Of a stretch of 64,000 bases of DNA, positions 1 through 64,000 are shown one piece after another. Under the pieces are notes generated by a model. That model did no database searches, was not told where the DNA came from, and saw only the letters and a program-made list of their open reading frames with translations. A program made the position numbers and the translations under genes. The stretch comes from Candidatus Spongiisociaceae bacterium. Its GTDB lineage: Bacteria > Actinomycetota > Acidimicrobiia > Spongiisociales > Spongiisociaceae. The stretch spans positions 2,240,001-2,304,000 of the forward strand of contig OZ253564.1 of assembly GCA_965262915.1 (NCBI GenBank), given 5' to 3'. The stretch's first letter is position 1. Each line of letters opens with the position of its first letter.

Positions 1-61
1 TATAGGAGGGTGCTCAGGAATCCCCTGTTGGTGCAGCGGCCGACCCTCGGGTACTTTACTC

Positions 62-75
62 CGAACATCTGTTCG
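62..75. promoter_or_regulatory. LexA (SOS) box upstream of recA
   Basis: CGAACATCTGTTCG matches the actinobacterial/Gram-positive GAAC-N4-GTTC SOS consensus, ~200 bp upstream of the recA ATG. Confidence 0.85.
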
Positions 76-196
76 TGTAATGTGGAAACAACATTCATCA
101 ACAGATAACATGGATGTAATCGGATGTGTGTAGTTCGGTGTCCGGGGCAGGCGCCCCAAAGCCGGGATGTACCGAGCGAGGAGGAGTTCACGGTTC

Positions 197-218
197 TGTC
201 ACAGCCGGCCCTTACCTT
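197..218 (+). promoter_or_regulatory. RecA-NDp/PafBC-type DNA-damage promoter of recA
   Basis: TGTCAC-AGCCGGCCCT-TACCTT = TGTC(R)N-N10-TANNNT, the spacing of the mycobacterial PafBC-dependent promoter; the same motif recurs at 3539 and 16622. Confidence 0.7.
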
Positions 219-277
219 GTGGAGAAGGAAACGCCACAAGTACGAGCCCGTCGGCTCGACAAGACGAAGGAGCGACC

Positions 278-1420
278 ATGAAGGAACGACATCAGGCCCT
301 CGACACCACCATGTTGCAGATCGAGCGACAGTTCGGCAAGGGCTCCATCATGAAGCTGGGCGCGAGCTCCCACCAGAAGATCGAGCATATCTCGACCGGT
401 GCGCTGTCTCTGGACCTGGCGCTGGGTATCGGGGGAGTGCCCCGCGGGCGCGTCGTCGAGGTGTACGGGCCGGAGTCGAGCGGCAAGACGACCCTGGCCC
501 TGCACATCGTGGCCGAGGCCCAACGCAACGGGGGGATCGCCGCGTTCGTGGATGCCGAGCACGCCTTGGATCCCGTTTACGCGAAGGCCGTAGGGGTGGA
601 CATCGACGAGTTGCTGATCTCCCAACCCGATACCGGGGAACAGGCACTGGAGATCACCGACATGCTGATCCGATCAGGCGCGCTCGATGTGGTGGTGGTG
701 GACTCGGTGGCTGCGCTGGTGCCCAGGGCCGAGCTCGAAGGTGAGATGGGCGATCACCATGTCGGCCTTCAGGCCCGGCTGATGTCGCAGGCTCTTCGCA
801 AGCTGACTGCCAACATCAGCCGCTCGAAGACTACGGCGATCTTCATCAACCAGCTCCGCGAGAAGATCGGGGTGATGTTCGGCTCACCGGAGGTCACAAC
901 GGGCGGCCGGGCGTTGAAGTTCTACTCCAGCGTGCGCCTGGACATCCGGCGAATCGAGTCGATCAAGGTCGGCCGGGAACAGATCGGTAATCGAGTGAGG
1001 GTCAAGGTCGCCAAGAACAAGTTGGCGCCTCCCTTCCGCTTAGCCGAGTTCGACATCATGTTCGGTCAGGGCATCTCCTGGGAGGGCAGCCTGCTCGATG
1101 TGGCGGTCAGTGTCGGCATCGTCAAGAAGGCCGGCGCCTGGTATACATTCGACCGCGATCAACTCGGTCAGGGACGCGAGAAGGCCAAGCGGTTCCTGCG
1201 GGACAACCCCGGGTTGGCGATGCAACTCCAGGCCAGGGTGCTCAAGGCGGTGGGGATCACCGCCACCGAGGAGTCCGAGAAGGCGGTGCCCAAGTCCAAG
1301 GCGGTGCCCAAGTCCAAGGCGGTGCCCAAGTCCAAGGCGGTGCCCAAGTCCAAGGCGGTGCCCAAGTCCAAGGCGGTGCCCAAGCCCAAGTCGGGTTCCG
1401 GCAGGAAGCCCCACGCATAG
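278..1420 (+). CDS. recA: Recombinase RecA with a Lys-rich repeat tail
   Basis: [12 protein letters not shown], Walker [52 protein letters not shown]; RBS GAAGGAG before the ATG at 278. Confidence 0.99.
1280..1387 (+). repeat. 18-bp tandem repeat (AAGGCGGTGCCCAAGTCC x5, plus one variant) encoding (KAVPKS)5-KAVPKP
   Basis: Read directly from the sequence at the recA 3' end. Confidence 0.97.
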
Positions 1421-1578
1421 AAGGAGGAGACGACCGGCCGCCCCGGACGGTCTGACGGTGTGATCCGGTTCTGCGATCCTCCATCTCACCGGTAACCTGG
1501 CGTTTTGCTCGACGGCCTCGTCGGGTGGAATCTGCGGCAAAATGGTTCGATGATCTGCCCTACAGGAGCTTTCGGGTA

Positions 1579-2619
1579 ATGCCTACCGAATACCAGAACA
1601 GACCGGGTCGGAAGCGGCCTCGACGAACGCCCGGTTCCTCGGCCCGGCCCGGCGGCGGACCGCCAGGAGGGGGTCGTCGCGGCTCGAGCCGAGGTCCGGG
1701 ACGTAGACCGGCTAGAGATCAGCGGCGCCGCAAACCCGGTGGCAAGCCGGATCGGAACCCGGATCGAAATCGGGCTCGGAAGGCGGCCGGCCGGCCGGGT
1801 GGTAAGCCCGGCCGGGAGGGTGACAGGAGGTCGGGCGGGAAGTCCAGGAACAAATCAGGCCGTGGGTCGGGTGGCCGGTCCCCTCGGAGTGCGGCCGGTG
1901 GCAGGCCGGGCCGCAGGCCGCCGAGGCAACCGGACCGGAAAGCCCCCCACACGGGTGTGGGACCGGACAACCTGCCCGCTTGGTTGCGGGAAGACGTCCT
2001 CCGGGTTACCCGTAAGGATCGGCAGGCAGCAGCCCTGCGGCTTCTCTCCCAGGCCGTGGATGCCTACGGTGACGGTGAGTTCGGAACCGCCTACTACAAG
2101 CTGACCAAAGTCAAGGAACTCAGTCCCCGGGCCCCGGCCGTTCGGGAGTTGCTCGGGCTCAGCGCATACCGGATCCGGAAATGGAACGAGGCGCTGTCCG
2201 AGTTGCGGGCCTACCGTCGTCTGACCGGTAAGACCTTCAACATGCCCGTGGAGCTGGACGCGCTGCGAGCCTTGAAGCGAGGCGCCGGCGTCGAGAACAC
2301 CTGGGAGCGGTTCCTCGAGTTGGGCGGTAATGACCCGACCGATGCCGAGGCACGGGTCGTCTTCGGTTCCTACCTCTTGGACCAGGGTCGGGCGGCCGAT
2401 GCATGGAAAGTGACCGGACCGACCCGGCTTCCCCGGGACTCCAAGCCCTACGAGTTGAGGCGTTGGTTCGTGGCCGCCCGGGCCGCACTGGCCCTCGGTG
2501 AGGCGGATGCGGCAGGCAAACTCGTTGCAGCCGTCCGGCGGGGTGATCCTGACATGCCCGGCCTCGAGGACCTCACCGCCCGCATCGACGAGGAGAGAGG
2601 CCGTTCTCCGTCACGTTGA
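1579..2619 (+). CDS. Tetratricopeptide-repeat-like protein with a long Arg/Gly/Pro-rich disordered N-terminus
   Basis: Helical C-half (VRELLGLSAYRIRKWNEALSELRAYRRLTG) typical of a conserved actinobacterial TPR protein; start uncertain. Confidence 0.7.
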   Translation: MPTEYQNRPGRKRPRRTPGSSARPGGGPPGGGRRGSSRGPGRRPARDQRRRKPGGKPDRNPDRNRARKAAGRPGGKPGREGDRRSGGKSRNKSGRGSGGRSPRSAAGGRPGRRPPRQPDRKAPHTGVGPDNLPAWLREDVLRVTRKDRQAAALRLLSQAVDAYGDGEFGTAYYKLTKVKELSPRAPAVRELLGLSAYRIRKWNEALSELRAYRRLTGKTFNMPVELDALRALKRGAGVENTWERFLELGGNDPTDAEARVVFGSYLLDQGRAADAWKVTGPTRLPRDSKPYELRRWFVAARAALALGEADAAGKLVAAVRRGDPDMPGLEDLTARIDEERGRSPSR

Positions 2620-3039
2620 TCAGGCCCGGACCCTCTCCCCACAATCCACCAACCGCACGCAGGAGAGAGCCTCACGTCAGGGCACATGATCCGTCTGGCT
2701 GTGCCTCGGGGAGAGGCGGTGACCTTCTCCTCGACGGGGGAGTGGACGAGGGAGGGAGAAGCGTAGGAAGCGGGGGGATCGGTCGGTCATTCCTATCGAC
2801 GCGGATCGGTGGATCCGGCCTTACCTGGCTCCGGCGTGCTCGTGTCCCTGTTCGCAGGCCGGCGAGAAAGCTGTCTGCCCCGAAGTTCCGGTATCCACCT
2901 CTCGACATGTGGAACCAAACCCGGGCTGACCGAAGAGCGATGGGATCTCCTTGGCGCTCTCGCTCGTTGTCGGGCATCTCAGGGAACGGTTCGAAGTAGG
3001 TCCGGGAGTCGGAGCGCCGCCCGTCGTGTGCGGTGTCTT

Positions 3040-3315
3040 CTACTCCGTCACCCTGTTGAGAATCGCCAACGCTTGCTCACCTGCGTCGGCATAGATGACC
3101 AATTCCGCCATAGCCCTACGCTCGCTTTCCACATCCGGACTATCACTCAGTATGGACAAGACGCGATGGGCATTGGCGTAGCCGACCTTTACGGCTATCT
3201 CACTGGCCGCCTTCGCCCGATTTCCTATCCGCATCACCTCCGAGAGCGCTATGCGCGCCTCGATCAACGTTTCCCGCACTTCGGCAGCTTCCAATACGAG
3301 ATTGCGTTCCGCCAT
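3040..3315 (-). CDS. Hypothetical small helical protein
   Basis: Protein-like composition (MAERNLVLEAAEVRETLIEARIAL...); no motif recognised. Confidence 0.45.
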   Translation of the reverse strand: MAERNLVLEAAEVRETLIEARIALSEVMRIGNRAKAASEIAVKVGYANAHRVLSILSDSPDVESERRAMAELVIYADAGEQALAILNRVTE

Positions 3316-3538
3316 GACTCGATCTGCCTTTCCCCTCAACCGCCTTACCCCCCATGATACGGGGATCCGATCGGCCGAATTAACGGTCCTGGGCGAACTG
3401 TTCGACTTGATGTCGATAACGGTCCGTCGAGCATCGTCCTGGTGTGCCGAGCGGATAGCTCAGAGCGGTGTCGACGAGTACAAGTTTCCCTCCGAAGGCT
3501 ATGACAGAGAGGGAATGTTAGTGCTAACCAGCCTTACC

Positions 3539-3560
3539 TGTCACAGACCCCCTTTATATT
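3539..3560 (+). promoter_or_regulatory. PafBC-type promoter upstream of the SSB paralog
   Basis: TGTCAC-AGACCCCCTT-TATATT, same architecture as the recA motif at 197-218. Confidence 0.7.
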
Positions 3561-3601
3561 GATACACATCCGCGCTTCCCCATCAAGTGAAGGAGCTGGA
3601 C

Positions 3602-3955
3602 ATGTCCAAGAACCACACAACCGTAACCTGCGAAGAGGCCCCGGCGGCGGACCGCAACGAGGTGATCCTGCGAGGGAAGCTCGCCACGGCGCCCGAGCAC
3701 CGCAGCTTCGGGTCGGGTGCATCGCTGGCCCGTCTCCTGGTGACCATCCGCCTGACCGCTCCCAACCGGACCGATGTCCTGCCGGTCACCGTCTGGGAGC
3801 CGGACCGCGAGCTGATCAACGCCATACGGGGGGTGCCCGTCGAGGTGATCGGGCAGATCCACCGGCGTTTCTGGACCGACGCCGAGGGTCGCCACAGCCG
3901 GGTGGAGGTGGTCGCCACCTCGGTCGAGTTGGGTGAGGCGCACACCGGGGATTGA
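3602..3955 (+). CDS. Single-stranded DNA-binding protein paralog (short SsbB-like, OB fold)
   Basis: NEVILRGKLATAPEHRSFGSG...LPVTVW...VEVIGQIHRRFW...SRVEVVA; RBS GAAGGAG; no acidic C-terminal tail. Confidence 0.85.
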   Translation: MSKNHTTVTCEEAPAADRNEVILRGKLATAPEHRSFGSGASLARLLVTIRLTAPNRTDVLPVTVWEPDRELINAIRGVPVEVIGQIHRRFWTDAEGRHSRVEVVATSVELGEAHTGD

Positions 3956-4061
3956 GATGACCGGGCGCGGCTGGGAATCGTGTCCGGCCCGATGGGAAAG
4001 AGGCAGATGCCAACGTTCGGTCGGCGGCCGGGCACGATTCACGCTGCGGGATAATGGGGCG

Positions 4062-4820
4062 GTGTGGCCCCGTGTCAGCCTTCGCTGGATCCTGTTCTCG
4101 GTCCTGGTGGTGTTCGTCACCGTCGCATGCGTGGTGCTGGGGTTCTGGCAGTTCGGGAGGCTGGAGGAGCGCCGGGCCTCCAACGCGGTGGTAGGCAGCA
4201 GGCTGGGTCGGGATCCGCTGGCGCTGGCCCACATCCGGGAGGCACTGCAACCCCAGCAAGGTGTGGTAGCCGATCCTTCCGATTACGAGTTCACGCGCGT
4301 CGCCGCCCGTGGCATGCTGGTCGACGAGGGGAGGGTACTGGTCCGTTCGCAGGTGGTCGACGGTCAGGCGGGCACCCATGCGGTGTTCCCGCTCGACCTC
4401 GGAGACGGCGCCGCGGTGCTGGTGAACGTGGGGTGGTTCCCTCTCGGGATCGACCCGGGTCCGGTGGCGAGCCTCTTCGGGTTATCGGGCCGGGTCGAGT
4501 TGGTCGGGCTGCTGCGCGCCGATCAGCAGCGTCCCGCCTTCGGCCGAAGGGAACCGGAAGGGCGCCTCGAGACCGTGGCCCGGATCGACGTGGGACGTAT
4601 CCAGGAACAGGTCGATCTCCCTCTCCTGCCGTTCTGGATCCAACTCACCGAACCGGATGACCCGGACCGATTGCCCGTGTCGGCGCCCCTACCGTCGGTG
4701 GACGAAGGACCCCACTTATCCTACGCCGTGCAGTGGTTCTCCTTCGGATCGATCGCCATGCTGGGTTACGTGGCCCTGATGCGGAAGGAACTCAGGCCCG
4801 GCCGCCGGAGGGACCGGTAG
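4062..4820 (+). CDS. SURF1 family protein
   Basis: LGFWQFGRLEER, VLVNVGWFP, C-terminal GPHLSYAVQWFSF; GATAAT -10 six nt before the GTG (probably leaderless). Confidence 0.92.
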   Translation: MWPRVSLRWILFSVLVVFVTVACVVLGFWQFGRLEERRASNAVVGSRLGRDPLALAHIREALQPQQGVVADPSDYEFTRVAARGMLVDEGRVLVRSQVVDGQAGTHAVFPLDLGDGAAVLVNVGWFPLGIDPGPVASLFGLSGRVELVGLLRADQQRPAFGRREPEGRLETVARIDVGRIQEQVDLPLLPFWIQLTEPDDPDRLPVSAPLPSVDEGPHLSYAVQWFSFGSIAMLGYVALMRKELRPGRRRDR

Positions 4821-5310
4821 GAAGGTCGATCGCCAAGCCTTCGATCACCTGCACCGAGGCCATCCGTCCGAAGACCTCGGGATCGACGTAAATCTTGGTC
4901 GAACGGTTGCCGCCCCCCACCAGAATCTCGTCGAGGGCAACCACGCGCGCATCCACGTAGACGGGGAGGTCGTCGGGCAGCCCGAACGGTGTGACCCCGC
5001 CCGTCTCCATCCCGGTCAGTTCGGAAGTCAGGTCGGGCGAAGCGAAGGACAGCTTCTTGACGCCCAACAAGCCCCGCACCCGACGGTTGACATCCAGCCG
5101 GGTGGTGGCCAGCACCACGCACACCGCGTTGCGTCCGCGCGGGCGCTTCGAGGCTACGAGGATCGCGTTGGCGGACTGTTCCACCGGGTAGCCGTAATGG
5201 GCGCAATAGGCCGCGGTATGGGTGAACGCAGGATCGATGTCGACCACCCTGAACGTGGCGTCCAGGGCGGAGAGGGTGTCGTGCACCCTGCGGGCGGTGT
5301 CGGTGTCCAT
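4792..5310 (-). CDS. YbaK/EbsC family aminoacyl-tRNA deacylase-like protein
   Basis: LSFASPDLTSELTGMETGGVTPFGLP, ILVGGGNRSTKI. Confidence 0.9.
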   Translation of the reverse strand: MDTDTARRVHDTLSALDATFRVVDIDPAFTHTAAYCAHYGYPVEQSANAILVASKRPRGRNAVCVVLATTRLDVNRRVRGLLGVKKLSFASPDLTSELTGMETGGVTPFGLPDDLPVYVDARVVALDEILVGGGNRSTKIYVDPEVFGRMASVQVIEGLAIDLPTGPSGGRA

Positions 5311-5408
5311 GGCGTAACCCCAATGGTGGCACAACGCGTCGGGTCGGCCCAGACGGCATGGGGGTCCGCAGGTATGAACTACAGGTACGGGCGTGCGATA
5401 CTCGTGGC

Positions 5409-5612
5409 ATGCCCATCGATCCCATCCTGTTAGACATACTCGTGTGTCCGCTCAGCAAGGCGCCGTTGAGAGAGATCGACGGGGCTCTGGTCTCCACCGA
5501 CCCCGGAACCAGGATGCGCTACCGGATCGACGGCACTATCCCGGTCATGTTGGTGGAGGAGGCGGAGCAGATGACCGAGGAGGAGTGGAAGGCGGTGATG
5601 AGCGGTGGCTGA
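5409..5612 (+). CDS. Trm112/UPF0434 family protein
   Basis: IDPILLDILVCPLSKAPL...YRIDGTIPVMLVEEA. Confidence 0.92.
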   Translation: MPIDPILLDILVCPLSKAPLREIDGALVSTDPGTRMRYRIDGTIPVMLVEEAEQMTEEEWKAVMSGG

Positions 5613-5961
5613 TCGGGGAAACGACACCATCTTCGGGATGATCCTGAGGGGCGAGATCCCGGCCGACATCGTGTACGAGGACGACCTGGCCATCGCATTC
5701 CGGGACATCGCCCCGCAGGCCGATGTCCATGTGCTGGTCATCCCTCGGGAGGCTATCCCGAGTCTGGCACACGCCACAGCCGACCACGCAGCCCTGCTGG
5801 GGCACCTTCTCGGTGTCTGCGCGGCGGTAGCCTCCCAGGAGGGCATCGCCGAGTCCGGATACCGGGTGGTGACCAACATCGGCCGCCACGGTGGCCAGTC
5901 GGTCGATCACCTCCATTTCCATGTGCTCGGAGGGCGTGCGATGGGTTGGCCTCCCGGGTGA
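5605..5961 (+). CDS. Histidine triad (HIT) nucleotide-binding protein
   Basis: TIFGMILRGEIPADIVYEDD, AFRDIAPQA, GQSVDHLHFHVLGGR (HxHxH). Confidence 0.96.
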   Translation: MADRGNDTIFGMILRGEIPADIVYEDDLAIAFRDIAPQADVHVLVIPREAIPSLAHATADHAALLGHLLGVCAAVASQEGIAESGYRVVTNIGRHGGQSVDHLHFHVLGGRAMGWPPG

Positions 5962-8075
5962 TCCGAACCCGCCTCTTCGGTCCGGATCCCGACGGCGCTC
6001 GCATCCCTTTCAGGTACATGGTGGCGGCGGCCGGCGCTCTTCTCCTGATGGTGGTCGCCTGCGGAAGCGACACCGAGGAGCAGGCGCCTCCCACCACCGC
6101 ATCGCTCTCCACGTCCGGTCCGCCCACCACCCTCTCGACGGTCGACACGACCCTTCCCTCCCCGGTGGAGGACGAGACCGGCGACCCGGCGCCCGTGACG
6201 TCTTCCGAGGACACCGCACCTCCGAGCGCCGTCGTGGAACGGTACGAACCCGAGTTCACACCCGGGAGCTGCCCCTTCCAGCCGCCATCCGGCACCGATC
6301 CCGTGTGCGGGTATCTTTCCGTCCCCGAGAACCGGGAGAATCCAGCCGGGCGGCAGGTCCGGCTGGCCGTGGCGATCTTTCCGGCTCGGTCGACCGAGGC
6401 GTACCCGCCGATCGTCTACCTGGAGGGGGGACCGGGTGGCGAAGCACTCGAAGCGATCCCCTTCACCTACGAGGACCGGTTCTCGTTCCTCGACGCCGAG
6501 CGGACACTCGTCATGTTCGACCAGAGGGGAGTGGGATACTCTGACCCGGCTCTGTCCTGCCACGAGTTGGTGGACCTCGCCTACGAGCTGCTGGACGAGG
6601 ATCTCTCGGCCGAAGAAGTGGTCGCCCGGGAGGTGGCGGTACTCGACCGGTGCCGGGAACGCTGGGTGGATGACGGGACCGATCTCGCCCATTACAACAG
6701 CTCCGCATCGGCGGCCGACGTGGCCGACCTGCGGGTGGCTCTCGGGTACGACGAGTGGGACCTCTACGGGGTCTCCTACGGAACCCGCCTCGCCTTGACC
6801 GTCATGCGGGACCATCCTGAGGGGGTTCGCAGCGTCATCCTCGACTCCACCTATCCGCCTGAGATCGACGGGGTGGCCCTGATCGTCCCCAACGCCGCCC
6901 GCGCTTTCGACGAGCTCTTCGGGGCCTGCGCCTCCGATCCGATGTGCAACTCTACGTACGGCGACCTCGAGTCCCTCCTGTTCAGCCTGGTGGAGCAGCT
7001 GAACGCCTCACCTGCGGAGCTGTGGGTACTCGATTTCCTGAACTTTGGGGGTTATCCGGCCCTGCTGGATGGGGACTCCATGCTGGGCTTGGTGTTCCAG
7101 AGCCTGTATTCGGAGGTCCTCCTCCCGGGGATCCCCAAGTTGATAGCCGATGCCCGGGAGGGCCACTTCTTCAACGCCCAGACGCTGATGTCGTACTTCC
7201 TCACCAACGAGGCCTTCTTCTCGGCCGGGCAGTTCCTGTCGGTCATGTGCCACGAAGAGGTCCCCTTCTCGGATCCCGCCTCGGTGAGGAGTGGTCGGGA
7301 CGAGAACCCTCGTCTGGCACCCCTTGTGGACGGAGCCCTGGTCCAGTCGGAGTACGCCTTCGACTTCTGTTCGGGATGGGGCGCCGGGGTCGCCGATTCC
7401 ATCGAAGCCGAGCCTGTCTCGAGCGACATTCCCACTCTGGTGATGGCCGGCCGCTTCGATCCCATAACCCCGCCGGACTACGGGCGGAGGGTTGCCGATC
7501 GTCTGGACAACCGGTGGTTCGTGGAGTTCCCCACTCTCGGACACGGCGTAGCGGCCGTAGAAGGTTGTCCCCGTTCCGTCACCCTGGCCTTCCTCGCAGA
7601 TCCGCACGCCGCGCCCGACCGATCGTGCGTGGCCGGGATGCCGGCGATCGACTTCGACGTATTCGCTCCCTCCGATGAGGTCGCACTCGTCGAGGACCGG
7701 ATTCTCCAGTACACCGTGCTCGTGCCCGAGGGATGGTCCGGGCAGAACGGTTATTACCAGAGGGGATTGGGCAGCGACGCCACCGCCCTGTTGATAGTTC
7801 CGGGAGCTGCCGGTCTGGGTGATCTGGTCCTCACCGGAGTGGCCCGGGCGTGGACCGGGGTCGGGATCGAGGAGTCGGAGGAAGTCGAGTTCGGGGATCG
7901 GGTCTGGCGCAGGTTCTCGGCGGCTGCGGGCAGCGTGTCGCTGGAGGCCGCCCTCTACGAAGGACGGTCGTCGTCGATCGTCGTCGCCCTGGTCTCGGAT
8001 CCCCGGGAGACCCCCCATCTGGTCGACCAGGTGCTGCTCCCAGCCCTGGAGAGCTTCGGACCGGTCGCTGGCTGA
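5958..8075 (+). CDS. Lipoprotein alpha/beta hydrolase (TAP-like peptidase)
   Basis: Lipobox VVAC, Thr/Pro linker, CGYLSVPENR, LEGGPGG, FDQRGVGYS, nucleophile GVSYG, DPITP, GHG. Confidence 0.9.
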   Translation: MIRTRLFGPDPDGARIPFRYMVAAAGALLLMVVACGSDTEEQAPPTTASLSTSGPPTTLSTVDTTLPSPVEDETGDPAPVTSSEDTAPPSAVVERYEPEFTPGSCPFQPPSGTDPVCGYLSVPENRENPAGRQVRLAVAIFPARSTEAYPPIVYLEGGPGGEALEAIPFTYEDRFSFLDAERTLVMFDQRGVGYSDPALSCHELVDLAYELLDEDLSAEEVVAREVAVLDRCRERWVDDGTDLAHYNSSASAADVADLRVALGYDEWDLYGVSYGTRLALTVMRDHPEGVRSVILDSTYPPEIDGVALIVPNAARAFDELFGACASDPMCNSTYGDLESLLFSLVEQLNASPAELWVLDFLNFGGYPALLDGDSMLGLVFQSLYSEVLLPGIPKLIADAREGHFFNAQTLMSYFLTNEAFFSAGQFLSVMCHEEVPFSDPASVRSGRDENPRLAPLVDGALVQSEYAFDFCSGWGAGVADSIEAEPVSSDIPTLVMAGRFDPITPPDYGRRVADRLDNRWFVEFPTLGHGVAAVEGCPRSVTLAFLADPHAAPDRSCVAGMPAIDFDVFAPSDEVALVEDRILQYTVLVPEGWSGQNGYYQRGLGSDATALLIVPGAAGLGDLVLTGVARAWTGVGIEESEEVEFGDRVWRRFSAAAGSVSLEAALYEGRSSSIVVALVSDPRETPHLVDQVLLPALESFGPVAG

Positions 8076-8211
8076 TCAGTTTGCATTCGGTGTGCGTCGC
8101 GTCGGGGTCGCCGCATTGACCGCCGGTGCCATGCCGGGCCGGGCCGAACACGGACCGGGGTTATGCCACGGTTCCGGAGACGAGCCCCCGGACGGAGAAC
8201 CCCGTCCAACC

Positions 8212-9357
8212 ATGTCCACACCCCAACGCTGGAGGCGGAGTTCCCGTCGCGCCGGATACCGGAGATCGGTACTGCTGGCCGTTCTCCTGCTGGCCGCCGC
8301 CGCCTGCGATCTGGGACAGACCGAGCCGGAAGGACCTCCGGACCCGGTGTGCGCGGCGGGCCAGATCGACGGGGAGGTGATCCTGCTGGGTCGACCGGAC
8401 CAGATGTCCCCCGTAGCGATCGATCAGTTCGAGCGGCGATACGGGGTCGATGTGGTGGAACTCTTCTACGAGAGCGAGGACGATCTACTGTCCCGGGTCA
8501 CAGCGGGAGCGGACGCTTTCGATGTCGTCCTGCTCACCGACTACCAGGCCGAGGTCCTCTGGCGCGGGCGGCAACTGTTCCCGCTCGATCCCATCGCGCT
8601 ACCCGGGCGGGTCAACCTCGATCCGAAGTTCGTCCACCCGCCGGATAGTCCGGATGATCCGGACGTGTTCTACTCCATTCCCCTGGTCTGGGGCACGGTG
8701 GGTATCGGATTGAACGTCAACGTGGTGGGAGAGGACGCGGAGCAGAGTTGGGGGTTGGTCTTCGACACCTACCGGGCATGGATCTACGCGGGCCGGGTTT
8801 CCCTGCTCGGAGAGGGCCGCCAGGTACTGGCGGCGGCGATGCTCTACCTCGGATACTCCCCCAACGTGGCCGACCGGATTCCGGTCAGGGAGGCTGTGGA
8901 GCTGGTGGCGAATGCAAGGGCGCATCTGCGCGGCTTCGAGTCCGAGAGGTACGCCCTCGACCTGGTTGAGGGGGTGTTGGACGTAGCCCACGGCAGGTCG
9001 GATGCTTTCGTCGAGGCCCTGCCTCGCCACTCCGGCGACTTCCGATACGTGATTCCCCAGGAAGGGGCCATCATCTGGGTGGACTCCATGGCGGTTCCCA
9101 TCACCTCCCTGCATCCGTGCAGCGCCCATTCGTTCATCGATTTCGTTCTGGAACCGGGGATCGCGGCCGAGGTGGCGAACTATGCCGGGGTGGCGACCCC
9201 GAATACGGCGGCCGGCGAGTACATCCTCCCGGAGTTGGCGGCCAATCCGGGTATATACCCTCCGGCGGAAGTACGTGACCGTCTGGAGATCCTGATCTAC
9301 ACGGAGGAACTCGACAGGCTGTACGCGGAGGAGTTCATCCACCTCGATCCGTCCTGA
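8212..9357 (+). CDS. Spermidine/putrescine ABC transporter substrate-binding lipoprotein (PotD/PotF-like)
   Basis: Lipobox AAAC, YSIPLVWGTVGIG, YVIPQEGAIIWVDSMAVP, AHSFIDFVLEP, NPGIYPP. Confidence 0.88.
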   Translation: MSTPQRWRRSSRRAGYRRSVLLAVLLLAAAACDLGQTEPEGPPDPVCAAGQIDGEVILLGRPDQMSPVAIDQFERRYGVDVVELFYESEDDLLSRVTAGADAFDVVLLTDYQAEVLWRGRQLFPLDPIALPGRVNLDPKFVHPPDSPDDPDVFYSIPLVWGTVGIGLNVNVVGEDAEQSWGLVFDTYRAWIYAGRVSLLGEGRQVLAAAMLYLGYSPNVADRIPVREAVELVANARAHLRGFESERYALDLVEGVLDVAHGRSDAFVEALPRHSGDFRYVIPQEGAIIWVDSMAVPITSLHPCSAHSFIDFVLEPGIAAEVANYAGVATPNTAAGEYILPELAANPGIYPPAEVRDRLEILIYTEELDRLYAEEFIHLDPS

Positions 9358-9403
9358 CCCCCGCGGCCATCGGGACTCGGCCGCCGACGGGTATGCTGAC
9401 CGG

Positions 9404-10159
9404 GTGGTCGCCACGGTTCCCAAGCTTCGAGCCGCCCTCAAGAATCGCGCTCCCAACCTGGCGGTCGAGCGCAGGCTGTGGGAGGCGGGGAACGGTGTTG
9501 TGGTGGGGGTCGACGAGGTGGGTAGGGGAGCGTGGGCGGGACCGCTGACCGTAGGCGCAGCGGTGGTCCCGAAGGACCGGCGCATCTACAAGCTGCGCGA
9601 TTCGAAGATGCTGACGGAGGCCGAGCGGGAGGCAATCTTCGAGCGGGTGGCGGGCTGGTGTACGCACTGGGCGGTCGGGCATGCCGGCCACGACGAGTGC
9701 GACCGGCTCGGGATGTCGGAGGCGCAGCGCCTAGCGGCCCGGCGGGCGCTGGACGGCCTGGGCGTCGCACCCGACCGGGTCCTCGTCGACGGCAGGTGGG
9801 ACTTCGTCGGTGGTGGCCGCACGATCCGCCTGGTAGGAGGCGACGCCACGTCGGTCTCCATTTCGGCTGCCTCGATACTGGCCAAAGTGGTTCGCGACCG
9901 GATCATGCGGTCGCTCTCCGCCGACTACCCGAACTACGGGTTCGAGTCCAACAAGGGTTATCCCTGCCCCCGGCACAAAGCGGCCCTGCACGCCTGGGGT
10001 CCATCGTGCATCCATCGCCGCAGCTGGGTGTTCATGGACTACCTACCCTGGACCGGGATCCCCCGCTACATCCGGCCGGAGCCCCAGGGCGTCCTATTCG
10101 ACGAGCCGGAGGGAGGTGGCCGGCCCGTGGATCGTGTAGCCGACTCGGGAGGCAGGTAA
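9404..10159 (+). CDS. rnhB: Ribonuclease HII
   Basis: GVDEVGRGAWAGP, LRDSKMLT, VLVDG, GDATSVSISAASILAKVVRD, YGFESNKGYP, IHRRSW. Confidence 0.97.
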   Translation: MVATVPKLRAALKNRAPNLAVERRLWEAGNGVVVGVDEVGRGAWAGPLTVGAAVVPKDRRIYKLRDSKMLTEAEREAIFERVAGWCTHWAVGHAGHDECDRLGMSEAQRLAARRALDGLGVAPDRVLVDGRWDFVGGGRTIRLVGGDATSVSISAASILAKVVRDRIMRSLSADYPNYGFESNKGYPCPRHKAALHAWGPSCIHRRSWVFMDYLPWTGIPRYIRPEPQGVLFDEPEGGGRPVDRVADSGGR

Positions 10160-10166
10160 CGGGGGG

Positions 10167-10988
10167 TCACCCGTCACCGGCAACCGGGTGTCGGTTCTCG
10201 TCCACGAAGGCGGCAATGGCGTCGATCACGGGATCGGGCTGCTCCGTCATCATTGTGTGACCGGCGCCTTCGATCATCATCTCTCGCACATCCTCCAGGT
10301 TGTGGCGGAGCGGCTCGGCGGCTCGACGCGCGGTCATCACATCCAACGATCCGCTGATCAGCAGGGAAGGACAGCCGACCCTGGCGGCGGCCTCGGCGCC
10401 TCCCCGGTAGTTGTTGCAGGCGTGCAGATCCGTGGCGAGCACACCCGGCCGTGACCGTTCCCACAGCCGGATGGTCGACCCCATCATCCACACCCCAGGA
10501 GTCTGGTGCCCGCCGAGATGGGAGCGCCGTCCATGGCTCCAAGAGGCCAGCAGCTCGTAGGCGATGTGGTCGCCCGCCTCGGCGGCCGCCAGGAGGGCCG
10601 GATGAACGGGGATCGATGCGGCTCCGCCCACCATGGTCAGGGTGGATGCGATGCCCGGGTGCCGGGCCGCGGTTTCCAGGGCGATCAGACTGCCCATCGA
10701 GTGGCCCACCAGATGGGCAGTCCCGTAACCGGCTGTTACCACCAGGCTCGCCACCCAGTCGGCGTACCTCTCGATCGAGCAGAGAGGGGTTCCCTCCGAC
10801 CCTCCGTGGCCGGGAAGATCGACGGCCAGGACCGAGAAACCGTGGTGGGAGAAGTAGCGGGTCTGGAGCTGCCACGCGGTCTTGTCAAGACCGGAGCCGT
10901 GCAGGAACACCATCAGCGGCTTCCCGCGATCCACAGGACGACCGCCGGTCGTGGCGGAAACGGCGGCGCCGTCGACCGTGAGCCGCAC
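10167..10988 (-). CDS. Alpha/beta fold hydrolase
   Basis: FLHGSG, DLPGHGGS, GHSMG nucleophile elbow, GAGH; directly downstream of metY. Confidence 0.92.
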   Translation of the reverse strand: MRLTVDGAAVSATTGGRPVDRGKPLMVFLHGSGLDKTAWQLQTRYFSHHGFSVLAVDLPGHGGSEGTPLCSIERYADWVASLVVTAGYGTAHLVGHSMGSLIALETAARHPGIASTLTMVGGAASIPVHPALLAAAEAGDHIAYELLASWSHGRRSHLGGHQTPGVWMMGSTIRLWERSRPGVLATDLHACNNYRGGAEAAARVGCPSLLISGSLDVMTARRAAEPLRHNLEDVREMMIEGAGHTMMTEQPDPVIDAIAAFVDENRHPVAGDG

Positions 10989-10993
10989 GCTTC

Positions 10994-12286
10994 CTACCTC
11001 CTCGAGGCCCGCAGGGCAGCGGCGAGATCTCCGATCAGATCGGAGGGGTCCTCCAACCCGACCGAGAGGCGGATCAGGTCCTCGCCCACTCCGGCCCTCT
11101 CCAGTTGTCCGGCGTCCATGGTGGAATGGGTGGTGGAGGCCGGGTGGATGACCAAGGATTTCGCGTCACCCACGTTGGCGAGATGGGAGAAAACCTGCAG
11201 GCGTTCGATGAACCGTCTACCGGCTTCCCGGCCGCCCTCGATCCCGAAGGCGAAGATCGCTCCGCACCCGTCGGGCATCAATCGTGCCGCCCGATCATGG
11301 TCGGGATGGTCGGGCAGCTCCGGATAGCTGATCCAGGCCACCTCGGGTCGTCCGTCCAGGAACTCGACGACCTGGCGCGTGTTCTCGATGTGCTTCTGCA
11401 TCCGGATCGACAGCGTCTCGGTGCCCTGCAGGATGTAGAAGGCGTTCTGGGGAGCCAGCGGCGCCCCGAAGTCCCGCAGCCCCTCCACTCGAGCCCGGAT
11501 GATGAAGGCCTGTGTACCGAACTCCTCGGTGAACCGCAGGCCGTGGTAGCTGGGATAGGGTTCGGTAAGGGTCGGGAAACGTCCGGAGGCCTCCCAGTCG
11601 AACGTTCCGCCGTCGATCAGCGCTCCGCCGATCGCCACCCCGTGCCCACCGATGAACTTGGTGATCGAGTGATAGATCAGATCCACGCCCCACTCGAACG
11701 GTCTGAACAGGTAAGGAGTGGCGAACGTGTTGTCGAGCATGAAGGGCACCCCGGCTTCATGGGCGATCTCGGCCACCGCTGCCACGTCCATGATCTCCAG
11801 GCCGGGATTCCCCAGGGTCTCGCCGAACACCAGGCAGGTCTCGGGACGTATTGCCTCCCGGAAGCCGTCCGTGTCCCTCGGATGCACGAACGTGGTGGTG
11901 ATCCCGAAGCGGGGGAGGGTGATGGCCAACAGGTTGTTGGACCCTCCGTAGAGCGAGGAGGACGAAACGATGTGGCCCCCGCTGCCCATCAGGGTGGCGA
12001 TCCCCAGGAACATGGCGGACATGCCCGATGCGGTGGCGATGGCCCCCACCCCTCCTTCCAGCGCCGCCAGCCGCTCCTCGAGGGCCGCCACGGTCGGGTT
12101 GGAGATCCGGCTGTAGATGTGCCCCTGCCGTTCCAGGTTGAACAGCCCGGCCGCGTGCTCGACATCCCGGAACACGTAGGAAGTGGTCTGGTAGATCGGA
12201 ATAGCCCTCGCCCCGAAGTCCGAGTCCGGATGGTGCCCGGCGTGGACGCTGAGCGTGTCGAACTTGAGGAATCTGGGATCAACCAT
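10994..12286 (-). CDS. metY: O-acetylhomoserine aminocarboxypropyltransferase (OAH sulfhydrylase)
   Basis: PIYQTTSYVF, IYSRISNPT, LYGGS, DNTFATPYL, HSITKFIGGHG (PLP Lys), HLANVGDAKSLVIHPASTTH, IRLSVGLE. Confidence 0.95.
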   Translation of the reverse strand: MVDPRFLKFDTLSVHAGHHPDSDFGARAIPIYQTTSYVFRDVEHAAGLFNLERQGHIYSRISNPTVAALEERLAALEGGVGAIATASGMSAMFLGIATLMGSGGHIVSSSSLYGGSNNLLAITLPRFGITTTFVHPRDTDGFREAIRPETCLVFGETLGNPGLEIMDVAAVAEIAHEAGVPFMLDNTFATPYLFRPFEWGVDLIYHSITKFIGGHGVAIGGALIDGGTFDWEASGRFPTLTEPYPSYHGLRFTEEFGTQAFIIRARVEGLRDFGAPLAPQNAFYILQGTETLSIRMQKHIENTRQVVEFLDGRPEVAWISYPELPDHPDHDRAARLMPDGCGAIFAFGIEGGREAGRRFIERLQVFSHLANVGDAKSLVIHPASTTHSTMDAGQLERAGVGEDLIRLSVGLEDPSDLIGDLAAALRASRR

Positions 12287-12402
12287 GAGGCTCCTAGGCG
12301 CGAGCGCTAGCCTAGCCACCGGTCAGACCAGCGAGTGAACCGGCGACTTATATCGAGTCGTGGCTGTCACCCAGATTGTGGACTATCACCGAGAGACGAG
12401 GC

Positions 12403-12681
12403 ATGAGCACCACAGCCACGGCGCCGGGGGACAATGAACCCTTGCCCACCGAGGCGAGTCAACCTCAAAGATCGATCGAGCGGACATTCGCGGCCGGCGT
12501 GTGGCAGGAAGGCGAGTGGTACGTGGCCCAAGCGCTGCAGATCGACGTAGCAAGTCAGGGAGAGACGGTCGAGAGCGCCCTCACCAACCTCCGCGAGGCC
12601 CTGGAGCTTCACTTCGAGCCGCCCACTCCCACCGTATCTCCGCAGGTTCACAGCATCCGCGTGAAGGTTGCCGCGGCATAG
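12403..12681 (+). CDS. Type II TA HicB family antitoxin
   Basis: VWQEGEWYVAQALQIDVASQGETVESALTNLREALELHFE. Confidence 0.9.
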   Translation: MSTTATAPGDNEPLPTEASQPQRSIERTFAAGVWQEGEWYVAQALQIDVASQGETVESALTNLREALELHFEPPTPTVSPQVHSIRVKVAAA

Positions 12682-12812
12682 GCCACTCCCGCATCGTGAA
12701 GTCGAGCGTAGGTTGTGAGCGGCAGGATTCGAAAAGGACCGCCAACGAGGAAGCCACCGCAAGCTTGGACCGTCAACACAACTCATCCCAAGACGCTGGA
12801 CTCAACGTTGAG
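12668..12812 (+). pseudogene. HicA toxin pseudogene (hicBA order)
   Basis: TTG start overlapping the hicB end translates to PRHRPLPHREVERRL*AAGFEKDRQRGSHRKL (HicA GSH motif; in-frame TGA at 12716); a C-terminal-like DAGLNVE lies in another frame. Confidence 0.8.
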
Positions 12813-12944
12813 CCCCCCGGGGGTAGTCGTAGGCGGCCACGTCCGGCGCGCGTCGACCTCGAGACGGATCTCGTCTCGGTCCTCCCTAGGGATCCGATCG
12901 ACCCGGCCGGATTCTTCACAATTTCTGCTATCTTCATAGTCGTT

Positions 12945-13994
12945 GTGAAGAAGGATCCATTAGTAAAGATAGAAGGTAGGTTCACAGCCGAAGCCTTGCG
13001 GATCTTGCGCGCGATCCCTGGTATCGATGTTGATGTTATCGCAGAGCCGGCCGGCTTCGACCGTGGCGTCGACGCGCTCGTGAGGTTCGCAGGGACCGAG
13101 GCATGTGTCGCGATCGAGTTCAAGACTCGTGCCAACGCCGCGACCGCTTGGCACCTCGTCAACATCGCCCGGTTTCGTCCCGAGCTTCCATTGGTGCTCA
13201 TCACCGCCGAAACCACGGCCGACGCTCGGCGGATTCTCTCGGAGCATGACATCGCGTTCATTGATGGGCTCGGCAACGTACACATCGAACTGCCGGGACT
13301 GCTCTTTCACGTCACGGGGACCGGCCGGCCGACCCGCGCCCCGGCGCCGAGCCGCCTAGCGGGCAAAGCCGGCCTGGTCGCCCAAGCCCTACTGCTAGAT
13401 CCCGAGAGGGCATGGCGGATCAAAGACCTCGCGGAACAGACCGCCGTCTCGAGCGGCCTGACTCACCGCGTGCTGGCACGCCTCGAAGTTGAAGGCATCG
13501 TCAGCACCAAGGGTGCCGGTCCCCACCGGACGCGCCACGTCACGGATCCCACCGCGCTGCTGGATCTGTGGACCGAGGAAAACGTCGACAAACCAGTCCG
13601 CACCCGCGGCTACCTGCTGGCCCAGACGCCCCGGCAACTCATCACCGGACTCGGCGAGCGCCTCGACGGCGCCGGTATTGATTATGCGCTGACCGGATCC
13701 GCCGCCGCCAGCATCGTCGCGCCCTTCGTGACCACTATCACCGTCACCGAGGTATGGGTTGCCGCGGCAACCGACCCCCTAGAGTTCTTCGAGCGTACGC
13801 CGGTGACCCCGGTCACCGAGGGCCACAACGTCACGTTCCTGCAGGCCGGTACCGACGCACCGCTAGCTTTTCGCCAACGATCCGGTGGTCTTTGGATCGT
13901 CAACCGGTTCCGGCTCTACGCCGATCTCCGACGTGACATGCGCCGCGGGGTCGAGCAAGCGGATCATCTACGACGAGAGGTCATGAGGTTCTGA
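12945..13994 (+). CDS. Type IV TA AbiEi-like antitoxin/transcriptional regulator
   Basis: wHTH (WRIKDLAEQTAVSSGLTHRVLARL), LLDLW, YALTGSAAA, C-terminal RLYADL...RGVEQADHLRREV; start uncertain. Confidence 0.78.
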   Translation: MKKDPLVKIEGRFTAEALRILRAIPGIDVDVIAEPAGFDRGVDALVRFAGTEACVAIEFKTRANAATAWHLVNIARFRPELPLVLITAETTADARRILSEHDIAFIDGLGNVHIELPGLLFHVTGTGRPTRAPAPSRLAGKAGLVAQALLLDPERAWRIKDLAEQTAVSSGLTHRVLARLEVEGIVSTKGAGPHRTRHVTDPTALLDLWTEENVDKPVRTRGYLLAQTPRQLITGLGERLDGAGIDYALTGSAAASIVAPFVTTITVTEVWVAAATDPLEFFERTPVTPVTEGHNVTFLQAGTDAPLAFRQRSGGLWIVNRFRLYADLRRDMRRGVEQADHLRREVMRF

Positions 13995-14847
13995 TGCGCG
14001 ACCACCACACCGCCTACGACCATTACGTAACAGCCCGCTGCGAAAGAGTATTGCTCACACTTCTCGGCGACGTGGGCCCTTGGAGCGAGCGCATCTACCT
14101 CGCCGGCGGCCTCGCACCCCGCTACGTCGTCGGTCGGCTCCCCGCTGGAGCCAGAGCACATGTCGGCACTACTGATGTGGACCTGATCATCGGACTCGCC
14201 CTTGGCGACGAAGCTCCAGAGACCTACCGCACTCTCCACAACAATCTCAACAGAGCAGGCTTCAAACAGACCAAACCCAGTTTTCGATGGTCCCGAACGG
14301 TCGATGATGCCGGTGTCTACGTCGAATTCCTCTGCGAGACCGATCAGGTCGACCCGGGAGCCATCTACCGCCCGAAAGGAGGCACGGGCTCCAAGGTCGA
14401 CGCCTTCAACGTCCGCGGTGCCCAACTCGTCACGCGGGACTACATCGAACGCGCGATCGAAGGAGACCGACTCGACACGGCGGCCGCTCCACGGTGACAG
14501 TTCGCGTCGCCGGGCTGCTCCCTTACACGGTTCTGAAGATTCTCGCGTTCCAGGACCGCCACGAGAACAAGGACGCCTACGACCTCGTCTTTGTGATCGT
14601 CAACTACGCCGGCGGCCCAACCGCAGCCGGACGTGCTAGTGCTGCCAGCCCGATTGCCGGCCACCCCCAAGTCACCGAGGCTATCGACCTCCTCTTCGCA
14701 CGCTTCGCCGACGCAGACCACGACGGACCCCACGCCTACGCATCGTTCTTGGCGGACCCTGACGACGACGAGGCCAAGGCCCGGCTCCGCAACGAAGCCG
14801 TTGCAGCAATCGACCAGTACCTCGCCGGCTTCCAGGCGCAGATGTAA
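13994..14847 (+). pseudogene. AbiEii-like nucleotidyltransferase, frameshifted near 14478
   Basis: IYLAGGLAP...HVGTTDVDL in the first frame; VLKILAFQDRHENKDAYDL in the second; translationally coupled to AbiEi (TGATG). Confidence 0.78.
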
Positions 14848-15131
14848 ACGCGGACAATGGACAGCACAGGACACGCACTAGTCATCCTCGGCGCTGTGGT
14901 AGCGGTCGCTTCGCTTTCGCTAAGAATACGGGCGGATAAGCGAGCAGAACCGAAGGAGCGTCGTCAAGACCCGCTCCTGTTGTCTTTGCGCCTGCGCGAC
15001 GCAGCCACCGAACTCGTCGGCGATGCCAATATAGGATCTGGAGGTTCTCGCTGCTCGTGACCAATCAGTCCGATTGCGAGAACTCTGTCGTCCACGCCCG
15101 ATGCCGAATCTCGTACCGAACGTCCGGTAGC

Positions 15132-15191
15132 CACACCCGTAACGTTCACACCCGTAACGTTGACATCTGTAACGTTGACGTCCCTGTTTAC
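15132..15191. repeat. Imperfect 15-bp tandem repeat (CACACCCGTAACGTT x2, plus two degenerate copies)
   Basis: Read directly; lies just downstream of the DUF222/HNH gene. Confidence 0.75.
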
Positions 15192-15310
15192 GCAGGCCAT
15201 GGCGACAATCTCTGTGTGCGTGTTGGTTAACGCAAAGGATCGTGGACCGTATCCGTGATTTGTTCGGACGGTTCGCCTGTCGGGTGACGCCACTACCCAC
15301 CCACGTCTGA

Positions 15311-16594
15311 TCACGGGGCAGGGCCGTCGCGGGGGTGGGTTTGGTAGCCGTCGGGGGTTCGTCGGACTACGAGGTTGCTGGTTTCGAGCCATTTGTGGTG
15401 GCGGCGGCAGGCGGCGACGAGGTTGGCGATGTCGGTGCGTCCTCGGTCGCGATGCCATTCCTCCATGTGGTGGAGTTCGCATCGGTGCATGGGAGCGCAG
15501 CATTCGAAACATCCCCCGTCCCTAACGGTCACCGCCAGGCGTTGGGCGGCGTTCGCCAGGCGCTGCTTGCGGCCTAGCCAAAGGGGACGGCCCATCCGGT
15601 CGAAGACCATCCCCGCCAACTCGGTGTCCGGGCTGAGCGTTTCGAGTATCCGGCGGGGTACGGGGCCGACTCCGACGATCTCGCAGTGCCCGTTGGGGTT
15701 GGTGCCGTCGACCACGCCGTACGGAGCGACGAGGATGACCTGGGTGGAGGCCTTGGCCTTCACGCCAACGGTCTCGCCTATGAACTCGCCGGTGACCGCA
15801 TCGCGGTTGGTGAGCAACTCGAACACCACATCAACGAGACGCTGCTTCGGGGTACGGATTTCATCCGGGTCGCGGTCGTCGGCGCCGTCTCGGCGTAGGT
15901 GACGCATGTAGTGGCTGTCCACGGCTTGGCGGACGTGTTCGAGCTGGGGGCCGGGGAGTTTGGCCATGAGCACTCCGAGCCCTGTGTCCTTCTCCACCCA
16001 GAGTTTGGCTTCTCGGGCCCGCCGCTGACGTTCGAGAGGGTCTACGCCCGCTTCGATCAGCTTCTGGTTGGACCATTTCCGGGTGTGCCGGTCGAAGCTA
16101 TCGGGCAGGAGTTGGTCGGCAGCCTCGATCAGGCTGTCGTCGGCTTCCACAGCTTCGGGACCGACCTTCTCCGCGGCGTTTGCGAGAGCGTTGACGTGAT
16201 CTGCGGTGATTTCACCGGTCGCGAACCGCTCCCTGACTTTGGGCATTTCCGAGAGCTGGCGTGCTACCTTGGCTATCCGCTTGGATTCGCGCCCGGGTAG
16301 CCGCGCTCCCTGCCGCAATACCTCCGCCGGGTCGGTGTCGGAGTCCGAAGCAGACACCTGGCGGGTCACATCGCACATCAGGGACGTGACCACCGATTGC
16401 ATCTGGCCTAACAACCCGAGAGTCCGGTCTGCGTCGGGCCGGGACATCGGACCGATCTCGACTTGGTTCAACTCCCCGAGCGCGGCAGTGATCCGATCGG
16501 CTGGGTCGCTGTGGGAGCCATTCGACGCCTCGAGGGTTGCGCCGCCGACGCCGACGCTGTCTCCGAAGAGAGCGAACACATGTTCGTTGTCCAT
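15311..16594 (-). CDS. DUF222 / HNH endonuclease (13E12-repeat-like family)
   Basis: RTPKQRLVD, GRPLWLGRKQRLANAAQRLAVTVRDGGC..C, CELHHMEEWHRDRGRTDIANLVAACRRHH. Confidence 0.92.
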   Translation of the reverse strand: MDNEHVFALFGDSVGVGGATLEASNGSHSDPADRITAALGELNQVEIGPMSRPDADRTLGLLGQMQSVVTSLMCDVTRQVSASDSDTDPAEVLRQGARLPGRESKRIAKVARQLSEMPKVRERFATGEITADHVNALANAAEKVGPEAVEADDSLIEAADQLLPDSFDRHTRKWSNQKLIEAGVDPLERQRRAREAKLWVEKDTGLGVLMAKLPGPQLEHVRQAVDSHYMRHLRRDGADDRDPDEIRTPKQRLVDVVFELLTNRDAVTGEFIGETVGVKAKASTQVILVAPYGVVDGTNPNGHCEIVGVGPVPRRILETLSPDTELAGMVFDRMGRPLWLGRKQRLANAAQRLAVTVRDGGCFECCAPMHRCELHHMEEWHRDRGRTDIANLVAACRRHHKWLETSNLVVRRTPDGYQTHPRDGPAP

Positions 16595-16630
16595 GATGTA
16601 GTTATACCAAACGCCTGTGACAAATGTCAA
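16573..16630 (-). promoter_or_regulatory. Leaderless promoter of the DUF222/HNH gene with an SOS box and a PafBC-like motif
   Basis: Minus strand: TTGACA-N18-TATAAC-N6-ATG; TGTCACAG-N8-TATAAC is embedded in it; SOS box CGAACACATGTTCG at 16573-16586 lies just inside the ORF. Confidence 0.75.
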
Positions 16631-16692
16631 CCCCTACATATCGGCAACCTATAATATCAGTGATCAAGAACTGACCAATTGAATCCGCATAC

Positions 16693-16863
16693 TCAATCGG
16701 TGTTTGTCATGTTCGCGGTGGGATCTGCTGGTTTGAACCGGCCACCGAACCGTCGGGTGCCTTCTCCGCTGCGAGCATCGAAGCCGCGAGCCTGGTTGCG
16801 GTAGGTGCCGGCCCACAGCGACTGGGCCTCGACGCGAGCTACCGAATCGTGGGTCGGAACCAC
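16693..16863 (-). pseudogene. Truncated RES-domain toxin (56 codons)
   Basis: Translates to ...YRNQARGFDARSGEGTRRFGGRFKP, the RES N-terminal SGxGA..GGRFN motif, then stops; directly downstream of the Xre/MbcA antitoxin. Confidence 0.78.
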
Positions 16864-16868
16864 TCATC

Positions 16869-17204
16869 TCAGGCAGTAACGCCCTCACCGACGGCCAGAA
16901 ACAGATCGATCACGCGCTTGTAGTGGCCGGCAGCGACCAGATCGAGGGGCTTCTCGTAACCGAGATCGCGGTTGGGGGAACGCATCCAGAACCGTGCAGC
17001 GTCGTCGCGCATGACGCGGCGGGTAAGGTCGATCACCGCCCGGAGCTCGAGTAGCCGCTCTTCGGCGTGGCGGCGAGGAGCTGTTTCCTGGGAGCGCCAA
17101 CGGGCGACGCTGCGCGGGTTGGTCTCGCTAACCCGCGCCAGGTCGGCGGTGTCGACGACACGTCCTTCGTAGAGGTGATCCAGAAGAGTTGCGAGGGCCC
17201 TCAT
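16869..17204 (-). CDS. Xre/MbcA/ParS family antitoxin
   Basis: HTH (DLARVSETNPRSVARW) plus ARFWMRSPNRDLGYEKPLDLV; RBS AGGAGG. Confidence 0.9.
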   Translation of the reverse strand: MRALATLLDHLYEGRVVDTADLARVSETNPRSVARWRSQETAPRRHAEERLLELRAVIDLTRRVMRDDAARFWMRSPNRDLGYEKPLDLVAAGHYKRVIDLFLAVGEGVTA

Positions 17205-17301
17205 GTGCGATCGTCCTCCTAGGGTGTAGTAGCACGTCGTGTATTTGTCGTCCTATACGTCCCCAACAAGGTAAAGGGGCTCATCGATGCTCCTATGGTT
17301 G

Positions 17302-18531
17302 TCAAATCGATGATGGGGCGGTTTGGTGGGTGTGCAGCCAGTTCTGGTATCGGGTGGCGAGGTGGTGGTTGTGGTCTCGGCCGTGTTCGAGTGCTGAGAT
17401 GCGATTGGGGTGGGTTCCGACGGCTTGGGCGGTCTGGGTGAGGGTGATGCCGCGTTGTTGGCGTCGGGTGCGTAGGCGGGCGCAGTTCGGGGTTGGGTGC
17501 GGGTTGGTGAGGAGCCGGTAGATTTCTCGGGCGATGTGCCGCTTGAGGCAGCGGATGATCTCCTTTTTCTTCTTGCCCTCGGCCTTGCGTCGTGCCACGT
17601 AGGCTTTGGTGGCGGCGTCGGTGCGCATCCGGGTGGTAGCGATCCGCCATAGCGCGTTGTTGGCTTGGCGGTTGCCGCCCCGGTTGAGACGATGCCGAAG
17701 GGTTCGTCCTGATGACGCCTGGACGGGGCTGGCGCCGCACAGCGCCGCGAAAGACCGTTCCGATTTCATTCGCTTGGGGTTGTCGCCGGCGGCGACCAAC
17801 AACGCGGCGGCTGTGTCAGGACCGACACCTTCTGTGGCCAGCAGGGCCGGGTTGGCCTGGGCGCAGAGACGCCGGATCTCGGCTTCGAGTTGGGCGATCT
17901 CTACGTCGAGAGCCTGATACCGGCGGGCCAAATGCTGTAGGGCACGCTTCGCATACGCGGTGGTGGTGTGGTCTGTGCCGGGTCGGAACCGGGCACAGGT
18001 TTTGACCCGTGCTTTGAGATTCATGCCCTTTAGCTGGTGTTTTAGCGGCTCGGGAGCTGTTACGACCAGCGCATGTATCTGGTTAGCGGCCTGGGTGCGG
18101 GCCTTGACCGCGGAGCGGCGCACCACCCACAGCATCCGTATGCACTCGACCGGGCCCACACCGGACTTGGGAACCGCGGTTGCTTCGCCCGAGGCAGCTG
18201 CCCGAGCTGCCGCCTCGGCGTCGACGCTGTCGGTCTTGCCGCCCTTCTGGCGGCGTAGTTGGCGGTTGGGGCGGTTGACCTCCACCACCTCGATGTTCAT
18301 CTCGGTCAGGTAACGGGCCAGGCCGGCGCCGTAACTACCCGTTCCTTCCACCCCAACCCGAACCAACTGTCCCCGCGACTCGAACCAGGTGACCATTCGC
18401 CGATAACCGGATTCCTCCACCGCGAAAGACTCCGATCCCAGTACCCGCCCGACGCCATCCACCACCGCTGCTACGTGGACGTCCCGATGGGTGTCAACCC
18501 CACCGTAGATAATCTGGTCTGCTTCTCCCAT
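17302..18531 (-). CDS. IS110 family DEDD recombinase with a C-terminal XRE-type HTH
   Basis: GVDTH, VGVEGTGSYGAGL, KTDSVDA (DEDD), GVGP, PVQASSG, HRLNRGGNRQANNAL; tail RLRTRRQQRGITLTQTAQAVGTHPNRISALEHG. Confidence 0.97.
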   Translation of the reverse strand: MGEADQIIYGGVDTHRDVHVAAVVDGVGRVLGSESFAVEESGYRRMVTWFESRGQLVRVGVEGTGSYGAGLARYLTEMNIEVVEVNRPNRQLRRQKGGKTDSVDAEAAARAAASGEATAVPKSGVGPVECIRMLWVVRRSAVKARTQAANQIHALVVTAPEPLKHQLKGMNLKARVKTCARFRPGTDHTTTAYAKRALQHLARRYQALDVEIAQLEAEIRRLCAQANPALLATEGVGPDTAAALLVAAGDNPKRMKSERSFAALCGASPVQASSGRTLRHRLNRGGNRQANNALWRIATTRMRTDAATKAYVARRKAEGKKKKEIIRCLKRHIAREIYRLLTNPHPTPNCARLRTRRQQRGITLTQTAQAVGTHPNRISALEHGRDHNHHLATRYQNWLHTHQTAPSSI

Positions 18532-18574
18532 GATGCTCTTCTCCTCTAGGGGATAGAATCATTTCCGATCCCCG

Positions 18575-18748
18575 GACCCGTGTGCGGTTGGACAGGCCAC
18601 TCACGGTGGAGAAGTTGAAGGCTCCTATTAGGTCACATCCGCCCCGGGTCACGGGCGTCACGCCCCAGGCCGGGAACGGGCCGACAGATCGATGAAAAGG
18701 CACAAGGCCAGATTTCAGTTGGGTCAGACCCGCCCTAGCCCAGGAACC
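18575..18748 (-). ncRNA. Predicted IS110 bridge RNA
   Basis: Two stem/internal-loop domains folded by eye; loop segments ACTGAAATC and TCATCG(AT) match the insertion site, and ATAGGAGC and TGAGTG(G) match the IS ends; RNA boundaries approximate. Confidence 0.85.
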
Positions 18749-18767
18749 CTCCAATTATGAGTGGATT

Positions 18768-20071
18768 TCAGTGGGGAGTGACGGTGGCCAATAGGTCCCA
18801 GTTGGGTTTCCCGGCGTAGAGAAGGGCGCGGATTCGGTAGTTCGCGAAGTTGGGTAACCCGAACGCTGCTCGTTTGATCCGTTTGATTAGGTTGTTGAGG
18901 GCTTCGGTGGGTCCGTTGGTTACCTTCGAGATGTGCCAGTTGGTGATCTGGGGGGTCCAGCGGGCGATGGTACGTCCGAGCTTGTTGATCTCGGGTGGGC
19001 AGGATTCGTCCTGGAGGTCGTCTGCGAGCCCGAGGGTGTATCGGAGAGCAAGGACCGGACTTTCGATCCCGTAGATGCCTCGTACCGTTTCGGTTGCGTG
19101 CCAGGCGGTGCGTACCTCGCCGTGGGGGTCACCGGCATCGAGGAGACCACGCAGCCGTGTTTGACCGCGGTCGCTGATCCTCTCATGGGCGGCGGTGAGG
19201 AGGCGGCGTATCCGATACAGCGGGTCATCCTTGCGGCCTCGATGCCCGAGGGTTTCGTTCTGGGTGCGGCGTCGTACTTCGTCGAGTCGCTGGTTGGCCA
19301 AGCGGATGACGTGGAAGGGGTCTGCTACCTGCACAGCGTTCGGCAACACCCTGTCGTACGCCTTCCGATAAGGCCCTGACATGACCCGACACCGCCCAGC
19401 GGATCCCGTCGAGCCACTCGGGGGGCTGTGACCGGAACCACGACACCGCGCTATCAGCCGTTCTACCACCGACTATGTCGAACCGGCTGGTGGCCTCCCA
19501 CATCGACGACAGAAGTGCACCAAACCTTGGTGCGCCACCGGCCTTTCCGCCAGAACAACGCGTCTCGTCGATGCCCACAGCTCCGACCTCGCCTATCCGA
19601 TCGGTGTCGGCCCCCAGGAGTGCATCGCCCCAGCGGACGACCTCATTGTTCACCGTATGCCAATCACAACCCAACTCCGAGGCGACCTCGTCGACCGAAC
19701 GGCCCCGCCCACCCACCCCGACGGTCACCCACCGGGCCGCTCTCGATGTCAACAACGCCCGTTCGGGACCAATCGTGGGGTCTTGTTCGATGAACGATCT
19801 GATCTCACAGTCGGGGTTCGGGCACGTCCAACGGCGTTTCCGCCACCGCAGCCGAACCGGACGGCCGAACGCCGGTAGATCCACCAACACAACCGTTCTG
19901 TGACCCTTGGACCACACCGGGCCACCACACGCCACACACAACGGGCGGGCCTTGCGGGACCCGATCACCACCCCAAGCGGTGCACCCTCGCCCGAGTCGT
20001 TGATCCCTACCAGATCAACGTCGCCCAGGCCTACCAACAACTCGCACATGCGCGCAGGGATCAGCTTCCAC
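18768..20071 (-). pseudogene. ISL3 transposase, multiply frameshifted
   Basis: MCELLVGL, zinc finger C..CG, DLPAFGRPVRLRWRKRRWTC, VGIDET, DMSGPY, ADPFHV, TNGPTEALNNLIKRIKRAAFG; pieces lie in different frames. Confidence 0.93.
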
Positions 20072-20461
20072 AGGGGTCCTCCTGCCTCGGATGTCTTTTC
20101 TCAGCACCCGATTATGGAGGACCCCCCATCACTTCTGGTGGATTACCACTCCCCCTAGCAGATCCCCGACTCCCCACTCATTTCCGAAGAGCCGGTAAAG
20201 GGGGACATGCACGGTTGGGGGCGGAGCGGCCATCTCTAACCTTTTCCCAGTAGCTGGCCGGGCCCACTCAGTAGAATCGGTCCTGACCTCGCGGATGCTT
20301 CGGTAGCGACTGGAATCATGCCGGAACAACCAGTAGCCACGACGGGGCTCTGGCTCGTTCATTGACATAGATCCGAGTGAAGACCAGCCGCCGCCGCCAT
20401 CGCCAATAGACTGACCGGACAATCATGGGAACTTCGGAGGAGCGCGGTGCGTCCAAGTTGT

Positions 20462-21424
20462 ATGAAGAGAACTAACGCACAACCCAACCCGATAAGCCGG
20501 CTTGCCGCGAGCGTTCTCGCCGTGGCCGGTGTAATGGCCCTCGCAGCGTGCTTCGGCGGCAACGACAGCGAAGAGAGAGCGCCGGCGACCACCGCCGCGA
20601 TGGCTGTCGTATCCATGAAGGAGGACGATGCGGGATTCGTCGTCACGGGCGAAGACCGGCTGGAGCAGTATTCGAGCGGCGGGTTCGACATCGGGGTCAT
20701 CGGGCGCGATGTCATCATCGAGATGCGGGTCCTGGTCAGCAGCGACAACATCCAACGTACGGTCGCATCGATCATGGCCAACGTATCGGCGTTAGGTGGT
20801 GGTGTCGCCTACTCGAACATCGACTACGGCGACCGGACCGACGGCCACGACGACGGTTTTGCCATGCTCGTGGTGAAGGTTCCACCTGGAGGCATCGACC
20901 AGTTGCTGGCTGGACTCGACGACACCGGCACCGTGCATTCGATCAGCCAGAGTGCGCAAGATGTCACCGAGCAATTGGTAGATCTCGACGTCAGGATCAG
21001 GAACGTACGGGAAAGTGTCGCAAACGTTCGAGAGTTCATGGATCGCACCGAGAACCTCAAAGATCTCGTGGTTCTGGAGGGAGAATTGACCCGCCGCCAG
21101 ACCGACCTCGAACGACTCGAGGCACAGCAGCGCAATCTCAGCGACCGGGTTGCACTATCGACCGTGACGATCGACATCGTGCCGGCCGCTTCGGTGGGCG
21201 GGGAGGACTCCGACACGATCGGTGATGCCTTCAGTACCGGTTGGGACGTCTTCGTCGCAGTTCTCTACAGGACCGGTTTCGTGCTCGCGGTGCTCGCTCC
21301 GTTCCTTGTCGTCGCAGCGCTGGTGGCACTCCTCGTGAGGTTCGTGGTGCGCCGCCGCAGGGCCACGACCGGAACCGCACCCCCAACACCCCCCGCGGTC
21401 GAACGGACTGAGGAGTCCGGTTAG
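20462..21424 (+). CDS. DUF4349 domain lipoprotein
   Basis: Lipobox LAAC, AQDVTEQLVDLDVRI, LEGELTRRQTDLERLEAQQRNLSDRVALSTVTI, C-terminal TM segment. Confidence 0.9.
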   Translation: MKRTNAQPNPISRLAASVLAVAGVMALAACFGGNDSEERAPATTAAMAVVSMKEDDAGFVVTGEDRLEQYSSGGFDIGVIGRDVIIEMRVLVSSDNIQRTVASIMANVSALGGGVAYSNIDYGDRTDGHDDGFAMLVVKVPPGGIDQLLAGLDDTGTVHSISQSAQDVTEQLVDLDVRIRNVRESVANVREFMDRTENLKDLVVLEGELTRRQTDLERLEAQQRNLSDRVALSTVTIDIVPAASVGGEDSDTIGDAFSTGWDVFVAVLYRTGFVLAVLAPFLVVAALVALLVRFVVRRRRATTGTAPPTPPAVERTEESG

Positions 21425-21514
21425 AGATGACGAACCCGTGAGCCGTACCCGCCAAGCACGAATGTCCCGGGCCGGTCGATCTCTTGGCATGCAGAGCGGT
21501 ACGCTCCGGACAAC

Positions 21515-22294
21515 ATGACTGAGGTATCCGTTGTCTACCCGGGCGAGGACCGCGCCCTGATCACCATCGAGCGGCCGCGCACGCTCAACTCGCTCGACAT
21601 CGCAACGCTCACCGCTCTGGGAGAGGCGGCCGGGGAGGTGGCGGACCGGCCGATGCTCAAGGTGGTGGTCGTTCGGGGGAGTGGTCGGGCGTTCTCGTCG
21701 GGAGTCGATCTGAGCCTGCTCGGAGGTGGTGACGGAGCCGATCCCAGAGTGGTGGGCGAGGTGGGCCGCACCATGATCGAGGCCTTCGATTCGGTCCCGG
21801 GGGTTACGGTCGCCGCGATGCGGGGAGCGGTGGTGGGAGGTGGCCTGGTACTGGCTGCGGCGTGCGATATGCGTGTGGCAGCCGATGACACCTACTTCTC
21901 GATTCCCGAGGTGGATCTGGGACTCTCGGTGGGGTGGGGAGGCATACCCCGGCTGGTCCGCGAGCTGGGGCCGGCTCTGACCCGGGATCTGGTGATGACC
22001 TGCCGACCTTTCACCGCGCAGGAGGCCAAGCACGCCGGATTCCTCAACCGGGTGGTGCCCGATTCGGACCTCGATCGAACTGTCGACGATCTGGTGGATT
22101 CGCTGTGTGGTAAGCCCGGTGCTGCCCTCCGGGCCGTGAATCGTAGCGTGGCCGAGGCAGCCGAGGAGATGCTGGCGGCGCGGGGGCGGGTGGCCGAGGC
22201 CGAGATCCTCGCCGCTGTCTCCTCCGACCCCGAAAGTCGGAGGGCGGCGGCCGGCTACATCGCCGACCACCGGAGGTCCAGAGGCTCAGAGTGA
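21515..22294 (+). CDS. Enoyl-CoA hydratase/isomerase family protein
   Basis: RAFSSGVDL, GAVVGGGLVLAAACDMRVAA, FSIPEVDLG. Confidence 0.95.
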   Translation: MTEVSVVYPGEDRALITIERPRTLNSLDIATLTALGEAAGEVADRPMLKVVVVRGSGRAFSSGVDLSLLGGGDGADPRVVGEVGRTMIEAFDSVPGVTVAAMRGAVVGGGLVLAAACDMRVAADDTYFSIPEVDLGLSVGWGGIPRLVRELGPALTRDLVMTCRPFTAQEAKHAGFLNRVVPDSDLDRTVDDLVDSLCGKPGAALRAVNRSVAEAAEEMLAARGRVAEAEILAAVSSDPESRRAAAGYIADHRRSRGSE

Positions 22295-24040
22295 GGCGGC
22301 GTCGATGGCGAACAGATCGCCAGAACCCGCCTTCACCGCGGGGAGGAACCCGGTGGCGGTGGGCAGAACCTGCTCCAGATAGAACCGGGCGGTGACCTGC
22401 TTCGGGTGGTTCCCCAACCTGGCCGCGGCCAATCCCGCCTCGGCCATCATGGCTCCTCCCATCACGATCCCGAACATGGTGCAGAATGGACTGGCCCCGG
22501 CCAGTTGATGGTTGGGATCGCCGGACCGCGACAGCAGGTGGTCGGTCCCCTCCGTCAACGTGTCCAGCGCCACCGAAAGCGAACCCGCTGCCTGGTCCCA
22601 CCCGAGCTCGTGAAGGCGATCCACCGCGAGGCGCAGGGAGTCGATGTAGCGGCGGACGAACCTTCCGCCGTCGATGGGCAGCTTGCGCATCACCAAGTCG
22701 ATCGACTGGATGCCGTTGGTGCCCTCGTAGATGGGTGCGATGCGGGCATCCCTCCAGTGCTGGGCGGCCCCGGTTTCTTCGATGTAGCCCATTCCTCCGT
22801 GCACCTGGATCCCCACCGAGGCGACCTCCACGCCCAGGTCCGTACACCATGTTTTGGCCACCGGCGTGAGCAGGGCCAGGCAGTTGGCGTGCCAGGTCCG
22901 CTCCTGGTCCGTTCCGGCATGCTTGGCAAGGTCCTGGTGCATTGCGGCCCGGTACAGAAGTGCACGCATCGCTTCGGTGTTGGAGCGCATGGTCAGCAGC
23001 ATCCGTCGCACGTCGGGGTGGTCAATGATCGGCGAACTCTCCGAGGCGCCTACCGCCCGCCCTTGCCGGCGCTCTCGAGCATATGCGGATGCCTGCTGGT
23101 AGGCCCCCTCGGCCACCGCCATCCCCTGGACCGCCACCGAGATACGGGCGGTGTTCATCATGGTGAACATGTTCCCCATGCCGCTGTTCACGCTCCCGAG
23201 CAGGAAGCCGATCGCCCCCCCGGTGTCGTCGCCGTAGGCCATCACGCAGGTGGGCGCGGCGTTTATCCCGAGCTTGTGCTCCAGGGACACGACCTTGAGG
23301 TCGTTCGCTTCTCCCGGTTCGCCGTTCGCGTCGGGTAGGAACTTGGGAACGATGAACATCGATATTCCCTTGGATCCCAGGGGGGATCCCGGAGCCCGGG
23401 CCAGCACTAGGTGGACGACGTTGGAGGACATGTCGTGGTCGCCGTAGGTGATGAAGATCTTGGTGCCGGCAAGCCGGAAGGTACCGTCACCGGCCGGAGT
23501 AGCCCGCATGGAGAGCGCGCCCACGTCGGATCCGGCGTGCGGTTCGGTGAGGTTCATAGCGGCCGACCATTCGCCCGTGATCAGCTTGGGCAGGTAGGTC
23601 TCCTGCTGCTCCTTGGTGCCATGGGCTGCGAGAGTGGTGACTGCCCCTGCGGTGAGCAGTGGGCAGTTGCTGAAAGCGAGGTTGGCCGCGGCGAACATCT
23701 CCTCGAAAGCCACTCCGACGACCCTGGGCATCTGGTGGCCGCCCCACTCGACTGGAGCGTCGATCCCCCCCCATCCAGCGTTTACAAACGTCTTGTAAGC
23801 CTCCTTGAATCCGGACGGAGAACGTACCCGGCCGTCGACAATCGATGAACCTTCAAGGTCTCCGGTCCTGTTCAGAGGCGCTACGAGATCTTGGACGAAC
23901 CGGGCTCCCTCGTCCAGCACCGCCGACACCAGATCCGGTTCTGCGTGCCGGAAAGCCTCGAGAGAGACCAGATCGCCGAGCCGTCCGATGTGTTCGAGAA
24001 CGAAGCGGATGTCTTCGAGGGGGGCGGAGTACCCGAACAT
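22286..24040 (-). CDS. Acyl-CoA dehydrogenase (DmdC/FadE5-like long form)
   Basis: MNLTEPHAGSDVG, GTKIFITYGDHD, GISMFIVPK, EHKLGI..PTC, IQVHGGMGYIEE, IYEGTNGIQ. Confidence 0.95.
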   Translation of the reverse strand: MFGYSAPLEDIRFVLEHIGRLGDLVSLEAFRHAEPDLVSAVLDEGARFVQDLVAPLNRTGDLEGSSIVDGRVRSPSGFKEAYKTFVNAGWGGIDAPVEWGGHQMPRVVGVAFEEMFAAANLAFSNCPLLTAGAVTTLAAHGTKEQQETYLPKLITGEWSAAMNLTEPHAGSDVGALSMRATPAGDGTFRLAGTKIFITYGDHDMSSNVVHLVLARAPGSPLGSKGISMFIVPKFLPDANGEPGEANDLKVVSLEHKLGINAAPTCVMAYGDDTGGAIGFLLGSVNSGMGNMFTMMNTARISVAVQGMAVAEGAYQQASAYARERRQGRAVGASESSPIIDHPDVRRMLLTMRSNTEAMRALLYRAAMHQDLAKHAGTDQERTWHANCLALLTPVAKTWCTDLGVEVASVGIQVHGGMGYIEETGAAQHWRDARIAPIYEGTNGIQSIDLVMRKLPIDGGRFVRRYIDSLRLAVDRLHELGWDQAAGSLSVALDTLTEGTDHLLSRSGDPNHQLAGASPFCTMFGIVMGGAMMAEAGLAAARLGNHPKQVTARFYLEQVLPTATGFLPAVKAGSGDLFAIDAASL

Positions 24041-24053
24041 GTCCCCGATGATA

Positions 24054-24145
24054 GGTCAGGGGTCAGGGGTCAGGGGTCAGGGGTCAGGGGTCAGGGGTCA
24101 GGGGTCAGGGGTGAGGGGCCAGGTGCCAGGTGCCAGGCACCTGGC
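24054..24145. repeat. Heptamer tandem repeat (GGTCAGG)x8 with degenerate TGCCAGG copies and a terminal hairpin
   Basis: Read directly in the intergenic spacer; GCCAGGTGCC/GGCACCTGGC form an inverted pair. Confidence 0.93.
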
Positions 24146-25296
24146 TAGATCTGGTCTAGTGCCTGTGCGAGGTCGTCGATCAGGTCCTCCACATCTTCCA
24201 AGCCCACGGAGATACGCACCAGACCGTCGGTGATGCCCACTCTGAGCCGCTCCTCCTCCTCCACGTCGGCGTGGGTCATGGTGACGGGATGGGTGACCAG
24301 CGACTCCACCGAACCGAGGTTCTCGGCCAGCGTCCACACGCGCAGCGACCGCATCAGTTCTTTGCCGGCCTCGACCCCGCCCTCCACCTCGAACCAGGCC
24401 ATGGCGCCGAAGCCCGAGGCCTGCTTGGCGGCAAGCGCGTGCTGGGGGAAGGAGTCCAGTCCGGGGTAGGTCACGGTGGTGACCTTGGGGTGTGCTTGGA
24501 GGAACTCGGCCACCGCCAGCGCATTGGACGACTGGCGGTCCATCCGCTCGCTGAGGGTCTTGCTGCCCTGAAGGGTCAACCAGGCGACCATCGGCGACAT
24601 GATCATCCCGGCCGCGTTCTGGACGAAGCCGATAGCTTCCGACCGCTCCTCGTCCCGGCACACCACCGCGCCACCGACGGTGGCGTTGTGGCCGTCGAAG
24701 TACTTGGTGGTGGAGTGCACGACCAGGTCGGCGCCCAGTTGCAGCGGACGCTGGAAATAGGGGGTGAGAAAGGTGTTGTCGACCGCGTGGGGTATGCCTC
24801 GGGAGGTGGCGATCTCCGAAACCCCGGCGATGTCGGTGTACTTGAGGGTGGGGTTGGCGGGGGTCTCCGTGAAGATCAGGCGGGTGCGCCGGTTGACGGC
24901 GGAGGCCACCTCGTCGAGGTCGGACGTGTCGGCGAAGGTGAAGTCCACCCCGAACCGGGAGAAGACCTTGGTCGCCAGACGGTAGGTGCCTCCGTAGGCG
25001 ACGTCGCTGATCACGGCGTGGTCTCCGGCATTCAGCAGGGCCAGGAACAGCCCGTTGGTAGCAGCCATACCGGTGGCGAACGCCCAGGCGGAGTGGCCGC
25101 CCTCCAGGACGGCGAGGCGCTCCTGCAAGGCCGAAACGGTGGGGTTGGCCGATCGCGAGTACGAGTAGCCCTTCGCCATGTAGGCGTCCACCGACGGCTG
25201 CACGAAGGTGGTCGACTGGTGGATCGGCGTGAGGATGGCGCCGGTGGTCGGATCGGGTACGACACCCGCGTGGATCTGGTCGGTTCTGAAGCCCAT
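24145..25296 (-). CDS. PLP-dependent trans-sulfuration enzyme (cystathionine gamma-synthase/lyase family)
   Basis: PIHQSTTF, YSRSANPT, YGGTYR, ETPANP, DNTFLTPYFQRPL, HSTTKYFDGH, AENLGSVESL, VRISVGLE. Confidence 0.95.
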   Translation of the reverse strand: MGFRTDQIHAGVVPDPTTGAILTPIHQSTTFVQPSVDAYMAKGYSYSRSANPTVSALQERLAVLEGGHSAWAFATGMAATNGLFLALLNAGDHAVISDVAYGGTYRLATKVFSRFGVDFTFADTSDLDEVASAVNRRTRLIFTETPANPTLKYTDIAGVSEIATSRGIPHAVDNTFLTPYFQRPLQLGADLVVHSTTKYFDGHNATVGGAVVCRDEERSEAIGFVQNAAGMIMSPMVAWLTLQGSKTLSERMDRQSSNALAVAEFLQAHPKVTTVTYPGLDSFPQHALAAKQASGFGAMAWFEVEGGVEAGKELMRSLRVWTLAENLGSVESLVTHPVTMTHADVEEEERLRVGITDGLVRISVGLEDVEDLIDDLAQALDQI

Positions 25297-25369
25297 AAAC
25301 CTCCGTTTGCGCGGCGTCAGGTTACCGCGACGGAGTGGCTACCGATCCCCGTCTGTAGAATGAACGAGC

Positions 25370-26380
25370 GTGGGGGCACGGAGCGGGACCGCGATAACGA
25401 CCACAGAGATGCATACGGGGGGCGAGCCCGTCCGTATCGTCGAGTCCGGGTACCCGCCGGTACCGGGCGACACCATCCTCGAGAAGCGCCGGTACGTGAG
25501 GGAGAACCTGGATCACCTCCGGCGGGTTCTCATGCACGAGCCCCGCGGCCATTTCGACATGTACGGGGTGATCCAGGTGGAACCCGACCTTCCGGAGGTG
25601 GACCTGGCTGTGCTGTTCATGCACAACGAGGGATACTCGACCATGTGCGGTCACGCCACCATCGCGCTGGGGCGGTATGCCGTGGACCGCGGGTTGGTTA
25701 CCAAGGTCGAGCCAGAAACCAGGGTAGTGATCCAGTGTCCGTGCGGACCGGTAACCGCCTTCGTGGAAGTTCGGGACGGGGTAGCCGGGAGGGTCCGGTT
25801 CCGGAGCGTGGGAGCCCTCGCCTTTGCCCTCGACCATAAAGCAAAAGTTAAAGGTTATGGTTCTGTCCGTTATGACATCGGATATGGGGGCGCCTTCTAC
25901 GCGGTGGCGGAGGCGTGGCAATTCGGTCTCGACGTAGGCACGTCGAAGGTCCGAGAACTGGTCGCCGCAGCCACCGGCCTGACCGCGGCTGTGCGGCGTG
26001 ATCTGGTCCTGACGCATCCGGACCATGAGGACCTGGCGGATCTGTACGGCTCGGTCCTGACCGACGGGGTGGAGGGTGCCGGGACGTCCGTCAACATCTG
26101 CGTATTTGCCGACTCGCAGGTCGACCGCAGTCCCACCGGATCCGGCGTGACTGCCCGCATGGCCCTCAGGTACGCCCGTAACCAGGTGATGATCGGAGAG
26201 GAGCGCACCTTCGAGAGCGTGGTGGGTTCCACCATGACCGGCAAGGTCGTTGCCGAGCAGACGGTCGGAACTCTCCCGGCCGTAACCGTAGAGGTAGGCG
26301 GGAGGGCTTACTACACCGGAAGCGCTGCCTTCCTCGTGGAACCCGACGATCCATTCGCGGCCGGATTCCTGGTTAGTTGA
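25370..26380 (+). CDS. Proline racemase family; probable trans-3-hydroxy-L-proline dehydratase
   Basis: MHTGGEPVRI, EPRGH, YSTMCGHA (Cys) and DRSPTGSG (Thr in place of the second Cys), the dehydratase-type catalytic pair. Confidence 0.9.
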   Translation: MGARSGTAITTTEMHTGGEPVRIVESGYPPVPGDTILEKRRYVRENLDHLRRVLMHEPRGHFDMYGVIQVEPDLPEVDLAVLFMHNEGYSTMCGHATIALGRYAVDRGLVTKVEPETRVVIQCPCGPVTAFVEVRDGVAGRVRFRSVGALAFALDHKAKVKGYGSVRYDIGYGGAFYAVAEAWQFGLDVGTSKVRELVAAATGLTAAVRRDLVLTHPDHEDLADLYGSVLTDGVEGAGTSVNICVFADSQVDRSPTGSGVTARMALRYARNQVMIGEERTFESVVGSTMTGKVVAEQTVGTLPAVTVEVGGRAYYTGSAAFLVEPDDPFAAGFLVS

Positions 26381-26410
26381 TCAACCCGCCTGGAGGTATG
26401 GGGATGCGGG

Positions 26411-26623
26411 TCAACCGTCTTTCGACTTGAAGGAGTCGGTGTAGTTCTTGTGAGCCTTGGTGATCAGCCGGTATACATGGCTGTTGCCCGCAGTGTTAGG
26501 GCCCCTCCCTTGAACGTGGGTAGCTTCGTCCACGGTCTTGAGGAAGGAGTCCAAGGACTCGTTGTTAGCGGTCCAAGGCTTGCGGGGACTGAACAAAAGC
26601 CGCAGGAAGTTGCGAAGACTCAT
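26411..26623 (-). CDS. Small hypothetical protein
   Basis: RBS AAAGGA before the ATG, plausible codon usage, co-oriented downstream of the msrA/nitrobindin genes. Confidence 0.5.
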   Translation of the reverse strand: MSLRNFLRLLFSPRKPWTANNESLDSFLKTVDEATHVQGRGPNTAGNSHVYRLITKAHKNYTDSFKSKDG

Positions 26624-26663
26624 CTGTAGAATTCCTTTCGCGGTTCGAGTACGAGTGCACTGC

Positions 26664-27146
26664 TCATGGCTGGCTTACCCGGGCCAGTTCGGCCTCCAGG
26701 TGGACCTGCATGGGTTGTCCCACGGCCGCCATCCCCAGCCGGTAACGCATGGCGTCGCCCACGACGTCGAGTTCCCTCATCGCCTGTGAGACCTCGACCG
26801 CGGTCCCCGACAGTCCGACCAGGCTGGTCCGGAAGTCGACCCGGTTGTCACGCACCTCCCCGGTGTGGACCTCCACGATGCCGGTTGGCTGGGCTATCAC
26901 CAACTCCGCCTTTCCGTGTCCTGCCGGACGGATGTAGCCGGTCTCGGCATGAAGCGGCTCGCCCTCGCCCCCGGCCCGGCGGGTCCGCTGGCGGTAGGCG
27001 ATGAAGGGCTTGCCGGGACCGGGGGTGTAGGTGGCCTCCTCAAAGTACTCGAAGGGTTTGATGGTTGGATAACACCCCTTACCCCGGCCCTTCCAGACGC
27101 CGATCAGGAATGCCAGAGAGGCCAGGTCGGGATGCATCCGGTCCAC
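26664..27146 (-). CDS. FABP-like/nitrobindin (DUF1794) heme beta-barrel protein
   Basis: LAFLIGVWKGRGKGCYPTI, KPFIAY.Q.T, PLHAETGYIR, MAAVGQPMQVHLEAEL. Confidence 0.9.
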   Translation of the reverse strand: MDRMHPDLASLAFLIGVWKGRGKGCYPTIKPFEYFEEATYTPGPGKPFIAYRQRTRRAGGEGEPLHAETGYIRPAGHGKAELVIAQPTGIVEVHTGEVRDNRVDFRTSLVGLSGTAVEVSQAMRELDVVGDAMRYRLGMAAVGQPMQVHLEAELARVSQP

Positions 27147-27790
27147 TACCCGGTCGGGACCTCGCACGACACGCCGGTGCCGCGCAGCCCGCAATAGCCG
27201 AAGGGGTTCTTGCCCAGGTACTGCTGGTGGTAGTCCTCCGCGTAGTAGAAATCGGGTGCCTCCCGGATCTCGGTGGTGACCGGTCCCTTGCCTACCGCCG
27301 CCAAGCCCCGCTCGTAGGAATCCTTGCTGGCCTCGGCCAACCTGCGCTGGGTCTCGGTGGTCCAGTAGATGGCCGACCGGTACTGGGTACCGCGGTCGTT
27401 ACCCTGTCGCATCCCCTGGGTCGGGTTGTGCTCCTCCCAGAACCTCTTGAGCAACATCCCGTAGGGAACCACGTCCGGGTCGTAAACGATCAGCACAGCC
27501 TCGGTATGCCCGGTGTGGCCCGAGCACACCTCGGAGTAGGTCGGGTTGGGGGTGAAGCCCCCCTGGTAGCCGGCCGCGGTGGTATGGACCCCGGGGATCT
27601 GCCAGTAGATCCTCTCCACGCCCCAGAAGCACCCCATGCCGAAGTAGGCGACCTCCATGTTGGGGGGGAACGGGGGGGTGATCGGCCGGCCGTGGACGAA
27701 GTGAGGCTCGGGATCGAGGATGCCGGTCCCCCTACCCGCCGGAGCCGCGTCGGCCGATGGCAGCCTTTCCTTCGTAGTCCGACCAAACAT
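27146..27790 (-). CDS. msrA: Peptide methionine sulfoxide reductase A
   Basis: [47 protein letters not shown]. Confidence 0.98.
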
Positions 27791-27916
27791 CTAGTTCCCC
27801 TTCCTAGTTCCTACCAGGCACAACACTATTGCGGGTGATCTGTTCCCGGAAACGGGCCACGTCCGGGGCGGGTTAGCCTTGGCCCGTATCGACAACGAAT
27901 CGGAGGCGATCCCCAG

Positions 27917-28762
27917 ATGCGGGTTGGCGTCAGCATTTTCCTAACCGACAAGTCCATCCAGCCGGTCCACCTCGGTGAGGAGTTGGAGGCTCGGGGTTTC
28001 GAGTCCCTGTGGGTGGCGGAGCACAGCCATATCCCCACCAGCCGCAGGACACCCTGGGCCAACAGGCGCAACGCTCCTCCGCTGCCGGAGGAGTACTGGA
28101 GAACCCACGATTGCTTCGTGGCCCTGTCGGCGGTGGCGGCTACGACCAAGCGGCTCCGGATCGGGACCGGGATCACCCTTGTGGCACAGCACGATCCGGT
28201 CTGGCTGGCGAAGCAGGTCGCCTCGCTGGATGTGATATCCAACGGGAGGTTCGAGTTCGGGATCGGGTACGGGTGGAACCGCGAGGAGATGGCCAGCCAC
28301 GGGGTCGACTACCGGACGCGTTACCAACTGCTCCCCGAGAAGATCGGCCTGATGAAGGCCCTCTGGACCCAGGAGCGCGCCTCCTACAGCGGGAAGATGG
28401 TGCATCTCGAGGAGAGCTGGGCCTGGCCCAAGCCCGTTCAGAAGCCCCATCCGCCCATCGTCATGGGAAGCATGGGAGGTCCCAAGGCCTTCGCCGCCAT
28501 AGCCGAATTCTGTGACGGATGGATGCCGGTGCGGCCCCGCAACCTGGGTCAGGGGATCGCTACGTTGCACGGCTACCTCGAGCGCGCCGGACGGGACCCG
28601 TCGGAGGTGGAACTCTCGGTCTATATGGCGCCGGCGGATCCGGAGAAGTGGAAGGAGTGGGAAGCGCTCGGCGTCTCGCGGGTCATGATCGGTCTCCCCC
28701 ACGCTCCGGCGGAGGTCATAGTGCCGCTGCTCGACAAGTACCAACCCTTGATCGACGCCTGA
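27917..28762 (+). CDS. LLM-class F420-dependent oxidoreductase
   Basis: GFESLWVAEHSHIP, DPVWLAKQVASLD..S.GRF..GIGYGWNREE, PKPVQKPHPP. Confidence 0.93.
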   Translation: MRVGVSIFLTDKSIQPVHLGEELEARGFESLWVAEHSHIPTSRRTPWANRRNAPPLPEEYWRTHDCFVALSAVAATTKRLRIGTGITLVAQHDPVWLAKQVASLDVISNGRFEFGIGYGWNREEMASHGVDYRTRYQLLPEKIGLMKALWTQERASYSGKMVHLEESWAWPKPVQKPHPPIVMGSMGGPKAFAAIAEFCDGWMPVRPRNLGQGIATLHGYLERAGRDPSEVELSVYMAPADPEKWKEWEALGVSRVMIGLPHAPAEVIVPLLDKYQPLIDA

Positions 28763-28933
28763 GGCGTCGCCGGTGGACATCGAGATGCGGGGGAGTCCCC
28801 CGAATGAGTGCCGGCCGGCTCATCCTGATGGGGTGCGCGAGTGCAGGAGGCGGGGAAACTCCGTCACCACTCGGAAGGCCTCGTGGTCGCAGCGGGGTAC
28901 GATCAAAGCGCCGCCTGACAGAAAAGGAACGGG

Positions 28934-29209
28934 ATGAGCTATCAGGGCTACCTTCGTGTCATAGATGCGAACGGGAACATCCTCGATGTGGCCGAGGCGT
29001 CGCTCGGCCACATCGAGCATCCCGGTCACCGCTGGGGAGGGACGTTGGTCGTCTGGGCCGGAGGCGCCCTGGACGGCAAGACCATGCCGGTCGAACTCGA
29101 GGTTCCGGGTGAGTTCCGCGCCTCGGCGCTCCTCGTGCCCGGTCCTATACAGGGCCGCCGACGCCAGATGACCGTTCTCGGCGCCGGCGCCTCACCCTTC
29201 GGGGTCTGA
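28934..29209 (+). CDS. Small hypothetical protein (DUF4873-like)
   Basis: Y.G...V, W.GTL, C-terminal G.G.SPF; RBS AAAGGAA. Confidence 0.55.
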   Translation: MSYQGYLRVIDANGNILDVAEASLGHIEHPGHRWGGTLVVWAGGALDGKTMPVELEVPGEFRASALLVPGPIQGRRRQMTVLGAGASPFGV

Positions 29210-29232
29210 ACTCCGGGTCTCTTAACCCCGGG

Positions 29233-29736
29233 TCAGGGAAGGTTCCACGCCCCCGATCCGTCGCCCGATACGGCGTCCGCCAGTGAGCGGGCAGAGTGCA
29301 TGACCGCGCTCACCACAGCCAGTACCAGGACGGCGTTCATGATGAGCTTCGACAGCAGTGGAAGGGACTGGACCAGGGCCGGCACCTTGGTGGCAGCCGT
29401 GTAGAGGATGGCCAACGTCGCCCAGGTCATCATCGCCGAGACTATGAAGAAGACCGGCTTCGAAGCGCCTGCCCCTCCGGCCATACCCTTGTAGATCAGC
29501 GGAGCGAGGAGCATCATCAAACCGAGGCCGAACAGCAGTGCGGTCGACATGTCCGCGCTGACAAAGGTCAGGACCAACGCCAGGATGACCGCGCTGGAGG
29601 ACGCCCAACTTCCCGAGAAGGACCACACCATCGGACCGACGGTTCCCTGCCATTCGCCCTCGGAATCGCGTACGGCCGCGTAAGCCACGAGTAAAGCCAG
29701 CAAGCCGCTGATGATGATCATCGAGTTCGTGTCCAT
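29233..29736 (-). CDS. Hypothetical integral membrane protein
   Basis: Several hydrophobic segments; GGGAG RBS before the ATG. Confidence 0.7.
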   Translation of the reverse strand: MDTNSMIIISGLLALLVAYAAVRDSEGEWQGTVGPMVWSFSGSWASSSAVILALVLTFVSADMSTALLFGLGLMMLLAPLIYKGMAGGAGASKPVFFIVSAMMTWATLAILYTAATKVPALVQSLPLLSKLIMNAVLVLAVVSAVMHSARSLADAVSGDGSGAWNLP

Positions 29737-29900
29737 GGATGCGCTCCCTGCTTCGCGTTCCGGTTCCGGCGCGGGACCGCCCGGAGGCCAGCCCCGCTTC
29801 GTCTCTTCTGACCGCTGAGCCGGCACAGGCGTTACTCAGCCGGACAGGTGAACAGCGAGATCGGTTCCCACCCCCACTCGCGCTGCCTATATTCTCTCCC

Positions 29901-30545
29901 GTGGACGTCGATGCGCCACGCAGCGCCGAACAGCGAGTGCAGTGGGTTTACGGCGCACGCTCGGCCGCCGAAAGCCGCCGGCGCTATGACCAGTGGGCAC
30001 CGCAATACGAGCAGGACCTGGTCGATACCTACGGTTACCGGTTACCCGACACGATCGCCGAGGACTTCGCCCGCTGGGTGACGCCTCCCGCGACCGTACT
30101 GGACGCCGGGGTCGGTACCGGGTTGGTGGGCGCCTGCCTGGCCGACCTCGGTTTCAGGGACCTGGTGGGCCTCGACAACTCGCCGGCGATGCTGGCGGAA
30201 TCCGCCCGCAAGGGTATCTACCGGGCCTTGCACGAGATGACGCTCGGCCAACCCTTGGGGTTCGACTCCGCCATCTTCGACGCGGTCATTTCCGCCGGCA
30301 CCTTCACCGAGGGTCACGCTCCGGCCTCCGGCCTGCGGGAGTTGGCCCGGGTCACCCGCCCGGGAGGCCACGTGGTTGTCGGGATCCGGCCCGACATAAT
30401 CGAGTCGCACGGGTTTGCCGAGATCATTGACGAACTGGCCGCGACCCGGGTCTGGGTGGTGGTAGATCGCACCGAGCCCCGTGTGGCGATGGAGAAGCTG
30501 GAGTCCTACGTGCGGGTGGAGACGTGGTGCTTCCGGATTCTCTGA
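29901..30545 (+). CDS. Class I SAM-dependent methyltransferase (METTL27-like)
   Basis: YDQWAPQYEQD, VLDAGVGTGLVG, GLDNSPAML, GTFTEGHAP, LARVTRPGG. Confidence 0.93.
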   Translation: MDVDAPRSAEQRVQWVYGARSAAESRRRYDQWAPQYEQDLVDTYGYRLPDTIAEDFARWVTPPATVLDAGVGTGLVGACLADLGFRDLVGLDNSPAMLAESARKGIYRALHEMTLGQPLGFDSAIFDAVISAGTFTEGHAPASGLRELARVTRPGGHVVVGIRPDIIESHGFAEIIDELAATRVWVVVDRTEPRVAMEKLESYVRVETWCFRIL

Positions 30546-30601
30546 GGGTTCGGTCCTGATCCCCTTCCTAGAGCGTGTCCCTCCTTGGTACATTCATACG
30601 G

Positions 30602-32224
30602 ATGGATAGCATGGTTCTCGCAGCCTCCGACACCGGCGACCTGGCCATTCTCTCGACCGAGGTGACCCTGGTCGGTCTGTTGGCGATAGCTGCCGCGGTG
30701 GCGATGCTGGTCTCGCGGATCAAGGTGCCGTTCACCGTGGCACTGGTGCTGGTGGGCCTCGCCCTCTCGTTCACCACCGCCTTCGACATCCATCTCTCGA
30801 AGGAACTGATCCTCGGGGTGCTGGTCCCCCCGCTGGTGTTCGAGGCGACCATGCACCTTCAATGGCACCGCCTCAAGACCGACCTGGTGTCGATCCTCAC
30901 CCTGGCGATCGGCGGCACCCTAATAGGAACCTTCCTCGTCGCGGTTCTCGTACGTCCCTTCGTGGATGTGCCGTGGCCGGCAGCCCTCGCCTTCGGGGCT
31001 CTCGTCTCGGCGACCGATCCGGTGGCCGTCATCGCCCGTTTCCGGTCACTGGGTGTCGACAAGCGACTGACCACCCTCGTGGAGGGTGAGAGCCTGTTCA
31101 ACGACGGCGCCGCCATCGTCATCTTCGGCCTGGCGGCGGCGGGAAGCACGGGCTTCACCGTCGGAGGCGCCATCGGCGAGTTCCTCCAGGTGTCCGTGGG
31201 CGGTCTGGCGGTGGGCGCGGTGTTCGGATACCTGGTGTCCAGGGTCCTGCTCAAGCACCTGGACGACCACCTGCTGGAGACGGCCATAACGTTGGCTCTG
31301 GCCTTCGGTTCGTACGTGGTGGCCGAGAAGCTGCATGTCAGCGGGATTCTGGCGGTGGTGGCGGCGGGGATCATCGTCGGTGAGGTGGGCCTCGAGAACA
31401 CATCGCCCACCACCCGCCTGAGCTTGGAGAGCTTCTGGGAAGTGCTGTCGTTCATCGTCAACGCGTTCGTATTCCTGCTGATCGGACTGCGGATCGACAT
31501 CGCCCAGATGTCCCACCACGTGCCCGCCATCCTGGTGGCGGTGGTGGCCATCCTGGTGGCCAGGGCGGTGATCGTCTACGGGACCTCCTTCGTGCAGAAC
31601 CGCATCTCCGCCACCCGCTACCTCCCGCGCGGTTTCCAACACGCGGTCTACTGGGGGGGCCTGCGGGGTGCGGTGAGCCTCGCCCTGGCGCTCACGCTGC
31701 CGTTCGCGTTCGACAGCAGGACTGCCGAGGTCCTCCAGGTGATGACCTTCGGCGTCGTTCTGTTCACCCTCCTGGTCCAGGGCACCACCATCAAGCGGCT
31801 GCTCGATCTGGTGGGTATATCCCGCCCTTCGGCCACGGCGTTGGAGCAGCAGCGGCGCCAGGCCCGGTTCTTCGCAGCCTGGGGAGGCCGGCAGGAACTC
31901 CGCCGCCTCCATCAGGAGGAGGCGGTGCAGCCTTACATGTGGCAGACCCTCGACGATCTGTACCGGGACGAGCTGGAGGAATGCCGGGCGTCCCTGGGTC
32001 TCCACCTCAGGGAGCATCCCGAGTTGGAGACCGCGATATTCCTGAGGGTACGGGCCGATCTGCTCAAGGCCGAGCGGGCTGGTCTGCTCGACGCGGTACG
32101 GCGCGGGCTGGTGAGTACCGAGGTGGCGGAGGAGGTAGCGGCGGATCTGAATACAAGTCTGGCTGCCCTCGCCTTCATCCGTTCCCGGCTGATCCGGCCA
32201 TCCGGCCAACTGGATGAGGGCTGA
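30602..32224 (+). CDS. Na+/H+ antiporter (CPA1 family)
   Basis: PPLVFEA, SATDPVAV, EGESLFNDG, WGGLRGAVSLALAL. Confidence 0.95.
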   Translation: MDSMVLAASDTGDLAILSTEVTLVGLLAIAAAVAMLVSRIKVPFTVALVLVGLALSFTTAFDIHLSKELILGVLVPPLVFEATMHLQWHRLKTDLVSILTLAIGGTLIGTFLVAVLVRPFVDVPWPAALAFGALVSATDPVAVIARFRSLGVDKRLTTLVEGESLFNDGAAIVIFGLAAAGSTGFTVGGAIGEFLQVSVGGLAVGAVFGYLVSRVLLKHLDDHLLETAITLALAFGSYVVAEKLHVSGILAVVAAGIIVGEVGLENTSPTTRLSLESFWEVLSFIVNAFVFLLIGLRIDIAQMSHHVPAILVAVVAILVARAVIVYGTSFVQNRISATRYLPRGFQHAVYWGGLRGAVSLALALTLPFAFDSRTAEVLQVMTFGVVLFTLLVQGTTIKRLLDLVGISRPSATALEQQRRQARFFAAWGGRQELRRLHQEEAVQPYMWQTLDDLYRDELEECRASLGLHLREHPELETAIFLRVRADLLKAERAGLLDAVRRGLVSTEVAEEVAADLNTSLAALAFIRSRLIRPSGQLDEG

Positions 32225-32655
32225 TGGGTCTGGTGATGCTGGCCACCAGCGCTCGGGGTGATACACGCTTGCTCCACCACACCGCCCGCCGGAGAGCGGA
32301 GGAGAAGGGAAGCGGCCTGCTCGTCGTCTACGTTCTCAGCGGAGCCGACTACCAGCGCCAGCCCCCGCAACTGCGGCAAGCCATCCGTGATGAGATGACA
32401 TGGCTGCTCCACGCCTTGGTGATGCCGACCGAGGCCGGCTCCGGATTCTCGCTGGGCCGGATAGTCGTGGACATCAGGGAGGGTGACATCGTCGAGCAGT
32501 TGATCGAAGCGGCCGAGTCGAGCCGACCCGGACTCGTCGTGTTGGGAGAACCCCGACCTGACAGCGAGCACGCGCTGAGGGAGGACGGTTACGCCCGGCT
32601 ACTCGCGTACTTCGATACCAACTCGATACCTGTCGAATGCGTAGGGACCGGATAG
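32224..32655 (+). CDS. Universal stress protein family protein
   Basis: Coupled to the antiporter; IREGDIVEQLIEAA...LVVLG. Confidence 0.7.
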   Translation: MGLVMLATSARGDTRLLHHTARRRAEEKGSGLLVVYVLSGADYQRQPPQLRQAIRDEMTWLLHALVMPTEAGSGFSLGRIVVDIREGDIVEQLIEAAESSRPGLVVLGEPRPDSEHALREDGYARLLAYFDTNSIPVECVGTG

Positions 32656-32681
32656 GCGTGGTCGGTGGTCAGGTGGATTAG

Positions 32682-32823
32682 AGGGTGCGCGGATCGGTGC
32701 TCACCCGGGGAAACACCGAGTACGACCGTTGATGAGTACACAGCGACGACCAGGGGTTCTTCGAGTTGGAGCCGGATAGGTCTATCGACAGGGGCGGTTA
32801 CGGTCCACCTATCCGCGGACCCT
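32682..32823. mobile_element. MITE-like element (142 bp) with 18-bp terminal inverted repeats
   Basis: AGGGTGCGCGGATCGGTG (32682-32699) / CACCTATCCGCGGACCCT (32806-32823), 16/18 match. Confidence 0.6.
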
Positions 32824-33040
32824 ATTTAGTCGTCCTGGCGGCTGATCGGCGTCGCTGCCATCCAACCGCGCCCCCCCGTTCGCTATTAATGTGGCCTGTA
32901 TCAACGTCTTTGGGTCTTGGATGACCGCGACCACAGCGTAGGGGACGACCCGTACGAGACTTCATCTCGTGCCGGGGCCGCACACCTCCACGGTGTCGCA
33001 TGAGACAAGCATGAGACACGAAGAACAGGGAGGTATTCCA

Positions 33041-34438
33041 GTGTCACGATGGTTCAAGAAATGGCCGACGGTCGCCGTATTGCTCGCTTTTGCCCTAGTG
33101 GTGGTGGCCTGCGGTGATGACGACGCTGACACCACGACGACGCAGGCACCGGCAACGACGCAGGCGTCGGCAACAACCCAAGCGGCTGCCCCCATGTCCG
33201 CCGACGAGTTGCTTGCGATGTGCGATGTCGCGATTCCACAGGTCAGTGTCAATTTCGGCATGGCGCCGTTCGGAGACCACACCATCTACTCGCACGCCAT
33301 GGCGGAGGGTTGGTTCGAGCAAGTCGGTGTCATCCTCAACGAAAAGTTTGTGACCATCCCCTACGAGCAGATCGTTCCCCTGCTGGTGAACGAGGACTAT
33401 GACTTCACGACCCAATACGGGCCGAACGAGATTCAGAGCATGCTCCGCGCACCGGATGTGCAGCAGGTCACCTTCAGCGATACGTACGTCGGTCTGTACT
33501 TCCTGGCGCCGCCGGACAGCGGCTTGGATACGGTTCCCGATCTCGTTGCGTCGGGTATGAGCTATGAGGATGCCTTCAAGCAAGCTGTCGGCCAGATGGT
33601 AGGGAAGCGTGTTGCGATCGACGACACGGGCTCTGCACGGGCGTTCGTCGATGCGGTCTTCGAGGCCGGTGGTGTTACTCCGGACGACTTCGCAGAGCTG
33701 TTGACCGTTGATGATGCTCGGATGCTGCTCCTGGCGCGGGGAGGTCAAATCGACTTCGGTAAACCGTTGGGGGGAGCGCAGAACGCCGAGTTGATCCAGG
33801 ACGGCTGGTATCCCATTCTCGGTGCCGCCGACCTGATTGAGTTGTTGCCGCCCGGTGACTCCCGCGGTGCAACCGGCATCGGTCACACGGGTCTCGGGGC
33901 CCGGGCCAGCCACTATGCGGAGGATCCGGATACTTTCCTGCGGGTTGCCGGCGTCATGTTCCGTGTCGTCGACGCGATCAAAAAGGACGTTGCAGAGGGC
34001 ACCGATGTTGCCCTCGCCAATATCCTCCCCGTGCTGGAGTCGGCCGCCGCGGTGGAGATCGGGATCGACGGACTTCGGATCATCTACGGCCAGATCGACC
34101 CGATGAAGTCGTTCGAGGAGCAGGAGGAGTACTGGGGCAGCGAGAGCAACCCCTTCCACTACAAGAACGTCTACCGCCCCCAGATCGAAGCTGCCCAGGC
34201 GGGCGGTATCTTGCCGGCCGACCAGGACATCGACCCGGCCTTGGGGTTCGGTCTAGCCGAGGAGATCTACGACACCCTCGTGGAACTGCGCGATCAGTAC
34301 GACTCGATGGTGTCTCAGGTGGCGGGACTCGAAGGTGGATATGCGGAGTTGGCCGCTCTAGCCGCTAACCACTACGAGAACCGCAACTACCTCGACGCCG
34401 CGCGGATGCTCGAAGCGGCCGCGGGAGGTAGTTGCTGA
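33041..34438 (+). CDS. ABC transporter substrate-binding lipoprotein (SsuA/NMT1-like), orphan
   Basis: RBS GGAGG, lipobox VVAC, Thr/Ala linker, EGWFEQVGV, GKRVA, GQID; no permease or ATPase adjacent. Confidence 0.75.
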   Translation: MSRWFKKWPTVAVLLAFALVVVACGDDDADTTTTQAPATTQASATTQAAAPMSADELLAMCDVAIPQVSVNFGMAPFGDHTIYSHAMAEGWFEQVGVILNEKFVTIPYEQIVPLLVNEDYDFTTQYGPNEIQSMLRAPDVQQVTFSDTYVGLYFLAPPDSGLDTVPDLVASGMSYEDAFKQAVGQMVGKRVAIDDTGSARAFVDAVFEAGGVTPDDFAELLTVDDARMLLLARGGQIDFGKPLGGAQNAELIQDGWYPILGAADLIELLPPGDSRGATGIGHTGLGARASHYAEDPDTFLRVAGVMFRVVDAIKKDVAEGTDVALANILPVLESAAAVEIGIDGLRIIYGQIDPMKSFEEQEEYWGSESNPFHYKNVYRPQIEAAQAGGILPADQDIDPALGFGLAEEIYDTLVELRDQYDSMVSQVAGLEGGYAELAALAANHYENRNYLDAARMLEAAAGGSC

Positions 34439-34449
34439 TAGAACGCTAG

Positions 34450-34547
34450 GAGGGTGCTGAACAAGGACGAGGGCTGGTGGCCCGTTGCTCACCGACACGG
34501 TGTTTGTCAACGATCGACGGGCCGCCGGTTGATTGCTCAGCACCCTC
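34450..34547. mobile_element. Hairpin MITE/REP-like element 1
   Basis: IR GAGGGTGCTGA/TCAGCACCCTC, flanked by CTAG/CTGG; internal GGTGGCCCGTTG/CGACGGGCCGCC stem. Confidence 0.65.
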
Positions 34548-34618
34548 CTGGGAACAAACCAAAGAAGCGGGAGATGGAATCCCGTTAGAACAAGGCATAC
34601 TCGACGGCCGTCGGCTAG

Positions 34619-34726
34619 GAGGATCCTGGAAAAACTAATCTCGGGGGTTCGCTGGTTGGCAAACTACCTGGTCTAAGCGTTGGGGCTAGCGGGCGGAACC
34701 CCCTTTGCACGGTTTTCAGCACCCTC
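34619..34726. mobile_element. Hairpin MITE/REP-like element 2
   Basis: Degenerate GAGGATCCTGGAAAAAC / GTTTTCAGCACCCTC ends, CTAG on both sides; internal GGGGGTTC/GAACCCCC stem. Confidence 0.65.
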
Positions 34727-34815
34727 CTAGAGGCCACCAGAATCGTATCCTGAGCCCTGCAGGGTTCAAGGGTATTGTTGGGCCTCTCAGCACCTGGAGC
34801 GACGGGAGACAGCAG

Positions 34816-35886
34816 GTGTCATCAACTGGACTCTACTCCGGACAGCCGCAACAAACCGTCATGACAGTGACGGGCCCACTCGCCCGTGAGGATACCGGCA
34901 TAGTGCTCACCCACGAGCATATCTTTATCGATATGCGTCAATCCTATGCCGAGGAACATCCCGACGCCCAGCACGGCCCACCCGAGATGAGTATGCTCGG
35001 CGAATGGCGCCGTGACTTCTCCAGATTCCCGGACTTCATGGTTCTGGACAACGTAGGCATGGCCATCTCCGAGATAGCTAGATTTGCCGAATCCGGTGGG
35101 AAGACCATTGTGGATGCAACTCCGATCGGCATTCGCCCCCACTCGCGACACCTTTACCCCACTGCGCTCCGGACGGTCTCTTCAGAGGCTGGCGTGAATG
35201 TCATCGCAGGATGCGGGTTCTACATCCAAGCATCCCATCCGGAGTATGTGATGGAGTTGAGCGCCGGGCTTCTCACGGAGAAGATGCTCTCCGAGATAGA
35301 GAGCGGTATCGAGGGAACTGGTATCAGACCTGGTGTGATTGGCGAGATTGGGATTAGCCAGCCGGTCGAAGAGGACGAATGGAAGGTTCTCGACGCCGCA
35401 TGTGAAGCACAGAAACAAACGGGCCTCCCGCTCTACATCCATCCCTATTTCGGCGCCCGAAGCAGAGTTGCCCCTGAGGTTGCCAAGTACGCTCTACGCA
35501 AGGGTGTCGACCCACAGAAGATCAATATGTGTCACATGGACGGGAACATGACTCTCGATTATCAGAGGCGTGTGGCGGATCTAGAGGTATTCATTTCATT
35601 CGATAACTTTGGACTAGAGATCTACTATGACTCCCTTGAGTTCAACTACAACAGCCATGATTCTCAGCGTCACGACCACTTGCTGAAGCTGCTGGACCTC
35701 GGGTACGGCGACCAGATTCTGGTGTCCCAGGATGTCTGCTATAAAGCTCAGTTGACACTGTACGGAGGTTTTGGGTACGCACATATCCTGCGAAATATCG
35801 TACCCGCTCTACGGTATGCCGGGGTTGACGACGATACGTTGGATCTCATTCTGGTCAGGAACCCGTTTCGACTGCTTAGCTACTAG
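34816..35886 (+). CDS. Phosphotriesterase-related protein (PTER/php family amidohydrolase)
   Basis: MTVTGP, LTHEHI, GGKTIVDAT, GVIGEIG, IHP, CHMD, SQDVC, GGFGYAHIL. Confidence 0.95.
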   Translation: MSSTGLYSGQPQQTVMTVTGPLAREDTGIVLTHEHIFIDMRQSYAEEHPDAQHGPPEMSMLGEWRRDFSRFPDFMVLDNVGMAISEIARFAESGGKTIVDATPIGIRPHSRHLYPTALRTVSSEAGVNVIAGCGFYIQASHPEYVMELSAGLLTEKMLSEIESGIEGTGIRPGVIGEIGISQPVEEDEWKVLDAACEAQKQTGLPLYIHPYFGARSRVAPEVAKYALRKGVDPQKINMCHMDGNMTLDYQRRVADLEVFISFDNFGLEIYYDSLEFNYNSHDSQRHDHLLKLLDLGYGDQILVSQDVCYKAQLTLYGGFGYAHILRNIVPALRYAGVDDDTLDLILVRNPFRLLSY

Positions 35887-36001
35887 CTAGCGATTCCTTG
35901 GCGGCCGGCGGTTGATCACCGTAGGAAATGCGTCAATAACCGGCCGCACCCGTGACTTCGGGTTGCGAGGTCTGAGTCTGTGGCGGGTTAGGGTTCATCT
36001 G

Positions 36002-36586
36002 ATGCAACTGGTCCTCGCCTCCGGTTCCCCGCGCCGTCGTGACCTTCTCGCCTCGCTGGGTCTCGACTTCGAGATCCGTATCCCCGAAGTCGACGAGCGC
36101 CCGCTCCGAGCCGAACGCCCGCAATCGTACGTCTGCCGTCTGGCCCGCATGAAGGCCCTGACGGTGACAGAGCCGGGGAGGGTGGTGCTCGGCGCCGATA
36201 CGACCGTTGTACACGGCGGGGAGATAATCGGGAAGCCGGACGGTCCCGGCGACGCCCAACGGATTCTTAGGCGCCTCCAAGGGGACACCCACATTGTGTG
36301 CACCGGGGTTGTAGTTGTACGGCAAGATGAGAACCTACGTGAAGTTAACGTGGAAGTTGAAGATTCTCGAGTTCGCCTGGTTCCGATGAGCGATGCCGAG
36401 ATCGCCTCCTATGTGAGCACGGGCGAGCCGCTTGACAAGGCGGGGGCTTACGCCCTGCAAGGTATCGGCGCCATGTTCGTGGACTCCGTGCACGGCAGCC
36501 CTACCAACGTGGTCGGATTGCCGCTTCACATGGCGGTACGATTGCTGCGTGCGGCGGGCGTGAAGGTGCTGGGGCAGGCCGGATGA
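36002..36586 (+). CDS. maf: Maf family nucleoside triphosphate pyrophosphatase
   Basis: LVLASGSPRRRDLL, GADTTVV, GKP, GEPLDKAGAYALQG, NVVGLP. Confidence 0.96.
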   Translation: MQLVLASGSPRRRDLLASLGLDFEIRIPEVDERPLRAERPQSYVCRLARMKALTVTEPGRVVLGADTTVVHGGEIIGKPDGPGDAQRILRRLQGDTHIVCTGVVVVRQDENLREVNVEVEDSRVRLVPMSDAEIASYVSTGEPLDKAGAYALQGIGAMFVDSVHGSPTNVVGLPLHMAVRLLRAAGVKVLGQAG

Positions 36587-38103
36587 AGCTGCTCGAAGCG
36601 GTCGCAACCTCAAGGAAGATCTCTTCGACTCGGTCCCGGCGTGCGAAGGTGGCGGGGCTGGCGGAACTGCTCGCCGAGGCCGAACCCGAAGAGATCGAAA
36701 TCGTGGTCGGTTTCCTCTCAGGGGCACCCCGCCAGGGACGGGTAGGGGTCGGCGGCGCCTCTCTGTGGGCCGTGAAGACCCCGCCGGCAGCCGAGCCCGA
36801 ACTCGATGTGCGGGAGGTCGATGAGGCCATCGGGCGCATTCCCGCCATCACCGGTCCGGGTTCCCAGGCACGGCGACGGCAGTTGCTCGGAGAGCTGCTC
36901 GGGCGGGCCACCGCCGATGAGCAGGAGTTCCTGCGCCGGCTCCTCGTCGGCGAGTTGAGGCAGGGCGCCCTGGAGGGACTCATGATGGACGCGATCGCCG
37001 CCGCGTCGGGGATCGCGGCTCCCCTCGTGCGGCGGGCGGCCATGCTGGGAGGGGAACTGGGTTCGGTAGCCGTATCGGCCCTGACAGTCGGGGAAGCGGC
37101 GCTGCGCGATATGAGGATCCGCCTCCTGCGGCCCGTGCGTCCCATGCTGGCCGTTACCTCCGGCTCGATAGGAGAAGCGTTGGCGTCGGTGGGTACCGGC
37201 TCGGTCGAGTGGAAGCTGGACGGCGCCCGGATCCAGGTTCACCGGGCGGGAGACAGATCGGCTGTCTTCACCCGCAGCCTCAACGACGTCACGGGCCGCA
37301 TGCCGCTGGTACGGGAGGTGGTGCTCGCGATGCCTGTCTCGGCGGTCGTGCTCGACGGGGAGGCCCTTACCCACGACGACCGAGGACTACCCCGGCGGTT
37401 CGAGCAGACGATGAGCCGGTTCGGTTCCCACGAGGCGGCGGACGACGTTCCGCTCATCCCGTTCTTCTTCGACATCCTCCACCTGGACGGGCGCGACCTG
37501 ATCGACGAGCCGCTCGACGTGCGGATCGAACTGCTGGAGCGGGTCGTGCCCGCCGGGTACCGGGTCCCCAGGGTGGTAACCGGCAGTGCGCCGGTGGCCG
37601 AGGAGACCTTCGCGGAAGCCCGGCGCAACCGCCACGAAGGCGTGATGGTCAAGGCCATCGACTCCACCTACGAGGCGGGCAGGCGGGGGGCGGCCTGGTT
37701 GAAGGTCAAGCCCGCTCACCACCTCGACCTGGTGGTGCTGGCGGCGGAGTGGGGTCACGGGCGCCGCACCGGGTGGCTCTCCAACCTGCATCTGGGGGCC
37801 CGTGACCGCGACACAGGAGAGTTCGTCATGGTCGGCAAGACCTTCAAAGGCCTGACCGACCAGATGCTGGCCTGGCAGACCGAGCGGTTCCTGGGGCTGG
37901 AGTCGGGCCGCCAACGCCATGTCGTGTTCCTCCGAACCGAGGTGGTGGTCGAGGTGGCATTCGACGGGGTCCTCCCCAGCCCTGTCTACCCGGGAGGGGT
38001 GGCCCTGCGTTTCGCTCGAGTCAAACGGTACCGGACCGACAAGGCGCCGGCAGAGGCCGACACGATCCAGATGATCTACCGGGTATTGGAGGGTCGCGCG
38101 TAG
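36583..38103 (+). CDS. ATP-dependent DNA ligase (LigB type)
   Basis: PVRPMLA, EWKLDGARIQVH, VLDGE, FFDIL, EGVMVK, YEAGRRG..WLKVK, ALRFARV. Confidence 0.96.
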   Translation: MKLLEAVATSRKISSTRSRRAKVAGLAELLAEAEPEEIEIVVGFLSGAPRQGRVGVGGASLWAVKTPPAAEPELDVREVDEAIGRIPAITGPGSQARRRQLLGELLGRATADEQEFLRRLLVGELRQGALEGLMMDAIAAASGIAAPLVRRAAMLGGELGSVAVSALTVGEAALRDMRIRLLRPVRPMLAVTSGSIGEALASVGTGSVEWKLDGARIQVHRAGDRSAVFTRSLNDVTGRMPLVREVVLAMPVSAVVLDGEALTHDDRGLPRRFEQTMSRFGSHEAADDVPLIPFFFDILHLDGRDLIDEPLDVRIELLERVVPAGYRVPRVVTGSAPVAEETFAEARRNRHEGVMVKAIDSTYEAGRRGAAWLKVKPAHHLDLVVLAAEWGHGRRTGWLSNLHLGARDRDTGEFVMVGKTFKGLTDQMLAWQTERFLGLESGRQRHVVFLRTEVVVEVAFDGVLPSPVYPGGVALRFARVKRYRTDKAPAEADTIQMIYRVLEGRA

Positions 38104-38107
38104 TTCA

Positions 38108-38262
38108 GGTGTTGGGTGTCAGGTGTTGGGTGTCGGGTGTCAGTGGTGACTGGCGGGACTGAAGGATGCCCGGTGCCGCTTATCTGTGTCGGTCACTCGC
38201 CCGTTCCGTAGCTGGCCACAGAACCCATCATCGAGGACTGACACCTGGCACCTGGCACCTGG
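38108..38262. repeat. Heptamer repeats GGTGT(C/T)(A/G) x5 and inverted T(G)(A/G)CACC x3
   Basis: 38108-38142 and 38239-38262, between convergent genes. Confidence 0.75.
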
Positions 38263-38311
38263 GTGTCGGCTATTCAATGGGTGTGGGCTACGGGTTACCG
38301 GCTCCGGGACA

Positions 38312-39711
38312 TCAGAACCGGTCCGGAAGGTCGGAGGACGAACCCTGGCCGGTCAACCTGGGGTCGGCATGCTCCGGCGTCGGTACGGTGGGCGCCTGGT
38401 CGGGAGGATCAGCCATGGAGACCAGCAGGGCGCTGACCACGATCACCTGTGCCACCAGAGCCGTGCAGCCGGCCAGCACCAGTCCGAGGGTCACCGGGAT
38501 GGGCAGCAGGACCGGAATCACCGCGCCCAGGACCCAGGCCAGCTGGAACAGGGTCTCCGAGTGAGTGAAGGTCCGGCCTCGCTCGGCCGGTAGCACGCTG
38601 GCGTGCAGCAGGCCGTCGTAGCCGAACTTGGCCGTACCCCAGGCCAGTCCCGCGACCCCAGGCCAGTGCCAGCGCCGCGGCCGCCCAGACCCCGAACACG
38701 TGGGCACTTATGAAGGCCGCGGCCGCCTCCAGGGCCAGGGCCGCCACCACCATCGGTTCCTCGTGGATCCGGCGGGCGAGGAACTGGGCCAGGTAGGAGG
38801 CCAACCCGAAACCCAGGCCGGCGGCCAACAGGAGCGCTCCGAAGCTGGCCATGCTCTCCTCGGAGCCACGGAACACGAAGGCCACCAGCAGCAGGAGGTA
38901 ACCGTTGAGGAGACGGACGATGGCGGTGGCGATCCGGGCATGACGGACGGCCCGCCGGGAGGCGGGGGAGCGGGGAGGGGCGGCATGCTCGGGGTCGGAA
39001 GGCGTTTCCGTGGCACGCACATCCAGCCGCAGTCCCAGAGCCGCGCTAGCCGACCAGGTGAACACCGCGGCGGCCAGTCCCAGCGCGTAGGTGGTGCCGA
39101 GCAGGCCGATCAGTCCCGCCCCCGCGGGGATGGCCAATCCGCCGGCGATGATCCCCAGCCGCGCCGGGGATGGCCAATCCGCCGGCGATGATCCCCAGCC
39201 GCGCCAGCCGGGCATTGGCCGATACCAGGGCGGCCGACTGGGGCAACGCCGCGGGGAGTATGGAGCTGCGGCTGATCCCGTAGATGCGGGAGAGCACCAG
39301 CATCCCGAAGACGAGCGACAGCAGGACGAACCCGCTGTCCGAGCGGATCATCGCCACCACCAGGACGACCCGCCCCAGCGAGCCGAAGCCCAGGCCCGCC
39401 CGGTGGCTACGCGGGACCCGGTGGAACATGGAGCCGAGAAGGGGTCCGATCAGGGCGAAGGGCGCAAGAGTGAGGAGCAGGAACGCCACCACGTTGCCCC
39501 TTGCCTCGGCCGCCGGCACGGAGAAGAAGAGGGTGTCGGCCAGCGCGAGGGCCACCAGCGTGTCACCGGCCACATTGGTGGCGTGGGAGATGGCCAGGCG
39601 GCGAAAAGCCCAGCCGTGAACCGAGAAGGCGTCCTCTATGCGCCTGCCCACCGCCCGGGTAGCGCGGAAGATCGGCGAATCGTGGCGAGGCGGAGGGGAT
39701 GGCGCGCTCAT
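38312..39711 (-). pseudogene. MFS transporter, split by two frameshifts
   Basis: GDTLVALALADTLFF, TLAPFALIGP, ETLFQLAWVLGA; 40-bp tandem duplication at 39126-39205 and a short duplication near 38636-38667. Confidence 0.85.
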
Positions 39712-39790
39712 CCCGTTAACGTAGCGCTTGGCGCCGGTCTGATAAACGACCCTCTCGGCGCTGTAAGGCAGGCGATCCCGGAATGGTGAC

Positions 39791-40678
39791 ATGAAGGTTC
39801 AACAATTCCAGAAGGTCAAGGATGGTCGAGGGTTCATAGCAGCGCTGGACCAGAGCGGCGGTAGCACCCCCAAAGCACTCGGGGGGTACGGGGTGTCCGA
39901 CGACGCGTACTCGACCAGCGACGAGATGTTCGACCTCATCCACGAGATGAGAACCCGGATAATCACCAGCCCGAGCTTCGGGGGCGACCGGTTGGTCGGA
40001 GCGATCCTGTTCGAGAACACCATGGACCGTCGGATCGACGATCGGAACTCGGCTGCCTACCTCTGGGAGGTGAAGGGGGTCGTGCCGTTCCTCAAGGTCG
40101 ACAAGGGCCTCGAGCCGGAGGCGAAGGGGGTTCAGGTCATGAGGCCGATACCGGGCCTGGAGGCCTTGGTGGCCAAGGGACGCGAGCAAGGGGTGTTCGG
40201 CACCAAGATGCGGTCGGTCATCAAACTGGCCGATCCCGATGGCATCGCAGACATCGTCGAGCAGCAATTCGAAGTGGGAGAACGCATCCTGGCGGTGGGT
40301 CTGATGCCGATCCTGGAACCCGAGATCGACATCAACAGTCCCCAGAAATCCGAGGCGGAGGAATTGCTGAACGAGGCGATTCTCGAGCGACTCGAGTACC
40401 TCGACCATGACACCGGCCTCATGTTCAAACTCACCATCCCCACGCGGGACAATCTCTACCTCGACCTCGTGGAGCACCCGAAGGTGGTGCGGGTGGCGGC
40501 CCTGTCCGGGGGCTATTCGCATGACGAGGCCTGCGAGGGCCTGGCCCGCCAGCGCGGCATGGTGGCAAGCTTCAGCCGGGCACTCGTGGAGGGTCTGAGC
40601 GTCAGCCAGAGCGACGGCGAGTTCGACCGTACCTTGGACCGGTCGGTAGCCAACATATTCGCGGCGTCTTCGACCTGA
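39791..40678 (+). CDS. Fructose-bisphosphate aldolase class I
   Basis: GFIAALDQSGGSTPKAL, AILFENTM, PFLKVDKGL, GTKMRSVI, PILEPE, ALSGGY, ASFSRAL. Confidence 0.96.
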   Translation: MKVQQFQKVKDGRGFIAALDQSGGSTPKALGGYGVSDDAYSTSDEMFDLIHEMRTRIITSPSFGGDRLVGAILFENTMDRRIDDRNSAAYLWEVKGVVPFLKVDKGLEPEAKGVQVMRPIPGLEALVAKGREQGVFGTKMRSVIKLADPDGIADIVEQQFEVGERILAVGLMPILEPEIDINSPQKSEAEELLNEAILERLEYLDHDTGLMFKLTIPTRDNLYLDLVEHPKVVRVAALSGGYSHDEACEGLARQRGMVASFSRALVEGLSVSQSDGEFDRTLDRSVANIFAASST

Positions 40679-40869
40679 TCCGCCGATAGGGGAGCGGACT
40701 CCAACATCCCCCGCGTATTCTCGATACCCGCACCGGCGCCCGGGGATAGGCCGGTTCGAGAGGGGACCCCGTCCGCGCGAACTACTACGCCGGATATGGC
40801 AGTCCGTGGTCTAGGGGTCAAGTGACATCTTGGAGGGCACCACTAGTCCGGTGGCCAACCTCTCCGTGC

Positions 40870-41255
40870 CGGAGCCTATCTGTGCGCATGCCCCGGCGGT
40901 GTACGGCCACGTGGTGGTGCTACCAGCAGAGGGTGGTGAGGTTCTCGGGGTTGTGGTCCCCGCCCTTGGATTGTTCGAGGGATGTGGTGGACATCGAGCC
41001 GGTAGTTGGAGTTGCAGCCGTCGATGGTGCATCCGTCGTCGCGGGCCAATACAGCGCGGCGCAACGCCGGTCGTGCCCCCGACGTTGAGCCATGGAGGGT
41101 GATGTCCTGTCCGGTCACCACCATGGTTTCGGTACGGTCCGAGCAGCGGATCAGGTCGCCGGTGTCGGGTTCTACCCGCGCTGCGGCCACCACCGCGGCG
41201 CCTTGCTTGAAGTCCACCCTCAATGGACCTGCGGGCCCGTCACATCACTCACCAT
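40870..41255 (-). pseudogene. HNH endonuclease (DUF222-type) remnant
   Basis: LRRAVLARDDGCTIDGC...RLDVHHI, then in another frame GDHNPENLTTLCW*HHHVAVH. Confidence 0.8.
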
Positions 41256-41290
41256 CCCTTCTTATTCGATGAGTGTGATACAGTCGAACC

Positions 41291-42409
41291 GTGGCGGGAC
41301 ACAGCGGTTCCGGCGACGCAGGCGGGCTCAGGCAACTCGCCCTGCGTGAGCGTCACGAGACGCTCGGTTCACGCTTTTCACCCTTTGCCGGCTGGGAGAT
41401 GCCGCTCCAGTACCGGGGCATCATCGCGGAGCACTGTGCCGTTCGCGATAGCGTGGGAGTCTTCGATGTCTCGCACCTCGGGCGTACCTGGGTCGAGAGG
41501 CCGCATGCAGCGCCGCTCCTGCGCTCGGTGACCACCTACGATGTCACCGCGCTGCCGGTGGGCAAGGCTCACTACTCGCTCTACTGCAACGAGAACGGAG
41601 GCATCGAGGACGATGTCTTCATCTATCACCTGCCCGGTGACCGGTGGCTGGTGGTCCACAACGCCTCCAATGCGGAGCAGGACTTCGAACGCCTGCGCGC
41701 CGTCGTCGGCAGGGACGCGTCCGAGATAACGCAGGAAACGGTGATGCTGGCCGTACAAGGCCCGGACGCGATTGCCCTGCTCGGCAGCGTGCTCGGTGAC
41801 GGTCTGGCGGCCTTCGGGCCGCGCGAATGCGGGGAATTGCACTGGCGCGGTACGTCTGTGCTCTTCGCTCGCACCGGTTACACCGGCGAGGACGGAGGCG
41901 AGTGCATCGTCGGGGCCGACCACGCCGCGGCGCTGTGGGACGCTCTCATCGAGGGCGGTGCGACACCCGCCGGCCTCGGCGCGCGAGATACGCTTCGCAT
42001 GGAGGCGGCGCTCCCGCTGTACGGCAACGACATCGACGAGACCACAAATCCCTACGAGGCCGGCCTCGGCTTCGCCGTCAGCCTCGACGACGGGGTGCCC
42101 TTCACGGGACGGGAGGCGCTCGCCGAGGCGAAGGCGCGCTCCCGTACGCGGCGGCTCGCCCACCTCGCGGCTCGCGATCGGGGCGTGCTGAGGGCTGGCT
42201 ATGCGGTGTACGCGTCAGATGGTGGGGAACCCGTTGCACGACTCACCAGCGGGGCCTTCAGTCCCAGCTTGCGCCTTGGCATCGGTATGGCCTACCTTCC
42301 CGTCCGGCTTGCGAACGCCGGCGTCATGCTCGAGGTCGATGTACGCGGCCGCGCGCTGCCGGTCGAGGTCGTGCGGCGCCCGTTCTACCGAAAGCCGAGG
42401 CAATCATGA
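41291..42409 (+). CDS. gcvT: Glycine cleavage system aminomethyltransferase T
   Basis: FAGWEMPLQY, VFDVSHLG, ARTGYTGEDG, GLGARDTLRMEA, TSG.FSPSL. Confidence 0.97.
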   Translation: MAGHSGSGDAGGLRQLALRERHETLGSRFSPFAGWEMPLQYRGIIAEHCAVRDSVGVFDVSHLGRTWVERPHAAPLLRSVTTYDVTALPVGKAHYSLYCNENGGIEDDVFIYHLPGDRWLVVHNASNAEQDFERLRAVVGRDASEITQETVMLAVQGPDAIALLGSVLGDGLAAFGPRECGELHWRGTSVLFARTGYTGEDGGECIVGADHAAALWDALIEGGATPAGLGARDTLRMEAALPLYGNDIDETTNPYEAGLGFAVSLDDGVPFTGREALAEAKARSRTRRLAHLAARDRGVLRAGYAVYASDGGEPVARLTSGAFSPSLRLGIGMAYLPVRLANAGVMLEVDVRGRALPVEVVRRPFYRKPRQS

Positions 42410-42810
42410 AGATGGACTACGAGATCCCCGCAGATCTCCTGTACACGAGCACCCACGAGTGGTTGCGCCATGACGGGGAGAACCCGGACGAGGTCACGAT
42501 CGGCATCACGGACTTCGCCCAGGACGAGGTAGGGGACGTGGTCTACCTCGATCTTCCCGCCGAGGGAGCAGAGATAACCGCCGGCGAGCCTTGCGCCGAG
42601 ATCGAATCGACCAAGACCGTCGGCGAACTTTACGCCCCGGTCAGCGGCGTGGTGATCGCGGCCAACGGGGATCTTGAAGACCAGCCGGAACTGGTCAATG
42701 CCTCACCCTACGATCGGGGCTGGATGATCCGTGTGCGCGTCGCCGGCGAGGCAGAGCTCGAGGGCCTGCTCGACGCGGCCGCGTATCGAGCAATGCTCCA
42801 GGGGAGTTGA
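42406..42810 (+). CDS. gcvH: Glycine cleavage system H protein
   Basis: YTSTHEW, IGITDFAQDEVGDVVY, lipoyl site IESTKTV, VNASPYDRGW. Confidence 0.97.
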   Translation: MKMDYEIPADLLYTSTHEWLRHDGENPDEVTIGITDFAQDEVGDVVYLDLPAEGAEITAGEPCAEIESTKTVGELYAPVSGVVIAANGDLEDQPELVNASPYDRGWMIRVRVAGEAELEGLLDAAAYRAMLQGS

Positions 42811-42813
42811 GGT

Positions 42814-44184
42814 TTGGCATCCTCGTCGCCCACCAGGTCGTCCCATCCGTACATCCCGGCTACCGAGGCTGATCGCGCCCGGATGCTCGAGAGGGTGGGC
42901 GTCGCTGACATCGACGCGCTGTTCTCCGACCTTCCTGAGGCCCTGCGCGATCCGGCAATCGACCTGCCGCATGCACTCACCGAGCCGGAGCTGATCGCGC
43001 TGCTGGAGGAACGCGCCGGCGTGAACGTGTCTCCCTCGCGGCCTAACTTCCTCGGCGCGGGCGCCTACCGCCGCTTCATCCCTGCGATCGCCGGTCACCT
43101 GGCAGGGCGGTCCGAGTTCGTCACCTCCTACACGCCTTACCAGCCCGAGATCAGCCAGGGCACGCTGCAATCCGCGTTCGAGTACCAGTCGGTCGTCTGC
43201 GAGCTGACCGGGATGGACGTGTCGAACACCGGCCACTACGACGTGGCCAGCGCCACTGCCGAGGCATGCCTCCTGGCGACGCGCGTGACGAGGCGCAAAG
43301 CGGTCGCGCTCCTCGAACCGATCCACCCCGGAACCGCCGACGTGGTCCGTACCTACGCCCGTGGCGCCGGGCTACGCGTCGATACCGTGTTCTCGGCGGA
43401 TGCGACGAGCACGGAGCACGCATGCCTCGTCGTCCAGCAGCCGGACTTCCTGGGCGTTATCGCCGACCTCGAACCGCCCGCCGCGGCTGCGCATTGTGCC
43501 GGGGCGCTGTTGGTGACGGTGGCCGATCCGTTCGCGCTGGGGCTATTGCGCGCACCGGGCGACGCGGGCGCCGACATCGTCACCGGTGAGGGCCGCGATC
43601 TGGCGGGCTCGCCCAGCTTCGGTGGGCCGTCCCTCGGGCTGTTCGCGGCGCGCAACAAGCACCTACGGCAGATGCCGGGCCGCATCGTCGGCCGCACCAA
43701 GGAGCGCCACGCCCCACCGGATGGCGACGGCCGACCACGCACCGGATACGTGCTCACCCTGCAGGCCCGCGAGCAGTTCATCCGGCGGGAGCGGGCGACC
43801 TCGAACGTCTCGACGGCACAGTCGCTGATCGCCCTCGCTTTCACCATCACCATGCAGGCTCTCGGGCCCCTCGGTCTGCGCGAGGCCACCGAGCTCTGCT
43901 ACCAGCGCGCCCACGACGCCGCGGCGCGCATCGCCGCGCTCCCCGGCTACGAGACGCCGGAGCGCGGGCCGTGGTTCCAGGAGTTCCTCGTGCGCGGCCC
44001 GGTCCCTGCTGCGCATCTCGCCGCTCAACTCGCGGAGCGGGGCATCGTAGCCGGCCTCGACGTCTCGGGACGGCCGGAGCCCGAGGCACGCGATGCGCTG
44101 CTGTTCGCGGTAACCGAGGCAACACCCGACGCGCACGTCGACGCGCTGGTCGGGGCGTTGGGGGAGATAGGGGGCGACGCGTGA
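42814..44184 (+). CDS. gcvPA: Glycine dehydrogenase subunit 1
   Basis: FLGAGAY, SEFVTSYTPYQPEISQGTLQ..FEYQ, RQMPGRIVG, LTLQAREQFIRRERATSN. Confidence 0.96.
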   Translation: MASSSPTRSSHPYIPATEADRARMLERVGVADIDALFSDLPEALRDPAIDLPHALTEPELIALLEERAGVNVSPSRPNFLGAGAYRRFIPAIAGHLAGRSEFVTSYTPYQPEISQGTLQSAFEYQSVVCELTGMDVSNTGHYDVASATAEACLLATRVTRRKAVALLEPIHPGTADVVRTYARGAGLRVDTVFSADATSTEHACLVVQQPDFLGVIADLEPPAAAAHCAGALLVTVADPFALGLLRAPGDAGADIVTGEGRDLAGSPSFGGPSLGLFAARNKHLRQMPGRIVGRTKERHAPPDGDGRPRTGYVLTLQAREQFIRRERATSNVSTAQSLIALAFTITMQALGPLGLREATELCYQRAHDAAARIAALPGYETPERGPWFQEFLVRGPVPAAHLAAQLAERGIVAGLDVSGRPEPEARDALLFAVTEATPDAHVDALVGALGEIGGDA

Positions 44185-45656
44185 GCGGGCCGGGACCGAG
44201 CGCCGGGGATTTCGGTGCACGCCTCAGCTTCGACCGCGGCGCACCTGGCCGCCGGGCCGTCGACGTGCCCTCTTGGACCGGGGGAGAGACGCCGCTGCCG
44301 GATGCCCACCTGCTGCGGGACTCGGTGCGGCTGCCGGAGCTGAGCCAGAGTGAACTCGTGCGCTACTACACGGAACTCTCCGCGCGGAACTACGGCATCG
44401 ACTCCGGCACCTACCCGCTCGGCTCCTGCACCATGAAGTACAACCCGAAGGTTAACGATCTGGTGGCGTCGCTGCCGGGGTTGGCGAAAGCGCATCCGCA
44501 GGCCCCGGCGGAGGAGGTGCAAGGCACGCTGCGCACCCTGCTGGAGTTGCGCCGCGGCCTGGCCGAACTCACCGGCCTGCCGGCGGTCAGCCTCGCTCCC
44601 GCGGCCGGTGCGCAGGGCGAGCTGGCCGGCGTGCTCATGATCACGCGGGCCCTCGAGGATCGCGGAGAGATCCAGAAGCGCCGCCGTATCCTCGTTCCGG
44701 ACTCGGCGCACGGCACCAACCCGGCCACCGCTGCCATGGCCGGCTACAAGGTCACGCAGATCCCGACCGCCGCCGACGGCTCCCTCGATCGGGCCACCAT
44801 CGAGCGTGAGCTGGACCACACAGTCGCAGGGGTCATGGTCACCGTGCCGAATACCCTCGGTCTTTGGGAGAGCGGCATCGAGGAGGTCGCGCACCTGATC
44901 CACGAAGCCGGCGCCTACCTGTACGGCGACGGTGCCAACTTCAACGCCATCATGGGCCGGGTGCGTTTCGGCGACCTCGGTTTCGATGTCGTGCACCTAA
45001 ACCTCCACAAGAGCTTCAGCACGCCGCACGGAGGGGGCGGCCCGGGCGCAGGGCCTGTATGCTGCAGCGAGGAACTGGCCCCGTACCTGCCGACGCCGGT
45101 GGTGGAGGAGTGCGAGGATGGCTTGGTGCGCTTCGCCGTTCCCGAGCGCAGCATCGGCCGGACCCAGCAGTTCCACGGCAACGCCGGCGTCCTGATCCGT
45201 GCCTACGCGTACATGCGGGCGCTCGGCCTCGACGGCTTGCGCGCCGCCTCCGGCCAAGCCGTACTCAACGCCAACTACGTGCGCGCCCTGCTGCACGGCT
45301 ACTTCGACCTGCCCTACGACCGTCCGGTGTTGCACGAGGTCGTCTTCTCGGGCTCGCGCCAGCGCCGCCTCCACGGCGTACCCACCTACGACATGGCGAA
45401 GCGGCTCATCGACCACGGCTTCCACCCGCCGACGGTCTACTTCCCGCTGATCGTCGAAGAGGCGCTGATGATCGAGCCAACCGAGACGGAGCCACCCGAG
45501 GCGATCGAGGCTCTCGCCGAGGCGATGATCGCGGTTGTGGAGGAGGCCGAACGCGATCCCGACATGCTGCACGGCGCCCCCTGGACCGCCCCCATCGGAC
45601 GTCTCGACGAGGCGACCGCCGCCCGCCGGCCGGTGCTGCGCTGGAAGGACGGGTGA
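44181..45656 (+). CDS. gcvPB: Glycine dehydrogenase subunit 2
   Basis: YPLGSCTMKYNPK, PDSAHGTNPA, HLNLHKSFSTPHGGGGPG, GFHPPTVYFPL, MIEPTETE; GTG overlaps the gcvPA stop. Confidence 0.97.
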   Translation: MSGPGPSAGDFGARLSFDRGAPGRRAVDVPSWTGGETPLPDAHLLRDSVRLPELSQSELVRYYTELSARNYGIDSGTYPLGSCTMKYNPKVNDLVASLPGLAKAHPQAPAEEVQGTLRTLLELRRGLAELTGLPAVSLAPAAGAQGELAGVLMITRALEDRGEIQKRRRILVPDSAHGTNPATAAMAGYKVTQIPTAADGSLDRATIERELDHTVAGVMVTVPNTLGLWESGIEEVAHLIHEAGAYLYGDGANFNAIMGRVRFGDLGFDVVHLNLHKSFSTPHGGGGPGAGPVCCSEELAPYLPTPVVEECEDGLVRFAVPERSIGRTQQFHGNAGVLIRAYAYMRALGLDGLRAASGQAVLNANYVRALLHGYFDLPYDRPVLHEVVFSGSRQRRLHGVPTYDMAKRLIDHGFHPPTVYFPLIVEEALMIEPTETEPPEAIEALAEAMIAVVEEAERDPDMLHGAPWTAPIGRLDEATAARRPVLRWKDG

Positions 45657-45910
45657 AGGGGAGAGGTGGACGCTTGCTGTGCCCGAGCGCGTGGGCGAGG
45701 GGCGGGCAAGGAAGTGGAGGGATAGGGGAGTAGCACGCTGGTGGCCTCTCCCAAGAAGCTCGTGGACCTTCAGAGCCAGGGCAAGATGCGAAGACCACCA
45801 CCGGCTACTGGGGGATCTCGATCATTTCGAGAGGGTGTTGCATGTCACGGCGTGGGGGTGCGGAGTCACAGGGGAAGCTCGATCCGCCTGCCAAAGATGG
45901 CATCAGGACT

Positions 45911-45933
45911 AGACTAAGTCTTACAGACTAAGT
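45911..45933. promoter_or_regulatory. Probable vapBC autorepression operator
   Basis: Palindrome AGACTAAGTCT plus a repeated AGACTAAGT just before the antitoxin ATG. Confidence 0.5.
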
Positions 45934-45944
45934 TCGGAGTCGCT

Positions 45945-46190
45945 ATGCGTGTCGTCAATATGCATGAAGCCAAGACCCACCTTTCGCGTCTCGTGGCGGC
46001 TGCTGCCGATGGCGAACCGTTCATCATCGGACGTGCCGGCAAGCCGCTGGTCAAGGTCATTGCGGTCGAAGCCCCGGAACCCGGCGGAAAGCGCCGGCTC
46101 GGGTTCATGGCGGGCCGTATGTCGGTTCCCGACGACTTTGAGCGTATGGGTTCCGAGGAGATCGCGACCATGTTCGACGGTGAGACGTGA
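45945..46190 (+). CDS. Phd/YefM family antitoxin
   Basis: VNMHEAKTHLSRLV...GEPFIIGRAGKPLVKV. Confidence 0.95.
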   Translation: MRVVNMHEAKTHLSRLVAAAADGEPFIIGRAGKPLVKVIAVEAPEPGGKRRLGFMAGRMSVPDDFERMGSEEIATMFDGET

Positions 46191-46573
46191 GCATTCTCCT
46201 CGATACGCATGTCCTGCTCCGGGCTGCCGGCGCGCCGGACCGGTTACCCGAGGAGACGCGTGCTCTGATCGAGGACCCGGCAACGGAAGTGGTCTTCAGC
46301 GTCGCGTCGCTCTGGGAGATCGCGATCAAGAGCGGATTGGGACGCCATGACTTCGATGTCGACCCGCGCGTGCTGCGGAGGGGTTTGCTGGAGAATGATT
46401 ATACGGAGTTGCCTGTAAGCGGAGTTCACGCGGTCGCGGTGGACTTGCTCCCACCGATCCACAAGGATCCCTTCGACCGCATGCTGATCGCTCAGGCCCA
46501 GATCGAGGGAATCATGCTCTTGACAGCGGACAAGACCGTCGGCCGCTACCAAGGTCCGATTCAGGTCCTGTAG
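46187..46573 (+). CDS. VapC/PIN domain toxin
   Basis: ILLDTHVLL, SVASLWEIAIK, HKDPFDRMLIAQA, LLTAD. Confidence 0.95.
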   Translation: MSILLDTHVLLRAAGAPDRLPEETRALIEDPATEVVFSVASLWEIAIKSGLGRHDFDVDPRVLRRGLLENDYTELPVSGVHAVAVDLLPPIHKDPFDRMLIAQAQIEGIMLLTADKTVGRYQGPIQVL

Positions 46574-46696
46574 CCAGGCAGTCCGCCCGTTTCGGGGTGC
46601 GCCTCCCTAGATCGGTTGGGCACCGTTGTCGGTAGTAGGCAGATGTCAATGCCCCACGACAGCGTTCGTATATCACATTCACTATGGCGAGGCGGC

Positions 46697-47335
46697 TCAT
46701 CGACCGTCCGGCCGGCGGGTGCGCTCGGCTGTGGCTGGTTGGTGGTCGGCGCAGTCGACTTGTAGCTCGGTGTCGTGCAGTGTCTTGTTGAGCAGGAGGC
46801 AGTGGGCGGGCGACCTGTTCCGGGTGGGTTGGTAGTGGTGGCAGGTGAGGCAGCTGCGGTTGATGCTGATGACGCCCGCAGCTTGGAGCCGAGCGATCTC
46901 TGCGAGCAACAGCCGTAGCGTCGGGCCGCGGGCTTCGGCGGACTCGACGCCGGTGGTGAGCAGGGGCGAGAGCCGAGTGGTGATGTCGGCGGCTATGTCG
47001 GCTCCGGCAGGGCTGAGGGAGACGAGCGTGCTGCGGCGGTCGCTGGGGTCGCGTCGGCGGATAACTAGACCGTGCTGGTCGAGTGTGGCTAGGGCGTCGC
47101 TCGCTGTGGGCTGGGAGATGTGGAGTTCCGCTGCGAGGTCGCCGACCCGACGCTTCCGGTTGTCGGCGAGGGTTTCGAGGATGCTGACGCCGAGTGTGGA
47201 GAGGTGGTAGCGGGTGGCGAGATACTGGCGGGCGGCGCGTAGGGCACGGCCGAGCCGTTCGACCGCGGCGAACAGCTTGCGGTCGAGGTCGCAGGTGCCG
47301 GCTAGGGATTGGATTTCGGGGTTGGGACGGGACAT
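46697..47335 (-). CDS. MarR family regulator with a Cys-rich C-terminus
   Basis: VGDLAAELHISQPTASDALATL...DPSDRRS; C-terminal CLTCHHY...HCLLL...VDCADH. Confidence 0.9.
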   Translation of the reverse strand: MSRPNPEIQSLAGTCDLDRKLFAAVERLGRALRAARQYLATRYHLSTLGVSILETLADNRKRRVGDLAAELHISQPTASDALATLDQHGLVIRRRDPSDRRSTLVSLSPAGADIAADITTRLSPLLTTGVESAEARGPTLRLLLAEIARLQAAGVISINRSCLTCHHYQPTRNRSPAHCLLLNKTLHDTELQVDCADHQPATAERTRRPDGR

Positions 47336-47841
47336 CCGATGTGGGGATCGCAGTCGGCCGCTGGCTGGGGGTGGGGTTCGTCAATGAGGCGGGCGAGGGT
47401 GGCACCGACGATGAGGTCGTCGATCTGGCCGAACCGGTTAAGACGGATACGTCCCGCCCGGTCGATGACAACCAGGCTCGGGGTGCCCCGCAACTGGAAC
47501 CGGCCCATGGTGATCGGCAGCGCGACCCCGGCGTCGTGGGAGTCGACACCGACCGGGAAGGTGATGCTGTACTCGTACAGGAACGCTTCGAGTGAGACTG
47601 GGGGCATCGCGTCGTGGTGTTCAAACACGCTGTGGAGCCCGAGCAGGGCGATGGCGTCGCCGAAGACGTGTTGGATACGCTTAGCCTGTGGCAGTCCGTG
47701 GGAGACGCAACCCGGACAGAGCATCTGGAACGCCTCGATCACCACAACCTCGCCCCTGAGATCGGCCAAAGTCGGATTGTCGGCAGTATTGAACCAACGG
47801 GTGATCGCCAGTTCAGGAGCAGCAGGGTACGCCGACTGCAT
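47302..47841 (-). CDS. Redoxin/thioredoxin-like protein
   Basis: GEVVVIEAFQMLCPGCVSHGLPQA, GLHSVFEHH, FPVGVD, GTPS. Confidence 0.9.
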   Translation of the reverse strand: MQSAYPAAPELAITRWFNTADNPTLADLRGEVVVIEAFQMLCPGCVSHGLPQAKRIQHVFGDAIALLGLHSVFEHHDAMPPVSLEAFLYEYSITFPVGVDSHDAGVALPITMGRFQLRGTPSLVVIDRAGRIRLNRFGQIDDLIVGATLARLIDEPHPQPAADCDPHIGCPVPTPKSNP

Positions 47842-47935
47842 GCTCACCGGCGGTTGCGCTCCCGCCAAGGGCCACAAGGTGGGGGAAGGTGCCGGATAGG
47901 CGGGGTGATAACAGTTCGAGCGTCCATGGGTTCCT

Positions 47936-47965
47936 ATTATATAGGAACCCTATATATCTGGTCAA
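47936..47965 (-). promoter_or_regulatory. Promoter with an overlapping inverted-repeat operator
   Basis: Minus-strand TTGACC-N18-TATAAT; TATATAGG-N3-CCTATATA palindrome (47938-47956), a plausible MarR site. Confidence 0.65.
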
Positions 47966-48389
47966 CACAATGCGCCCACGAAACGATGAGTGGGAGACTG
48001 CGATGCTAAGGCACAGGCGCAGGATCGAAATGACCTTCCTGTGAGTATCTACGTGGCGGGGCCTTGGGGATGGTGGAAGATGGGACTCGGGCAGCTACGT
48101 CGACACACGAACCTTCCCCAACTGCTTCCGGTCGACGGCTGCACTGCCCGGCAGACTGCAACGAGATTCCGCTCGGCGTACTAGTCGAAGGTCGATCCCG
48201 TTGTCCACCATCTCATCCAACCCATTGCGCGCGCTGTTGGCTGACTCAGCCGGCGGCCGATTGGACTGTCCCTGTTTCTCGGAGACTCTGGGACATCACC
48301 GCAACGTCCACCAAAGGTGGGCCAACGTCAAGGGCGGATGATCCCCGCGGCCGCGAGGGCGATTAGGGTTGCCCGGTCCCTTCCGCCCG

Positions 48390-48977
48390 ATGACAGAACA
48401 GTCGAGGAGGCTCCCAGTGGCCGACATACCCTGCCCCGCGGCGGACGGATCAAGTCCCGTCCGCCGCAAGTTCCCTAAGCCGCCCCCGATGTGCATCGAC
48501 GCGGCCAAGGGCTACACCGCGGTGATGGACACGTCTATGGGGTCGATGACCATCGCGCTCGATGCCGCCGCCGCTCCCCTCACCGTGAACAGTTTTGTAA
48601 TGCTGGCCCGCTACCACTACTACGACGGCGTGATCTTCCACCGCATCATTGAGGGCTTCGTCTGCCAGGGCGGCGATCCCACCGGTACGGGGCGGGGCGG
48701 CCCCGGCTACCGCTTCACCGACGAGTTGCCCAAGCCGGGCCGCTACGAACTCGGCTCGCTGGCCATGGCCAACTCGGGGCCCAACACGAACGGCAGCCAG
48801 TTCTTCATCATAAGCGGCTCCAACGGCACCCGGCTCCCGGCGCATTACTCGCTGTTCGGCAAGGTGGTGAACGGCTTGGACGTGGTGGACGCGATACAGA
48901 AAGTCGCGACCGACCGTAACGACCGCCCGCTGACCGATGTGACGATCAACTCAGTAAAGATCACGGAGTCGGACTGA
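48390..48977 (+). CDS. Cyclophilin-type peptidyl-prolyl cis-trans isomerase
   Basis: YYDGVIFHRII, QGGDPTGTGRGGPGY, LAMANSGPNTNGSQFFI, FGKV. Confidence 0.97.
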   Translation: MTEQSRRLPVADIPCPAADGSSPVRRKFPKPPPMCIDAAKGYTAVMDTSMGSMTIALDAAAAPLTVNSFVMLARYHYYDGVIFHRIIEGFVCQGGDPTGTGRGGPGYRFTDELPKPGRYELGSLAMANSGPNTNGSQFFIISGSNGTRLPAHYSLFGKVVNGLDVVDAIQKVATDRNDRPLTDVTINSVKITESD

Positions 48978-49239
48978 CCTAGGCGACCCGGCTTTGTGAC
49001 GAGTCACCGAGCCGAACTGACCCAGGGTCTGGTCAAGCCGAGGCGGGTTCGAGCCAACCGGCAATCGCCTCCAGCGCGGCAGTGCACTCTTGAGGTTGAC
49101 CCGCTCCAGTGGACGCTCTACGACTTGGGATTGTTCGTAGAAGGTGGAGTTGCCCCGCTTTCGTGGACAGTTTGATGGTGACCGGGATGCTCCTACGTTC
49201 TCCAAGTCGGTTTCGTGTGGTGGCGGTGAGCCATTGTTC

Positions 49240-49560
49240 ATATCGGTCGTGGGTGACGCCATCGAGTGGACTCTGGGCGGCAGCGACGCCGCGCATTTCA
49301 GCATCGACAGCCCGTCGGGCGCGCTCAGATTCGACCTTGACCCGGTGGTGCCGGTGATCGTTGCGAAGGCGCCGGATTTCGAGGCACCTGCCAACAGCGG
49401 CACCGACAAGGCCTACGTGGTGACGCTTCTGCCCTCGTCAGGATCGACCATGGCTGTTTCTGCGTTGAGTGTGACGGTGACGGTGTCTGATGTGGACGAG
49501 GACGGCAAGGTGCCGCTGTCGACGAAGCGGCCCCGCAAGGGTGTGGCGGTCACCGCGACC
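49240..49560 (+). pseudogene. Cadherin-like domain fragment
   Basis: WTLGGSDAAHFSID..GALRF...APDFEAP..SGTD..Y.V...VTVTVSDVDE. Confidence 0.7.
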
Positions 49561-49688
49561 GCCGGCCCGCCAACCGCTTCCGAACCGGCGGGGGCTGGTC
49601 GCTTCCCGAAAAGGGCAGAAGAACTTCACCTGTCCTACCGTCCGGGGAGTTAGCCGAGGTCTGTGCACAGCCATCCCCACTGCCTCGT

Positions 49689-50437
49689 TCAGGGCAAGGA
49701 GGCGAGGTGGTAGCTGGTGCTGCGGCCCCCGGCTGGACTATGGGCCAGGATCGCGTGGTTGACGAGGCCGGTGATGTCGCGAAGGGCTGTGTCCTGGGAG
49801 CATTTGGCGATCTTGGCCCACTTGGAAGTGGTCCATTCGCCGTCGAAGCCGTCTAGGAGACGGTTCAGCACGCGCCGCTGCCGGTCGTTGAGGGGAACAG
49901 TCCCGACGTGCTGCCAGAAGCGGGCTTTGGTGAGCACCGCCGCCAGGGTGGCCTCTGCTCTGTCGATCGCCCGACCCAAACAGGCCAGGAACCAGCCCAT
50001 CCATTCCGACACGTCTATGGTCTCCTTCTGGGTTCGTTCCAGAACCTGGTAGTAGCCGCTGCGCTCCGCCCGGATCTGCGACGACATGCTGTAGAAACGC
50101 TGCGAAGTGCTCTCCGAACGGGCTAGGGCCATGTCAGTGATCGCCCGCGCTACGCGTCCGTTGCCGTCGTCGAAGGGATGGATGGTTACGAACCACAGAT
50201 GCGCCAGGGCGGCTTTGAGTACCCCATCGATGTCCGACCCTGTGTTGAACCAGTCCAGGAACTCTTCGATCTCTTGGTGGATACGCCCGGCCGCCGGTGC
50301 CTCGTAATTGACCCGTTCCCGACCGATAGGACCCGAGATGACCTGCATGGGTCCGGTGCTGTCGTCCCGCCAGCCGCCCACGATGATCCGTCTCAGGCGA
50401 CTACGGCCCGTGGGGAACAGAGCAGCCTGCCAACCCC
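49689..50437 (-). pseudogene. Fic family protein (DUF4172 type), 5'-deleted paralog
   Basis: HPFDDGNGR motif; colinear with the 3' two-thirds of 56287-57399. Confidence 0.88.
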
Positions 50438-50554
50438 GCTATTCACCGCAACAACACGGCAGCGGGTGCCCGATGCCGGACGGTGTCGTCGCTTCTGTTG
50501 TAGAGGTCGTCCTGAGAGTGTCTGCTGAGATCGCAACAGCGATCTTTGGTCGGG

Positions 50555-51055
50555 CTATTGGAGCCGTGGCGGGTTTGGGCCGTTCGGTGAGGCCCCAATA
50601 CGGGCTGATGTGTTTGGGTTGAAACCCACTGCGTCGCGTACACGGTATTCAGTGTCTTTGGCTAGCCTGGCCAGCGTTGTGGGTGATGTGCTGTAGTTGG
50701 ATGCAACCCTGCAGCGCACTTCACGGTCGGGATGGTCTGCTAGGCGGTCTAAGGTCTCCGGCGGTGTTTGCAGATGCTTCGCGACAGCGGTCACAATACG
50801 CCAGTCACCGTCGCTGGCCAAGGTGTCTAACGCGTAGTCCGGTGTCTTGGGGTTCTGAACTGTTAGGAGACGGACAAGCGGTCTGTTGTCGTTGGCTAAG
50901 CGGTTCAACGTGTCCTGACTTGAGTTCTGATGGGACGCGACACGGCACCGCACCTCCCAGTTGGAATCTCGACTCAGTTCGTCAAGTGTGTCCGCTGCGG
51001 TGTCAGGACTCTGCGAGAGCCACAGCCGCTCAGCGATGTGTGCTGTCCGGGACAT
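50555..51055 (-). CDS. Leucine-rich-variant/HEAT-like repeat protein (possibly a fragment)
   Basis: ~24-aa repeats TL..LA.D....VR..VA.N..T. Confidence 0.75.
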   Translation of the reverse strand: MSRTAHIAERLWLSQSPDTAADTLDELSRDSNWEVRCRVASHQNSSQDTLNRLANDNRPLVRLLTVQNPKTPDYALDTLASDGDWRIVTAVAKHLQTPPETLDRLADHPDREVRCRVASNYSTSPTTLARLAKDTEYRVRDAVGFNPNTSARIGASPNGPNPPRLQ

Positions 51056-51209
51056 GGTCCGCCGTCCTGCCCGGTTCCAGTCACTGCAGCCATGCAGGGG
51101 ATAGTAGCCCAGCTAGCCAACCTATTGAGATCCACCTGCCGTGGTCTTCGCAACGGCCCGCCCTTCCGCTACGAGGTTCTTTACACAATGGGTTCGGCGA
51201 ACGGTGCGG

Positions 51210-51554
51210 CTACTCGGTTGCCCTTGGGTGGTCCACTTGTGCGTCAGTGATCCATACCGTCTTGGTCTTGTTGTCGATGCAGTGCCAGATTCGCCTGCCC
51301 GCGGTGATCTCGTACTGCCACTGCTCCACCTCGGTTCCGTCCCCCGGTCGTCGACCCAACGAGCCCCTCAGCGGATGCTGGCGGTGGTCTCGCCGACGCG
51401 GGTCGTGGGTGATCCTCTCCCAGGCTGTCCGCGTGTTCGTCGGGGCCGCCGCGCAGATCTGTTCCCATCCCTTGACCGCGCCGCTGTTCGCGTAGCGCAA
51501 GTCCCAACCGTGAGCCGACGGCGGTGGGGCAACTCGTTCTCGCCGTTTCGGCAT
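51210..51554 (-). CDS. Putative RelE-like toxin of an actinobacterial TA family
   Basis: RVAPPP...WDLRY...KGWE, QHPLRGSL, QWQYEIT..RIW; family recalled from memory, not verified. Confidence 0.55.
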   Translation of the reverse strand: MPKRRERVAPPPSAHGWDLRYANSGAVKGWEQICAAAPTNTRTAWERITHDPRRRDHRQHPLRGSLGRRPGDGTEVEQWQYEITAGRRIWHCIDNKTKTVWITDAQVDHPRATE

Positions 51555-51754
51555 CGTCCTCAGCCGGGTGGGGGCTGGGACGGTGTCCCCGCTCGCCTCC
51601 AGCGGCTTGCTGAGTCGATGGCGACAGGCATGGGAAGAGGATGCCGGTGCCCTGGCGGATCATCCGGGAGCACATGTTCTCAGGGAAGGCAGGGTCGGGT
51701 TCAGACGATGGGCTCCTGTTAGGGTCCTTTTGGCCTTGGGTAGGAGGAGGGGGC

Positions 51755-52198
51755 TTGCAGTTTCTGACCGACACGCTCCAGGATGCACACCCTATAGCCG
51801 CCCACTTCCCGATAGCGCTCCTGGTGGTGAGTGCCGGGGTGAGTCTTGTAGTACGCATCAAACCCAGTCAACACTTGCAGCATTCGTCGTGGTTGTTGCT
51901 GTGGGTGGGCACGATAGGGGCGCTCCTCGCCGATGTAACGGGTGTCATCTCTCATTTCGATTATGAAGACACGGACCTTCACGGCGTGATAGAGGTACAT
52001 CAGATGTGGAGCTTTGCCGTGACGCTGCTCTTCATCGTGTTGACGGTCTGGCGATGGAGTTCCCGCCGCAAGGGATCGGATGCCGGGACAACCTCGCTCT
52101 ATCTGATAGTCGTCTTGGTTGGTGTGGTGGGATTGGTGCTGTCGGGAATGACCGGCGGCGATCTGGTCTTTGAATACGGAGTGAACGTACGGGACTGA
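51755..52198 (+). CDS. DUF2231 family membrane protein
   Basis: HPIAAHFPIALL, conserved H, TGGDLVFEYGV; RBS AGGAGG before the TTG. Confidence 0.88.
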   Translation: MQFLTDTLQDAHPIAAHFPIALLVVSAGVSLVVRIKPSQHLQHSSWLLLWVGTIGALLADVTGVISHFDYEDTDLHGVIEVHQMWSFAVTLLFIVLTVWRWSSRRKGSDAGTTSLYLIVVLVGVVGLVLSGMTGGDLVFEYGVNVRD

Positions 52199-54342
52199 AG
52201 GAGCATGCTCCGGATTGGTATGTCCCCGCGGATGGGCGGACAGTAACTGATCAACCAACCACTACTGGGTTCCCGATCGGGGTGTTGAAGGGGTCTCGAC
52301 CCTGGCAGCAGTGCCACCACGGCGCTGGCCGAAAACGTGTGTGCTATCCGACCAGTCGCGTTCCTCTGCCACGGCCTACTGGGGGGACCGGTTACCTGGC
52401 TGTTCACCGCTGTGGGCAGCGGAGGACCCTTCCGCTGGGGGCTGGGGTCGGTGGTGTGGTCTCGACGACGGGCGACCTAATGGTGGTCACCCAATATCGG
52501 CTCTTGCTCGTGTCGCTGCGGGTGCTGGTGGACAAAGACGCGCCGGCGGCGGATCGGGAGTGGTGGTCGATGGTGTCCCGCATCCGGCGAGCCCGCGGGT
52601 AGAGCGGCGTTGTGGGCCCGGGAGCCTCGGGCCGTTTCTCCCCACATAACGGCCCCTCCTACCTACTGGCGTGCTCCCGACCTCTGAAAGGACTCGGGGG
52701 GCTTGACCGGCCGCCGACAGCGGTTACCCGCCCGATGGTCTCACCAGCCTCGGCGGTTCCGTTTGGGTGGGTGTCGGAGGGGGGAGTGGAGGTGGCAGTG
52801 GTCGGTCGGGTTGTAGATGGATAGGCGCGCCGTGCAGCTGTCGGTGGCGCAGTGGCGGCCGGGGGGATATGTGGGTGGTGGGCGCCCTGGGGGGCGGACT
52901 CTGCTCATAGGGGGTTCACGGTACTCGTTTTGTTTAGCTGTGACCGAGGGCTATCGGTTCGACGTTGCATAGCTGGTTGGAGCGGTCCCGATCGGTGACA
53001 ACACGGGCCGTCTCCGGCAGGTCACCAGATGCGGCCGATGCCCGCAAACGCGGGAGCTCGTCTACTAGCCTGGTCTCGCTGACGGGTGGCGGCAGCGGAC
53101 GACCCTTCCGATGGCAGGGAATTACCACCGGCTCCGATCACCTATAAGCGCAGCGTAGAACCGTTCCTCGGCTGCCCATTGTGCGGCGAGCATCACGTCA
53201 CGGCGGGACCCGTCCATTCCAGACAGCCTGATCTCCGCGACCTTTTCCTGGGTCGTGCTCGCGGCTCGTCCTCGCACGTTCCGGAAAAAACGGGGTCTTG
53301 GCCCGTACCTTGGAGGGATCCACGAAGAACGAGTGCTCGAAAGCGGCTTGGAGAATAGTGGTACCACCGGATTGCAGATAACCCTCCAAGGCTTCTCCGG
53401 GTGAGGATGATGGCACACCGGTGTGCTTGTCGACCGAGACCATCAGAAGAACCCTCCGTCCCTGTAGTGACTCGTCCCCGCTTCTCGGAGAGTAGACGGC
53501 CACCGAAGCCGGCCAACCCGCCACCTCCCGCGAACGCTGCCAAGGCTCGCTATCGGTCTTGTCGGAGTGGCCCGCAAACGCGCCGCCCTAGACACAACCG
53601 CGGCGTGCGCTGTCCGCCCGTGTTCGGGGTGAGCAGCCATGTCCAGGACCCACCCCTTTGGCCCCATCAGGGACAAGGCTTTGGGGGGAGTAACCGCGAT
53701 TCAGGTGGCGAGTTGGACGAATCGGAGGCTGTGATGGGTGCAGTAGGAAACAAGCCGCAGAACAACGGGGGTTCGTCGGGAAAGGCGAGTGTAGATACTC
53801 GACCTGGCCCTGCCGTGCCTCCCCCGTCTGAGTTTCTTTGGCAAACTGGTGTCCGTAGGGTGTTCAGATCGTGAGCGGGATCTCCCGGCCCTCAAAACGG
53901 CTTCTAGGCCTTTGGGTGGTGTTGGTTAACGTTCTGGACACGGTTTCTGGGGTGCTACCGCCCGAAACTGGCGGTTCGAACTAGAAGTCGAGGCCTAGGC
54001 CGGCCGACCCCTGATTAACCGCCCTTCTGTAGACGGTTACCGTGTTATGGCTCACGGTGTTGTGATGGCAAGGGGGACTGCCGCGGTCCGGTTGTGGGCT
54101 CAGCCCGGCCGGGAGCGCGGCGTCCGCGGAGTCCGGTGCAACGCCGGTTGCTGCGATGCACAGACAACGAGCATCAGATGGCGCGCTCATGAACCCATCT
54201 GTCGTTCGTGGCCTTGATCACGCCGCAACGAGCTTCAGAGGTGCTGCGACAGGAGTCGGCGAACCCGCGGCGGGCGCTGAATCACTCGCCGCCGTCTATC
54301 GAGGGCGGCTCGGCTCCCAATCACCGCGCGAGCCGCTGCGAT

Positions 54343-54690
54343 TCAGCTCGGTATGTCCAGGATCAATCCGAGAAGATCACGGATCTGCGACACGGCGACG
54401 CTACCGACATTCCCGCGTATGTGGTTGGCCCGGCTGGCGGCGACTGCACGAATGTGCTGGCACTGAGCGGCGGACCGGCGGTCGAGGCCGTTGGTCGAGT
54501 CGACATCTATCACCACCTCCGACGCGAACCCTCGAACAGCCGATGTGAGCGGCACTACCTGAACGACTGTCGGCGTGGCATCCAGCACGCGCTGCGCGGT
54601 CACCACGACTGCCGGACGACGGAAGCCCGCGTCGCTCCCAGTCGGATGGCCGAGGTCCATATCGACCACATCACCCGAGGTCAGCATCAA
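54343..54690 (-). CDS. PemK/MazF family toxin
   Basis: GDVVDMDLG.P.G..AGFRRPAVVV, VVPLTS, QHIRAVA..R. Confidence 0.93.
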   Translation of the reverse strand: MMLTSGDVVDMDLGHPTGSDAGFRRPAVVVTAQRVLDATPTVVQVVPLTSAVRGFASEVVIDVDSTNGLDRRSAAQCQHIRAVAASRANHIRGNVGSVAVSQIRDLLGLILDIPS

Positions 54691-54865
54691 GCCACTTCGT
54701 CTCGTCGGCCGTCAACGCGCCGCGGAGATCCCTGCCGATCAACTCCTGGCGCAATCCCCGAACCGCCAGAGCAACCGTGGCGCCAACCGTCGCTCCAAGA
54801 GTCGACGCCAGCTTCTTGATCTCTTGATGGGTTGCGCCGTCAATCCGGACACTCGTACTCTGCAT
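54671..54865 (-). CDS. Ribbon-helix-helix-like antitoxin cognate to the MazF toxin
   Basis: STSVRID..TH..IK.LA, overlapping and upstream of the toxin. Confidence 0.8.
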   Translation of the reverse strand: MQSTSVRIDGATHQEIKKLASTLGATVGATVALAVRGLRQELIGRDLRGALTADETKWLDADLG

Positions 54866-55229
54866 GCAATTATGCTAACAGAAGTGCCTGCCGATTCTGT
54901 TGCCGCCGAACCCAGCTTGTCGGTGCTTGCCTGCGCCTCGGCTGGAGTGATCCCCGCCACAGCTCGAGGCCGGTGCGAGGCGTGGCGGGTTCTCGTCCTG
55001 CACATCCAGACTGCTTCGTGTCGTGGACGCCCGACGCGTCGCCGCGGAGAGTGCCCCAGTTGTTCTCGGCCGTCGGGATGGTGGTCGTGCTTCCAGTAGA
55101 TGTGCCGCCTGACGAAGACGAATCGTGCCGGGGGCGGGGCCGTGGTTCTCGTCGGGGTACGACCTTTGCGGCAGACTGACGCCGAAAGCAACAGGCACGA
55201 ACAGTCCACGGAACCCGGCAATTCCGCGC

Positions 55230-55610
55230 AGGGCCGAGTTGTTTCTCCAGCGCGGGTGTGACCTTGTCGGGTGGAACGAAGCGGACCACGGCGTCGGCTG
55301 AGCGTTCTCTGTTTGCTGTGACCGGAATGAAGAAGATTCTGAGGCAGTACTCGGGGCTGGTGAGAACATCGTCGTCGACACCTGTACGGTGGCCCGCAAG
55401 GAAGTTCGATACGTCCGCGGGGAGCTGCGCTTGTGCCTTCCGCAGAGATCTCAGCGACCCGTCGTTTCGGAACCCGCTCAGCTGGAGCGGTACGGCTAGG
55501 CGGTCACCCAAGGCGGCGTCCTCCCCGAACTGGGCGACCAATAGGTTCTCGAAGTTCAGGAGCATCGCCTGTGCTTCACCCGCCACCGCAACGTCCAACG
55601 CGGGCAGATC
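55230..55610 (-). pseudogene. DUF3644-like gene fragment
   Basis: AGEAQAMLLNFENLLVAQFG...LAVPLQLS; truncated at both ends. Confidence 0.55.
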
Positions 55611-55829
55611 CCTGGCTTCAGTGGGCGATATACCATTCGCCCACAACAGCGCCTCCAAGTGATCGTCAACATACCCACCGCTGCACGCTGGGGGAGTGTT
55701 ACCAGGGCCGTCGGATGGTTATTCGTGTGCTGGTCACTTCTTCGGACGCGGTGAAGAGGGGGGAGGCGTAGGTGTTCAGCTAGGACTAGAGCCGACCACG
55801 AGTCCAGGCTGTCGAGAGCGCACAGCCCG

Positions 55830-55954
55830 GCACGGGCGAGGGTATCGGCGTAGCTGCGTCGGGCGTTCGCCGATAGTGGCTTGGCCGCTAGGAAGCCGTC
55901 GACGGCGTGGCCGAGGGAGGGAACCTGGGGGTCGAAGGCTGCAACTTGGACCAT
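55830..55954 (-). pseudogene. N-terminal fragment of a tyrosine recombinase/integrase
   Basis: RBS GAAAGGA; SLGHAVDGFLAAKPLSANARRSYADTL resembles the core-binding domain start; no catalytic domain. Confidence 0.5.
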
Positions 55955-56286
55955 CCTTTCTCCTCTCTTACCGGAGATATTCAGCAGGGTTCATACCGGC
56001 TGGGCGTTGCTATAACCCCTGTATATCGGGGGTTTGCGATCTGCGGTACCGGAGATATCCTGTCGGTATCTCCGGTTCGGGTCCGCGTGGATTTCCGAAG
56101 ATTCGAAGGCTCCCATGTTGTCTCGGTTGGTGAGTCATCGGGGGGTCTGCGGGGAGTTGTCGAGGACTCTCCAATCAAGTGGTCGACACACCAAGATCGA
56201 CTGACAGAGACGCCACCGACCGTGTCTATGTTGCTCAGGCTTGGGGAGTTCTGGCTGAGGGTGGGTCGCCGTGATGGGAGCGAGGC

Positions 56287-57399
56287 CTATGACGAGGTCG
56301 TGAGGGAGTAGTTGGTACTGCGACCACGTGCGGAACTTCGGACGAGAATTCCGTCGTTTACCAGGGCTGCTATGTCGCGTAGGGCGGTGTCTTGGGAGCA
56401 TTTGGCCAGTTTTGCCCACTTCGAGGTGGTCAGCTTGCCCTCGAAACCGTCCAGGAGTCGGTTGAGAACCCTGCGCTGCCGCACGTTGAGCGGGACGCCC
56501 TCGTTCTGTTGCCAGAAGCGAGCTTTGGTGAGCACAGATGCCAGGGTGGTCTCGGCTCCGTCGATGGCTCGGCCGAGGCACGCTAGGAACCATCCCATCC
56601 ACTCCGAGATGTCCGGTGTTGCCTTCTGGGTTCGTTCCAGGATGTGGTAGTAGGCGCGGCGTTCCACCCGGATCTGCGACGACATGCTGTAGAAACGCTG
56701 TGAACTGTCCTCCGAGCGGGCTAGGGCCATGTCAGTGATCGCCCGGGCGATGCGCCCGTTGCCGTCGTCGAAGGGATGGATGGTCACGAACCACAGATGC
56801 GCCAGCGCCGCCCGAAGCACGCCGTCAGTATCCGACGGCTCGTTGAACCACCTAAGGAACGCTTCCATTTCGTTGTCGATCCGCTCGGCCGCGGGTGCTT
56901 CGAAATGCACCCGCTCCTTGCCGATGGGTCCGGAGATCACTTGCATGGGTCCGGTACGGTCGACGCGCCAGCCGCCCACGGTGATCGGTCGCATCCGGCT
57001 ACGCCCGGTTGGGAAAAGAGCCGCCTGCCAACCCCACAGCCGGTCTCTTGTCAGGGACAGGTCATAGTTGCCGGTTGCGTCCAGCATCATCTCCACCACG
57101 CCCTCAACCTCGTCCTCAGCATGGCGAAGACCACCGATGTCCATACCGAGGCGACGTCCGACAGAGGAACGGACCTGTTCCAGGTCCAGCCGTTCCCCCT
57201 CGATGTCGCTGGACTTGTGAACATCCTGGGTCAGAGTCTCGAGAATCGCCTCCTGCCGAAGATCGAACCCCAGCGACTGCATCTGGCCCACCAAACGTCC
57301 CTGTTTGTAGCGGACAGCAGCGAGGCGGTCCGCCAGACTGTCTGTCTGCCAGCGGAGTTGGGGCCATCCCGGCTGTTCATGAATATATAACCGCCGCAT
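56287..57399 (-). CDS. Fic family protein with DUF4172 N-terminus and C-terminal wHTH
   Basis: YIHEQPGWP, SSDIEGE, HLWFVTIHPFDDGNGRIARA, KCSQDTALRDI. Confidence 0.96.
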   Translation of the reverse strand: MRRLYIHEQPGWPQLRWQTDSLADRLAAVRYKQGRLVGQMQSLGFDLRQEAILETLTQDVHKSSDIEGERLDLEQVRSSVGRRLGMDIGGLRHAEDEVEGVVEMMLDATGNYDLSLTRDRLWGWQAALFPTGRSRMRPITVGGWRVDRTGPMQVISGPIGKERVHFEAPAAERIDNEMEAFLRWFNEPSDTDGVLRAALAHLWFVTIHPFDDGNGRIARAITDMALARSEDSSQRFYSMSSQIRVERRAYYHILERTQKATPDISEWMGWFLACLGRAIDGAETTLASVLTKARFWQQNEGVPLNVRQRRVLNRLLDGFEGKLTTSKWAKLAKCSQDTALRDIAALVNDGILVRSSARGRSTNYSLTTSS

Positions 57400-57432
57400 A
57401 AGATGCGGTGATTATAGCAGGTAATCACCGCA
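57394..57432. promoter_or_regulatory. Overlapping palindromes at the Fic start (probable autoregulatory operator)
   Basis: CCGCAT-AAG-ATGCGG and TGCGGTGATTA-N7-TAATCACCGCA. Confidence 0.6.
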
Positions 57433-57654
57433 CCAAGACCCCGGGGATCGCGGTAGCAGCACTCATCGCTGACACCACCAAGTCCGACGGCGAGTGTGAG
57501 TTGCGCATCTGGGAGGGTGCTGGACAAGCGCATTCAGCTGCCGCCTGCGTAATTCCCGATGTCGCAGAGACTATCGGGCTTCTGAGGCTGCTGGCAGGGT
57601 CGGGGACCGCCGGAGCATCGGCCAGCGCGGGAGTCACGGGATTCGCGACTTCGC

Positions 57655-57815
57655 TACGGTTTTGGGACATTTCGCCAGGGTTTTGGGAATTCGCCAACTT
57701 AGATGGGATCGGACAACAGCTGTCCGATCCCGCTGTAGTTGGCGAGGAAATGCCCGATTCGCCAGGGTTTTGGGACATAATCGGTCGGTGACGTCCCATC
57801 GAAGTTGGCGAATTC
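57655..57815. repeat. Nested inverted and direct repeat cluster
   Basis: 22-bp IR (57687-57708 / 57794-57815, 21/22), perfect 11-bp hairpin 57705-57731, TTCGCCAGGGTTTTGGGA x2. Confidence 0.8.
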
Positions 57816-58246
57816 GGAAGACCGGCATCTTGAGGTCAGTCGATAGATAGTTGTCGTATGTTTTAGTAGGTGGACAGTTATCGGTATATGTATACTGCAT
57901 GTTAGTGCGGTGAGAGAGGAGTACGTTTCCTACCTGCTGATACCCGAGGAGGGATCGGTGGATGTATGAATCCGGCCGTTCTTGTAGCCACGTGCGCGCT
58001 GGTCAGGCTCGGCACCATCCGGTAGTTGTACGCGGTTGGGTAGATTGGTCCCTCGGGGATTATTGGTCTCCGCGGGCAGGTGCAGATGTGGAGAGCTGCA
58101 TCCTCTATGGATGTCCGGAGCCCCGGCGCTGTCAAAACGCCGGACACGGGTGAGACCTCAATCCCGGACCCGGCACATGTGGCAATGCCCTATCTGATTT
58201 CTCACTATCATGCTGGCCTGAGAGTGGATCTTGTAGCGGGGGGACC

Positions 58247-59354
58247 TTGCCTGACAGCTACTTCGAGCGTAATGCGGACTACACGCTGAGGTGGCCGAGA
58301 GAGCTATTCGCCGCAGAGGCTGAACTGCTCGTCCGACGCGGGATCCAGATGGGTACAGGACCCGACTGGACGAGCGAGGTGACATTGCTTCTGAAGGAAG
58401 CGTTCATGTCGGATGTGCCCGCCGCGGACTTCGAGGAGGTCGCTCGGAGGAATCGGGAATTGGATGAGGCGCCTTTCTGATTCACCCTTGACTTGGCTCA
58501 GCACTCTCGCGGATGCTGCACCTGCGCTTGCCCCGCAACGCCGGCCGTTGCCGTACTACTCCCAGCGCGAGCCAGGCATTCAGAGCCGTGAGTCGTCACT
58601 GATAGCGGTCGTCAGGCGTGTTCGTGCGCTGGTCGGAGAGCTGGAGGGAAAGCACTACTTCGCTGAGTTTCTAGGTTTCGACTGTGTTGACTATGACGCT
58701 CGCCTGTCTACACCTGAGCTCGAACTCGATCGTCGTATCGGCAAACAGCGTCTGTGGTCGGCTGAACCCGACGATTGGACAGAACCGGACCTTTGCGACT
58801 TCATCGAAGTGTTCCACGACTTGGCTTCGCGACCCACTCAGCTTTCGTGGCATAGTTATAACTATTGCGGTTGGCACCCCGAGGCCTTCTCTCACAGAAC
58901 CGGTCAAGCCCTCTACCGGTGGGAGATGAACCAACTACTCGACTCATCCACTTTCGGGCTCAGGCTTGCTGAGCACGGTCAGGATCTCGGCCGTATGGTG
59001 CGAGCAACCGGTGGCGAGCTAGGACAGATGATCGACGAGGCACTCGCTGCCGAGTCGGCTGCTCATGATTCCATAAGCCATGCGGTCTCCCTCTACCGTA
59101 GACGCGGCGCAACTAGAGAGGACTGCCGGTCAGCAATTCGGGAGTTGGCCGCCATCCTCGAGGAACGTAGGGAGTCGCTAAGACGTCAGCTTCTCAAGAG
59201 GGATGAACAGGCATTGTTCGAGATCGCTAACCAGTTTGATATACGACATCGTAACGCTTCACAATATCAGGAGTATGGCTCTGAGTTCCTAGACTGGATA
59301 TTCTACTGGTACCTGGCGACAGTTCAACTTACCGACCGGCGCCTTGATCGATAG
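58247..59354 (+). CDS. AbiJ-like/HEPN-type putative abortive-infection protein, in two overlapping frames (probable frameshift near 58470)
   Basis: DYTLRWPRELF...; DFIEVFHD; C-terminal LAAILEERR...LFEIANQFDIRH...FLDWIFYWYLAT. Confidence 0.6.
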
Positions 59355-60058
59355 CCGTCATGGCCTACTGCATCGGGCTTTCCACCCCCAATCCGACCAT
59401 GGACCCCCCGTGTGGTGGGGGCGAGACAAATGGTCAGCGTGTCGGAGTCGTGAGCGCCAACCGAGGGTTGGGGAAGCGAACTTCGCACTCCCGCTTACCT
59501 CCGACATATACGGGGGGTCTCACGACTGATCATGTATTTACGAGCGGTTTGGGGGCGGGAGGCGTTCCCGCCATTGCCAGCTTCCGGGTAGTGCCGTGAC
59601 CGTGATGTTATCGACGCTCTCGACGCCGGACCGTAGGCCGCTCGAAGTCGAACTGGCCGAGGTGCGGCGCTTTGGCATAACCATGCGGTATGCGACGACC
59701 GAATACCAGGTGTTGCACCCATATCCGCTGGTCGCGAAAGGCCCTGCCACGAACTACCTAGACGACGTGAAAGAAGAGTACGAGTGACCTAAGGCTTGCT
59801 AACGGGCGGGTGGCTACGGATCGCTTTTCAAGTCGGCAGCGGCCCGCATCGGGCACTGTCTCGATCACGTCGGTTGGCCATACCAGCCAGGGGCGCGCGC
59901 TGACCGGTACCCGCGGTACGTGGCCCGCGAACATTCGTAAAGCGCATCGGCGTGATCTGCGGCGGTTATGCGGGCACCCGTTGTGGTGCTGGCGGATGTG
60001 GTGGGCTGCTCCGGTGAGGGTCGCGTCGAGGGTTTGTGACAGTGCTTCTACTAGATCC

Positions 60059-60074
60059 TGAGTAATGTTACTCA
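60059..60074. promoter_or_regulatory. Palindromic operator upstream of the AAA ATPase
   Basis: TGAGTAA-TG-TTACTCA perfect inverted repeat ~30 bp before the ATG. Confidence 0.6.
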
Positions 60075-60105
60075 ATAGGCGTGTTGATCCGGTACGCTCT
60101 TTGTT

Positions 60106-61365
60106 ATGAGGGGTTTCCAGCGTGCTCAGGTTGCGACTCTGGTTGAGCGGTTGTCGGAGCCGCCCGAGCGTCTTATCGCGATATTCGGCCCGCGACAGAT
60201 CGGCAAGACCGTGGCGGCTCGGCAGGCGTTTTCCTCGATTGGGTGTCCAGGCTCGTACGTGGCAGTTGATGAGCCCGACTCACAGGTGGCGACAGCTTGG
60301 CCGTCAACGGACGCCGCCGACGATTCTGTGTTGGCACCTGGTGTGCGCGACACTCGCTGGCTGACGGATGTTTGGGAGAGGTGCCGTCGCCAGGCGCTGC
60401 GCTCGGAGCGGGGGTACGTTCTGATCCTGGATGAGATCCAGAAGATAGATGGCTGGTCGGATGCGGTGAAGGGGCTCTGGGACGCGGACCGAGCCAGCGG
60501 CTGCCCTATGCATGTTGTTGTTCTGGGTTCGGCACCGTTGCTGATGCAGGCCGGTTTGAACGAGAGCCTTGCGGGACGTTTCGAGCCGATCCGGTTCGCG
60601 CACTGGTCCTATCCCGAGATGTCCGAGGCGTTTGGTCTCAGCCTGGCCCGGTACGTCTATTTCGGTGGCTATCCGGGTGCGGCTTCCCGAGTCCACGACC
60701 AACCGAGATGGAGCGCCTATATCAGGGACGCTCTGGTCGAGCCCATCATTGAGAGGGACGTGCTGTCGATGACGAGAGTCGACAAGCCGTCACTGTTGAA
60801 GCGTCTCTTCGATGTGGGTGCGCTGTATTCGGGGCAGGTGGTGTCGTACAACAAGATGCTGGGTCAGCTCCACGACGCTGGGAATACCACGACCCTCACC
60901 CGGTATCTCAAGCTTCTGTCGGATGCGGGTCTGTTGACGGGGCTGTCGAAGTACACGAAGCGTCCGATTTCCGCGAAGGCCTCCATCCCGAAGCTGAACG
61001 TGCTCAACACGGCTCTGATGGCTGTCGTTTCAGGGTATGACTTTGAGGATGCACGTGCGGATCGCAGCTTCTGGGGTCGTCTGGTCGAGAGCGCGGTGGG
61101 TGCCCATCTTCTTAACACTGCATCGTCTGGCACCGAGGTCAAGTATTGGAGGGACAGGAACTACGAAGTGGGCTTCGTTCTCCAAAGAGGCCCGCGAGTA
61201 GTCGGAATCGAGGTCAAGACGGGAACGGAGCCGGGGAGCCTCTGGGGCTTGGCCGAGTTCGAACGGCGTTTCCAGCCCCTGCGGACCCTGGTCGTGGGGA
61301 CAGGGGGCGAGCCGCTGCACGAGTTCCTGTCGTTGCCTGCGGATTGGTGGTTCGAGCCCGCATGA
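60106..61365 (+). CDS. ATP-binding protein (AAA_14 + DUF4143 with a PD-(D/E)xK-like C-terminus)
   Basis: GPRQIGKT, ILDEIQK, LGSA, ESLAGRF, GGYPG, GRLVESAV, YWRD..EV.F...IEVKTG. Confidence 0.93.
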   Translation: MRGFQRAQVATLVERLSEPPERLIAIFGPRQIGKTVAARQAFSSIGCPGSYVAVDEPDSQVATAWPSTDAADDSVLAPGVRDTRWLTDVWERCRRQALRSERGYVLILDEIQKIDGWSDAVKGLWDADRASGCPMHVVVLGSAPLLMQAGLNESLAGRFEPIRFAHWSYPEMSEAFGLSLARYVYFGGYPGAASRVHDQPRWSAYIRDALVEPIIERDVLSMTRVDKPSLLKRLFDVGALYSGQVVSYNKMLGQLHDAGNTTTLTRYLKLLSDAGLLTGLSKYTKRPISAKASIPKLNVLNTALMAVVSGYDFEDARADRSFWGRLVESAVGAHLLNTASSGTEVKYWRDRNYEVGFVLQRGPRVVGIEVKTGTEPGSLWGLAEFERRFQPLRTLVVGTGGEPLHEFLSLPADWWFEPA

Positions 61366-64000
61366 GCCTCATCGTCGACCGAACCTGCACCGAGATCGAG
61401 ATGGATAGCGACGGCTTGGTCCGTCTTGGTGACAGCAAACCTTTGGGTGGGTTCCGATCGACGCCGGCCTATGTGCTGCTTGGCGATCCCGGCGCCGGCA
61501 AGACGACCGAGTTCGGAAGGGAAGCCGAAATGATGGCAGCGTCAGGCGAAAGGGCCGAGTACGTGAAGGCCCGGGACTTCGTCACGCTGCATATCGACTC
61601 GCATCCGGAGTGGCATGGCAGCGTTCTGTTCATCGACGGCCTCGACGAGATACGATCAGGGTTGGTGGACTCGCGACCTCCGCTGGATGAGATCCGCAGC
61701 CGCTTGGAGCAGCTCCGGCCGCTGGGTTTCCGTGTCTCCTGTCGCGAGGCGGACTGGTTAGGCCACAACGACCGGCAGAACTTGGCGGTCGTCTCTCGGG
61801 ATTCGCGCATAACCGTTGTCCGGTTGGACCCGCTAGACCACAAGGCGGTCGGGCAGATGCTGGCTCAAGAGATCCCCGATTCAGAGATACAGGATTTCAT
61901 CGAAAACGCTCTGTCGTGGGATATCTGGGACCTGTTGGAGAACCCTCTCACACTGCAACTGCTGGTGGCAGCGATCAGCCAAGAGGGCGGTTGGCCACAG
62001 AGTCGACGCGAGACGTTCGAGATGGCCTGCGAGAAGTCGGCAACCGAACAGAACCAAGAGCATCTAATACCGGCCACTTCGGAGTCGTCGACGGCCCTCA
62101 TGAATGCTGCCGGGTATCTCTGTGCTCTGCAACTGCTCTCAGGCCTTGAGGGATACTCACTCCAACCCGGGCTACACGACCCTTCATTCTGGGCTTTGGG
62201 CGACCTCGATGAAACGGTACTTCCTATCCCAAAGCCCAGACTAAGGCGGGCGTTGGCTACGAGGCTGTTTACCGCCGATGACGAAACAGGATTCCTACCT
62301 CGTCATCGCCAGCTGGCGGAGTTCCTCGGGGGCCGCTACCTGGCGAAGCTCGTTAAGGACGGGCTACCCGCCCGAAGGGTGACGGCTCTCATGACAGCTC
62401 CCAGCGATGGACGGGTAGCAACAGCACTCCGAGGCCTGTCGGCTTGGCTAGCGGCACACTCCGCCGAGGCGCGCAGCCTGCTGATCGACTCAGATCCAGT
62501 AGGTGTAGGCCTCTACGGTGACATCAGCGGTTTCAGCACCCGCCACAAGAAACATCTGCTCACGTCGCTGGCTACCTTCGCAACGCAGGGAGCCCTGCTG
62601 GGTTACGGATGGCGTAGGCTCCCGAACGGCGGGTACGGGGACGAAACCGCGTGGGCCTTTCGATCCCTTGTATCCGAAGAAATGGTTCCTGCTTTAGAAG
62701 ATCTGCTCAAACGAAGCGGTGACGAACCAACCACCGACCGGGTCCTCGAGTTCGTGCTACAAGTGCTATCAAACGCCGAGAACACGGATTTGGGACGTCT
62801 GGAGACCCTGGTCCCGGAGGTGGAAGCGATCCTGTGGGATCCGGGCCGACCATCCCGGATACGCCAAGCTGCCCTCGAAGCATACATTCGGGTAGCTCCG
62901 CCGGGTGACACCAAGACACTCAGGCTGAGAGTCGTCTTGGATGCAGTCCACAACCGCACGATCCCTGACCCTGACGACCAACTCGCTGGAACCCTACTGC
63001 GTCACCTCTACCCCAACGACCTCCCACCGGCCGAGGTTTGGCAGTACGCCGGACCTCGGAACAGCCATAGGGACATGCGTAGTTTCTGGGGGTTTTGGGA
63101 CCGTGTTCTCCTCAGGAAGTCATCGCACGAGCAGATCGCGGGCCTGCTGGATGCTCTCTACGAGAATTCCTCCGACATAGTCCCGGTGCTGCAGGACTCC
63201 GGGTTCGAAGACCTACCGGTTCGGCTTCTGGCACAAGGCTTGCGGGCGATCGGTGACGACATCCACCTGTCCCGTCTCTACCAGTGGCTGACCGCTACTG
63301 TCCCTCCGCTCAGATGGCGACGCACTGCCGACGAAGATGTCGACTACGTGCGAACCTGGCTCGAGGATCGACCCCAGATTCAAAAGGCGATGGTTCTGGG
63401 GCGGCTAAAGCCGAATGACAATCCCTACCGCTTCGCTTCGTACCGCGGCTATGCCGGTGATGTCCTACACAACAGCAGACTCCCGGCCGACTTCGGGATC
63501 TGGTGCCTTGATCAGGCGATACAGGTCGCTGCGACGGATCCGGACCTCTCACAGACGCTACTGAAAGAGTCGTTCTACTCGTTGAGGGATCCCAAAATCA
63601 GCAGGGGGTTGACACTCGAGTTGATGCAGGAACGGGTGAGTGGGCTTGCGGCACTGGAGAGACAACTTCAGGAGCTAGACGCATCCCAATCGTCGGCAAC
63701 TTCCGCCAATCGTGATGCACCTTGGCGGAAGGAGATGGAAGAACTCAGAGAACAGCAACTTAAGGAAACCAAGAAACGCCGCGACGACTGGGCACACCAT
63801 CTGCGCACGCAGGAAACCGAACTAAGAGCAAACACCTTCCCCCCTCACAACCTCCACTATCTGGCCCTGGTATGCCTTGCGGAGGGGAGTGGCGTCTACC
63901 CGTCACCCCCCGATCGTATAGAAGACTTGGTCGGCGACGACCGCCGCCTCGTCGAGGCTGTCATGGCCGCGCTGCGCGGTGGCCTGTGGCGCGACGACGT
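61362..64000 (+). CDS. Large NACHT/STAND NTPase (partial, runs off the window)
   Basis: ATGA overlap with the AAA gene; Walker A LLGDPGAGKTT, Walker B LFIDGLDE, SCREADW, NPLTLQLL, HRQLAEFLGGRYL; frame appears open to 64000. Confidence 0.88.
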   Translation, partial: MSLIVDRTCTEIEMDSDGLVRLGDSKPLGGFRSTPAYVLLGDPGAGKTTEFGREAEMMAASGERAEYVKARDFVTLHIDSHPEWHGSVLFIDGLDEIRSGLVDSRPPLDEIRSRLEQLRPLGFRVSCREADWLGHNDRQNLAVVSRDSRITVVRLDPLDHKAVGQMLAQEIPDSEIQDFIENALSWDIWDLLENPLTLQLLVAAISQEGGWPQSRRETFEMACEKSATEQNQEHLIPATSESSTALMNAAGYLCALQLLSGLEGYSLQPGLHDPSFWALGDLDETVLPIPKPRLRRALATRLFTADDETGFLPRHRQLAEFLGGRYLAKLVKDGLPARRVTALMTAPSDGRVATALRGLSAWLAAHSAEARSLLIDSDPVGVGLYGDISGFSTRHKKHLLTSLATFATQGALLGYGWRRLPNGGYGDETAWAFRSLVSEEMVPALEDLLKRSGDEPTTDRVLEFVLQVLSNAENTDLGRLETLVPEVEAILWDPGRPSRIRQAALEAYIRVAPPGDTKTLRLRVVLDAVHNRTIPDPDDQLAGTLLRHLYPNDLPPAEVWQYAGPRNSHRDMRSFWGFWDRVLLRKSSHEQIAGLLDALYENSSDIVPVLQDSGFEDLPVRLLAQGLRAIGDDIHLSRLYQWLTATVPPLRWRRTADEDVDYVRTWLEDRPQIQKAMVLGRLKPNDNPYRFASYRGYAGDVLHNSRLPADFGIWCLDQAIQVAATDPDLSQTLLKESFYSLRDPKISRGLTLELMQERVSGLAALERQLQELDASQSSATSANRDAPWRKEMEELREQQLKETKKRRDDWAHHLRTQETELRANTFPPHNLHYLALVCLAEGSGVYPSPPDRIEDLVGDDRRLVEAVMAALRGGLWRDD

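Follow-up and report, generated by a model that had tools for sequence, protein, structure and literature searches.

An IS110-family element lying inside the terminal repeat of another insertion sequence raises the question of how that site was selected. Such an element is found in the window analysed here, a 64,000-nucleotide stretch of the genome of a Candidatus Spongiisociaceae bacterium in which it interrupts the right inverted repeat (IR-R) of an ISL3 element. The initial annotation had proposed that an RNA encoded in the left end of the IS110 directs it to this repeat. The comparisons described below make it very probable that we are dealing with an active IS110-group insertion sequence moving by bridge-RNA-guided recombination, whose target loop is set to the IR-R of a multicopy ISL3 family.

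The composite and its recombinase

The IS110-group insertion sequence occupies positions 17286..18762 of the minus strand (1477 bp), starts with ACTCAT and ends with ATAGGAGCATC. Its termini, ACTCAT and GGAGCATC, form no terminal inverted repeats and are accompanied by no target duplication; comparison with empty genomic sites showed that the flanks rejoin exactly to the empty-site sequence, without a base gained or lost. The host is an ISL3-family element (18763..20193, minus strand) with a frameshifted transposase gene (ORFs 19225-20049 and 18768-19469) and with its left repeat (IR-L) at 20169-20193 of the same strand. The inner 17 nt of the IR-R, ACTCCCCACTGAAATCC (18763..18779, minus strand), hold the left target, and the displaced 8-nt tip, GATGAGCC (17278..17285, minus strand), holds the right target. 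With the ISL3 stop codon at 18768, the IS110 does lie within the IR-R, past this stop on the minus strand, as had been annotated. It splits the repeat 8 bp from the tip, between ATCC and GATG, and at ISL3 elements it points, without exception, in the same direction as the ISL3 transposase gene.

The same 8 bp, CCTTTACC, are present at 17270..17277 and again at 20194-20201, preceding IR-L, so that the ISL3 target-site duplication brackets the whole composite. Joining the flanks without the IS110 gives ACTCCCCACTGAAATCCGATGAGCC, a sequence found unchanged where the genome has ISL3 right ends without an insertion; the earlier claims that excision restores the IR-R and that the duplication flanks the composite were both correct. 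Among 11 composites compared by eye, the duplication was exact in nine, agreed in 6/8 positions in one and was mismatched in one.

The recombinase gene (17302..18531, minus strand) encodes 409 amino acids with an N-terminal DEDD (RuvC-like) domain (PF01548, 1.2e-23, 84.1 bits, cut-off 29), a C-terminal Transposase_20 domain (PF02371, 1.7e-19, 70.4 bits, cut-off 21.3) and an additional C-terminal XRE-type HTH at aa 351-386 (HTH_31, 3.6e-6). Aligned with the IS621 structure 8wt6 (E = 9.5e-12, best stretch aa 158-345), its residues D13, E62, D101, D104 and S274 fall on D11, E60, D102, D105 and S241, which are all five catalytic residues given for IS621 in PMC11208158. The non-coding left end is 231 nt long (18532-18762), and 16 nt follow the stop codon at the right end (17286-17301). 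In the IS110 group the long left end lies upstream of the gene, and in the IS1111 group the arrangement is reversed, according to the parts of PMC11208160 and PMC11187229 that deal with this layout. Predicted domains, catalytic residues and end layout agree in supporting assignment to the IS110 group of the IS110 family. The genome contains nine copies that are at least 99.1% identical (A copies) and eight more at about 81%, and the ends are common to all 17.

A predicted bridge RNA in the left end

A bridge RNA is predicted on the minus strand at 18584..18751 (about IS nt 12-179), its start being deduced from a putative junction promoter. The -10 box CATAAT (18754..18759, minus strand) is read directly in the left end, and the -35 box TTGACA (17300..17305, minus strand) lies in the right end, where it overlaps the stop codon of the recombinase gene at a distance of 14 nt from the tip. 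The arrangement TTGACA-17 nt-CATAAT is formed only on joined (circular) ends, with 14 nt contributed by the right end and ACT by the left end. The position of TTGACA is kept in 10/10 relatives listed, and read in this way the sequence suggests a promoter across the joined IS110 ends. Two sponge metatranscriptome runs of one study, available as contigs only (shares 0.04-0.11) and with a depth that cannot rank regions, contained a 144-nt stretch of the left end without mismatch (X3, 18580-18723) and a 152-nt ORF piece with one difference (X4). Both contigs are strandless and may stem from DNA carry-over, absence of cover elsewhere carries no information, and the one on 18580-18723 gives a faint hint of left-end transcription.

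The first module of the predicted RNA is a target-binding loop (18671..18737, minus strand) in which an outer stem of 14 bp leads to an internal loop of 13x13 nt, followed by an inner GGC/GCC hairpin. In an alignment of 15 sequences (A2; the two-loop scaffold regex missed five of the 20 loci, L032, L035, L038, L040 and L041, which were omitted), 95.2% of the cells in this stem were paired, compared to 36-52% when the partner strand was slid. Compensatory changes were seen in 10 of 21 pairs, and none of 500 shuffles reached the observed values. RNAalifold, run on the full left ends, independently recovered the same stem and hairpin. The single-sequence MFE fold was unexceptional (z = -1.64; 10 of 200 shuffles folded equally well or better); it joins UGAAA of the left guide to UUUCA beside the right guide and links the donor region to the ribosome-binding site. 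Neither these pairings inside the loops nor those involving the ribosome-binding site were retained, the comparative structure being preferred. An Rfam 15 scan of 16800-20600 (4227 models) matched no bridge-RNA family, and its sole match, radC within the ORF at 21.5 bits (gathering score 40; E = 0.34), was at chance level. The proposed bridge-RNA structure rests on sequence comparison, not on folding energy.

The guide-like segments had been annotated as CCCAACTGAAATC (18711-18723), TCATCGAT (18688-18695), ATAGGAGC (18621-18628) and TGAGTGG (18597-18603), and all four are present at these places. In the 5' strand of the target loop, CCAACUGAAAUCU (18710..18722, minus strand), nt 4-12 are identical to the top strand ACTGAAATC of the ISL3 IR-R and would constitute the left target guide; the final U of this strand could form a wobble pair with the G opposite the last C. 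The 3' strand, UUUUCAUCGAUCU (18686..18698, minus strand), contains UCAUC, complementary to the right target GATGA, and a constant GAU complementary to the ATC of the IS's own right end. Complementarity of TCATCGAT to the right flank, as claimed before, was found for 5 nt, and the other 3 nt belong to the right end of the IS itself (ATC|GATGA). This ATC comprises the donor core TC and one handshake base, a concept described for IS621 in PMC11208158.

The second module, a donor-binding loop (18584..18642, minus strand), is closed by a stem of GCGG(A)UG(U)GAC with GUCCA(A)CCGC. Four pairs of this helix were counted in the 15 sequences; they were 100% paired, three of them invariant, and the more distal pairs were assigned by eye. 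Pairings that RNAalifold proposed in the donor region were not adopted, since they would bury the guides. The left donor guide (LDG), AUAGGAGC (18621..18628, minus strand), equals the IS right end ATAGGAGC(ATC). The LDG 7-mer was the same as the right-end 7-mer in 9/10 loci, with three variants (TAGAAGC, TAGGGGC and TAGGAAC); the comparison was made by 7-mers, as an 8-mer crossing the mismatched base gave no match. The right donor guide (RDG), UGAGUGG (18597..18603, minus strand), is complementary through UGAGU to the left end ACTCA. The earlier assignment of TGAGTGG to the IS left end therefore stood for 5 nt, its other 2 nt corresponding to the target flank (CC|ACTCA). The GG of the RDG is complementary to the target CC after strand exchange, or to the donor TC by means of a G-T wobble. 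In more distant relatives that have other ends, the left end again agrees with the reverse-complemented RDG (CCAGGGA, CAGGGATGA and GACTGTGA), and in 5/7 families changes in the 3' extension of the RDG go together with changes in the final bases of the left flank. Target and donor share one base, C, without a shared core dinucleotide; targets carry C, A or T before it, the donor T. The left guide of families A/B, D2 and E3 ends one base further than that of C, D3, E1 and E6.

The relation between guides and targets could be followed in sister elements, whose recombinases are about 70-81% identical and which sit in eight unrelated targets, both loop strands being changed to match. In 8/8 target classes the guides matched their own flanks in 13-14 of 14 positions; the 56 non-cognate guide/flank pairs had a mean of 5.9 and a maximum of 10 of 14. 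Guides thus covary with targets across homologs, and the donor guides with the IS ends, four different left ends being represented for the right guide; absence of such covariation had been named in the initial annotation as grounds for refutation. An alternative would be that the protein picks the site, for example by its C-terminal HTH binding the ISL3 repeat, the left-end matches being remnants of target or donor sequence. The recombinase does have an XRE-type HTH that is absent from IS621, the IS621 alignment ending at aa 345. A site chosen by the protein is, however, difficult to reconcile with such closely related recombinases using eight unrelated targets, each matched by both loop strands, or with the position of the guide segments in a conserved loop framed by covarying stems, and we regard this explanation as highly improbable. 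The covarying target-loop stem and the covariation of the guides with targets and donor ends support the annotated LTG/RTG/LDG/RDG layout, with an RNA probably encoded in the left end, whose first loop serves the target and whose second serves the donor.

On the bridge-RNA reading, transposition might proceed as follows. The excised element would join its ends and thereby form the junction promoter TTGACA-17-CATAAT, from which an RNA of ~170 nt would be made from the left end and bound by the DEDD/Ser recombinase. The first internal loop would read the target, its 3' strand pairing as UCAUC-G with the top strand C-GATGA, and the second would read the joined IS ends, AUAGGAGC pairing with the right-end part and UGAGU with the left-end part. 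Strands would be exchanged at the single shared C (target CC, donor TC). The bases 3' of the right-hand guides would fit the other DNA, GAU the donor ATC and GG the target CC, so that by the handshake logic of IS621 both new junctions would be fully paired after top-strand exchange.

Site fidelity and probable repeated insertion

This guide pair occurs at 17 loci in the genome, and in 16/17 of them the element is inserted at the same base of the ISL3 IR-R, which answers the earlier suggestion to inspect the flanks of all genomic copies. Fifteen of the 16 loci with an ISL3 left flank have the right-side ISL3 tip GA[T/A]GAGCC, and at the sixteenth the right end was lost when an ISL3 inserted there later. 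The exception, at genome position 3665109, is a misplaced copy in a site that matches the guides poorly and resembles the target of lineage C. Among the 31 ISL3 right ends with the exact left target, 15 were occupied and 16 were empty with an intact target; among those with variant left targets 1/16 was occupied (Fisher p = 0.004, a value that is overstated because the ISL3 copies are kin). Site fidelity and natural covariation support the view that the predicted target loop is aimed at the ISL3 IR-R.

A shared junction could also go back to a single insertion, if the ISL3+IS110 composite had spread as a unit or by gene conversion. The ISL3 duplication brackets the composite (the order of events is not readable from this bracket), and two of the occupied ISL3 copies are 97% alike. 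Against spread as a unit, the A copies of the IS110 are at least 99.1% identical, yet the identity of their ISL3 hosts to the ISL3 copy in the window is 88-94%, and likeness between any two occupied hosts does not exceed 97%. Moreover, in a clone of 11 identical ISL3 copies one is occupied and ten are empty, and two IS110 subfamilies that are 81% alike use the same ISL3 site. Homology on the right side extends over 8 bp only, so gene conversion cannot account for the spread of the insertion. Taking these observations together, the probability of a single origin of the junction appears very small, and repeated guided insertion is the preferred reading.

Guided insertion might also belong to the past, the element being a decayed relic with an RNA or enzyme that is now dead. 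Its hosts are largely decayed ISL3 copies, and internally deleted remnants occur in relatives. At nine loci, however, the encoded recombinase shows 99-100% identity with the query across 409 aa and no internal stop, and the DNA is at least 99.1% identical; one insertion lies in a copy belonging to the ISL3 clone whose members are identical at present, and pieces of the element were found in RNA libraries. We consider a relic unlikely and an active element the better description.

With respect to the host, the insertion separates the tip from the remainder of the repeat by 1.5 kb and in this way probably puts the ISL3 right end out of action. An intact ORF was found in 3/13 occupied ISL3 copies versus 15/23 empty ones, the occupied copies being solitary and mostly decayed. 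This correlation is suggestive of immobilisation of ISL3 by the IS110, a pattern that age alone could also give. No occupied copy was seen in an ISL3 subfamily with an altered repeat (..AAACGC), which may represent escape from the guide.

Sister lineages, known systems and implications

The clade with common donor ends is divided into at least eight target settings, seven of them within this genome, and 6/7 of the latter lie in other mobile elements. Among these six, one is the right repeat of type 1 ISL3 elements, three are different sites at the termini of a second ISL3 type, one is the left border of an IS21 element and one falls in the 3' part of the coding region of a different IS110-family gene. 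A second IS110 lineage, with a CT core, is set against ATAGGAGC, the donor guide and right end of the first clade, and splits the bridge-RNA genes of that clade. The IS110 elements may form a guild whose hosts are nearly all other insertion sequences or members of the guild itself, each reached by a change of guide loops, a tentative reading to which we give not quite an even chance. Given the common donor ends, an RNA made by one lineage could act on the circles of a different lineage and mobilise them. Outside this genome, the full element was found at the same junction in one other MAG (L011), and internally deleted remnants of the same junction element were found in three further species genomes of two genera; the related-locus search of genome contigs had returned 2 loci only, and the wider genome search was used instead.

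The natural target of IS621 is a REP element, in contrast to the end of another IS used here. As described by Durrant et al. (2024, PMC11208160) and Hiraizumi et al. (2024, PMC11208158), IS621 of E. coli resembles the present element in having a DEDD + Ser recombinase with the five aligned catalytic residues and an RNA derived from a long left end upstream of the gene, with the target loop first and the donor loop second. Further points of likeness are a 5' guide strand corresponding to the top strand and a complementary 3' strand, handshake bases and a promoter split across the joined ends. The two differ in that the protein match is distant (E = 9.5e-12), the protein described here having 409 aa and an added HTH, and in that the target loop is 13x13 nt with a left guide of 9-10 nt and a right guide of 5-6 nt. 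Only C is common to target (NC) and donor (TC), whereas the core reported for IS621 is CT.

The initial annotation knew of no description of this class of target, a claim that does not hold for IS ends in general. In Pseudomonas putida H, IS1383 is reported to integrate into the inverted repeats of IS1384 (Muller, Lauf and Herrmann 2001). IS1383 is likewise an IS110-family element with the terminal inverted repeat of another IS as its specific target, but its host, listed as IS5 family in a table of PMC5141477, is not an ISL3, the system is proteobacterial and the paper is older than bridge RNAs. Similarly, IS4321/IS5075 (IS1111 group) reportedly insert site- and orientation-specifically in the 38-bp terminal repeats of Tn21-family transposons (Partridge and Hall 2003), a precedent that the initial annotation had itself mentioned; in their case the RNA lies downstream of the gene, the subterminal repeats are long and the targets are of the Tn3 family. 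Natural redirection is documented by the seekRNAs of ISEc21 / ISMch6, close IS110-type relatives with changed target-matching segments in matching new sites; the examples described there are single pairs (Siddiquee et al. 2024, PMC11187229), compared with at least eight target classes per clade and seven in one genome here. Our literature search found no publication on ISL3 as a target of IS110, although ISL3-borne targets, or this very lineage, may already figure among the thousands of RNA-target pairs tabulated in the supplement of Durrant et al. (2024). The novelty lies in ISL3 as the host element, IS-end targeting by IS110 being already known.

The known bridge-RNA mechanism is left unchanged by these results. 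What they provide is a full set as it occurs in nature in a high-G+C actinobacterial lineage, comprising recombinase, guide RNA, donor junction and occupied as well as empty targets, accompanied by a built-in series of naturally reprogrammed relatives. The set and the relatives are therefore a good start for testing the reach of the IS621 rules, among which the use of one shared base, the shift of the left guide by one base and the extension of handshake bases into the core are open to test here. Guide-directed insertion into IS ends is no oddity of a few proteobacterial elements and can be the main lifestyle of a whole IS110 clade in some genomes. If the ISL3 ends are truly disabled, the IS110 elements would be natural brakes on another transposon family. 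If the IS110 elements do form a guild, they would exemplify a natural arms race with programmable guides among selfish elements, and the spread of ISL3 may be restrained, to the benefit of the host.

An IS110 element in the right end of ISL3

Read on the minus strand, the composite starts with an 8-bp direct repeat, CCTTTACC (window 20194-20201), which is followed by the left inverted repeat of the ISL3 element (IR-L, 20169-20193, -), by its transposase gene, frameshifted and present as two ORFs (19225-20049 and 18768-19469, -; Pfam Zn_ribbon_ISL3, HTH_Tnp_ISL3 and DDE_Tnp_ISL3), and by the inner 17 nt of the right inverted repeat (IR-R, 18763-18779, -). At this point IR-R is interrupted by the 1477-bp IS110 element (17286-18762, -), which starts with ACTCAT and ends with ATAGGAGCATC. 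The remaining 8-nt tip of IR-R, GATGAGCC (17278-17285, -), is followed by the second copy of CCTTTACC (17270-17277, read on the minus strand). The initial annotation had described this splitting of an ISL3 IR-R, the flanking repeats and the guide-like segments, and all its coordinates and strings were found to be correct. The composite is adjoined by a gene for an Xre/MbcA/ParS-type antitoxin-like protein (PF09722, 16869-17204, -), and a 439-aa DUF222 protein is encoded beside it (15311-16630, -).

The IS110 protein (409 aa) contains DEDD_Tnp_IS110 and Transposase_20 domains (Pfam). Among solved structures its best match was the IS621 transposase (9.5e-12), and in the alignment to the solved structure D13, E62, D101, D104 and S274 coincide with the five IS621 residues described as catalytic by Hiraizumi et al. 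(PMC11208158). In contrast, the extra XRE-type helix-turn-helix at the C-terminus, also recognized by Pfam (within aa 346-409, window 17302-17550), has no counterpart in IS621.

The genome (5.06 Mb, one contig) carries nine copies of the element with 99.1-100% identity and eight with approximately 81% identity (BLAST), and the pair of guide-like segments is identical in all 17. The left flank reads ...C(C/T)ACTGA(A/G)ATCC in 16 of the 17 copies; the right flank of these is GATGAGCC in 11 and GAAGAGCC in 4, the right end of the remaining one having been destroyed by a later ISL3 insertion. Inspection of the flanks, which the initial annotation had proposed as a check, revealed an ISL3 IR-R at 16 of the 17 loci of this genome, and the same element, in full length, occupies the same base in another MAG (Acidimicrobiia bacterium, L011). 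The exceptional copy (genome 3663632-3665109, L003) lies between AAAGAACCCC and ACCGCCGTCA, a site resembling the target of family C, one of the sister families with other guides. Insertion by the RNA of another family is conceivable because the donor ends are shared, and the copy may have originated in this way or may be a recombination product. Junction-spanning remnants with internal deletions were detected in three further species genomes representing two genera. In three scars located in other genomes (L050 in G169, L051 in G087 and L053 in G164) the IS110 left end is fused directly to the ISL3 tip. The join in L050 falls exactly after the guide-coding ACTGAAATC and looks as if guide DNA had acted as left target in a deletion.

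The focal ISL3 type is present in 36 full-length copies in the genome. Comparison of occupied with empty sites showed that insertion neither duplicates nor removes bases. Of the right ends whose left target is exact, 15 were occupied and 16 were empty, reading ...ACTGAAATCCGATGAGCC, whereas one of the 16 ends with an altered left target was occupied (Fisher p = 0.004, a value that is overstated because the ISL3 copies are kin). Eight of the 15 empty altered-target ends read ..AAACGC. In an ISL3 subfamily with the IR-R ..CACTGAAACGC|GATGAGCC all eight right ends were empty (genome 480775, 1721703, 1603289, 179705, 3228657 and three partial copies), yet an ISL3 copy whose body is 98% identical to this never-occupied subfamily (genome 1147202) reads ..ATCC and is occupied. 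The changed IR-R of the subfamily may represent an escape from the guide. The one-base mismatch GAAGA in the right target, present in four occupied copies, is tolerated.

The insertions into ISL3 ends arose independently. The ISL3 hosts of the near-identical IS110 copies (family A, at least 99.1% identical to the focal element) are only 88-94% identical to the ISL3 copy of the window, the highest likeness between any two occupied hosts is 97%, and on the right side of the insertion only 8 bp are shared. Reciprocal nesting was also observed: at genome 4175387-4178303 an ISL3-resident IS110 is itself interrupted close to its 3' end by one of the ISL3 copies that make up an identical clone.

The insertion separates the 8-bp tip from the remainder of the repeat by 1.5 kb. 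Of the occupied ISL3 copies, 3 of 13 retained an ORF that is intact (at least 420 aa), vs. 15 of 23 among the empty ones. The clone of identical ISL3 copies has 11 members, ten empty and one occupied, and there is no near-identical pair among the occupied copies. This pattern is consistent with loss of mobility after the hit, and it is also consistent with older copies having had a longer time to decay and to be hit. On balance, we consider it somewhat more likely than not that the insertion immobilizes ISL3.

Target and donor loops of the predicted bridge RNA

According to the bridge-RNA rules described by Durrant et al. (PMC11208160), loop one specifies the target and loop two the donor, and pairing of the 3' side with the top strand spans 4-7 nt. 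The focal left end has the segment order expected from these rules: the two segments of the target loop, CCAACUGAAAUCU (IS nt 41-53) and UUUUCAUCGAUCU (IS nt 65-77), are separated by a GGC/GCC hairpin. Approximately 33 related recombinase loci were found in the genome, and the target-loop scaffold occurs at 34 loci, which fall into about 11 guide settings; all families have the ends ACTCAT...ATAGGAGCATC in common and differ in their flanks. These families, together with relatives added from other genomes, were scored for agreement between guide and flank at nine left-guide and five right-guide positions (maximum 14). Eight distinct target classes gave 14, 14, 14, 13, 14, 14, 14 and 13 with their own flanks, whereas the mean of the 56 non-cognate pairs was 5.9 and their maximum 10, showing the covariation of target guides among homologs that the initial annotation had put forward as a test. 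The base of the left guide that meets the shared C is the 12th in C, D3, E1, E6 and L017, and the 13th (as U-G or C-G) in D2, E3 and the families with ISL3-directed guides (A/B).

In an alignment of 15 sequences (five loci were omitted because the search pattern did not find them), 95.2% of the cells were paired in the stem closing the 13x13-nt target loop vs. 36-52% with slid partners. Compensatory changes were seen at 10 of the 21 pairs of this stem, and none of 500 shuffles reached the observed values. RNAalifold recovered the same stem and the hairpin unaided. We conclude that the ISL3 IR-R is very probably targeted under the guidance of RNA; the mechanism would be that of an IS621-type bridge/seek RNA.

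In the donor loop, AUAGGAGC (IS nt 135-142) is the left and UGAGUGG (IS nt 160-166) the right guide. Because the donor ends do not vary among close relatives, these guides were tested with distant homologs (about 50% identity). When reverse-complemented, the right guide follows four different left ends (CCACTCA, CCAGGGA, CAGGGATGA and GACTGTGA), and the 7-mer of the left guide equals the right-end 7-mer in nine of ten loci, among them the variant sequences TAGAAGC, TAGGGGC and TAGGAAC; in the tenth locus, a decayed copy, it differs by one base. Covariation thus extends to the donor guides, as the initial reading had implied. That reading had also taken the right target guide as complementary to the right flank, which holds for 5 nt; the constant GAU after every right target guide is complementary not to the target but to the element's final three bases (ATC). 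The right donor guide is followed by GG in A and by GU, GUU or GGUU in other families, and in five of seven families these following bases show complementarity to the end of the left flank. Such positions were described by Hiraizumi et al. (PMC11208158) to pair with non-cognate DNA after top-strand exchange (handshake). The 3' bases of the focal guides show the arrangement known from IS621, but here it extends into the core.

With CC in the target and TC in the donor, C is the only base in common. In all 16 insertions the left junction has the base of the target and the right junction the T of the donor, the outcome expected of top-strand exchange 3' of the core. Movement of a single strand, reported as the main mode for IS621 (2026 preprint), would by analogy fit these junctions.

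A TTGACA motif is found at a distance of 14 nt from the right tip, where it overlaps the stop codon, and in the left end CATAAT begins at nt 4; joining of the ends would thus create TTGACA-17-CATAAT. TTGACA is retained in 10/10 of the relatives listed, and when the element is integrated, GTCACT (3/6, by eye) stands at the -35 position. A 154-nt contig exactly on 18580-18723 in one sponge metatranscriptome run, and a 152-nt ORF piece with one difference in another run from that study, give a weak hint of transcription, since such contigs reveal no strand and no ends, and the libraries may contain DNA.

Other IS targets in the same genome

In a second ISL3 type, both repeats carry insertions at a depth of 14 bp (sister families E1, E2, E4 and E5); D3 and D4 lie 36 bp inside the left end of this type, and E6 at its transposase stop codon. 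Three different end sites of this type are occupied by three sister families at genome 541943-546193 (L007, L043), 2007815-2009343 (L006) and 4996111-4997572 (L009, L046), and one second-type copy has insertions in both terminal repeats. D2 (genome 642019-643543, right flank in L044) and D5 lie just upstream of an IS21 istA/istB pair, and C (713843-715372, left flank in L045) within the 3' part of the coding sequence of a further IS110-family transposase gene.

The bridge-RNA genes of E4, E5 and D1 (genome 3638544-3640027, L048:245-1728; 4420452-4421935; 287302-288785) and of L012, a locus in another MAG (L012:2080-2400), are interrupted by a second IS110 lineage (406 aa, CT core). Its insertion point falls within the donor-guide DNA (ATAGGAGCC) in E4, E5 and D1, with the same arrangement in L012, and its own left end has AGGCUCCU and UGAUAG, matching the insertion site. 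Judged by this match, the second lineage would be, in effect, an IS110 aimed at the bridge-RNA gene of another IS110. Its relatives (about 85% identity; genome 739259, 372872, 1359848, 2093380, 1852068, 721285, 1873959 and 291608) are located in CTGACAC/CTGGCAC heptamer repeat arrays, with one copy in the D1 right end, and their right guide varies in step with the flank (GUGCCAG, GUGUCAG, GUGCUAG).

The target class, which the initial annotation did not know to have been described, has precedents: insertion of IS1383 (IS110 family) into the terminal repeats of IS1384, which is listed as IS5 family (PMC5141477), was reported in 2001 (Muller et al.), and IS4321/IS5075 target the terminal repeats of Tn21. 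Relatives whose targeting was naturally redirected were described by Siddiquee et al. (PMC11187229). Literature searches, with supplementary tables outside their scope, found nothing on ISL3 as a target or on the focal lineage. The most interesting side of these observations is the density of IS-on-IS targeting within one genome.
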